From positions 49,042,001 to 49,106,000 of the forward strand of contig OX597835.1 in NCBI GenBank assembly GCA_951406725.2: a stretch of 64,000 bases of DNA, in the 5' to 3' direction. Shown here one piece after another: positions 1 through 64,000 of the stretch (its first letter is position 1; each line of letters opens with the position of its first letter). The position numbers and the translations under genes are program-made. A model generated the notes under the pieces. It did no database searches. It was given only the letters and a program-made list of their open reading frames with translations, and was not told the origin of the DNA. Source of the stretch: Octopus vulgaris. Lineage: Eukaryota.

Positions 1-172
1 ATTTCGCCCGGCCTGTTAACGACTCTGCTAGCTCACCGTCATAATAATAATAATGATAATAATAATAATAATAATAATCTTTTCAACTAAAGGCACAAGG
101 CTTGAAATATTTGAGGAAGGGCCAAGTCGATTACATTAAATCCGTACTCAACTGGTACTTATTTCCTCGACC
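1..172 (-). mobile_element. Fragments of tRNA-derived SINE family A (Deu/Nin-type core), split by (AAT)n
   Basis: 1-40 is the reverse complement of the family A head (compare 24463 ggcgagctggcagaaacgttagcacgccgggcgaaat); 78-172 matches the reverse complement of the core/tail (aactggtacttattt..cgaccc). Confidence 0.7.
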
Positions 173-444
173 CTCTCGCTATGCGGTTTTTTTTCTCTCT
201 TTCCGCATGCTAATGACTCCACCAGTCCGCCATCGGTGCTCATTCATTCGTACAACATCCGCTTATGAAAGGTTTTCTCAGCGTTTAGGGTTAAGCAAGC
301 TTGGTTAAACGTTAAAAAGAACGTTATTTTAAAAACTGCTTTTGATGGGATTAGATGAACTGAGAATCGAACCATATTTCGAAGTCCCAGTCAACACGAT
401 TTTCATAAAAAAACATGATTAGGTGGAAAATAATAATAATAATG

Positions 445-491
<47 letters not shown>

Positions 492-570
492 CTGTGGGTG
501 TGGCAAGATTGTTATACGATATGGAAAAGCATTAAAACATATACACAATGCGAATGCATAGAAGAATATA

Positions 571-733
571 GGTGCAGACGTGACTATCTGGTAAGAAGTT
601 GGCTTCTTAAGCACAAGGTTCCGGGTTCAGTTTCACTATGAAGAACCTTGATTGAGTGTCGTCTACTATAGCTTCGGGCCGCCCAAAGCCTTGTGAATGG
701 ATTAGGTAAACGGAAACTGAAAGAAACCTGTTG
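571..733 (+). mobile_element. tRNA-derived SINE family B, 5' half
   Basis: A-box/B-box-like head (tggtaagaag..ggttcagt) plus aaagccttgtgaatggat..ggaaactgaaagaaacctg, shared with many copies; runs into (ATGT)n/(GT)n. Confidence 0.8.
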
Positions 734-758
734 TATGTATGTATGTATGTATGTATGT

Positions 759-811
<53 letters not shown>

Positions 812-1233
812 AGCAAACATGCTAGAGTTTAGTAATGTTGGGTTCATACAAATATTGGGTCGTAGTTTCGGTTCCTTGACTAATTATTTTTTGTTAAGTC
901 TGCTGTCTATTTGCAAAATCAGAGACTGGAAAGTAACTGATATTCTGTGGATCGTAGCAGAAAGTTTTGGCAGGAATACAGCAACCGAACGTCTTCCACT
1001 GAAGAAGTGCGGTAGACTGAAATGAGGTCATCTGGTAATTCCGGCACCCATACCAGATGATTCTCGTCTGCTACGATATATCTGTACCTTTATGCACCAT
1101 GCATCTATGTGAAAAGTCTTTTCAAAACGAATACCGCAGTATTCAGTGTTCTAACAAGACATCCACAACAAGTTAGATATAAACATTGTCTTTTGATACT
1201 AATACTATTTCTGCCACTTATAATTACATATAT

Positions 1234-1333
<100 letters not shown>

Positions 1334-1347
1334 ATATATATAAATAT

Positions 1348-3452
<2,105 letters not shown>

Positions 3453-3458
3453 CATATA

Positions 3459-4254
3459 TGAGGGGTGCTGGAAAATTCCTGGCTTTGGGTAGAAGGAAAT
3501 ACAGGAGGATCAGCTAATTATGAATTTTGTGCAACATATCCCCCCCCCCCTCTCAGATTCCTACACTTATTGCAGCGTTCCAGCAAACCCAGACTGGATG
3601 TCGTTTTCCGGAAGCGAGTCGAGGACCTTCTGCGATTCGCTCTGGATTTCGACCACGGTGTTAAAACACCGGCCTTTGAGTTGCATTTTCACCTTGGGCC
3701 AAATCTAGCGAATAGGGTGGATTCAGAAGGGTGGATACCATGTTGTATACTCGCGAGAAACTCGCGAGTGAAGAGAGCCCAGTGACATAGGTGCACTGTT
3801 GTCGCGAGGAATCTAATTCTTCGCGATCTTCAGACCTGGTCACTTTCACCGAATGTCCTCCCTCAATCGCTTCAAAACCTTCCATTGACCGTCTCCATGC
3901 ACAATATCATATTTCTGTGGGTGACTAAGCGGCCGGACTTTCTGATCGCTCGTCATCTTCCAGGGACTTTCTTCCGCTTTTGAAGCGTCCGTGCCGTACG
4001 ACCCATTGACTCGTTGACGTAAGCTTGCCGAAGCATGTCTCTGCAGCAGACCTCCAAAGGCCCTCTCAATGACAAATCGCAAACTACAGCATACACGTCA
4101 TAACAAAAACACTACAACTTGCGAAGTAAACACAGCCATGCCACCCGGCACACTGCCTCATGAAGGTCACTGCAAACTTTCATTGCGTACGCAATAGTGT
4201 GCTGCCATCTGTTGGCATCTACAGAACTAGTCCGAGTACTTTTGGATACTAACT

Positions 4255-4256
<2 letters not shown>
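3459..4256 (-). mobile_element. Degenerate mariner-type DNA transposon remnant
   Basis: Minus-strand peptide LLNPPYSLDLAQ (mariner HPPYSPDLAP motif). The ends are mariner-style (tgaggggtgctggaaaattcc / revcomp caagttagtatccaaaagtactc) within TA-rich flanks but match each other poorly. Confidence 0.7.
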
Positions 4257-4333
<77 letters not shown>

Positions 4334-4509
4334 CGTTCCAGCTTCACGGATGATTACCACTTGTTTGTGTTTTCTCATTATCAGCGGCGTTTCTGATTTT
4401 CCGTTGATGTGTCCTCTCAGATGAAAAACTCAGTCCCGTTGCAAATCTGCGTCGTATATATATTATATAAATATATATTATATATATATATATTTATATA
4501 TATATATTA

Positions 4510-4575
<66 letters not shown>

Positions 4576-5179
4576 CACGACTGTTTTATAGCCAGCTACT
4601 TACCACACGACTACCGCTATGTATATGTATATATATGTACATATGTAAGAACCATATAACACGAGAATGGCGAATATCGATTGTTTTTGCACGACACAGC
4701 ACCTTTAGACTGCTGACTTTATGTCAATATACCATTAGACAAGACTATTCATTATAATCATCATCATATAGTTAAATACTTTTCGGCAGCGACTGTATGG
4801 GGGCGCTTAATCGGGTAAAGTACGATTAAGAACTCTTGAATGTTTCTGAATATCTTACTGTAAGATGACATTTGGTAACCAAAATAACATAATAAGAACT
4901 CTTAAATGCACATAATTATAAGCAGGATCCAATAGAATCGATGTAATTTAACAATAAGGACGAAACAGCTGTAGTGAACCTCCGTCCATCCGTGTTATTG
5001 TGTGTGTGTGTGTGTAGATATATACTTACACGTATACATATGTATATCCGTGTGTGCATTGTTGCCAGAAAATGCTAAGGCTAAGGCTAATTATTTTACA
5101 GATGAGCGTGTGTGCATGTATATGTATGTGTATGTGCTTGCGTGTGAGTTGCATGTTTGCGAGTGACACAATTTATTAT

Positions 5180-5229
<50 letters not shown>

Positions 5230-6744
5230 ACATTAAAGATTTTTTGAAAAGTAAAAAGCGCGGTATGATATCATAACTGTGCAATATATAACATTATAAC
5301 ACAGCAACTTCATCGTACGGAAAGCGTTTAGATGAAGGTTTCTAATCCCAGGAGAGCAATTCTTCAAGCTGCCCTACACTTTGCCAAAAATAAATGAAAG
5401 AATGAATAAGTAAATAAATAAATAAGTAAATAAACAAACAAACGAATAAATAACTAAATAAACGAGATTATTCTCTCGAATGGAACGTGGCGGCTGGATC
5501 ATATTGCAAGAAAACCTTACCTAGTTCACTCGTAATAACTTTCTGAAAGGTTTGACCTCTGAAACTTAATTTTCTCTCGACGGCAGAGTACAGGCGCTAA
5601 TTTGGTGTCGCTTTCATTCACGGTGGCGGTGGTGGTGGTGGTGGTGGTGGTGGTGGTGGTGGTGGTGGTGGTGGTGGTGGTTGGTTGGTTATGGACGCAG
5701 CATTAAAGGTTGGCAGTTAGGGTTTAGTATATGAGGTTTGGGGTGGGTGGGGGTGAGGGTTAGGGTGAGGGTAGTGGATGATCTTCGAGGTGGTTGCTAC
5801 ACTTGCCCGTTGTTTGTGGATGCGTGTGTCTCTGTTTACAGATATGTGTGTACTTATATATCATTACATATGTGTATGTGCGCATATTAACTCGGTGGCA
5901 CGTATTCAGGACTTTTCCCTATAAATATATATATATATATATATATGTACAATGTGTGTGTGTAAGTGTGTAAGTGTGTGTGAACAACACATGTATGTAT
6001 GTTTTCACTGTGTGTAATTCTACATACGTGTATGTGTATTTCTTATACGCGGGTGAATTTATAAATGTATGTATGTGTCGAATGTATAAATGAATGTATA
6101 AAAGCATGCTTATGCGGGAGCGTTCTTCATGTTGTCATAACCCTATTCTAAGCAACAGCATAGGGCTACAGTCTCAACAATAGTATGTGGTTATATGATC
6201 AATAGTACAGGGCTATACGCTACACAATTGTAAATGGCAACATCCCAAGCAACAGTGTAAAGTGTTACCAGCTGCATTGCAGAAGTTTTTAGCAGAGGTC
6301 TTTACTATCGTCAATTTACTATATTGTTATTCTACGTCTAATAAACTGACCTGCCAACCTTATATATATATATATATATATATATAAATATACCATATAT
6401 GTAGGCATTTATGTATGTAGGTATTTATGTTTGTATGTATGTAAGTATGTATGTGTGTAGGTATTTATGTATGTACGTATGCATGTATGTATACATGTAT
6501 GTATGTATGTATGTATGTATGTATGTATGTATGTATGTGTGTATGTATGTATGTAGGTGTAGGTAGGCAGGTAGGTAGGTAGGTAGGTAGGTAGGTAGGT
6601 AGGTATAACACCTAATAACTTATAAACAACCAATTATTAAAGGTCAGAAATTTTTCAGAAAAGCCATTTTTATTCATTTTTTCAAATATATAATACTGTA
6701 CCAAGGATTTTCTATTTCTTAATCTACTATATATATATATACAT

Positions 6745-6831
<87 letters not shown>

Positions 6832-6932
6832 TATCCCTTACTTCAGTTAGATAAAGTGTAGCTCCTGCCGCTTCTACTATTGTTGATTATACGACAATTC
6901 CTTTAGCTTTAATTGTTTCCTTCCAATTCCAG

Positions 6933-7069
6933 ATTTAAAGATAACCTCTGTGCCCAGCGGCGACAACAACAAGAAAAGCTAGCTGAGAAAATTATGGAAG
7001 AAGCCAAACAAAGGCAGGCTGAGTTAGCTGCCTCTGGTGTCATAACAAATGGGACAACATCACAGCCTG
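6933..7069 (+). CDS. Internal coding exon of an unidentified host gene (coiled-coil-like segment)
   Basis: Polypyrimidine tract and acceptor ttgtttccttccaattccag, donor G|gtaagt. 137 nt, open in phase 2 to phase 1: FKDNLCAQRRQQQEKLAEKIMEEAKQRQAELAASGVITNGTTSQP. Unique, non-repetitive sequence. Confidence 0.8.
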
Positions 7070-7088
7070 GTAAGTGAAATTAGACACA

Positions 7089-7816
7089 CAAGGTGCATTC
7101 CAGAAGTTTTGAGACTTTTTTCAGAGAAGCAGTCATAATTCGACAGTTATTGTAGTGTTACTGTATCTTCACTGTGCATCTAATAAGCTGACCTGCCAAC
7201 GTTTTTACTCTAGGGTTAAGGAGATGACAGTGAGAGCAGTTTGAATGCACCCTGTTAAACACTGCTTGTCACAGCTGACTAATTTTTAGAATGCAATCGG
7301 AACGTGAAGGCAAATTCGAAGCTCGATATGCATTAGAATTTTGTGTCAATCCAGGCAAAGATCGTAGAGACATTTGTGAAATACTCCAGATTGCTTATGG
7401 ATTAATTTGTATGAGCCGAACATCTGTTTTTCGCTGGCACAAGAGGCCAGGCAAAATAAGTCCAGCGAGAAACTCATGAGGATCCATTTTTTCCACAGCA
7501 ATGGCATCATCTACATGGAACGGGTTCCCTCTGGCCTGAGCGTGAGTTCATGAAGAGACTTCGCCGCAAAAGGCCATAGCACCGGCACCAGTACAAGGCA
7601 CCGGTCTATAATTCAATCCTGATAACCACGTACTTGGCAGAGAGGGACATCAAAACTGTCTCACCCCACCTACAGTCCAGACCTTGCTCTCTGTGAAATT
7701 TGGTTATTCCTCTGGCTGATTGAGAAGATGAAGGAGGCTGTGACACGTTTTGTACTTCTTTGAAATTAATCACCATCTCTCCTGAAAAAGTATCAAAACT
7801 TCTGGAATGCATCTTG
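7089..7816 (+). mobile_element. Internally deleted mariner element with TIRs
   Basis: TIRs caaggtgcattccagaagttttgagacttttt / aaaaagtatcaaaacttctggaatgcatcttg|ta; N-terminal HTH ORF 7291-7479 (RYALEFC..LQIAYG..MSRTSVFRWHKR) and a YSPDLA remnant near 7670. Confidence 0.88.
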
Positions 7817-7904
7817 TACGCGTTGGCTATGCACAAAATAATAGTATTGGGGTCATTCTATTGCTAACCCTTAATGTAGGATTACATGTTAATCAACTGA
7901 AGTC

Positions 7905-8110
7905 CTTTATCTTTTATTTCGTACTTGTTTCACTCATTAGACAGTGGCCATGCTGGCGCATCGTCTTTAATGAGTTCAGTCGAGAGAATCGTCTTAGAAC
8001 ATTTACTTTTTAGATTTTGCCTACTTATTCTATTGTCCTATTTTGACGAACAACTAAGTTACATGGATATAAACAAACCAACACTTCCTGTCAAGCGGTG
8101 ATAGAGGACA
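7905..8110 (-). mobile_element. SINE family B, 3' half (degenerate)
   Basis: Reverse complement of the tail (cttgtttcactcattagacagtggccatgctgg) and of the tgacaacc..aacttag segment. Confidence 0.65.
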
Positions 8111-8299
8111 CACACGCGCGCGCGCACATAGAATTTGAGGGGGTTTAGTTCACTGGTGATCCAAACAAATAGGTACGCTGAGTAAGTGCCATAATTGGTC
8201 TTCCGTTAGGTTCCGAACTCATTGCTGAGGCTGGAGCTAGGGACTTGTATTAGGTTTCCATGTTAGCAGGTGTACATTAGAAGAAAAGGCCGTCAAAAC

Positions 8300-8588
8300 C
8301 AAGGCAGGATGAGTGTGTCAAGTCATTTATGATAATTTAATTTGGGTAAGGTTAATTTGAAGTCTTACAGCTGTTTCTGGGGTGTTCCAAGTGATAGGCT
8401 AGCATGTCTGTACCCTGGGTATTCCGCCATCAAAGTCAAGGTGAGTATGTATGAAAGTTCTAGACGGGGAAATTCACAGTTTATAAGGGATAAAATAGAA
8501 GAATAAAGTGTAAAAGTAGACATAAGGATACAGGCAGGAGTTGGTCCATACTTCTGTGAAGGAATAGGCCTTTAGGTATAATGCCATG
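8300..8588 (-). mobile_element. PLE 3' end remnant with degenerate long-stem-II hammerhead (8362-8437)
   Basis: Minus strand: IIPKGL (resembles PLE terminal PxGLN), then gact TTGATGG..long stem II..GAAACAGCTGTA agac. Confidence 0.55.
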
Positions 8589-8632
8589 AACATACATACA
8601 AACACACACACACACACACATACACACACATA

Positions 8633-8709
<77 letters not shown>

Positions 8710-8711
<2 letters not shown>

Positions 8712-8880
8712 ACGACAGGCTTCTTTCAATTTCCGCCAGCCAAATCCACTAACAAGGCTTTGGTTGGCCTGGCGGGGCTATTTTAGGGGCCACTTAATCC
8801 AAAGTGTTTCGCAGAGTAACTCGATCCGGAGCAATGTAATAAAGACGCAAGCTTCTTACCGCACAGCCACGCCTGCGCCT
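8710..8880 (-). mobile_element. SINE family B, 5' half
   Basis: Reverse complement of aggcgcaggcgtggctgtgcggtaagaagcttgc..ggaaattgaaagaagcctgtcgta. Confidence 0.8.
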
Positions 8881-9087
8881 AGGGTTATATATTTGTTACA
8901 CAAACACAAACGAAATCTCCCTTTCTATCTATCTCTCTCTTTCTCTCTTTCTCTCCTTTTATCTCTCTTTTTTCTCTCTTTCTCTCTCCTTCCTCTCTCT
9001 CTCTTACTCTCTCTCTCTCTTTCTTTCTCTCCCTTTCCTTCACTGTCTATTCCTGAAACTTCTCCTTTCGACTTTAATTCTTCCCTC

Positions 9088-9520
9088 GGTGCAGGCGTGG
9101 CCGTGTGGTAAGAAGCTTGCTTCCCAGTCGCAGGGTTTCGGTTTCAATCACACTATGTGACACATTCTTCTATAGCTTCGGACCATCGAAAGCCTTGTCA
9201 GTGAATTTGGTAGACGGAAACTGAGAGAAACCTGTCGTATATGTGTGCGTGCGGGAGGGTACATGTATATGTGTGCGTGCGTGTGTGTGTGCACATGTCT
9301 ATGTGTGCTTGTGTGTATGTGTGTCTGTGTTTGTCCCCCGTTCAACCGTTTGACAACCAGTAACTTAGTGGATCAGCACAGAGCACCGATAAAATAAGTA
9401 CCAGGCTTTGCCAAGAAACACTTACTACTCCGGACCATAAGTTCGACTAAAATTCTTCAAGGTGGTGCTCCAGAATGGCTGCGGTCTGATGTATGAAACA
9501 AGTAAAAGATAAAAGATAAA
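9088..9520 (+). mobile_element. SINE family B, full-length with internal microsatellite
   Basis: Head ggtgcaggcgtggccgtgtggtaagaagcttgc, internal (GT)-rich tract, tail ggtggtgctccagaatggctgcggtc..gaaacaagtaaaaga. Confidence 0.85.
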
Positions 9521-10046
9521 TTCTCGATACTGATTGTTTTTAGCCCCCCCCCCTCTCCAGACGGCTCCGATTGTAAAGATCGATAAAACCATTGATCGCT
9601 ATGTCATCTGGTTGTGTTTTGTCTTTAGTTTTATGTCAAACATGATCCAGGTTACTATAATCAAAGACATCTTGGTTGTGCAGGGACCAGCGAAGCAGGG
9701 CAAAGATATTCCATATCCGAGATGTTATGGAGAGAATGATGCGCTGATGAGATCGTGAAGGTTTCGTTATCCAGTGGATGTGGAAACTGATATTTTGTAT
9801 ATGAGGTTATGGTGAGAGTGCTGTGCTGATGACGTTATAAGGGGACGTTATCCGGGGGATAAGGAAAGCATATTTTATAGGTCATATTGTGCCGAGAATA
9901 ATGTATAGTTGTAACGTTTTTCTTTTGTGCACATGTGAAAGAAATGGTATGCAGATGAGGCCTTAAGCGGCCCGTTATCCAGAAACTTGTGAAACCGTGA
10001 TATTTTGTGTGTGTGTTGTGCAGGTGTAATTGGGAAGGTGACAATA

Positions 10047-10213
10047 GATGTAGGCATGACCGGACGCTTAAGAGGCTCGCTTTGCAACCATACGGTCTTA
10101 GGGTCAGTCCTACTGCATGGCTCCTTGAGTAAGTGCATTCTACTATAGCCCCGGACCGATGAATGGCTTTTGTATGAATTTCGTAAATAAAAACTGTATG
10201 GAAGCCTGTCGTA
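10047..10213 (+). mobile_element. SINE family B, 5' half (diverged)
   Basis: ccttgagtaagtgcattctactatagccccggaccga..gaagcctgtcgta. Confidence 0.65.
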
Positions 10214-10549
10214 TGTGTGTTTGTGTAAGTATGCGTATGCTGTATATATTTTAACTGTTATATGTGTGACATTGTGTTCGGTTCAAATACCGTATTGGGT
10301 AGCATACGACCGCTTTTTCCACTGCCGAATGTCAACTTCATTGTACCATTAAAAATAATGTTTCCCTTCAACTTTGTTTTTTTACCACCGTTCTTTGTCT
10401 GGCTTCGTTCAAGCTAAGTTTTGGACATTTTTTGCCGAAATATTAGCTATAAACAATCTTTATATAAAGTGAAGGATATAAATTGTGCAAAAACAACCTG
10501 TACTATTTGTCCTTTTTTTAATTCATTTCACATGTAAATACATACATAT

Positions 10550-10603
<54 letters not shown>

Positions 10604-10824
10604 GTATAAAAGGCACACACATACACGCACACACAATTGCGCCAGGAGAATCTGATCCGGCTGACGTCTACGAAGTGATTCTATGGCACGACCGAAATGA
10701 ACTGAGAAGAATGGCCCAGACCAAGAATAATTTTGCCATGTCTTCGAGTATAAATAATCTTTCGAATAAGAATTCCTCATATTACAACAAATAATAACAC
10801 CAACAAAACAACAACAACAACAAC

Positions 10825-10864
<40 letters not shown>

Positions 10865-11323
10865 GCAGTAGTAATAATAATAATTGGTAGAAGTGACGGA
10901 GTTGAGAGTTCAAGGGAGGATGGTAGTAAGGGTGGTGGGTCAGGGTAGCAAGGGAGGTAATGTTAAGGAAGTTAGAATGGCGGGGTGGGAGGTGTAACCC
11001 GAATTATGTTTATGAGAAAGATAAAACAAAAAAGGAAAAAGAATTGAAAAAGGAAAACAGCCAAAGCGTTTGACAATTAATCACACAAGTGTTATACAAT
11101 ACCTACAACGGTGTTAAATGTATGCGAATGTGTGTGTGTGTGAGTGTGTGTGTGTGTGTGTGTGTGGTTGCGCTTCTGTGAAATACTGACTATTATTTCT
11201 GCGTATGACTATGCGTGTGTTTATGCGTATAAGTGTATGTGAGCGTTCCAGTGTGTTGTTTGCCTGAAAGCTTGCTGTCACTTTCTCATGTGTGTATGAG
11301 TGTGTGTAGTGTGTATATGTATG

Positions 11324-12420
<1,097 letters not shown>

Positions 12421-12964
12421 ATACATACGTACATACATACATACATACATACATACATACATACATACATACATACATACACACATACATACATACATAC
12501 ATACAAACATACATGCATACATACATACATACATACATACATACATACATACATACATACATACATACATACATACATACATACAGATATATATATAACA
12601 AAGTAAAGTTGTAAGGTACTGCACGAGGGGAGATATATATGAAAGAAGGTTTGAAAATGCAATTTTAAAAGGTGTTTATTCACTTGACCGGTTTCACTTT
12701 TTTTAGAAAAAACATTGACAAAAGTAAATTGTAAAGCTTTGTATATAAGCTTTGTTGTGTTAAGTCTTGGTTGTCACAAAAGTATTAAAATACAGATATA
12801 CAGTCTTTGATAATAATAAGAAAATGTTAAAAACAGTTTGAAGAACGTATTTAAGAAGGTATTCAACAAAAAGTATTAAGAATTCAATAAAAATCTTCTG
12901 ACACAAGACAGAAACAGTCAGAAAGACAGGTCAGTTCCTTTTGTAAATTTTTAAATATATCTCC

Positions 12965-13672
<708 letters not shown>

Positions 13673-13679
13673 ATATATA

Positions 13680-13946
13680 TTACGGAAATGTACTTGCATA
13701 GCGAGTGACTTCATCTGAGATCGTGTGCTTGAACGAAAACAATTGCAGCGTGGAAGGTGTTTATATGCCATTTAAGAAACACACAAAACCGTTAGATTCA
13801 CTTGAACATTTAAATTGAATTTGTCAAAATATTTTCGTCGCTTTGAGACGGCGACCTGTTCACTGACAAAATATCGTGCTGCACGATGTTTTGAATCTAA
13901 CGGTTTTGTGTGTTTCTTAAATGGCTTATAAACACCTTCCACGCTA

Positions 13947-13950
<4 letters not shown>
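13680..13950 (-). mobile_element. PLE-type terminal repeat with inverted arms enclosing a G3-C8 variant hammerhead
   Basis: Inverted arms 13747-13800 / 13892-13945; HHR 13820-13870; downstream motif ttcaagcacacga shared with the elements at 38440 and 54291. Confidence 0.7.
13820..13870 (-). ncRNA. Type-I hammerhead ribozyme, G3-C8 swapped core
   Basis: tttgtca GTGAACA g gtcgc-cgtctcaaa-gcgac GAA AATATT T tgacaaa: 7-bp stem I, 5-bp stem II, palindromic stem III. Confidence 0.72.
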
Positions 13951-14012
<62 letters not shown>

Positions 14013-14351
14013 TATAGATATATAGAGATTTAGATTTAGATATATATACTACCAAACAAACATGATTTTTATTTAAATACTTCAAACTGTTTTTAACATT
14101 TCCTTATTATTATCAATGTATGTATGTAAGTATGTATGAATGTGTGAGAAGGATGCATATGTAGATAAATGGATAAGTAGATAGGTATACACACACACAA
14201 TTATACATCATACTTATATATATATAGACGATCTGCTTCTCGACTGAAGACTGAAAGCTCCGAATGACCCTTCATTGTTTAATCCTGTCCTTTGTTGTAT
14301 CACCTACTGTCCGAATGTTTCCTTATCGCCTGTTATGTTTTGATTTTATAT

Positions 14352-14414
<63 letters not shown>

Positions 14415-14496
14415 CATACATATATACATACATACAAACATACATACATACATACATACATACATACATACATACATACATACATACATACATACA

Positions 14497-14529
<33 letters not shown>

Positions 14530-14544
14530 TTATGTATCAAAGTC

Positions 14545-14785
14545 TCAAATTCCTTGCAGAGCAATGGGTTCAGAATGCCGCCAGGTCATTTTCGGGGTTC
14601 TGCGGCGTGTATATCCCTCCGTTCCTCCTGTACGAGACACATGTCAATCGCACGGTTCCTTATTTTTGCCAGCTGAGTGGAATGGAGCAATGTAAAATGA
14701 AATACCTTGCTGAAGAGCACGACATACCGCCGGAACCACAATCTTACTATTTATGAGTGCAATACCCTAAGTACCGGTCCACACG
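14545..14785 (-). mobile_element. SINE family D (degenerate)
   Basis: Reverse complement of the core gtgctcttcagcaaggtatttcattttacattgctccattccactcagctgg, similar to 31608 and 45855. Confidence 0.6.
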
Positions 14786-15252
14786 ATTCTACACATATAT
14801 ACATACACGCAAATGTGTGTGTATGTGTGTGAGTGTTTGTGTGTGTATATGTACAAATATATACACACATACACCTATATATATATATATACATACACAC
14901 GCACACAAGAACATATACACACGTGCATGTGGAAGTTTGAGTCCACATGTTTGTATGTAGTGTGATTGTATAAGTGCTGATATTGGGCTGAGTAAATATA
15001 CTTGAGTCTAAGACTATGTTAGTGATATTTCTTTAAAAGCATGTTTAATCATTTGAAATATTTCCGTCTTGTCACACGGTGTAAATATTTGAACTTCTCT
15101 ACGAAGATAAAATTACATATATATATACATAGACAAATTTATACACGCATGCATACACGCACATACACACACACACACACACAAATATGAACATATAAAC
15201 ACAGATATACACACGGTACACACATACGCAATATATATATGTATATACATAC

Positions 15253-15361
<109 letters not shown>

Positions 15362-15627
15362 ATAAATATTAGGAATAAATCAATTTAAGGAAAAATCAGA
15401 TTATATATATATATATATATATATATACATACTTAATCAATACATAAAAATTTTAATATATATATATATATATATATATCTGTTTTATTTACGTATATAT
15501 ATACATATGTGTACATATATGTATACATACATATATGTGTATGTGTATGTGTATAAATGTTTGTATGTATACGTATATGTGTATAAGCGTACATATATAT
15601 ATATATATTTATGTGTGTGTGTGTATA

Positions 15628-15962
15628 GTGGAGGCACAACGGCCCAGTGGTTAAGACAACGGACTCGCGGTCTTGGGAACGTGCTTTCGATTCCCAAACC
15701 GTGCGTTGTGAGTGTTTATTGAGCGAAAAGCTCCACGAGGTCCGGCAGGAGTTAGTGGTGAACCCTGCTGTACTCTTTCACCACAATTTTCTCTCACTCT
15801 TTCTTCCTGTTTCTGTCTTACCTGTATTTCAAAAGGTCAGCCTCGTCTCACTCTGTGTCATGCAGACTCTCCCTGAGATTAACTTGCACGTTAATTTTAC
15901 GAGCAGGCTGTTCCGTTGATCGGATCAACTGGAACCCTCGTCGTCGTAACCGACGGAGTGCC
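15628..15962 (+). mobile_element. tRNA-derived SINE family C
   Basis: gtggaggcacaacggcccagtggttaag..ttcgattccc head; collinear with the 30442-30830 copy; tail gtcgtaaccgacggagtgcc. Confidence 0.85.
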
Positions 15963-17099
15963 TCAAGATATATATATATATACATATATATATATACACG
16001 TGCGCGCGCTACTCAGACAAATTCGCACACAGACACACATATACAAATACATACGTCAGTATTATATGTGTGTATATAAACGCACACTCATGCATCCTCT
16101 CGCACACACACATACATACACTTACGCACACACATACACGTACACGCGCACACATATATTGATATTTGTGTGTCTATATATATAATATATAAACATATAC
16201 ACATACACATTTACTTTCATATATAATATTAATGCTAAAATTGTGTGTAAAATATGCTTGCCCGCGCATGCGTGCGCGCGCGTGTGTGTGTGCGTATAAA
16301 GTAATGTAGTATGTTAAATAACGAAGTATTAGTAGTAATAATCGGTTTGTTTGGTGTGAAAGATTAGTATATTTTCCTTTCTATCTCGTCTTTTTAATTT
16401 TTGTTGTTTTTTGTATGTTTATTTATTGTTCCTCACTCTCTCCCCCCCCTGTCACCCTTTTCTGGTTATTTATTTATTTCGCTTCTATTTACATATAAAT
16501 ATATGATTAAATGTCCTGTCTAATCCCAACTTGACACCTTGCCTGGGTGTGTCTGAGTGTAACTGTGTCAGCATACATTCACACATACACCTATATACAA
16601 GTATGTATACGTGTATACATAAATATGTGTATGTGTATGCATGCACACATATACGTGCACACACACACACACACACATACATACTCACACACATGTAAAT
16701 ATATAAATTGATAAGGAAAATGTATTGAAAGAATAAATGTTTATTTCATTAGCTGACAGCTGTTTCGTAATCTCTGATAGTTGCATAAGCGACGCTGCAT
16801 CATCCGTCAGCCATATAAAAATAAATATACATATTCTTACATATGAATATATACATATATATATAGAGAGAGGTGGGAGAAAGAGAGTGTGTGTAGATAG
16901 ATAGGTAGAATGATAGGTAGGTAGATAGGTAGGTAGGTAGGTATATTACTGTGCTGCAACATAACAAAAAGACTCCACGGCAGAACATCTCATGGCATGT
17001 TAAAATCCAAATTCTGGAGGTTATTTTACTTTGGAATGTTCTGAAGTGTAGCTTGTTCGTTATGCTACAGCACAGTTATATTTGTTTGTGTGCGTGTGC

Positions 17100-17489
<390 letters not shown>

Positions 17490-18293
17490 GGGCATAGATA
17501 GAGGCAGAGATAGAAAAATTAATAGACACATACATATATACATAAAAACATATACATATGTATATACAGTTGTGTACGTATTTGAGTTTGTATTTGTCTC
17601 TCTACCCATTGACAAGCGATGCTGACTTGTTTACGACACACACCCACTCAGTAACCTAGCGGCTCGGTAAAAGAAACTAATAAAATAAGTGCGTGACTGT
17701 AAAATATGTACTGGTGGGGGTGATTTTTGTATTTCCCCATATCGTTCAGCTTCGGCTTATTTCTTCAAGGTGGTGGGATTTCGTATCACGTGACTGTTCC
17801 TTGGTCGTTGGTCGATTTGGTGTATGAGGGAGATTGACACTGCTGCCCTCATCTAAACCTCATACCGGACCATAGGTTCCTCCGGTACTGTGACTGGGAG
17901 GATATCTCCCAACCGCTTGACAAGCGATCATGAATTGTTTATGCCACCCCCGTAACATAGCCGTTCGGCAAATGGAACTGATAAATAAATACGAGACTGT
18001 AAAATAAGTACTGTTGGGTGTGGAGCAATTTCTTCAACTCACCCGAGTCAGTGTTCCATGACCGTCTCCAACGACTGGAAAAGAAAGGTAATCAGTACCA
18101 GTAATATTTAAGGTTAATATTAAAATGGCTGCCCTAAGTCCGCACCATTAAAACAGTAGTGAACTCCTACCTGGTTCTGTGACTATTCAATACATCAAAG
18201 GCCCTGATTGGTTTAGCAAACTTCAAGTCTGACGCCGAGTTGAAGGCAAAAAGAGAGAGGGGGGACGAGGGTCATGACCTCCGGCTTCCACAG

Positions 18294-18350
18294 ACGACGG
18301 CGACATCACATTTGTTTCTCTATTGACATCATCAGACGGAGGTGGAAGAG
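18294..18350 (+). CDS. Possible 57-nt symmetric cassette exon
   Basis: ctccggcttccacag|...GGAAGAG|gtgagc; phase 1-1, open when joined to exon 6933-7069 (DDGDITFVSLLTSSDGGGR). The polypyrimidine tract is short. Confidence 0.3.
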
Positions 18351-18560
18351 GTGAGCTTCAGTAACCACAAGTCTTCCATACTTCCGTCTTCTGTTTCCTT
18401 TATTTGGCCTGGCCTTTATCACTTCTCCTTCCTGTTCGCCCTCACCCCATCTCTCCCTCTCTCTTTTCCTACACACACCTCACGCCCCTTTCATTCCTCC
18501 TCCTATTCCCTATTATTTGTTTATTAATATTGCTATTGTCATTGTTTTCTTTAGCATTCA

Positions 18561-18615
<55 letters not shown>

Positions 18616-19928
18616 GCTTTCTTGTCATTGAAGTTATTTTCGGCATCGTCATCGGCATTGACATTGTTATTGTTGTTGTTATCGTGGTTGTTGTGGTTGT
18701 AGTTGTTGTTGTGGTTGTGGTTGTTGTTGTTACTGCTGCTGCTGCTGCTCCTGTTGGTTCTGTGAAGTTAATTTTCGGAGATTAAGTCCGAGATAATATT
18801 TCTTTGCTTTGGTTTCTAAAATCGACTCCAGTTTAACAAAGCCACAACAATTGATAAATATATATATTTTATTTGTCAGAGGGGCAACTAGAGAGAGACA
18901 TTACAAGGACAGCTTGCAATTTGTGAGGGTTCTATATCAAAATAGAATGAGGAACGGAAAGTAGAGGGGAATGAGATAATACAATGCAAATTATGCAAGT
19001 TATGTGAATACATGAAGGATACAAAGGAACTTTCAATTGCGGGCAGAGTCAAGGACCTCAGCAGATGCAGGATCGCTCTGACCACCAACGTCACACGACC
19101 TCACCAAACTGTAGCTCTCCAACGTACAGATGTTTCGTGATAATAATGCTGGACTCTCCCATTTGATGTTGTGTTTATCCTCTTGCAGAAGAAATAAAGT
19201 CGGGTCATAAAACAATTTACTCCGAGAAAACAGAAGACAAAGCTAGACATTCGTCAGATTCACTTGTTTGATGCTTTCCATGCAAACATGGGGAGGAGAG
19301 TAACATGTTTCAGGTAGGATTTTATAGGTAAATACTTTCCTCTGGCCAACATTTACTGATTTATCTAGTTGTCCCATAAGTCTTCGAAAGTTCAAAGAAA
19401 CTGGTATGAGAGTGAACGAGGAAGCATCGTTTCACTTGATAGTGAAAAGCGGAGGAATATCAACTACACGCACACACACACACACACTGACATAGATCGG
19501 ACAGCGCATACACACACACATACTATAGGAAACATGCGTGTATGCATAAGAAGCTTCGTAGTTTCCATCTACCAAATTGACTCACAAGGCATTAGATGGC
19601 CCAGGGCTATACTAAGGTATCACAGTGTGCCACTGAACCTAGAACCATGTGCTTGAGAAGCAACCTTTTGCCGAAAGACCTGCACAAACGATTCGTTTAT
19701 AGTAATCAAATGTATGTGCCGTACATTAGCTCGCTCTCTCTCCATCAAATCGTCGTTGCCTCGCCAGGGGCAACATGTAATACAAAGTATGTGAAATACT
19801 TCATGATTCAATACTGCACTCTACTGAGTTATTATAAATCACTTGTTACGGTTAGCTCTACTGATTTTCTGTATATTATGGTTTTCGTAACGAAATACTG
19901 TCTCCCTCATCATTAATGGTGTATATAT

Positions 19929-20028
<100 letters not shown>

Positions 20029-20030
20029 AC

Positions 20031-20086
<56 letters not shown>

Positions 20087-20088
20087 AC

Positions 20089-20130
<42 letters not shown>

Positions 20131-20132
20131 AA

Positions 20133-20618
<486 letters not shown>

Positions 20619-22735
20619 ACATATATATATATATTAATATGCACCACGTACCAACTGCCAGGAATGCGTTTGATGTGTAGCATTAGTCCATCCAATAATG
20701 TGACACCGTTATATTTAGTGACCATTGAAGTGTTGTGGTCGTTGATGGTTAATGGGTTAAATGTGACACTGATGAAAGAGCAAAACTTCTGAAATATGCA
20801 TATACACCCATTAAACATTTTTCATCTTCACTCTCATTGCTGTTTGCATTAGACGTCGCGGATACGGAACAAATCAGTGCTGACTACATATATAAAAATA
20901 TATAAATATATAAAAATGTATGCAAAAATCACCTTAACAGGTATATATAAGTGTGTGTGTGTGTAGATATGTATATAGGTATATATATATAAGAATATAT
21001 ATATACATTTATATATATATATATGCATATATATAACAGCAAGCATATATACGTAAATATATATATATATATATATGAGTGTATATGTATATATGTGTGT
21101 ATGTGTGTATACATGTGTACACATATGTGTGTATATGCGTATATGTGTATATATGTGTATATATGCTTATATATGTATAAATGCGTATATATGAGTATAT
21201 ATCTATACATACATATATATATATACATATATATATATATGTATACATATATACATATATACATATATACATATATATGTATATATATATATGCAATATT
21301 TGTATGTCTGTTTACTTTAGAAACGGTGCTAATAAAGAGATTCACGTGAGAGAATGGATCAAATGTATAAATACATCCTTGCTTTAGTAAACAATAAATT
21401 TTAAATACACAGATTTATGTATAAGTGCGTCTATGTGCGTCGGGTGTCTTTATGTAAACGTGTGTGTGTGTGTGTGTGTGCTAGAATGCGTGTGTACGAG
21501 TGCTGGTTTGTCTCGTGTCTGTTGCGATGACGACAACTGGTGTCGACCGGTAGCCGAACTTCAGACCCGGCTCAGCCTGGAGTCAGTAAGGGTGGGCGTT
21601 GTTCGTCTCGCATTCATTTCACCACAGCCTTCCCCTGAGGATCCGCTTTTAGATTGTCATCCTCCTGGGGTCAATATGAAAGCCACATTGGACTTGTTTA
21701 GTCATTATTATCTAATTCCCATATACATACACGTATGTTTGTATGTATGTGTAGGTGTGAGTGTGCGTGTCTGTGTCTGTGTCTGTTTATATATACATAC
21801 ACACATCTACGCATGTATAAGTATAGGTATGTATATGTATATAAGAATGTATGCACACACATATATAAATATGTATATATATATATATGTATGTATATAT
21901 ATATATATATATATATATACGTATTGTTTTAAGCTGGTGTCTTTATTTGGTTTAGTTAATCGTTTTCTTTGTATTCCTATTATAAATATATTTTTCCATT
22001 TTCATCTCTGTGTCTGCCCACCTCACCCTCCCTTGAGCCTCTGCCCCTTCCTCACCCCCCTACTTCACCGCTGCTACATTGTTTGTGTTGCACTTAAGAG
22101 TTTCCTTTGATTGTTATATAATGTATATTTGGCCTGATGAACTTGGTACAATGGCTATATATAGAGAGGTATATACGTATGTGTGTTTGTTTGTGTATAT
22201 ATGTACGACCATGTTTAGTATCCATGATGATATATTATATTATAGAGAGAGATTGATAGATAAATATATATATATAGAGAGAGAGAGAGATTAATTCATT
22301 CATTCATAGAATGATTGATTGATTGATTGATTGATTCTTTCATTGAGTCATTGATAATTCCAATACCCTAAAACAACGAAAGGCTGGAAGGTTAACACAT
22401 ATATGTTAACCTACCTGCGGTTCGGCAAAGGAGACGGATGGAATAGGAACGAGGCTTTAAAAACCAAAGTACTGCGGTTGAAACATTAGACTGAAAACTA
22501 TTGAAGTGAAAAAAACAAATAGAAGCAAATGAAAAGGGTATATTTTAGAAATCTGCTTCCCAACCCCACTTTTCCATTTTCCCAATTGACCCCCATTTAC
22601 TGGTTACAATATTAAACATAATTTATGCTCACATATATAAACACTGTAAACAGGCGCAGGCGAGAGTGTGAAATAAATAAGCTAATACATATATAGGGAG
22701 GGAGATAGATGGATAGATAGATAGATGAATGGATG

Positions 22736-22779
<44 letters not shown>

Positions 22780-23130
22780 TATAGATAGATAGATAGATAG
22801 ACGGACAGACAGACAGATAGATAGATAGACGGACAGACAGACAGATAGATAGATGGATATATAGACGGACAGACGGACAGACAGACAGATGGATAGATGA
22901 ATGGATGGATGGATGGATGGATAGATATACACACAAACACACACATATGTATAGATATACATTATGTACATGTATATTCGCTAGAATATGTGAATATCAA
23001 TGTCTGCTTATATATGTATGTGTGTGTATGTGTATGTATATGTGTGTGTGTGTGTGTGTATGTATGCATGTATGTATGTATGTATATGTATATATATATA
23101 TGTATGTATGTATATATATATACATATATA

Positions 23131-23170
<40 letters not shown>

Positions 23171-23720
23171 TACATATAGGTCTGAATACTTCCGCATTAC
23201 GAAGAACCTCACACATTATGATTATGAAAAAAGAATATAAAAACGAGAAAGAGAAATAAAATATGGTAAACAAACGTATTAAATTGAAATAACATCCAAG
23301 ACTGAAACAAAAAAAATGGCTAAGAAACATCTATCTCACCAGAACCACCTGTTTTGGGATGCGAAACGAAAGAAGTCAATACTCCTGTTTAATTTCTAAG
23401 ATTCCTTATTTTTTGAAAAAGATCCTTCCTTTAGAATATTGGGCAAAGTCTTAAGCAATGTCAAGATGATGTATTAGTGTATCGCTAACACATATTCTCA
23501 GATCTCAGCATCAGAATTCTGACATTCCTTTAATTAATGTTGATATTGACGGTGATAGTAACGTTCTCTCCCGTTCTGTGAATGGAAAATTCATTATAGT
23601 CAAACTGCTACTGAAACAACAACAACAACAACAACAATAATAATGATAATAGTAGTAGTAGTTGTTGTTGTAGTTGTTGTTGTTGTTGTAGTAGTAGTAG
23701 TTGTTGTTGTTGTTGTTGTT

Positions 23721-23777
<57 letters not shown>

Positions 23778-23786
23778 ATGATGATA

Positions 23787-24178
23787 ACAAGAGCACTCAG
23801 AGAGCGCAAAGCTAGAGAGCGCAAAGCTAGAGAGCGCAAAGCTCTGCCAAGGCCACACCAATGTCCTCTCAACGATTAGCCAGAGGTGATTTTTAAAATG
23901 CGAATATCGGAAATAAACTGGAACTTCTCTCTCAAACGAGAATACTAAAAATTAACCTGACCACTCCCAAAAATTAAATAAATAACCGGAAAAATAATCC
24001 AGAATCCTTGTCTGGTACCGGATCGATCCCAAAATCTGTTCAGTCCATGCCAGTCACGAGGGTAAAGACCCTTGCAAGTTTCATCCGAATCCATCCAGCG
24101 ATTCTTGAGATATCTTGTCCACGGACAAACAAACACGACTGAAAACAATACCTCCGCCTTCGCTAAGGTGGAGGTAAT
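23787..24178. mobile_element. Helentron-associated non-autonomous element (HINE/DINE-1-like)
   Basis: End aacaagagcactcagagagcgcaaagctctgccaagg; other end has (acaa)n and the subterminal hairpin tacctccgcc-ttcgctaa-ggtggaggta; 15-nt unit agagagcgcaaagct x3. Confidence 0.7.
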
Positions 24179-24462
24179 AATAAGAAGAAGAATAAGACGA
24201 AGAAGAATTTCTACTATAGGAACTAGGACAGCAATTTTGAGGGGTTGATGGAAATCGGTTTTACTGACATCAGTACTTGATTGGTACATTTTATTGACCC
24301 CGAAAGACCAAGACCACCTTGGCGAAATTTCAACTCAGAACGTAAAGAGTCGAAAGAAATAACCCCTGAGCACACTAACAATGTGACAGCTAATCAACAG
24401 CAATGGTGAAGAGAATGTTGATGACGATAATGGATGGTGATGGTGGTGGTGTTACTGTTGGC

Positions 24463-24692
24463 GGTGGCGAGCTGGCAGAAACGTTAGCACGCCGGGCGAA
24501 ATGCTTAGCGGTATTTCGTCTGCGTTACGTTGTGAGTTCAAATTCCGCCGAGGTCGACTTTGCCTTTCATCCTTTCGTGGTCGATAAATTAAGTACCAGT
24601 TACGCACTGGGGTCGATGTAATCGACTTAATACCTATGTCTGTCCTTGTTTGTCCCCTCTGTGTTTAGCCCCTTGTGGGTAATAAAGAAATA
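24463..24692 (+). mobile_element. SINE family A (Deu/Nin-type core), full-length
   Basis: tRNA-like head with B-box gagttcaaattcc; core gtcgactttgcctttcatcctttcgtggtcgataaattaagtaccag; tail aataaagaaata. Confidence 0.88.
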
Positions 24693-24997
24693 GGTAGTGG
24701 CGATGGTGGCACTGGTGATGGTGGTGGTAATGATGATAATGAGGATGATTGCAATTTAAGTACAGGGCCAGTAGCTTTGCAAGATGTGAGTTAATTGATA
24801 CAATGGAAGCCATTAGACTTGACCGTTACAGGTTTAAGCAATGGTTTAAGTTTGAAAGGGAACGTTGGGTTCTAATCCGAACGTGCTCAACTGAAGTCCT
24901 TTCTAGGGGACGGTAAAAGAAAGACCCAGTCTAGTACTGATATCAATGACATTGATTTACACTCCCACCTCTCAAAACAAAAATTATAATAGTATCA

Positions 24998-25059
<62 letters not shown>

Positions 25060-25190
25060 ATAAAAGAATTAATTATTATTATTATTAAATTCAAATTACG
25101 ATGAACGTAAGCAAACAAACGAAATTTGCTTTAGAAGCGTTGAGATGTCTTAGAAAGTTAAAGACGGGATTTTAAATTTTCAAACGCAGG

Positions 25191-25328
25191 ATAATGCTAA
25201 TAATATAGCCTGATCAGGAGGAGCTACCCCTATTTTGCAGAAAAAAGTGTTGGCGGCCGGCTCGGCCACCAACACTTTTCTGCAAAATAGGGGTAGCTGT
25301 CCTGATCAGGCTATATTATTAGCATTAT
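25191..25328. repeat. Near-perfect 138-nt hairpin (fold-back/MITE-like)
   Basis: Arms ataatgctaataatatagcctgatcagga..gtgttggcggccg / cggccaccaacac..tcctgatcaggctatattattagcattat; 3-nt loop gct. Confidence 0.9.
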
Positions 25329-25737
25329 TATTAGTATTATTAGTATTATTATTATCATTATTATTATTATTATTATCATTATTATTATTATTATGCTTTG
25401 ACTTCTCAGAGTTCTTCATTTCACTTGCTCTGGCGAATTCGGCAAGAACTCACAGCGTCTGTTTCTACGATACTTAACAACCAAGCGCCAATCTCAAAAT
25501 CTTCGCTGCCGCCCAGTAGAGCAGTTCAATCCTCACTGTCCCCAGTGAAGCAGCTTGTCATCATCATCATCATCATCATCATCACCATTATTATTATTAT
25601 GGTATACCATGTATACTTGCACTTTTTATCGTTTCATTATATGTTAACACCCACACTTTAAGAAGTCTGTCTTTACTCTGGTGAAAAAACATAAGAAATC
25701 ATTATTATCTTTGGTGGTAGTGGTGGCGGTGGTGGTG

Positions 25738-25823
<86 letters not shown>

Positions 25824-26004
25824 TAATTGGCTAGAGGAGTGATGGACTGGGGATATTGTAAAACCGAATAAAAAGAGCAGTGTTGTGGTTTACCTAGGTT
25901 AAGGTACAAAATAACAAAAGATATAGGAAGGAGTATATATGTGGGTATGAATATATATTACGAATGTGTGTATATGTGGGTATATATGGTGGTTGTCTAC
26001 TCAT

Positions 26005-26240
26005 TACGCAGAGTCTGACCACCTCTTGTGCCTACATCTTATATCTGTCATGGCTTTTAAAACCAGACAATGTTTAGAGAAAACACCCACATAGATTGCA
26101 TATCCGATTTGGACCACCAAAAGCTGCAGTGAAGGTCTGACCTTTGTGGGTCTTAAAATGTTTTTTGAGGCCTCCCTTAGAATTGCAGACCTTATGGCAT
26201 ACACAGTATTGAAAGCTGTGCACCGATAATATAGACCGAA
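26005..26240 (-). mobile_element. Degenerate PLE C-terminus (Nematis-like CxxC..CRH motif)
   Basis: Minus-strand frames give RICNLC and, after a frameshift, IRCRHKR, resembling the CxLC..CRHxxK end of Nematis-type PLEs. Confidence 0.45.
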
Positions 26241-26620
26241 TATATATCATGAGAGGTGTATATGTGTGTGCTTGTAATTAATTTTTTAAGCCAAAACAGT
26301 GCAAGTTATCAGAAATAATAAAAGTCGATGGTTTGTAATTTAACCTAGTATTTTAATAATTCGAGTTAGAACCTCCTCTTCAGTACATCTTCGGAGAAAT
26401 GATGTAGTGAGCTGAATTCTCTGTTCTGTAGTGTGTGTGTATATATGTGGTAAGTGTCTGTGTGTTTGTATGTACGTATGTGAGTACAGTGTTTGTATGT
26501 ACGTATGTATGTATATATGTGAGTACGTATATGTATATATGTATATATATATATGTATATATGTGTGTATATATATGTATATATATATATATGTGTGTGC
26601 ATATATATATGTATATATAT

Positions 26621-26669
<49 letters not shown>

Positions 26670-26674
<5 letters not shown>

Positions 26675-26888
26675 TTTATTTAAAGCAGCAGAAAATTCAA
26701 CAAAACCTGTTACTCTGAGTTTCCCGTTGCCGTCCATCGGACAGTTTTTGCTAGCAACAGCTGTCCGATGAACGGCAACGGGAAACTCAGAGTTACAGGT
26801 TTTGTTGAATTTTCTGCTGCTTTAAATAAAGCATATTACTCTACCACTAGTATTTGAGTACTCTTTTTTCCACCTTGTTTCACATTTA
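26670..26888. mobile_element. Fold-back pair of PLE terminal repeats with two mirror-image hammerheads
   Basis: Palindrome 26670-26836 centred on ttgctagcaa. HHR+ 26761-26798 ctgt CCGATGA acg-gcaa-cgg GAAACTCAGAGTT acag; HHR- 26707-26744 (CCGATGG..GAGTA). aataaa follows; (TA)n on both sides. Confidence 0.75.
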
Positions 26889-26909
26889 TATATATATATA
26901 AGCATATAC

Positions 26910-26948
<39 letters not shown>

Positions 26949-26951
26949 CAT

Positions 26952-27001
<50 letters not shown>

Positions 27002-27004
27002 AGA

Positions 27005-27035
<31 letters not shown>

Positions 27036-27040
27036 GTATA

Positions 27041-27150
<110 letters not shown>

Positions 27151-27875
27151 GTGCATAATAAGAGAAAGAGGAAGTATATCAAATATGTACAAGTTATGTT
27201 CTTCATTCATTAAAAATGATCTCTTCTAGATGTCTTATAATTAGCAAATTGGCAATACGGACCAGTTCTGTTGGAGAACGGGAGATAAACTCCGGAATCA
27301 AGATTCGTTACACTCACAAGTGGCAACGTCATTAAAGAAAAGGAAGGTTTATTGTTGGACATAGGAGGAGAGTCGGCGACATATATTTCTGCCTTAATAA
27401 GCGTCGTCAGCATGACACGAAAATTGCCCTGTTCTACTTCCAACAGCCAACAGACATAGAAATACACAAAAAAATGTCTAAAGTCAACTTGCATAAATTA
27501 GTCAAAAAACAGTAAAGAGAACGAGTAGCATGCACGTGAACGGCGTAGACAAATACAAGTAAATGAAATCTCATAAGGCATAGATTCCTGATTTATTGAG
27601 ACTTCGCTTCAAGAGGATGCGTGACAATTGCTAACTGGCAATGCAGACAATATGTATGTATGTATGTATGTATACATGCATGCATATATGCATGTATGTA
27701 TGTAAGTACCTGTGTATGCATGTATATGGGAGAGAGGGAGAGAGACAAAATTTATAAAATGTCAGACTGAAAATGTTTTGGGGTCGATAAGATGTTCCAG
27801 CAAGGCCGCAGTCCAGTGACTACAACCAGAGAAAGAATATAAATAAAATTAACACAGCATATACATGCTCATGCT

Positions 27876-27951
<76 letters not shown>

Positions 27952-28429
27952 AACACACACGCACACACACACGCACAAACACAAACGCACACACACACGC
28001 ACAAACACAAACACACACGTACACGCACACATGAAAACACAGGTTCAGTGTTTGCATTCGTCAACCGTGGGAAAAATATTGTCGCTTAATTCTAATCAGA
28101 TAGATTAATACCTAGATAGAGGGGAAAAGAGAGGATGATAGAGAGAGAGAGAGAGAGAGAGACAGAAATAAGGGATAGATAGATAGGTAGATGGATATAC
28201 AGATATAAACAGGTATTCATATATGCGATCATACAATTGTGCGTATATAATATGCACATATACACATACTTACATGCACACACATCGACACATACGTACT
28301 TTTACATATATACATATCATCCTGTAAACACATACACACACACATACACATACACAGAAACATACATATTCTTAATTTCTTGTTATCAAAAAAATTACAT
28401 TATATTTCAGATACTTATTTATATATATA

Positions 28430-28467
<38 letters not shown>

Positions 28468-28663
28468 TATACATACATACATATATGAATCTACCCATAT
28501 ACACATATGCCTCAGGAGCTGTACCCAAAATCACAGCCTCACAAATAATTATATGGATACAAACGTGTATATGTATACACACCGAATATATCTATATATA
28601 CACACACACACATACATTCATATACACACACACACTCATATATGTACGTATGAATATACACAT

Positions 28664-28717
<54 letters not shown>

Positions 28718-28721
28718 ATAT

Positions 28722-28785
<64 letters not shown>

Positions 28786-29253
28786 ATATACACACACACA
28801 CGCACCATGTGCATATTGCTGTCAGTTTTTATTGCTCTAATCAACACTGCTTTCTCAGTTAATCCTTCACCAAACCTTATCCGAAATTATTAAAGCGGTT
28901 GGAAATCTTAAATCATTCCAGATGTCTTGCTCCGCCCTAACCGCACCCTCATTTTGATCCTCTCTCTGTCTCTCACACACTCTTCTTCTCTGCTTCTATC
29001 TTAATCTGTCTTCTTCTCACTCACCCTTCTCTTTCCCTTGCTCTCTCTCTCTCTCCCTCTATCTCTCTCTCCTTCTCTTTCTCTCTTTCTCTCTCTCCCT
29101 ACCTATCTTCGTACTTCTCACACACTGTATTTCTGTCGCACCTTCTCTCATCACTCTCTGTATCTATTCATGTGTATATAGAGTATATGGATATATATAC
29201 ATATATAAATATGTACACACACACACACAAACACACACACATACACACACACA

Positions 29254-29298
<45 letters not shown>

Positions 29299-29639
29299 AC
29301 AAATATATATCGATTGATTGAGTAATTGATAGATTAATACAGGCATACATATACGATGTACATAAAGCTGGTACCGTCAACATCAGACGTGCAGGCGTAG
29401 AGGCACGTTTAAAAAATATTTTTCGGCCATTTCCTTTTACATTTATGCCGAGTCCTCCAACCTAAATCAGTAACTGCTTTATTTCTCCGGTTATAGATAA
29501 GAGAAGCACCTTTTACCTACCAACGTTGCGCTATTCAGACCGGGTTTTAAAAACATACCTTATACCACATGGAATTTCGCTAACACGATCATTGCTCTGA
29601 AGCTAACGACCCCACCACCGACGAAAACAGTACTACAGC

Positions 29640-31200
29640 ACTAGTGGGCTATCCAAGAAGACATAAGTGCTCTATTCCTCTGACTTGGACTCTACAACTA
29701 AACCAACATCTACTTCGATGCTATGAAAAAGCCTGTGAATGCCCTTCTAGCGGACATATGAAGCGGTTAAAGGTATACTGGGACGAATTTTATCCGAACG
29801 TAAGCACCTTTACTGCGAAACAGCTTCGACAACAAGCATCATTTTTAAAGAGAAAAATGACTTGCTCTCGCGATGCAAATCGATATTCTCAAAATACTGA
29901 GAACTGGCCAAAACCTGCCAAAAGAAAGATCGAAAATAATGGGAACAAACCGCCGCCATCATTAAATCCTCTCCAAATGTAGTTGAGTCAACAGCGAAAC
30001 CTTTGAATATCTTCAACTCTCCTGAAACCACAGTTCATAGAGAACTTTTCTACTTTTTCAAAGCTATCGTTAAGTAACAGGTCATTCTTATTAGGATTAA
30101 GAAAATATCCAACAGCTCTAAATGTTTAAAGTTATCGACGATGCCGCAGGAGAGCTCATGGAATCGTGTGATGTTAATTACTGCAGTCTTAATACCCTCA
30201 TATACACAACTGTTATAACTCTTAAAGAACACCTAAGAGAAATCTGCAGTATACATCATAATGAAAGTATTAAACTGAAACAGCTTACATGGAAAGCAAT
30301 ACTTGAAGAAAACATCAACAATCTACGCCACCATATTAGAGGTTAACAACGATAATAAAATGTAAGAAGAACAATGAGTTTACATCTCATCAGTCACATC
30401 CTTTAAACAAATTAACAAAATGGTAGCGTGGCTCTTCACAAGGGAGGAAGCACTCCGTCGGTTACGACGGTGAGGGTTCCAGTTGATCCGAATTAACTGA
30501 ACAGCCTGCTCGTGAAATTAACGTGTAAGTGGCTGAGCACTCCACAGACACGCGTACCTTTACCATAGTTCTCGGGGATATTCAGCGTGACACAGAGAGT
30601 GACAAGGCCGGCCCTTTGAAATACAGGTACAACAGAAACAGGAAGTAAGAGTGAGAGAAAGTTGTGGTGAAAGAGTACAGCAGGGATCACCACCATCCCC
30701 TGCCGGAGCCTCGTGGAGCTTTAGGTGTTTTCGCTCAATAAACACTCACAACGCCCGGTCTGGGAATCGAAACCGCGATCCTACGACCGCGAGTCCGCTG
30801 CCCTAACCACTGGGCCATTGCGCCTCCACACTCTTCACAACAAGCTCTTGAAGGGAAGTTAATTACTCTAAAACACGAACTCAGGTCTCTCAGTGTAAAA
30901 TCTTCGCTAATGCAAACCAACTTTTGAACGAGTCAGTATAAATCACAAATTTGCTTCTAATCCACCGACAGTATATAGAGAGATGAAGAAGGAAAATATT
31001 ACCGCTAAGAAATTTCCCTCTCAAGAAGATTTTGAATTATTCTGGTTGAAAATCTGGAACAAAAGGGGGAACATCAACCTCAGAGCATCGAAGCTAAATG
31101 CAATAATGAGAGAACACTGTACCAGCATCAACAGCAAAACAAATGCAATTGAATGACGCAAAAAGTAACATGGAGGCTGTACTTCCGATATGTGACGGAA
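29640..31200 (+). mobile_element. Degraded R4/Dong-clade non-LTR retrotransposon, N-terminal ORF region
   Basis: WTLQLNQHLLRCYEKA..GHMKRLKVYWDEFYP..TAKQLRQQA, WKAILEENINNLR and FWLKIWNKRGNIN motifs typical of the R4-clade region upstream of RT; many stops; interrupted by a SINE. Confidence 0.72.
30442..30830 (-). mobile_element. Full-length SINE family C with 10-bp TSD
   Basis: Intact tRNA-like head at 30830; TSD ctcttcacaa at 30432-30441 and 30831-30840. Confidence 0.92.
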
Positions 31201-31278
31201 AGACAAACCACGCATGGACACATACACCGCTCTGTGTGCGTGTATGGGGGCAAGTGTGAGCGAGTATTTGTGTGCATA

Positions 31279-31332
<54 letters not shown>

Positions 31333-31607
31333 TTTAGTAAAATTTAGATTCAGTTGGATATGGTACTTAAGTTAAAGGCACCAGAATTTAGTATGGTATT
31401 ATCCATCGTACTGCATTACCTCTGAATATCCTTGTTGTTTATTTTGATTATATATATATGGCGGCGTACGTACATTTTGGTCTTATATATATATATACAT
31501 ATATATATACTATACACATATATACATACACAGACATATATACGCATATTTTTTTCTTTACTAGAGGCCATGCTATACATATAACCAAATATATATATAT
31601 ATATATA

Positions 31608-31921
31608 AGGCAAAGAGCGTCGGGCTCACAATCATCAGGTAATGAGTTCGATTCTCTAATCAGGCTGTGTGTTGTATTCTTGAGCAAGACACTTTATTTC
31701 ACGTTGCTCCAGTTCACTCAACTGTAGAAATGCATTGTGTCCAAGCTATATCAGCCTTTGCCTTTCCCTTAGATAACATTGCTTGGATGGAAAGAGGAGG
31801 CTGGTACGCATGGGCGACTGCTAGTCTTCCATAAACAATCTTGCCCAGACTTGTGCCTCAAAAGGGGACTTTCTAAGTGGAATCCCATGGACATTAACGA
31901 CTGAAAGCGGACTTTACCCTT

Positions 31922-31922
<1 letters not shown>
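31608..31922 (+). mobile_element. tRNA-derived SINE family D
   Basis: B-box gagttcgattc; core ttcttgagcaagacactttatttcacgttgctccagttcactcaactg; collinear with 45855-46200. Confidence 0.8.
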
Positions 31923-32587
<665 letters not shown>

Positions 32588-32852
32588 TGCATAAGTAAAA
32601 GAATAGCATTTGAGATTAACACAGACTTGATATAAATATATTTATATGGCGCGCAAAAATTACATATTTATACATCGTGTGTGTGAGTGTGTGTTTGTGT
32701 GTATGTCCGTGTGTATGTATATAATCCCTAATCCATTTTTCCCCCCTTTAATTTTATATCTCACACACTTATACACTAAAATCAATCTCTGCTCTCAATA
32801 TCTTTCTTTTCCTCCTCTCGCCTTCTATGTTTCTATCACCTTCTCTCTCTCT

Positions 32853-32917
<65 letters not shown>

Positions 32918-33024
32918 GCACACACAGTTACACAAACATATATATATATATACTCAGACATACATGTATATACATAATAAAAATATACATACATATATAC
33001 ATGTATATACATATATATGCGCGC

Positions 33025-33066
<42 letters not shown>

Positions 33067-33135
33067 CAAAATTAAGGATAAAATCATTTTAATGGTTTTA
33101 TCAAGTGACAAGCATATAGTGTATAAATTGTATAA

Positions 33136-33167
<32 letters not shown>

Positions 33168-33172
33168 TCACT

Positions 33173-33248
<76 letters not shown>

Positions 33249-33655
33249 ACCAATTAATAGCTGAGTGGCAGGAAACCTGTTTCCCATCCGGTAGACTTCT
33301 CTAAACAACAAAATCAAGCGATTTTGCTGAAGTGAATCCAGGAATTAAACGCGTGAGAAAAGGATAAGAAAGTGGCGGGGGAGGGTAGGGGAAGGAAAGG
33401 GAAAGAATGGAATTGTTGTGAAGGGAGGTGGATAGGTGGGTGGGTGGGTGGATCAGAGGTGCAGGGAGTTTGGTAGGACTCTCTTACCCTTGCTGCGTCC
33501 CTACCACCATTTTTTTTTTCTGAATTCTCTCTCCTTTCTCTCTCTCTTTCACTCTTTCTCATTCATATTCTTCCGCTGTGTCTCTCTTTCTCTCTATCTC
33601 TCTTTTCCTTTGTCTCTCTGTCAGTCTGTCTGTCTCTCTATCTGTCTCTCTCTCA

Positions 33656-33718
<63 letters not shown>

Positions 33719-33735
33719 GCTCTCTTTCTGTGAAT

Positions 33736-34050
33736 TGGGCAAGGGTCTTCTGCTATAGCCCCGGGCCGACCAATGCCTTGTGAGGGGATTTGGTAGACGG
33801 AAACTGAAAGAAGCCTGTCGTATATATGTATATATATATGTGTGTGTTTGTTCCCCTAGCATTGCTTGACAACCGATGCTGGTGTGTTTACGTCCCTGTC
33901 ACTTAGCGGTTCGGCAAAAAAGAGACCGATAGAATAAGTACTGGGCTTACAAAGAATAAGTCACGGTGTCGAGTTGCTCGATTAAAGGCGGTGCTCCAGC
34001 ATGGCCGCAGTCAAATGACTGAAACAAGTAAAAGAGAAAAGAGAAAGAGA
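33736..34050 (+). mobile_element. SINE family B (head truncated, well-preserved tail)
   Basis: ttgggcaagggtcttctgctatagcccc..acttagcggttcggcaaaa..ggcggtgctccagcatggccgcagtcaaatgactgaaacaagtaaaagag. Confidence 0.88.
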
Positions 34051-34142
34051 ATTTCGTGTTTTGCTTCTAAATGTTGTTCTTATTTTGACCCCCACTCCCC
34101 AACTAGGTGAGTCCTGCTCGAGGAGACAGGCCAGACGTATCC

Positions 34143-34378
34143 TTTAGCTTTTACCGGTTTCAGTCATTGGACGGCGGCCAGGCTGGTGTACAGCATTAAT
34201 GGGTTTAGTTTAAGAAAGTGACCACGGTATATTTTGGCTTGTCTGCGTCCCCACAAATTCGGGTTCGGCAAAAGAGATAAGAATACTTTTTAGTTTGGTG
34301 CTTATTATATCAATCGCTTTTACCGAACCCCAAGTTACAGTGACGTAAACAAACCAACTCTAGTTGTCAAGTGGTGTG
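34143..34378 (-). mobile_element. SINE family B 3' half, inverted relative to 33736-34050
   Basis: gtttcagtcattggacggcggccaggctgg..ccgaaccccaagttacagtgacgtaaac. Confidence 0.65.
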
Positions 34379-34390
34379 GAGACCATTTTC

Positions 34391-35570
34391 GGATCTATTC
34401 CATCTCAATTACAGATTTTTTAATTAATTTTTTTAACTAAACAGTTTGAAACTTCGAATACTGGTAGAATTTCTCACGTAGAACACAGTTTACTCAAAAC
34501 GTTTTTGACAAAATTTCCTCTTTTAGAAGTTATTTCGTGTTGATGTTGTCGTATTTGGGTAATTTCAACCAATCAACGACGTGTATTCGGTTGACAAAAG
34601 CTACTGCTGTTTGCGAGAGTAATCGAAGAGGAACAACTTCCGGGTTATCTCTACTAAATGTCACCACTCTGTTCGATTCGTCACTTTTATCTTTCCTTTC
34701 TTTCTAGTCAGCACCGTGCATTCCTTATTCTTTCCCTCCCTTATACACTATCAACTAGCAACCAACGAGTGAATGTATCCCTGCCACTACAATTACCGTA
34801 TTTTCCGGTGTATAAGCGACTATTTGTTTTGTTTTACCTTTATTATTCGATAATGTTACTTCTAATCTAATAAATACTTTTATATTTATTTCTTTATTGC
34901 CCACAGGGGGCTAAGCAGGGAGAGGACAAAGAAGGACAAACAAAGGGATTAAGTCAATTACATCGACCCCAATGCGTAACTGGTACTTATTTTATCGACC
35001 CCGAAAGTATGAAAGGCAAAGTCGACCTCTGCGGAATTTGAACTCAGAACGTAACGGCAGACGAAATACTGCTAAGCATTTCGCCCGGCGTGATAATGAT
35101 TCTGCCAGCTTGCCGCCTCAGTAATAACTTTTATATTAACGAAATGTGTTTGTAAATTGTAAGATAAAAATCATGACAATAATAATCCATCTCAGTTGTA
35201 AAATAAGGCATTTTGAAACTACAAATACGTCAACAACAAAAATGCTAGCTGCGGACTCGTTGCTCTCTATGGTGTTGATTATTCGAACAGGGTGGTGACA
35301 TTTAGTAGAGATGACCCAGAAGTTGTTCCTCTTCGATTACTATCGCAAACAGCAGTAGCTTTCGTCAGCCGAATACATGTCGTTGATTGGTTGAAATTAC
35401 CCAAATACGACAACTTTAACACGAAATAACTACTAAAGTGGGAAATTTTGTCAAAAGCGTTCAGAGTAAACTGTGTTCTACGTGAGAAATTCTACCAGTA
35501 TTCGAAGTTTCAAACTGTTTAGTTAAAAATAATTAATTTTAAACATCTGTAATTGAGATGGAATAGATCC
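34391..35570. mobile_element. Non-autonomous DNA transposon (MITE) with ~285-bp TIRs and 8-bp TSD
   Basis: TIRs ggatctattccatctcaattacagat..ctgttcga (34391-34676) and its reverse complement (35283-35570); TSD ccattttc at 34383-34390 and 35571-35578. Confidence 0.92.
34887..35117 (-). mobile_element. SINE family A nested in the MITE
   Basis: Full-length reverse complement of the 24463 copy; degenerate flanking duplication ..acttttatatt. Confidence 0.88.
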
Positions 35571-35715
35571 CCATTTTCATCGATGATCGGTCATGAAAAG
35601 CTTTGAGTTAAGTTTTAGATGGGTTTTTTTCAGCTTCAATAAAATAACACTTTACTCTACCTTAGTATTCGAGTACTATTTCTCCATTTTGTTTTGCACG
35701 TATGTGTTCTCTAAC

Positions 35716-35761
<46 letters not shown>

Positions 35762-36056
35762 TACACACATAGTGAAAGGGTAACTGTTGGTGGTTGTTTT
35801 CTGGGTGGAAGAAGTTGGTGGTGGCAGTATTGATGTGGTAGAGTTGAAGCAGCGATAATGCTTATTGTTGTTGTGTTGTCGTCGTCGGAGGTAGTGGTGT
35901 CGTACTGTGCAATGTTTGTAATGGCGACGAATATTAGAGATAAGGTAGATGAGTTATGATGATGACGACGATGATGATGATGATGATAGTGTTTAATGAT
36001 AATGGGGATGACATTGTAGGTGCTGCTGTTGTTGTTATTGTTGTTGTTGATGATGT

Positions 36057-36088
<32 letters not shown>

Positions 36089-36383
36089 GTGATAACGACG
36101 ACGATGATGAGCTTGAGAGTGTGACAATAAAAGCCATCAACAGCGACATCAAAATGATAAAAGGACAAAGAAGTGATCCATCACCTATTTTAGTGTGTGG
36201 CCATAAAACAGACTGGAAGAGAAAGATTTCGAGTGACTGGCGGAGAGGTCATTAGGAGAGGCAGATACGACGACGACGACGACGGCGACAGCAACAAAAC
36301 AGCAGCAGCAGCAGCAGCAGGAACGACGACACGACAGCAGTAACAGCAACAGCAACAACAACAACAACAACGTCAACAGTATT

Positions 36384-37520
36384 ATATTTCTTTACTACCC
36401 ACAAAGAGCCGAGACATAGAGGGGGACAAACAAGGACAGACAAAGGGATTAAGACGATTACATCGAACCAGTGCGTAACTGGTACTTTATTTATCGACCC
36501 CGAAAAGATGAAAGGCAAAGTCGACCTCGGCTAACGTCAACAGCATTAGCAAAAACGGCAACAAAAACTACGGTCAAGTTGTTGTTCGATTAAAACCTTT
36601 CAACGTGATGCACCAGCATGGCCGCAGTCCAAAACTGAATTAAGTAAAACGATGAAAGAGTAAAAGAACATTTTAAAGAAAAACACGAAAATACATTTGT
36701 AATTGTCATAGTTTGAAGACATTTGATTCCAGATCCGCGATTGATCCCTGAACCAACACCAACACACCACTACCAATACTATAACTACTACTACTGCCGC
36801 TGCTGCTACTGCACTTCAGCGTCACCATAAACACCGACGTCCATGCAAGCACCGTTAATTAAAACTAGCCTGATAACCTTAAAATGGGATTCAAATTTTG
36901 GCACAAGGCCGGCAATTTCATGGGAGGGTTAGTACCAGTGGTACTAACGGGTACTTAATTTATGAAAGGCAAAGTCGACCTCGGCAAAATTTGAACTCAG
37001 AACGTAAAGGCGGACGAAATGCCGCTAAGCATTTTGTCCGACGTGCAAACGATTCTATCACTTCGCCGCTTTAATAATCATCTTAATATTATTATCACCA
37101 AAAGGCGTTGGTGTGGCAGAAACGTTAGCACGCCGGGCGAAATGCTTAGCGGTATTTCGTCTGCAGTTACGTTCTGGGTTCAAATTCCGCTGAGGTCGAC
37201 TTTGCCTTTCAGTTCATCCCTGGCATAGATGTAATCGATTTACCCCCGAAATTGCTGACCTTGTACAAAAATATGAAATCTTTATGTTATCACCAATGAA
37301 GGCGGCGAGTTGGTAGAATCGTTGCTGCTCCGGGGAATATACGTAGCGACATTTCGTCCATCTGCACGTTCTGAGTTCAAATTCTACCGAGGTCGACTTT
37401 GCTTTTCATTTTTTTTTTTGTTTCGGGCTCAAAAAATATGTACCAGTTACATGCAGGAGTTGGTGTGATTCGCTTGCCTCGTTCCACGAAATTACTGGCC
37501 TTTTATCAAAATTTGAAATC
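36384..37520. mobile_element. Cluster of SINE family A copies (- 36384-36530, - 36885-37050, + 37104-37270, + 37301-37520) plus a family B tail
   Basis: Repeated gaaaggcaaagtcgacctcgg / ccgaggtcgactttgc cores in both orientations. Confidence 0.8.
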
Positions 37521-38000
37521 GAGAATCTAGTATTTTTCATTCGCAAAATATGCATTTTTTAAAAGACCGTAAAATATCTGAAAATCGGCTATAATAACGT
37601 AGCCTTCCAGTCTCATTGCTTTAAAGGTATGATGTTGTGGAGAAAAAAAATTGGAGGAAAAAGTTACAGAGGTTTTAAAATCGAAAAACTGTATATTTTT
37701 AGCCAATAGCGAGACAGAGATTTTCTGCGTTTAGCGGAACAGTGTCAACTTTAAGGTTGTACCCTGTGTAATTTATAGTTTAGCGTCTGACCCGTTCATT
37801 GTAGGTTTCTAAATAAACAGAAATACCTGATAAAATCAACATGTATCATATTACTGTTTCTTTTGTCATTGATTGTATTGTATGGTTCATTATTTTTTTA
37901 ATTTGTTGTATTTGTTTGTATGTGTTTACTTTATGCGTAATTCAGTTTTAAGTATACCTGGCGTGTATTTATGTACATCATTAATATATAAGTGTATGTA

Positions 38001-38045
<45 letters not shown>

Positions 38046-38429
38046 GTGTGTGTGTGTGTGCGTGCGTGTGTCTGTCTCCGAAGCTACAAAGTTGAGTAAC
38101 GCTTCCACGCTTGGATTTGTAAGCTATGATAGGAATAACACTGGTCAACAAAGAATTTATCTCAAGGAAAAGAATACCTGTATCTGGTATGTTTTGGCAT
38201 GCAGAATTCAAAAATAATATCAAATTATCTGTATCACCCACAGTTTCTCTGTTCCACGATATCCCTCTCAGTTCCTGTTATGTGGGCTAAATTTCAATTA
38301 AGTTGTTGAAATGTAAAGCTAATGGTTTAATAAATACTCCTAATTAAAATTTTTATGAATAGAATTAACCTAGTAAAATCATAAATCCAGCTATTTGAGT
38401 CAATGAGTCCCAAAAATATATGAAATGAA

Positions 38430-38660
38430 AAATATCTAAAAATATTTCGTTTTTGGATTTGGTTTGCAGGATTCTTTATATGAGTTCGTGTGTTGAAGCA
38501 TATTCTGTTGTGTGTGGGGAGAGTCATTCTCTTTTAGTACCTTATTATTTAACACACGCACCGGTGAAATTTCCACTTATTTCGTCTTTTTATTTTCCTA
38601 AAATTTTCGTTGCGTCTTGCAACCTTTTCAATAGTCTTGACTCTGTCCGTTATTTACACT
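38430..38660 (-). mobile_element. PLE-type terminal repeat with a U3-A8 variant hammerhead (38598-38634)
   Basis: cta TTGAAAA g gttgc-aagac-gcaac GAA AATT T tag; downstream gtgcgtgtgtt..ttcaacacacga, shared with 13680, 54291 and (in part) 63140. Confidence 0.65.
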
Positions 38661-39310
38661 GCGTTCCTTTTTTGTTTGTTTGTGTGCATGTGTGGGGGTG
38701 AGTGTGTGTATGTGCCTATGTATGCATGTACGTATGTATGTGTATATGTATGTATGTATGTATGTATGCATGTATGTATATATGTGTGTGTTTGCATATG
38801 TATATATGTACGTGTGTGCATGCATCTGTATGTATTCTGCATATTCATGTGCTTGCATGTCCGTGTTTGTGTATTTTCTATGTATGTGTGTGTGAGCGTG
38901 TATTTGTATATGTATGCACCTCTGTCTCCTTGTGTGTGCATGTGTGTGTGTGTGTGTGTGTGTTTTGCAACTATGTACCATGTTTGTGTGTATGGATGTG
39001 CATCTCTATAAGTGTGGATACGTGTCTCCATATGTGTCCTTGTATGGAGTAAAGTGTGTGTGTATATATGGTCATGCGTTTCAGTCTCCATTTGCATGTG
39101 TGCTTGTCTGTTCTCATAACCTATGTACCTATCCGTCTGTATGTTGATCTGTTTATTTTCCTATCCATATGCTTACATACAAAAGATATATATATGTGCA
39201 TACACAAACACTCACACCAACACACCCACACATACATACATTTATTTACCTAACAGTCCACTAACTATTCTTCCCTACCTGTGTAAACTGTGGGTATGGA
39301 GGTATGATAT

Positions 39311-39970
39311 CTACCATCTATATTTCCTATATAGTATTGGGAAAGTTTCATTTATGAGGACATACGCCCGTATTTGTCTGAGTGTTGGGTCCTTTGGGTG
39401 CTTAGATAAGATGCGGATGTCAAGTTGACCCAGGTTGACTCTATGTTGGTCCTTGGCATGTTGGTAGAGTATGGAGAACTGTTTTCTGTCGTCATATTGT
39501 CTCAGATGTTCATTTAGTCGTTCCGCAATGTTCCTAGACGTCTCACCTATGTACGTCATGTTCATGTCCTTACAAGCACCTTCTATGCATCTTATGCTGT
39601 AAACTACATTTCGAAGGCTAATCCTACACACTATGCAGTTATAAATGCTAATCCTATACACTATGCAGTTATCAATGCATATGACATTCTCAAAGGAGTA
39701 CGTCTTACATAGTTGTGATCTGACGAGTTCTCTGACTTTTCAATAATCTTAATGTTGAGTTTGGTCTCCTTCAGAGCTTTTCTAAATTTTCGGGCTAATT
39801 TTCCATGAGCTGTGGCCTCTACAAACATCACTCCTTGATATTTATACCACGTGTTCCCCCTCTTTGCTTTGTCACAAGTTATTTATATCCTATTCCATTC
39901 TTTGTTTCTATATCTAGGGCAGGTACCACTGATATCATTACGTATAATGTTGTCTAATTTCTTTCTAGCC
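39311..39970 (-). mobile_element. Penelope-like element fragment, Naiad-like linker plus GIY-YIG endonuclease
   Basis: GTCPRYRNKEWNR..WYKYQGVMFVEATAHGKLARK..IKIIEK, frameshift, then NVVYSIRC..TYIGETSRNIAERLNEH..LYQH..H; one stop and a 30-nt tandem duplication (39618-39677). Confidence 0.85.
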
Positions 39971-40549
39971 CCCCACCCCACCCCCTGTATACTCGAACCC
40001 TATCTTTCTGATCATATCCAAAGAATTGCATGCGGTGCATGAAGTTCTGTACATGTTTCTTCGTTTCATAGGGTTCGCATAGTGGGGACACATTGTTCAT
40101 TATCCTAAGTCTGCTATCAGTATGCTAATTTTCATGTCGTGTGACAAAGCTGAGTTCTTGTGAACAGCGGTGAGTGTGTTAAATTATAAGGCACGAAAAG
40201 ACAACGACTCGCCCCAGACACAATAGAATATGTAAAAAATGCTGAGTGTGAAAACTCAAACAACAGCGGCACAGACGACAGTAAACCACAACACAGCGTA
40301 CAGTTGTCATGGCAACAAGCTGTTAATGCCATTCTGTCTGTTGATTGGCTAAAATTACCCAAAATTTCCCAACTTCAATTCCAGATAACATCAGTTTCTT
40401 TATTTTACGAGATAAAGTAATTAGTTGGTCGTCATCAAAATTCAGAGTTGCATCGATACACCAAAATTGAAAGCAACCTGATCAAAACTAGGGGGTGGGG
40501 CTGATTTTGCGAATGAGAAAGACTAGATCCGAAATCGATATTATTATCG

Positions 40550-41160
40550 TCAGTCATCCCTCCGCCGTAGAATCTTCGTGGTCGTCCGATCAGCTAGAAA
40601 TAGCAGCCAAATCTTCCGAGAATCAAACTCCTCCTGGGACGAATATTTCCCACGAGGAACTCCTCGATGTGTTGGCCATCCTGAAGACCACACATATTGG
40701 CCGTAGATGTTTCCCTGATCAGACACCTGACCAATCTCAATCAGGACAAAAAACGAGGTTAAACAACACCATTGAAGATTAATCAGTCTGCTAGAAAAAG
40801 CAGCCAAATCTCTTTTAAAACGTTAAAAAACATTGTTGTCATAGATACACCTTGCTTTTCTGAAGACGAAACTGGATGGTCATGGTTAGAACGTCTTTGA
40901 TCTTTATTTCCTTGATTGGAACTCACCTGAAACTGAACAACAACAATAACAAAAACATAAAGAGTAAAACTCGCTTGATTTGCAAGAAATAACAGCCAAA
41001 TCTGGTTGAATGTCTCAGTAAGACAAAAGACAAATTCCATAATGCTGTCCTAGGTAAACTGCGTCCGATAAGAAGTGACAGCCACCGCTGGAATGCTTTT
41101 GATCAGAGAAGTCAGCTCTGCCAGAACTGACGCAGGGTTAAAGAACAAGTACAACATTCT
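40550..41160 (+). repeat. Three degenerate head-to-tail ~195-nt monomers of an unnamed interspersed repeat
   Basis: Motif ctgcta-gaaa-tagcag-ccaaatc at 40591, 40788 and 40980; units end in aaacaac-like tails. Confidence 0.7.
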
Positions 41161-41169
41161 TCAAGAAAT

Positions 41170-41823
41170 TCTTCCACCAGCACCGCCACCGCCACCAACA
41201 CCATTGCAACCACCACCACCACCACCACCACCACCACCGTCATAGCAAGCATCATTAGCATCATCATCGCCATTGTCCCCCACCATTGACATCCCTGCCA
41301 CTGTCACCGCTATCAACTACCCCCACCAAAAATCCTCACCATCATCACCATCACAAGCATCAAGCCCACTGCTATCACCATGACTAGCACCATCATCATC
41401 ATCACCATCATCATCATCACCATCATAATCATCGTAATCAACACCACCATCACCACACTATTTCGGTCTCTGCTCTCTCGCCATCACAATTACCACCCGC
41501 CATTGGCACCAGAAATCCTTGCACCACCCCACCACCACCTCCATCACCACCGCCTCCACCATCATCGCCATCACCAAATTCAAGGTTTCAAAGATGACAG
41601 AATTATGATCCTGGTTCACTTTTCGGCCGGGAACAAAAGATTGATTTGTGGGGTTGTTAACATTGTTAGAGGCGGGGTGGAGAGAGAGAGAGAAAGAGAG
41701 AGAGAGAGACGGGGGACGGACAGATAGATAGATAAATAGTGTGTGAGAGAGAGAGACAGACATACAAACACAGAAAGAGAGAGGGAAAGAGGGAGACAGA
41801 GAAAGAGAGACATAGATAGATGA

Positions 41824-41857
<34 letters not shown>

Positions 41858-41869
41858 GAGGAGAGAAAG

Positions 41870-41921
<52 letters not shown>

Positions 41922-42065
41922 TGATGGATAGATTGATGGATAGGAAAGAAGAGGGGTGGTGGTGGTGGTGAGGAAGACGATGAAGCTGGCGACGACGGCG
42001 ATCAGCATTATGGCGATAACGATAATTGGAGTGAAGGAATTGGCAATTACGGCTCAGCCGATAAC

Positions 42066-42142
<77 letters not shown>

Positions 42143-43335
42143 CAGAGGTACATTTCTGGCGGTGTTTAATGGGTTGTAATTATTGCAGCGGTTGTGAGAG
42201 CCAGGGAGGATCGAGGTGATGGTGGTGGTGGTGGTGGTGGCGGTAGCGGTAGTGGTGGTGGTGGTGGTGGTGGTGGTGGTGGTGGTGGTGGTGGTGGTGG
42301 TGGTGGTGGTGGTGGTGGTGGTGGTTTTGGTGGTGGTGGTGGTGGTGGTGGTGGTGGTGGCGGTGGTGGTGGCGGTGGTGGTGACGGTGGTGGTGGTGGT
42401 GTGGTGGTGGTGGTGGTGGTGGTGACGGTGGTGGTGACGGTGGTGGTGACGGTGGTGGTGACGGTGGTGGTGGTGGTGGAGGTTTCGTTGGTAGTGTTCA
42501 CCAACGGTGACAGTAGAGCAAAGGAGGAAAGAAAAGGAGGATGAGGAGGATGACAGGGAGGAGACCGAAGGGGACGTATTGGATGGGGTGGTGGTATAAG
42601 GATGGAGGTGTGCGTGAGGAGTTGTAGGTGTGATGGATGTCAATTGTTTCACAGTTTTGTTTAAATGGTTCCGTTGATAAGGTGAATAGGCTCTTCAGTA
42701 ACTGATAACTGAAGAGCTGGCCGACCGTCGGACGGATGAGGATGATGATGCTGATGAGGATGTTGAAGGTGATGATGATGCTGATGTTGCTGTGTGGCAG
42801 TTATGGCTGCTGCTATTGTTAATGATGTTGATGATGATGATGTGTTTGTGTTAGCGTTGTTGTGAAAGAAATTGTTGTAGTTCTTGGAGGTGGTGGTGGT
42901 GGCGGCGGCGGCGGTGGTGGCGGCGGTGGTGGCGGCGGCGGTGGCGGCGGCGGTGGCGGCGGTGGTGGCGGCGGCGGCGGTGGTGGCGGTGGTGGTGGCG
43001 GCGGCGGTGGTGGCGGCGGTGGTGGCGGCGGCGGTGGTGGCGGCGGCGGTGGCGGCAGTGGTGGCGGCGGCGGCTGTAGTGGTCTATGTTGATGATGACA
43101 ATGCTGATAATGTTTTGGTGATGCTGAAGAGGATGATGACGATGATAATGATGAAGACGACGATGTTGATGATGAGTCTGTTCATTATGATGATGATGAT
43201 GAGGCTTCTGTTGTGCTAGTGGTTGATGATGATGATGATGTTAATGATTATGATGATGATGATGATGATTATGATGATGATGATGTAGTAGTTGGTGTTG
43301 TTGTCGCTGTTGTCATCGTTATCGTTGCCGTTATT
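41170..43335. repeat. Compound trinucleotide/tetranucleotide low-complexity island: (ACC/ATC)n, (GA)n, (GATA)n, (TAG)n, (GGT)n, (GGC)n, (GAT)n
   Basis: Direct inspection. Confidence 0.95.
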
Positions 43336-44014
43336 GTTGCTGTTGTTGATATGTTGTGGCAGTCAGGCCTCACTTCATTCCTGAAAGCGCAGATCAAAGG
43401 CCTTCCAGCCGTGACCATTTTTTATTTTCCTAATGTCCAAAGAACCCAGAATCACATTATCCGATTGTCCTTTTTTTTTTTTTTCTTTTCTTTTCTGAAA
43501 CATAGAACAGCGTTTCGCAATCGAATGACGCAAAAATTCATTCCAAAGTATCCTGAGAATCCACGGCACCATAATTACATCTGAGAAGAACTACAGGCTG
43601 GTTTGATTTTGTTGGATTTCGCCATCGAAAAGGCTGCTGGACGAACAAAAGGTGAGGAAACACTGCTGCAAAGCATCATTTGACAGCCTTTTGGCGATTG
43701 TCTTCCACAGTTCTTTACCAATGCTCTAAAGATACAGACTTTTGCTTTCAGACACGACTTCTGCAACAAGAAGTCAGACTGAAAAGTCTTTTCTAAGAAA
43801 AATATCAATTTTCTGTGTGTGAGAGGAGGTCGAATAAAATTAATTTTTCCGGTTCTTGTCGTTCGTCTTAATTTTCTTGTTTGGCTGCAAGATCAATTTC
43901 CGTCCAGAAAATCTATTTATAAGGCTTTCTAGTTGTGAAAATCCCGTCTGAACCTCTGGGTTTTTTTTATTTTATTTTATTTCATTTCATTTCATTTCAT
44001 TTCATTTCTCATAA

Positions 44015-44537
44015 ACGCAGACTTTGTGGTGAGAAGTTTGTTTTCCAACCACACAGTTCCGGGTTCTGTTTCACAGCAGGGTACCTTCATCGTGTGTCTT
44101 TTACTACAGTCTCAAGCCGATCAAAATCTTGTGTTTGTCCTACCACCAGCATTTGACCACCGGTGTCGCTACCCGTAACTTAGCGGTTCGGCAAGACCAA
44201 CCGATAGAACATGTACCAAGTTGTGAAACTATAATAAATCCTGGTTGGTGTCGATTCGTTCGACTAAAAATTCATGAAGGCGGTGCTCCAGCATGGCCGC
44301 AGTCTAATGATTGAAACGAGAAAAAGATATATTCTTTTATTCTTTTATTTGTTTCAGTCATTTGACTTCGGTCATGCCTTTAATCGAGCAAATAGACAGA
44401 CCCCAGGACTTATTCTTTGTAACCCTAGCACATATTCTATCGGTCTCTTTTTGCCGAACCGCTAAGTTACGGGGACGTAAGCACACCTACATCGGTTGTC
44501 AGGCGATGGTAGGGGAACAAACACAGACACATAGGCA

Positions 44538-44589
<52 letters not shown>

Positions 44590-44995
44590 TCCGTCTACCA
44601 AATCTACTCACAAGACTTTGGTAGGCCCGAGGTTATAGTAAACGGCACTTGCCCAAGGTGCCAACGAAAATATTTGCTATTAAAGTTTATTCCGTACTAC
44701 GGCCTTTTCGACCCGTCCTGCTATGGTCCTTTGTGTGTGCCACTCCGTTCAACAGATTGTGTTGCATCGATTTTGCACTCTGGGTCACATCAGGTACATC
44801 GATAGATAAAGTGGTGTTCTTTTACTTGTTTCAGTCATTTGACTGCAGCCATGCTGGAGCGCCGCCTTGAAGTGTTTTAGTCAAATACCTCGACCCCAGG
44901 ACTTATTCTGTCGGTCTCTTTTGCCGAACTGCTAGGCGATGTAAACACACAAACACCGGTTGTCAAGCGGTGATGGGGGAACAAACACAGGTGCA
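44015..44995. mobile_element. Three SINE family B copies (+ 44015-44327, - 44333-44662, - 44817-44995)
   Basis: Tail ggcggtgctccagcatggccgcagtc on +, with reverse-complement tails immediately downstream. Confidence 0.82.
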
Positions 44996-45110
44996 AACAC
45001 ACACACATATGTATAGTTGTTCTATAATAAGTTGTTGTATAAAGCTCGAAACAAATGTACCGCAACATCCTTTGTGTCGTGTTTTCCATTTATTTCATTT
45101 GATACATATT

Positions 45111-45191
<81 letters not shown>

Positions 45192-45323
45192 ACGATAAGA
45201 AATAATAGTTAGAAGTAGCTCATTGGTGTTTTAAAATCATTTAATAACTATGAGAATATGTTTACAGCTGTTTCAGTATATCAAGCTGGGGTAAATCTAC
45301 ATTTACCTCGTTGCAACATATAT

Positions 45324-45393
<70 letters not shown>

Positions 45394-45438
45394 GCATACA
45401 CACACAACACACAAACACATATATATATATATATATAT

Positions 45439-45584
<146 letters not shown>

Positions 45585-45854
45585 ACTGTATATGTCTTCT
45601 TCTGTTGCACTAACGCTACGTTCTTCCGATAGCTGAAAAGGCCTGTCTGTTATTGATTTATTCATATCTGTAAATGCACAATTATTTCCCGTCCGCTGTG
45701 TAACCGAAAGGCGTTCGTCTCTTGTATGATTCTGGCTTTCTCGTTTTTACTTCGCTTTTTGTTTCGATCTTGTATGCATTCGTTTGCTTTTCGCAGAGGC
45801 TTAATGCTTACAGCTTAATCCCCTCGCAACAGCTGGCTTCGAATAGTTTCGGTA

Positions 45855-46200
45855 TAAACGGTGCGAAACTATACTGACTTTCCATAAACCGGTTGTGATT
45901 CCCGCACTGAGCTGCGTGTTGAGTTCTTGAGTTAGACCCTTTATTTCACGTTGCTCTCATTCACTCAGCTGTAGAAATGTGACGTCATTGGTACCAAGCT
46001 GTATCGGCCCCTTTGTCTTTTCCTTGGATAACATCGGTGGTGAAGAGAAGGGTGGCTGGGGTGAATGGGTGACTGCTGGTCTTCCATGAAAACAACCCTA
46101 GGTTGTGTCTTCGTCGGTGAGGCGACTTTCCGCCCAGATTTGTACCCCGGAGGGGACCTCTTAGGTGCACCCATGGTCATTCGTAACCGAAGGTGTCGAG
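45855..46200 (+). mobile_element. SINE family D
   Basis: ctttatttcacgttgctctcattcactcagctgtagaaatg..gactgctggtcttccatgaaaacaa matches the 31608 copy. Confidence 0.75.
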
Positions 46201-46243
46201 TTATGTATATATGCATATATGTGTGTGTGTGTATGTAGGTATG

Positions 46244-46328
<85 letters not shown>

Positions 46329-46584
46329 TGTGTGTGTGCATATATGTATGTATGTGTGTATACATATTTTTGTGCAAAGTTTTTCGTCCTTTTCAGTGGC
46401 AGATGTGATGTTTCCTTCCTAAATATAGGAAGGGGTCAAGAGATTTAAGAGAGCGGGTTTTCTTTCGTTGTGCCTATTGAACCATCCGGATTGAAGCAGA
46501 TACCTCGAGACGTTCAGCAGTTGACATGAGGACCCATTGTCTCTGCTGCCGGTGTTGATATATCGTAAGGGATGGCCAGAATAG

Positions 46585-46595
46585 ATGATGATGAC

Positions 46596-46654
<59 letters not shown>

Positions 46655-46979
46655 GGAGGAGGAGGAGGAGGAGGAGGAGGAGGAGGAGGACAGTGGCAGC
46701 AGGAAAGACAACAGCAATGATGATTGTCTTGATGGTAATGAGAAGATCTGAAGAAGAAGAAGAAGAAAAAGAAAAAGAAGAGAAAAATGAAGAAGAAGAA
46801 GAAGAAGAAGAAGAAGAAGAAGAAGAAGAAGAAGAAGAAAACGAAGAAGAAGAGAAAAATGAAGAAGAAGAAGAATGAAACAAACAATTAAAGAAAGAAA
46901 GAAAGAAAGAAAGAAAAAGAAGGAGAATAAAAAGAAAAAGAAAGAAAGAAAGAAAGAAAGAAAGAAAAAGAAGGAGAAT

Positions 46980-47047
<68 letters not shown>
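46585..47047. repeat. Compound (ATG)n-(GAG)n-(GAA)n-(GAAA)n microsatellite
   Basis: Direct inspection. Confidence 0.95.
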
Positions 47048-47704
47048 GCTCCAACGATTGCAATATGAAAACAAAGCAGAGTTTCAAATTTCATAAGTAT
47101 TTATTCTGAAGAGAATTTTCCTTTCGACCTGTTTTTGTACGGAATTCCACCATTCTTGTTACCAAGTCGAATTCTTCAGAATGGCAACGTGGAATCATAT
47201 TCGAGTGCTTCTCTCTTATCTCGGCCAATCTTTCGCTGCTATATCGGTTTACACTCTTATTAATTCTAGTATGATATATGAGTGTATGGGTACAATATGC
47301 ATACATTCACACACCACACACATACATACACATACATATACATACATACATACATACATACATATACATAGACAAACACACACACATACATACATATATA
47401 CACATGTATGTATATATATATATTTATATAGGTCTACATACCCGCACACATTTATACATATACATTCGAATACACATATACTCACAAATACATATATATA
47501 TATAATTTCCTATATGATATACACACATACATACACACACACACATATATATATACGCGCATAAGTGTGTATACACACACATATCTTCTCATAAATGCAT
47601 TTACATATATACAAATATATTTGTGTGTGTAGACACTCACACACCATTTCTTAGAATAGATCAAAAATTTATACGTAAACTGAAAAAGGACAAAATATTT
47701 TTTG

Positions 47705-47790
<86 letters not shown>

Positions 47791-47944
47791 TCGTGCGTGT
47801 GTGTTTATATCCAGTTATAATAAGCAATTTTACATTAATCTGACGGATTACTCTGTACTTTTGTAGAGTACCAATTTATTATTCTTGAAACCAAGAATAT
47901 TGTTGACAGTGACTTCGAAGTTTCATCCAGCTAAATCATTGTCC

Positions 47945-48014
<70 letters not shown>

Positions 48015-48739
48015 GTGTATGTATGTATGTATGTATATATGTATGTATGTACGTATATATGCTCAGCTAAACGATTGCTCCATCTTGGTGTTGAAGGTAA
48101 AGAAAATGGTTGCTGCCAAATTGAAAAAAAGCTGTCATGGACAAATAAGAGGGTTCCAACAGGAATGAAAATAAAATTATAAACAAAATTCAAAATTTAT
48201 ACACTTTTAAGTCATATCAAACATGATAAACATAAATAAAAGTGAGTTTTTTTTTTAATGCATCCGATCTCACTCAAATCATCATTAATTCTGGGACATC
48301 CTGTAATTATTCGTCTGACGAAACAGCGGAGGGAACATGGGGAGGGGGTGATAATTGCAGGTGGTGGGCGTAGCTTCCGGAAGTGGTCACGTGGTCAAAC
48401 TCAAATGGCTGTGGGTCACAACAGCAGTTTGTTTTTTTGTATGAATATTTTGCATCATATAGTTCAGACATGGATGACATAGAAAGCCGACATGCTGCCG
48501 GCCATGCTGCCAGGACATGCTGCGTTGCGCAGGATTCGAAACGTGAAACATCAACAGAGCACTTCTGGAGAATGGATGGATGGGTTTGTTGTGCCTTTAC
48601 CCAGCCGCACACACATGCACATGGCCCGGTGGTGTGCGGGATGGTAACATAAAGCGGCTGATGACGGTGAAGGGGAATAGCAGCCCACACGGCGCCGACA
48701 ACATTTGTTATATTCTTCTTATTTCTTCTGCCAAATTGG

Positions 48740-49153
48740 ACAAAAAGGTTTTCATGAAATATTATTCGCTGCTTATCGTCGGAAAATGGCTTAAAACAAA
48801 GATAAAACCCAGTGCAGTATACTCAAATCTGATTGATCTGCATTTTGAGGGTGGGGCCATAGTCAGCGTCGGAATATTTTTTAGTCACCAGCAATTCGAG
48901 GAACCTGATTAATGTTTGTTGCAAATTTGGAGGAAAGCGACTGGATACTCTCCGAGTTACGCTGCGAAATGCTTTAAAATGCGGTTTATCTGCCCCTAGA
49001 CCCACATTAGACAAGAAATTGAAAATTTTTTTGGCCCTTGATACTCTATGGACCCTATGTAATGCATTGTGAAATTTCATTAAAATTGGTTGCGTGGATC
49101 TCAGGTTTTAACAAGACAAACACATAGACAGACACACATCCTGTGTTTATATA
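48740..49153. mobile_element. Probable Helitron/Helentron-type non-autonomous element
   Basis: Ends in aaatttcattaaaattggttg..acatagacagacacacatcctgtgtttatatata, the same end architecture as 31978-32480. Confidence 0.45.
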
Positions 49154-50648
49154 TAAACCGAACCACAGAAGAAACGTCACACACATACTCGATAGAAACC
49201 GGTTAATCGACAAACTGCTCTAGCATTGATTGAAGAGTGCTAATTAAGAAACCATTCTTCCCTAATGATAAAGCTTCATTTCCTGAAACATGTTTGATGT
49301 CACATGGTGTCATGTGTTGACTGAGTGTCCTGGATTCAAAGAGATGAACTCAATACGTTGTGTGACCACCGATAGCATTGATTACCACCAGGCATCTTCT
49401 GTACAATGAATGCACCAAACTGTTGATGATGGTCAAGAGGAATAGCAGCACACACTCTGTTAAAACTTGCTGTGAGTTGTGCCGCAGTTGTCATTTAGCC
49501 TTCTTTGGATTTCGTCCCACAGGTGCTCTATGGAGTTCAAGTTCGGACTTGGGGCTGGCCATGGCAGTGTCTGGATGTCGTGCTGTTGGAGGAAGTCTGT
49601 TGTCAACCTGGCAGTGTGGGCACAGGCGTTGTCATGCTGGAACTTGTGATTCCGATGGTAGAAAAAGTATGACACAATGTGAAGCCTCAAAACTTGGTCG
49701 ATGTAGCGGACATCGGTTACTTCATTGCCTCGGCCTTGACCGATGTTTTGGAAGACCACCAGTCCAAGTTTCTGGTTGAGTGCAATCCAGCCCCATGCCA
49801 ATGATGCTCTATCCTCCCCATGAGTCTCTCTCAACCACACAGCCATCGGCTTAATGTTCACCCCTTCTCCAAACCCTAGCTCTGGCATCTACCACAGAAA
49901 TGCAATATCGACTTTCAGCAGAGAAGACTACAGTCCTCCATTGCTGATATTGCCAGTTCTGATGTTTTTGAGCCCGCTGCAGACGTGCCTGTCGATGACG
50001 ATTTGTGAAGATGGGGCCCCTAGCTTGACGTCGACAAGACAGATTGAAAGATCTCAACCGGCAGCGAATATTCTCTACACAAATGGGTCTGTGGTGAGAC
50101 ACTATGGTCTGCCTAGCTGATTCCGTTGACCTCCGGAATCGGTCCTGAAAGTGTTGTCGGTGCAGGTGGCGATCTTGATGTGCCATTATAACCCTCGGTC
50201 GGCGACTACGTAGACAATCATCCGTGCTGTTTGTAGTGTTGTATCGTTCCCTCAGCTGCTCAATTGTCCGAATACTGCAGTACAAGTCCCAATGACCCAC
50301 GGACGTAGAGCAGCATGAAGGTATCTGATGGCTTGCTCCCTCTGGTTTCGTGTCAGTCTTGGCACGGTTGCTGCATTCAGAAAACGAATGACAGGCTAGG
50401 AAACTTGGGTGCCCCTTATACCTAATGAGTCAACGCTTTGCACTTGCATCATGCTTCTCGTAAAAATGCGTTCGCGAGACTTACCATGATCAAACCCTAC
50501 ATGCAATCTTTGTGTTTTCAAAAGAGAGTGGTTTTATGGGTCAGTGACAGCCTCCTGGTGTCAAATTACCTGGAAATGTGATCCATATAATCTCAATATC
50601 GCGTGTGAAGCAAATAATCTTTGCGACATTTCTTTTGTAGTTCAGTAC
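49154..50648 (-). mobile_element. Tc1-family transposon with disrupted transposase
   Basis: RSRRPR..RQARLQRA..WRTVVFSAESRY and FQHDNACAH..WPAPSPNLNSIEHLW motifs; degenerate TIRs aaccgaaccacagaagaaacgtc / gacatttcttttgtagttcagta. Confidence 0.9.
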
Positions 50649-50759
50649 ATATGTGTGTGTATGCATGTGTGTGTGTGTGTGTGTGTGTTCGTATGTATGT
50701 ATGTGTGCATATATGTATATGTAAAAAAGGGAGGCAGTAACAATTGATTACATCAACAT

Positions 50760-51815
50760 CAAAGAGGGGGATGTATTACTGGCCTTAGATGCGGTAGACG
50801 CAAACTCAGCTGCTGGCTCCGATGGATTCCCAGCAATCCTTCACAAGTCATCCAAACGAGCTCTTGCAAAACCATTGTAGTTTCCTTGCAAGTGGTAAGT
50901 TCCCAGGCAAACTGAAGGAGAGAATAATATGTCCTACACTTAAAGAAAAGAAGCAGAGCAGATGCTAAAAATTATAGCTCCATCTCTCTGACTTCGCACA
51001 ATTAGCAAAGTCACTTAACGAATAGTCCGAAGGAAACTAATTGAAGAGAATGATTTTCTGACTGATGTCCAGCATAGTCTTTGACCAAGTGGAAGCTGCC
51101 TAACACAGCTTTTGCAGCATTGCCACTTGATTTTAAAGCTGCTTCCCAACAACTCAAATGTGTGCGTGATATATCTCGACTTTGTAAAAGCTTTTGATAA
51201 ATTTAACTATAGTATATGTCACAATCAGCGTAATTTCAACATAGTCTACAAACTTGGAGACTGGTCACATGACTTTCTAAATGTAGTGGTGGCCAACGGG
51301 ACTTCCTCCAAGGAAATACAAATAAGGAGTGATGTCCTACTGGGCACTGTCTTGAGGCAACTGCTATTCATAGTGGGCCTCTCAAACATGCCCCCAGCTG
51401 ATCAGATAGTCGCTTTTGCTAACTATGCAGATGATACAAATGTCTCTGAGAAGATATAAGAATCCTAGAGATGTGGCACATCTGCAACAAGATTTGGGCT
51501 GATGGGCTGAGGGAAATAATTCGCAGTTTAATGCTGGAAAATTCATAGCCCTGCGCTAACAACACGTGAAGCTGAATGAAAGGCAGGCACGGGGGGAATT
51601 GCAATCGCTGAATCACAATGAGTGCCCGACTTGGGCAATGACGGAAGCGTATTACTAATTTCACAATAAAGTGCAGACGGTTGGCTGGATTGAGCCTTCG
51701 AACTTTCAGAACGAGATTAGATTCGATTACTGCTTCCAACTATGATAAAACACATAGTGTAGAATTAACGACAGAACTAAAGGCATTCTAGCGAAGCTGT
51801 AAAAGAGATAAACCA
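50760..51815 (+). mobile_element. Degraded CR1-like LINE reverse transcriptase fragment
   Basis: AAGSDGFPAIL, NYSSISLTS, SCLTQLL, IYLDFVKAFD, NYADDT; its 3' end aligns with the start of the 13061 LINE (acagaact..ggc..cgaagct). Confidence 0.85.
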
Positions 51816-51825
51816 TCTCAATGCG

Positions 51826-52185
51826 ACTTTTACGTTTTCAGTTCAAATTCTGCCGAGGTCGACTTTGCCTTTCATCCTTTTGGGGTTCGATAAAAAGTAA
51901 ATACCAGTTGAGCTCCGGGATCGATGTAACTGACTTTACCTTCACCTATGAATATGCTGGATTTGTGCCAAATTTCGAAATTATTATTAAACTGGATATA
52001 TACATATATGCACGTGCGCATATATATCTTTTACGTGTTTCAGTCGTTAGACAACGGCCACGCTGGGGCACTACATTGGAGATTTTTTTCTTTTAGTTGA
52101 ATGAATCGACACCAGTACTTCTTTTTGTTAAAGCTGAGACTTATTCTATCGGTCTCATTTGCCGAACCGCGGACATAAACGCACC
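51826..52185. mobile_element. SINE family A (+ 51826-51990) and family B tail (- 52028-52185)
   Basis: gaggtcgactttgcctttcatcc core; gtttcagtc..ggccacgctggggcac reverse tail. Confidence 0.72.
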
Positions 52186-52293
52186 AAGACTAAGCCCAAT
52201 ATCGAATCTCGATGGTCTCGTCTTCAAACAGTCCAGAATTGAAAGAGAAGCTGACCGTCGCTGAACACCATGCAGCCATAAACCATCAAAGTA

Positions 52294-52360
<67 letters not shown>

Positions 52361-52559
52361 GTGAATGTGTGCGTGTGCGTGTGTGTGTATGTACGTGTGT
52401 GTGTGTGTGTGTGTGTGTGAATGTCTCTGTGTATGCGCACACGTGTCTGATAGAATGAAAGAGAGAGAGAGAGAGAATTCAGGTTTATGTGTATTATATT
52501 TTTCTAGAATTAATTCTGTCAGCATCGAGTGGTTTTAAAATCCCCGAAGCTGTTACAGT

Positions 52560-53060
52560 TAAAACGCGTGAGACTGACTAAAAATAGCAGCCAAGTCTCC
52601 TCTAATGACCTCTCAACTATCTTCAACAACAGAAAGACATTTTCGGTATGAGTTAAAGTCTGTTTTGAATGTAGAAGACACAATTGTCTGGATTAGAAAG
52701 ATTTACGTCTTTCGTCTCTTCCGTTACGTCCCTCCTAAGCATTAAAAAAATACCAACTCTATGTGGTCAACTGACAAGCTAGAAATAATAGCCAAATATG
52801 CTTCAAATCAAAGAGAGCAGTCATAGAACCATAGAATGAACGTAGAACATTGTTGTCCCGGGCGCATATATTTAAACAAAAATGGAGTAGTCACGGGTAA
52901 CGCATTTAAACATAAAGCTGTGTCGTCAGAGTGAGGCATTTAAGATCTGCTATATAGTTGCTACATCTGCTAAAAATAGCAGTCACATCCTTTGAAAACC
53001 ATGTACTACTGTCTACAAGTAAAAAGAAGATCACATTAAATAATTCATTTCCTTCATATG
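52560..53060 (+). repeat. Second array of three ~195-nt monomers of the unnamed repeat
   Basis: Hairpin/ccaa motif ending at 52590, 52791 and 52982. Confidence 0.62.
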
Positions 53061-53104
53061 TTCATGTTTTGTTAAATGCTTTCCCAAATAAAATTCAAAT
53101 TTAA

Positions 53105-53184
53105 AGCACTGATGAAGCTATAGGGTGATACACAAGCACACAACTAATAGTGCATTGCATCTTACAACAGAAACTGCTGTAAGC
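53105..53184 (+). ncRNA. Degenerate hammerhead with long stem II
   Basis: gca CTGATGA A gctatagggtg..catcttacaac a GAAACTGCTGTA agc. Confidence 0.5.
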
Positions 53185-53371
53185 TGATGAAGTGCATGGC
53201 GTCATTTCTTATTCTCTAGTCATTTCCTTCCTTATTGTTGTTGCTCTCTACTCAACTGACACCTTTCTCGAGAGCAAATATATATTGAGTACTAACACTA
53301 GGTTATCAGTGTCACTATGTCTAAGCGAAATAATAAAATATACACTTATAAATAAGTGTTTGTGTTTATGT

Positions 53372-53413
<42 letters not shown>

Positions 53414-53656
53414 CATATGTATATATATACATACATACACACACATACACATGTATACATACATACACATAGGCACGAGTACATAGAAACAAATGTGTAG
53501 TGCCATTTAATCTTTTTAAAAATTCTAGGAATGTAATTACAGCTTAATTGCTTAGAATCCAATCCTTTCGCGCCGCTGTCTAAGGAATTTGAAGTTCTGT
53601 TCTATACAAAATAACTAAATAGATACCAAGCATACAAATACACTTTGATACATACA

Positions 53657-53687
<31 letters not shown>

Positions 53688-53878
53688 GAGTGTGTGTATC
53701 TGTGAGTGTATGCGCGTGTGTGTGTTTGAAGGTATGTATGCTTATACGCTTATACACACGCATACACATACACACATACGTATATATGTGTGAGGTTGTA
53801 TATTACAGAAAACACGCACACACACACACACGTATATATGTATAGGTTGTATATACATACATATATACATATATATAC

Positions 53879-53954
<76 letters not shown>

Positions 53955-54157
53955 CACACACACACAGAATGTATGGGTAGATGGATGGATGATGGATGTC
54001 TAATGTTTTTCTTATTATTATAACACAATGTCTATAAAAGATATTCACAAGAATAAATTATTCAGCTAATCTGTTTTATCATTATGTCAAAATTTCAGTC
54101 GACTCCACGATTAATCTCCCGGTATTACAGAAAACACGCACGCACACACACACACAC

Positions 54158-54189
<32 letters not shown>

Positions 54190-54195
54190 GCATAC

Positions 54196-54760
<565 letters not shown>

Positions 54761-54789
54761 ATGTATGTATGTATGTATTTATATATATT

Positions 54790-55648
54790 TTACGATGGTT
54801 TTCTGTATTGCATTCAGAAACTGCAGAAATGGTGTTTACATTGATTATCGAACCTCTGGCAACATATTTAATATCAGGCACCTTGCTGCAAAAGCAAAGG
54901 TATTGACATCAATCACAAGAGACCTTTTGTATGCAGATGATTGTGAGCTATTAGCACACACAGAGATTGATATGAAACACATTTAGAATGCATTCTCTGA
55001 TGCTTGCACTGCCTTAGGATTGACAGTCAGTCTCAAGAAAACTGTTGTCATGCATCAACCTGCCCCTGGTAAGCAGTATAGTGTACCAAATATCTATGTA
55101 TATCGTAAACGACTTGATGTAGTTGATCAGTTTGTCTACCTGGGAAGCACTGTTGATAGATATAGCAATTTGGATGATGAAATTCCATACAGAATTAGGA
55201 AAGCAAGTGATGCTTTCGGAAGGCTAGAAAGGCGCATCTGTAGTCGGCGAGACATATGCAGAAGGGTCTTCCTATGATGCTGACATGCAGTGTTTATGCA
55301 AGACCCTGCCTCAGTAAAGCTGGATCGAAGAGTCATCTTCGTAGTCATAAAGCGAGACAGATGAGTGACAACCTGGCCACTGGTGGTGTAACACACCATA
55401 CTAATCATATCTGTCGGGCATGTGGAAGAGAGTGTAATTCGGCAGGAGGACTTAAATGACATGCAAAGGTACACGAAGCCCAGTTACAACTACAGCCGGC
55501 TATTACCAGTGAAGGTTTTAGTTGCCAATTCTGTACAAGACATTGTAGATCTTTAGCTGGGCTAAAAAGTCACATTCGACCACAGCACCAATAACAGTTA
55601 AGCTTCGTGCAATGGGCATACTCGATAACGAGGGGGAAGCCATCATAT
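54790..55648 (+). mobile_element. RTE (BovB-like) LINE 3' fragment, internally deleted
   Basis: DLLYADDCEL, GLTVSLKKTVVMHQP, FVYLGS, RIRKASDAFGRL; then three C2H2-like fingers, a stop at ~55594 and a short 3' UTR. Confidence 0.88.
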
Positions 55649-55701
55649 GTATGTATATATAATAGTATGTTATATTTGCAAATAGTAATGGGATGCTATG
55701 A

Positions 55702-55747
<46 letters not shown>

Positions 55748-55870
55748 CAATATATTCCTTAATACTATTGTTGAATATATTATATATCTGTGACTATTTT
55801 ATTTCTCATTGACGCTGGTTGCGAAAATTTTCTTGAATTTTCTTGAATTTTTTGCTACTTATATTGATAA

Positions 55871-55927
<57 letters not shown>

Positions 55928-56229
55928 ATAAATGGAATAAAAACGCAATAGAAGACATTAAAACGTTCGGAACGTTAGATGATACAAAGGCGGACAAGAG
56001 AAACAACAATTAAAAGGTTGGCGAAAAAAGAGGGGGCATTCCTAGCTTTCTTTCATCATTCAAATCCCAGAAGTCACGACCATTTCGGGCAGTTACACTC
56101 GAGATGGTTCGATCTGGTTGCACCTCCCCCCCCCAAATCTTAACCAAGAGCATTAGACCATATATGGCAAATGAAAGGCCAAAGTTGGAATATACAAGAA
56201 TATATTATTAATCCCAACACATCTACCAT

Positions 56230-56970
56230 CTATGTATGCATGTATGTATGTATGTTTGTATGTATGTATGTATGTGTGTATGTATGTGTGTGTGTATGTA
56301 TGTATGTGTGTATGTATGTATGTATGTATGTATGTGTGTATGTATGTGTGTGTGTATGTATGTATGTATGTATGTATGTGTGTATGTATGTATGTATGTA
56401 TGTATGTATGTATGTATGTATGTATGTATTTATGTATGTATCTATGTGTGTGTATGTATGTATGTATGTATGTATGTATGTATGTATGTATGTGTGTGTA
56501 TGTATGTATGTATGTATGTATGTGTGTATGTATGTATGTATGTATGTATTTATGTATGTATGCATGTATGTATGGATGTATGCATATATGTATGTATGTA
56601 TGTATGTGTGTGTATGTATGTATGTATGTATGTATGTATGTATGTTTGTATGTATGTATGTATGTATGTATGTATGTATGTATGTATGTATGTATGTGTG
56701 TATGTATGTATGTATGTATGTATGTGTGTATGTATGTATGTATGTATGTATTTATGTATGTATGCATGTATGTATGTATGTATGCATATATGTATGTATG
56801 TATGTATGTGTGTGTATGTATGTATGTATGTATGTATGTATGTATGTATGTATGTATGTATGTATGTATGTATGTATGTATGTATGTATGTATGTATGTA
56901 TGTATGTTTGTATGTATGTATGTATGTATGTATGTATGTATGTATGCATGTATGTATGTGTGTATGTATG
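56230..56970. repeat. ~740-nt (ATGT)n microsatellite with GT variants
   Basis: Direct inspection. Confidence 0.97.
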
Positions 56971-57147
56971 TCTTGCTCAAAAGCACAACATATAGCCCGG
57001 TCTGGGATGTATATATATATATGAGAGGTATTAGTATCCAGAAGACCCAGAATGTTATGTGAGGCTATGGAAGGACAGTAGTTAGACTCGGTTCAATAAT
57101 AATACAAGTGAGGAGTCTAATGCGGGTCTTCTGTGTTTGTGTGTGTG

Positions 57148-57384
57148 TTAAATAAAATGAGACAAGAAAGTCAAGGCTGTGTGGAATTTTCAGGGCATTT
57201 ATAAAGAGAAAGTTTGTCTTACAGCTGTTTCTGGGATATTAGCGATATCCCATCATCAGAGACGGTATGAGAGAGGTAAATAGTAGACTCCTTATATTGA
57301 ACTTTACTATTCCCCTCTTTTTTCTCTTTATAAATGTCCTGAAAATTCCACACAGTTTCGGCTCTGTTGTCTCATTTTATTTAA
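57148..57384. mobile_element. Inverted PLE terminal-repeat arms enclosing a canonical hammerhead
   Basis: Arms 57148-57211 / 57321-57384 are reverse complements. Confidence 0.72.
57216..57263 (-). ncRNA. Canonical minimal type-I hammerhead ribozyme
   Basis: gtct CTGATGA tgggatat-cgcta-atatccca GAA ACAGCTGT A agac: intact core, 8-bp stem II, palindromic stem III, GUA triplet. Confidence 0.88.
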
Positions 57385-57397
57385 TGTATGTGTGTAG

Positions 57398-57585
57398 GGC
57401 CACCATCGCTTGACAACCGATGCTGGTGTGTTTATGTTACCGTAACGGAACGGTTCGACAAAAGGATAAGTACTAGGCTAACAAAGAATAAGTCGTGGGG
57501 TCCATTTCTTCGACTAAATCCCTTTAAGACTGTGCTACAGCATGGCCGCAGTCAAATAACTAAAACATGTAAAAGAATGAAAGAA
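57398..57585 (+). mobile_element. SINE family B 3' half
   Basis: catcgcttgacaaccgatgctggtgtgttta..cagcatggccgcagtc. Confidence 0.75.
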
Positions 57586-57598
57586 TACACACACTCAC

Positions 57599-57631
<33 letters not shown>

Positions 57632-57874
57632 GGCTACTCTCAAACTTTTACACTTGGATCAGTCTTTCGTTAAGTCCGGTAGTGTTGACCACCCTGTTTG
57701 AAGAACATAATGTAAAATAACTGGAAACCCTAGAACAGATAATAAAAGTACGTTGATTGTTCCTAATCAGGGTGTCAGGGTGGCATGTTCGCAAAATCGT
57801 TGCAGCATCGGGAAAAAATGCCCTGTGGTAGGTATTGCTTCCTTTTCTTTACATGATCGAATTAAACTTTCATT

Positions 57875-58800
57875 CCCCAAGGGTCAATAAAATCAAGTGC
57901 CAATCAAGTTCTCGGTAGACTCTATCGCAACGTATCATCAGATGAAAGGATGGGCGTAGATCAGCAGAAGCCCATTCATGGATCTGATGGTAGAAAGCTC
58001 TGGAATGATAGTAACATTGATAATCAAAGCAGTCAATCATGGACTAATAACCAGATTACTAATTCTCTTTTCAAAGGGTTGGGGTTGCAAACCAGGAGCA
58101 ACAAATGTCAACCTGTTCCAGGAAAGCGACGGAGATGCACTAAAAAACCCCACGATGGGATGACCGATGCAGGCTTTGTGGATTTAATACCGAAGATATC
58201 ATCCACATCATAAGCTACTGCACGAAAATGTCATCATGGTTTTATCTACCGATGAGACATGCTGTTATAGCCAAGACACTGTATGATGAGATCCGTCGGA
58301 AGGATAAACCAAAAAAATAAGAAACAAGAGAATGGTAAAGACCCTGGCCATTCATAATAAGAAAAAATACTGGTGGAATGTTCCAGTGAAAACCTGTCAG
58401 ACGTAAACATAATAGACCAGACAAAGATTTGGGACAGAGAAGCGAAACTGTGTACAGTTGTGGAAATTAGCTTCCCAGCGGATGTTAACATAAAACTGAA
58501 GATCAGCGAAAAAGAAAACACCTACCCTGAACTATTGAGAAATTTACCGGATTACCCGGATTACTCTACCCGGATTACAAGTTCAGGATATGCGACAAAC
58601 TAGTCAGCACCAGTTTTGAGAGATTAGGCTTCTTAGCACCAGAAAGGAGAAATCTGTTTCGAAGGCTACGAATCCAAGCCATCACTGGAGCTGTAAAAAT
58701 TCATAAAACTTTCCAGAAGTTTATCATTTAAGTGTATGTGCGCATGTCTAGACATGCAACTATATGCATGAGAATACATAAAACAAAACATAAAGATCTA
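57875..58800 (+). mobile_element. R4/Dong-clade LINE C-terminal fragment (restriction-like endonuclease)
   Basis: QQKPIHG, PMRH, HNRPD, IWDREAKLCTVVEISFPADVNIKLKISEKENTYPEL (PD..D/ExxxP..K..Y RLE motif); frameshifted. Confidence 0.8.
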
Positions 58801-58822
58801 CACATGCGCACCGACTCCAAGT

Positions 58823-59253
58823 ATTCTTTTCTACTCTAGACTCAAGTCCCGAAATTTTGGGGGAGGGGCCAGTCGATTAGATTGAACCCAGTACGTAACT
58901 GGTACTTAATTTATCGATCCCGAAAGGATGAAAGGCAAAGTCGACCTCGGCGGAATTTGAACTCAGAACGTAGACAGACGAAATACTGCTAAACATTTCG
59001 CCCGGCGTGCTAACGTTTCTTATTTCTTTACTGCCCACAAGGGGCTACACACAGAGGGGACAAACAAGGACAGACAAACGGATTAAGTCGATTATATCGA
59101 CCCCAGAGCGTAACTGGTACTTATTTAATCAACTCCGAAATGATGAAAGGCAAAGTCGACCCCTCGGAGGAATTTGAACTCAGAACGTAGCAACAGATGA
59201 AATGCCGCTAAACATTTTGCCCGGCGTGCTAACATTTCTGCCAGCTCGCCGCC
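58823..59253 (-). mobile_element. Two tandem SINE family A copies
   Basis: 58823-59016 and 59020-59253, each with gaaaggcaaagtcgacc..aatttgaactcagaacg. Confidence 0.85.
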
Positions 59254-60193
59254 TTATTGACTCCAAATATTGCACATATACACACACACATGCAAAATTA
59301 CCCTGTCGATGCTGTTGAAAGAGGCTTGGATCTAGGTTAGAAACCGGCTTCTTCTTCTCCACTGGCAAGAAATCTTCAAATATAAAACTGAATAATGACA
59401 TACGTAAGTGCTTATCGAGTTTCTGCTGAAATTTATTCCTTTTCTGATATCAAATGATTAAATATTTTTAGTGGGAGTCGGGGATGGGGGGCCCAAGTGT
59501 TGATTTCTGTCTGTAGTTTCATACCAATGACCCCGCTCCACCACCATCCTTCACAATCACCATCACCATCACCACCATCACACGTTCACCATCAACCACC
59601 AACCCCACCATCACCACCACCACCATCACCACCATCACAACCACAGCTATCATCCCCAGTATCCTCACTATCACCACATTCACCACTATGACCACCATCA
59701 TCACCGCAACCACTCACTATCAGCATCACCGCCATCACCTTGTGTCAACCACTGCGATACTGTTACCATAGCCACCACCACTACAAACAACAACCCTCCC
59801 AGCAGCACCACCACCCATACAACCAGTGACCACCTCCTGCAATTGACAAAAGAAAGGCTCTCTACGTGGTTACTTAGTTTGTTAGAAATGGCAGCTAGAA
59901 CCCACCCTCAAATCACTATCATCTTGAGGCAAGAATAACGAAGGACACAAAAACATAAGCAGGATTGTGATAACCACTCAAGCAGATCTGACAACAACAA
60001 CAAAATCAGTAGTGCAAATATGGCCGTCCAGTTAAGGTGTTGGCTACGTATATGGGTACTTCTGAGTTCGATCCACTCTATGATGCCTCAGACATGTGCG
60101 TTCCACCATAGCTTTGGCGTTGATAAATGCTTTGTGAGATAGGAGGCCTAAAGATGAAAATGCAGCGAAACACACACACATACACAGACGCTC

Positions 60194-60224
<31 letters not shown>

Positions 60225-60419
60225 CGACAGGCTTCTTTCAGTTTCCGCTTACCAAATCCACTCACAAGGCTTTGGTCGGCCCAAGACTAGTTACCTACCA
60301 CACAGTCATGCCTGCGTTTGTTCAAGTTTTAGTACTCAGTTTCACTCTCTTCTTTGTCTGCCTGTCTCTCTCTCTCTCACTCTCTCTCACTCTCTCTCTC
60401 TCTATATATATATACATAC

Positions 60420-60533
<114 letters not shown>

Positions 60534-60599
60534 CATAGACAGACAAAGAAGAGAGTTAAATTGAATATAAAAACTCGAACGATCGAACATTAAGAATAG

Positions 60600-60750
60600 C
60601 AATTCTTAGCAACCAACAAGAGGACGTACACATGGAATGTAGTAGTTTAACGCACAGGAAAAGTGGAAAGAAGGGTAGGTTTTCAATGTTTCAAGCATAG
60701 GCTCTTCGTCAGAAAGGAAGACAGAAAAGTTCAGAGAAGGAAAAAATTTC
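60600..60750 (-). mobile_element. PLE terminal repeat with hammerhead 60682-60716
   Basis: cttt CTGACGA A gagc-ctat-gctt GAAACATT gaaa, then ttcctgtgcgtt. Confidence 0.68.
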
Positions 60751-61518
60751 TATCATGTCTATGTATATACATATATATGTATATACGTATATATGTATGT
60801 ATATGTGTTTGTATGTGTATGTGTGTGAATGCATATATTTATTCATGCATTCACAAGCACACACAAACACATATATGGGGGAGAGCTTTGTCCCTCCGGA
60901 CGCTGACCAGTACTATTGATTTCCTTATACCTCAACAACTTAGTGTTTGGGTACAATAAAGACCGATGAAATAAAAACAATAGAAAAAGTACTGAAAGTC
61001 AATTTGTTAGATTAGAACCCTACAAAGTGGTGCCCCAGAATGGCTTCAGTCCGAAGAATACAACACCTAAACGAATATATGCAAGCCTGACTTATCACCA
61101 CCACCACCACCCCGCCAACCCCTTCTCTCCTTACAGACAACTGTTAGTTCAACCTGCGGTTTGGCCAACCCTGTTAATAGATACAGTCTGTTCCCTCTAT
61201 ATAGCAACATATGTTATAGATTACCAGTTTTTTTCCATCATGAAATTCAACACCTGAACTTTTTTTTTCTTTTATTGTGTTTATAAAAACAAAAATGGAA
61301 AATTAACCACCAGCCGCCATTTTGTTCGGTTTACTACACTTCACTTGGTTTGGTATTGTTGTTGTTGTTGTTGTTACTGTTGTTGTTGTTAGTACTGTTG
61401 TTGTTGTTGTTAGTACTGTTGTTGATGTTTATGCACAATTCGACACTGATTGAGCAGAACTACTAATATATGAGTACGCCCGTGTACATACATGTGTGTG
61501 CGTTTACATGTGTATGTG

Positions 61519-61555
<37 letters not shown>

Positions 61556-61766
61556 ACATGTAAGTATATCACGTGTGTACGTTTGGTGCCTGTGTAACAG
61601 TGGTGTGTGCGTGTCAATGTGTGTAAGTGTGATGTCTGTGGGAGCGCACACGAGGTTTCTTTTTAAATGTTTTGAACACGAAATATGCTTTAAAAGACCA
61701 GCAAATAACTCGATAATTTGACATCACAGTGAGTAACTTTCGAGCGTGTGTACAATATATTCAGAC

Positions 61767-62006
<240 letters not shown>

Positions 62007-62280
62007 AAAAACGAATGGCTTATACTTGGCAGCTCACAGTGTTCGTTATATATTTGGTTAATGAGAGTTGGAAGATGGAAGACACAAGAATTTCTATTAA
62101 TCACGAATCGAGAAGACACATTGCAGAGCTGCTATTCTAATGAGTTATATCTAGTATCGCCCGAAGAGACACATCTGCACCAACGGATGCTACTGAACCA
62201 GTTGTTAAGTATCCAACCCGTGCGGGATCTCGTCTAGATGGCTAAAAATTGTTGTATTTCCATCTTCCGTCTGTCGCTAA

Positions 62281-62331
<51 letters not shown>

Positions 62332-62414
62332 CATATATACATATATGGCAAATGAAAGTTGGATTATGGAATATACGAGAATGTATTATATATATATATA
62401 TATATGTATGTGTG

Positions 62415-62461
<47 letters not shown>

Positions 62462-63134
62462 CAGCGGTGGTTTTGTATCGGAGTATCCTTATCCTAGAGA
62501 GAGTGCCTTCCAAGAGTCTGACGAACTCAATTTAACCGTAAGCAACGGGATTTTGAGCGACAGAAACACTCCTTTGCCCTTTCTCCTGTCCGTATGAAGC
62601 ACTACAGCCACGCTAATATCTAGCTGTCGAGCAGGCCAGGGGCTGGACTCGGTGTGTCCGAGGCTATTTAAGAGGGTCGCCTTATGAAAATATTTTCGAA
62701 GTAGTGAGAGCTTACCACTAACGTTCCTTGGCACGAACAAGGCGGATCTTGATTATATCAGAGACATCCGGCACCCTAACATGATTCACCATATCGCGAA
62801 CATTAGCGTTGCCACTTGTGAAAGGATGGTAGCCAAATGCGTGGGCCTTGTGATCGAAATACATGATTCCTTCCAAACAAAGTTACGTGAAGGCCATTTG
62901 CGGTTTGAACAACGAGTTTTACCGCTCCTTTGTGAAAGTATATGTGTATATGTATGTTTGTGCGTGTGTGTGTACATTGTGTGTATGTGTGTGTGCGTGT
63001 ACATTGTGCGTATGTCATATAGATGCTGTATATATATTATATATATCGCATAAGCGTATGATGAAGAGGCTCAGTCACTTGCTACAGATCTACTACTCGG
63101 AGAGAGTTAACGCTGACTGTATATATATATATAT

Positions 63135-63650
63135 GCATATTGTTATGTTTCGGGGAGGTCATTCTTTCTTTGCCAAATAAATGCACGCACTATATGTTCG
63201 TTCTTCACTCGTTTATGATAGTTCATAATTTATTTTATGTGCATTGTCTGGAAATCTTTCGTCACACATCTGTGACCTCTTCAGCGACTTTCCATCGACG
63301 TGTTTCCTCCGATTCTGTTTAGTCCATGTTTATATATGTTCTTCTTGAAAGAATTCAAACCGATCGCTAATAAAGCGACAAGACCTTTTTTTGAGTTAAG
63401 TGAATCCCCGGTGTTTGTGAATATATGGTTTGAGTTGGTGTGTTGCTTGAGCTGTCGATGCGTACACCCAAGTGTATGCATCTGTTCACCAAAAGGACCT
63501 CAGGTGGAGAATTTTGGGAATGTCTCACAAATCTTCACTGTGCCACAAATAAATTAGATTTGGAGGATCCACGTCAGTTTCTTTTGCTCTTTCTCAATAA
63601 AACCAAGAATTTTTTGGGTTTTGTGCAAATGTTGTTGGTACATAACCTAA
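63135..63650 (-). mobile_element. Degraded PLE 3' end (endonuclease remnant plus terminal repeat with hammerhead 63246-63288)
   Basis: Minus-strand ICGTVKICETFP, LGCTHRQLKQH, KHGLN, then gtcg CTGAAGA g gtcaca-gatg-tgtgac GAAAG; downstream atatagtgcgtg..agaatgacctcccc, shared with 38440 and 54291. Confidence 0.6.
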
Positions 63651-64000
63651 TGTACCTAGGAAGATACGTACAAATGAGTATTGTATGTATTTATGTATGT
63701 GCAAAATATACCCAGAACCGTGCCTCGGTTTATGAAATACACCCCAAATAATCTCACAGACACCAATACATTCTTCATCGCAACGTAACCTAAACCACTT
63801 CTAAGACCGTAATCACCAATAGTACCACTACAATAATTTCTGTCTCAACTACCACCGCTACTACAATCAGAACTAACACAACCATCATCATCGCAACCAC
63901 AGTCGCCAAGACCACCACCACAACAACCATCACCATAACGACCATTACCATAACAACCATTACCTGAACAAACACCACTGCATAGACATACAACACAAAA

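What the first reader, a model, noticed from the sequence alone, without database searches (positions are those of the whole stretch)
13820..13870. Natural G3-C8 swapped hammerhead: the 3-8 core pair covaries across one related PLE terminal-repeat group
Seen: the minus strand reads tttgtca GUGAACA g gucgc/gcgac GAA AAUAUU U ugacaaa. This is a complete type-I hammerhead whose core has both C3->G and G8->C. Related repeats share downstream motifs (GTGYGTG-TT, TTCAA(G)CACACGA) and the same layout (one extra G before stem II). They carry UUGAAAA (U3-A8, 38598-38634) and CUGAAGA (C3-G8, 63246-63288). Established: positions 3 and 8 form a Watson-Crick pair in the active hammerhead, compensatory swaps can retain activity, and PLEs carry minimal hammerheads with palindromic stem III. 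Inference: three different 3-8 pairs imply selection for cleavage in a family that CUGANGA-based searches would miss.
Basis: partly seen in the sequence, partly recalled or inferred. Interest (0 to 1): 0.85.

Follow-up and report, generated by a model that had tools for sequence, protein, structure and literature searches.

The report
Core-swapped hammerhead in Penelope retroelements
Thousands of copies of one animal retrotransposon family carry a hammerhead-shaped RNA motif in which two normally fixed core letters are swapped but still complementary; this is likely a natural version of a rescue mutant known from the lab, though cutting has not been shown.

Summary
A pattern with positions 3 and 8 left free gives 16,709 exact genomic hits against 3 in the control; 6,659 are G3-C8. 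The motif lies in the terminal repeat (pLTR) of a Penelope-like element (PLE), 55 nt upstream of an RT + GIY-YIG ORF; one element carries it in both pLTRs, 4.26 kb apart. Sister families have U3-A8 or C3-G8, and an older family also has G3-C8. The covariation supports a selected hammerhead fold.

Cleavage is not shown. Against fast cleavage: 42 of 55 sampled arms span the uncut motif and only 2 start at the cut site; G3 is predicted to pair with U17; a sister family has an uncompensated A9C; RNA reads show no end pile-up.

Natural U3-A8, the extra base and the engineered C3G/G8C rescue are published. I found no natural G3-C8 in print, but could not read two key papers. The scan noted G3-C8 candidates in two other genomes. 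Verdict: new variant of a known kind.

The parts
13820..13870 (-). Type I minimal hammerhead motif with G3-C8 core (family A). Predicted cut between 13827 (U17) and 13826.
13856..13863 (-). Core strand G3-U4-G5-A6-A7-C8-A9 plus the extra G before stem II
   Evidence: family trait
13679..13883 (-). Solo pLTR copy of the PLE: short leader, hammerhead, spacer, first 31 codons of the ORF, ending at the usual 3' end next to a TA repeat
13679..13771 (-). Start of the PLE ORF (MAYKHLPRC..., 31 codons). In longer copies it continues into the RT + GIY-YIG ORF.
13892..13951 (+). 60-nt inverted partial copy (95% complementary to 13741-13800), the usual PLE 5' inversion, followed by (TA)n
   Evidence: I16
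38598..38634 (-). Family B hammerhead (U3-A8, extra G, 3-bp stem I, AAUU stem III, U17)
39314..40109 (-). Broken C-terminal ORF piece (linker and endonuclease) of family B, upstream of its hammerhead
   Evidence: 41-54% identity to P0018
54474..54520 (+). Family D hammerhead (C3-G8 but C at position 9), followed by its ORF start near 54604
63246..63288 (-). Family C hammerhead (C3-G8, extra G, AGAUUU stem III, C17)

Best explanation
This is the hammerhead motif in the terminal repeat of an endonuclease-bearing Penelope-like retrotransposon family, fixed with a swapped G3-C8 core pair that likely keeps the active-site geometry and is predicted to cut only slowly, with help from a second copy or the element's protein. 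Shown: position in both pLTRs of a complete element, 55 nt before the ORF start; fixation of G3-C8 in a young and an old family; Watson-Crick covariation of 3-8 across sister families; stems I and II kept with different sequences. Inferred: transcription starts about 60 nt before the cut site (capped RNA). The two motifs of a more-than-unit transcript, 4.26 kb apart, pair through the palindromic AAUAUU or are folded by the ORF protein, and occasionally cut after UUU. Cutting is slow enough that most reverse-transcribed copies come from uncut RNA.
For: Family fixation: 6,659 of 16,709 hits. In the first 100, 93 have a Watson-Crick 3-8 pair in three types (G-C 40, C-G 33, U-A 20). Old family E (copies about 61% alike over the aligned window, flanks included) is G3-C8 in 32 of 48 rows and C3-G8 in 0, with different N7, loop II and stem III loop and a compensated outer stem I pair. 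Young ORF-bearing copies (98% alike) changed loop II but kept the core. Complete element with the motif in both pLTRs. Relatives from other organisms: U3-A8 (L292) and C3-G8 (L293, L294). Three independent double changes (A/E, B, L292) all land on a Watson-Crick pair; chance 0.037 given that both positions changed. Engineered C3G/G8C partly rescues a PLE hammerhead that is protein-assisted (PMC11167929, passages) and is the only rescuing double mutant of this motif in a pairwise scan (PMC9901934, passages). TA-joined 5' ends are denser at -1..+4 of the cut site than at -15..-2 (18 in 6 positions against 11 in 14, p = 0.0003).
Against: No cleavage assay. 42 of 55 non-passenger arms begin at or upstream of stem I and only 2 lie within 4 nt of the cut site, one by stem I microhomology. 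The excess is not significant at -1..+1 alone (8 places, p = 0.06), has no downstream control, and could be RT stalling at stem I. G3-U17 is predicted to extend stem I (p = 0.50-0.67), the known inactive 3-17 trap; the stem III dimer is worth only -0.2 kcal/mol. Family D carries A9C in 24 of 26 listed hits and L292 too, so the core is not strictly kept. RNA reads cover both strands about equally with no end pile-up (organism B, random-fragment libraries, weak test). Evidence for selection after the swap is modest: 5 of 6 free core positions are unchanged between A and E against 34% change in the spacer.
Confidence: 0.55

Rival explanations
1. The fold is selected but cutting is not: the hammerhead-shaped junction serves as a binding or positioning signal for the element's RT-endonuclease, or for translation, so any 3-8 pair that keeps the shape will do.
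For: Most insertions come from uncut RNA. A9C is tolerated in family D and L292, and L293 lacks the canonical A15.1. In the PAc element, hammerhead mutants do not affect insertion in vitro and no reads end at the cut site (PMC11167929). Cervera and de la Pena also leave functions other than cleavage open (PMC4209133).
Against: The 3-8 pair is a feature of the active conformation and is absent from ground-state minimal structures (PMC3884650, passages). G12, A13, A14, U16.1 and a non-G at 17 are kept in families A-E. There is a mild excess of 5' ends near the cut site.
Confidence: 0.3
2. The motif is a relic. It lost function in the ancestor of the A/E lineage, and the complementary swap is chance or reflects DNA-level promoter constraint just downstream of the start site.
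For: Only one G3-C8 origin is documented here. Single mutants at 3 or 8 are nearly dead in assays, so the path to G3-C8 crosses a valley that is easiest without selection. Old copies decay freely (16 of 48 family E rows have other 3/8 letters). Naiad PLEs thrive without canonical hammerheads (PMC8557442).
Against: The changes fall on exactly 3 and 8 in three lineages. Stems I and II stay paired across families A-E and in L292 and L294 with different sequences. A common stem I variant keeps pairing as G-U. G3-C8 persists from the old family to the youngest one.
Confidence: 0.15

Closest known systems
Minimal type I hammerheads of metazoan PLEs (Cervera and de la Pena 2014, PMC4209133; read: parts 1-2 of 4 of the text, parts 1-2 of 3 of supplementary file 2)
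   Same: Location in both pLTRs, many solo and inverted copies, extra base between 9 and 10.1, G10.1-C11.1, short palindromic stem III, frequent U17, natural U3-A8 covariation.
   Different: G3-C8. The 56-motif alignment as read shows only CUGA or UUGA cores. Their consensus extra base is H; here it is G in all five families.
PAc (Poseidon, Anolis) hammerhead and its engineered C3G/G8C mutant (Frangieh et al. 2024, PMC11167929; passages)
   Same: Hammerhead next to the ORF start in the pLTR, two 3' ends (tail), insertions from unprocessed RNA; the same swap partly restores cleavage.
   Different: There the swap is a lab mutant and the ORF starts inside stem II. Here the swap is natural and fixed, and the ATG lies 55 nt after the cut site.
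Natural hammerhead core variants (Perreault et al. 2011, PMC3088659; passages)
   Same: Natural covariation of the 3-8 pair, to U3-A8.
   Different: No G3-C8 in the passages read. Figure 5 itself was not visible.
Neptune/Nematis-type EN+ PLEs (as described in Craig et al. 2021, PMC8557442; passages)
   Same: [quoted passage not shown]
   Different: Not placed against named reference elements here. The two 3' ends are about 55-60 nt apart rather than 30-40.

Membership tests
Type I minimal hammerhead of PLEs | Literal CUGANGA core | tested here: not met
   GUGAACA in the window and in 95 of 100 listed copies
Type I minimal hammerhead of PLEs | Watson-Crick pair possible between 3 and 8 | tested here: met
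   G3-C8; covaries with U-A and C-G in sister families
Type I minimal hammerhead of PLEs | U4, G5, A6, A9, G12, A13, A14, A15.1-U16.1 and H17 | tested here: met
   All present in family A; H17 = U
Type I minimal hammerhead of PLEs | Stems I and II with G10.1-C11.1 and an extra base after A9 | tested here: met
   Pair probabilities 0.5-1.0 in context
Type I minimal hammerhead of PLEs | Short palindromic stem III allowing a dimer | tested here: inconclusive
   AAUAUU is palindromic, but the duplex is -0.2 kcal/mol and monomer pairing about 0.001
Type I minimal hammerhead of PLEs | Located in the pLTRs of a PLE | tested here: met
   L253: same motif at 5237 and 9498 around the ORF, plus an inverted copy
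Type I minimal hammerhead of PLEs | Self-cleavage after H17 | not testable with these tools
   Indirect proxies are mixed
EN+ Penelope-like element, Neptune/Nematis type | [quoted passage not shown] | tested here: met
   1025-aa open frame with YVDD; PF01541 at E 1.8e-5, above cut-off. Pfam gave no RT hit; RT is read from motifs and from 42-54% relatives.
EN+ Penelope-like element, Neptune/Nematis type | CX2-5CxxC linker before the endonuclease | tested here: met
   CQSNCAVC in P0018; definition from PMC8557442
EN+ Penelope-like element, Neptune/Nematis type | pLTRs, inverted 5' copies, tail, TA targets | tested here: met
EN+ Penelope-like element, Neptune/Nematis type | Placement in the Neptune clade against named elements | not tested
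   The tree holds no named reference
Non-LTR retrozyme | Head-to-tail tandem repeats of a short non-coding unit | tested here: not met
   Copies are solo, inverted or ORF-linked

The most novel reading that the evidence does not exclude
This PLE clade has repeatedly rewired the hammerhead core (G3-C8, U3-A8 twice, C9 twice) while staying active, because the element's protein or a dimer props up the site. The G3-C8 ribozyme is a tuned slow switch: uncut capped RNA is the template for insertion, while cutting 55 nt before the ATG makes an uncapped message or a unit-length 4.26-kb RNA. G3-C8 hammerheads would then be a widespread class missed by CUGANGA searches.
Probability: 0.2. Interest if true: 0.78.

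Novelty: new variant of a known kind. Interest (0 to 1): 0.52.

Why it matters
Either single step from C3-G8 towards G3-C8 nearly kills cleavage in assays, yet a whole retrotransposon lineage sits on the far side in thousands of copies. It gives natural support for the 3-8 pair in its third form and a matched set of sister families (G-C, U-A, C-G, C9) to test the open question of whether PLE hammerheads are kept for cutting or for shape. It also shows that CUGANGA descriptors would miss about 40% of these motifs in this genome from G3-C8 alone (6,659 of 16,709).

Tried and rejected
Rfam: the whole-window list shown (150 of 477) was dominated by microsatellite-driven miRNA matches, and the local scan gave no hammerhead.

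False full-length candidates: pairs of hits 2.7-6 kb apart on C1 and 3.5 kb apart on C2 were passengers in larger repeats or duplications. One insertion carried by another palindromic repeat made up 13 of 30 loci and 24 of 79 arms, so exact-hit counts overstate independent insertions; inverted arms are also counted twice.

3' splice site reading of the fixed 5' end: the upstream sequence looks like branch point, pyrimidine tract and AG, but I saw no shared exon 1 in short copies, family E lacks the tract and no RNA joint was listed. A capped start at AGATG fits better: G precedes it in 13 of 21 rows, or 10 of 18 after dropping 2 doubtful and 1 duplicate row, against 18% background. This stays an inference.

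U17 as co-adaptation to G3: rejected as specific, since U17 also occurs with C3 and U3.

The permutation value 1/168 is not used as evidence: lineages are related and two of the eight were read by eye.

No RNA holder was listed on record. Of 17 metagenome loci, 12 were scanned after the ORF end; 3 gave a motif by script, 1 more by eye (L297), none G3-C8. No ORF was recovered for family E, so it is not in the tree.

Papers not held: Lunse et al. 2017 and Przybilski and Hammann 2007.

Full report
Observation. The minus strand at 13870-13820 holds a 7-bp stem I, the core GUGAACA, one extra G, a 5-bp stem II, GAAA, the palindrome AAUAUU and U17. A relaxed descriptor found two hammerhead-like sites in the window; a strict one found 1 real site and 0 in 30 local shuffles. 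Folding gives stems I and II but z is only -1.75, and stem III does not form in the monomer. Rfam has no hammerhead hit here.

The swap is the family state. The stretch is a dispersed repeat in a 2.8-Gb genome. With 3 and 8 free, 1,141 exact matches were found; of the first 100 listed, 95 are G3-C8, 2 G-U, 1 U-C, 1 G-G, 1 A-A and none C3-G8. A more general pattern (3, 7, 8 free; 9 = A or C) gave 16,709 hits against 3 in the control, 6,659 of them G3-C8. I sorted the first 100 by hand: family A 42 (39 G-C), B 21 (20 U-A), C 7 (7 C-G), D 26 (26 C-G), E 3 (1 G-C), other 1. These counts include both arms of inverted copies and passengers of another repeat (13 of 30 loci; 24 of 79 arms). Contigs from two other coded organisms also show GUGAACAG in loose-end consensus lines, and RNA reads of a third list no change at 3 or 8 among the 40 rows shown of 172.

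What the repeat is. The ATG at 13771 opens 31 codons. Longer copies show the hammerhead followed by this ATG running into a long ORF, and ORF ends followed by about 1 kb of 3' UTR and the same hammerhead. L249 has a 1025-aa open frame with RT motifs, a CQSNCAVC linker and GIY-YIG (PF01541, E 1.8e-5). L253 carries the identical motif 4.26 kb apart on both sides of its ORF, plus an inverted copy; that ORF has stops. Two 3' ends, inverted 5' arms and TA targets match the PLE features in PMC8557442 (passages). It is an EN+ PLE of Neptune/Nematis type; the exact clade was not tested.

Their N-terminal peptides are homologous. Family B has its own ORF end in the window at 40109-39314. A fourth family, D, sits at 54.5 kb, and its 1309-aa ORF is 54% identical to family A over 814 aa. 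In a 26-row tree of the C-terminal region, the A lineage is sister to B plus (C, D) at 98/96; the C row is only 28% filled and the root is midpoint only. Relatives at 44-46% identity from metagenome contigs have U3-A8 with C9 (L292) or C3-G8 (L293, L294); 9 of the 12 scanned gave nothing by script. By parsimony and the canonical prior, C3-G8 is ancestral, U3-A8 arose twice and G3-C8 once. Three double changes all giving a Watson-Crick pair has probability 0.037 given that both positions changed, before counting that the changes fell on 3 and 8.

Persistence after the swap. An older family E has GUGACCA, a 6-bp stem II, AAUU in stem III and a G-C outer pair in stem I where A has U-A. Of 51 hits, 48 are E-type: 32 G3-C8, 16 scattered decay variants, none C3-G8. 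The youngest subfamily (98% alike) changed loop II only. This is modest evidence, because much of the E core was fixed by my pattern: 5 of 6 free core positions are unchanged against 17 of 50 spacer columns changed.

Does it cut? Not shown. In a sample selected only by sequence downstream of the motif, 42 of 55 non-passenger arms start at or upstream of stem I, 9 inside the motif, 2 within 4 nt of the cut site and 2 downstream. Many start at AGATG about 60 nt before the site, often after a G (13 of 21 rows), which I read as a capped start site. So most insertions were copied from uncut RNA, as reported for PAc (PMC11167929, passages). Among TA-joined truncated copies (first 100 of 352 rows, collapsed by eye to 40 places) ends are denser at -1..+4 than at -15..-2 (18 against 11, p = 0.0003), but -1..+1 alone gives p = 0.06 and there is no downstream control. 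Two RNA runs gave 1,324 and 1,010 reads on both strands about equally, almost all on the pLTR part, with no end pile-up; this looks like read-through of scattered copies. G3 is predicted to pair with U17 at 0.50-0.67, the type of 3-17 pairing proposed as inactive in PMC3884650, which also notes that a G3-C8 variant works better with G17 than C17 (passages). Family D has C at 9 in 24 of 26 listed hits.

Mechanism. Most likely (0.55) a selected hammerhead that cuts slowly with dimer or protein help. Rivals: fold selected without cutting (0.30); relic (0.15). One possible use of a cut 55 nt before the ATG is cap-independent translation, reported for viral ribozymes (PMC13725137, abstract only); this is untested here.

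Prior art. Natural U3-A8, the extra base and low, dimer-dependent activity are in PMC4209133 (text parts 1-2 of 4, supplement parts 1-2 of 3). Natural U3-A8 is also in PMC3088659 (passages). Engineered C3G/G8C rescue is in PMC11167929, PMC8495972 and PMC9901934 (passages). I also read part 1 of 5 of bioRxiv 10.64898/2026.07.22.740005 and passages of PMC6765202 and PMC6155905, with no G3-C8. Eight searches found no natural G3-C8 hammerhead. Lunse et al. 2017 and Przybilski and Hammann 2007 were not held, figures were not visible, and one supplementary file of PMC4209133 could not be searched, so absence from print is not proven. Two earlier notes of this scan describe G3-C8 candidates behind PLE RTs in other genomes; I did not test them.

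Verdict. Real, family-wide and covarying: a new variant of the known PLE minimal hammerhead, with activity still to be shown. Interest 0.52.

Noticed in passing
window 54474-54690 (+); L251, L259, L366: Young sister family D has C at position 9 in 24 of 26 listed hits; a distant relative (L292) has C9 together with U3-A8. C9 plus the extra G may be a tolerated arrangement in this clade.
   Followed up: partly
window 57210-57265 (-): Canonical CUGAUGA type I hammerhead with no extra base and a long stem II, apparently another repeat family.
   Followed up: no
L293, about 116 nt after the ORF end: Hammerhead-like motif with C3-G8 and extra G but U at 15.1, possibly a U15.1-A16.1 swap. Single copy, parse uncertain.
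   Followed up: no
L111, L112 and 13 of loci L081-L110: One inverted family A insertion has been multiplied as a passenger inside a larger palindromic repeat of several kb; the carrier was not identified.
   Followed up: no
family A 5' ends, e.g. L006, L010, L013, L146, L149: Short copies often begin G+AGATG, consistent with reverse transcription of a cap at a defined start site. This would map the PLE promoter from genomic copies alone.
   Followed up: partly
L114:270-3716 (-) and 3704-5095 (-): Apparently intact two-ORF non-LTR retrotransposon (1149-aa ORF with endonuclease- and RT-like motifs; 464-aa upstream ORF), read by eye.
   Followed up: no
L251:3951-7877 (+): Family D ORF of 1309 aa contains a roughly 250-aa Asn-rich insert absent from family A, and Pfam gives no hit on the whole protein.
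   Followed up: no
L216:3-947 (-), L216:9170-9899 (-), L215:9050-9901 (-): Fragments of other PLE-like ORFs (RT or GIY-YIG ends) near family A copies, read by eye.
   Followed up: no
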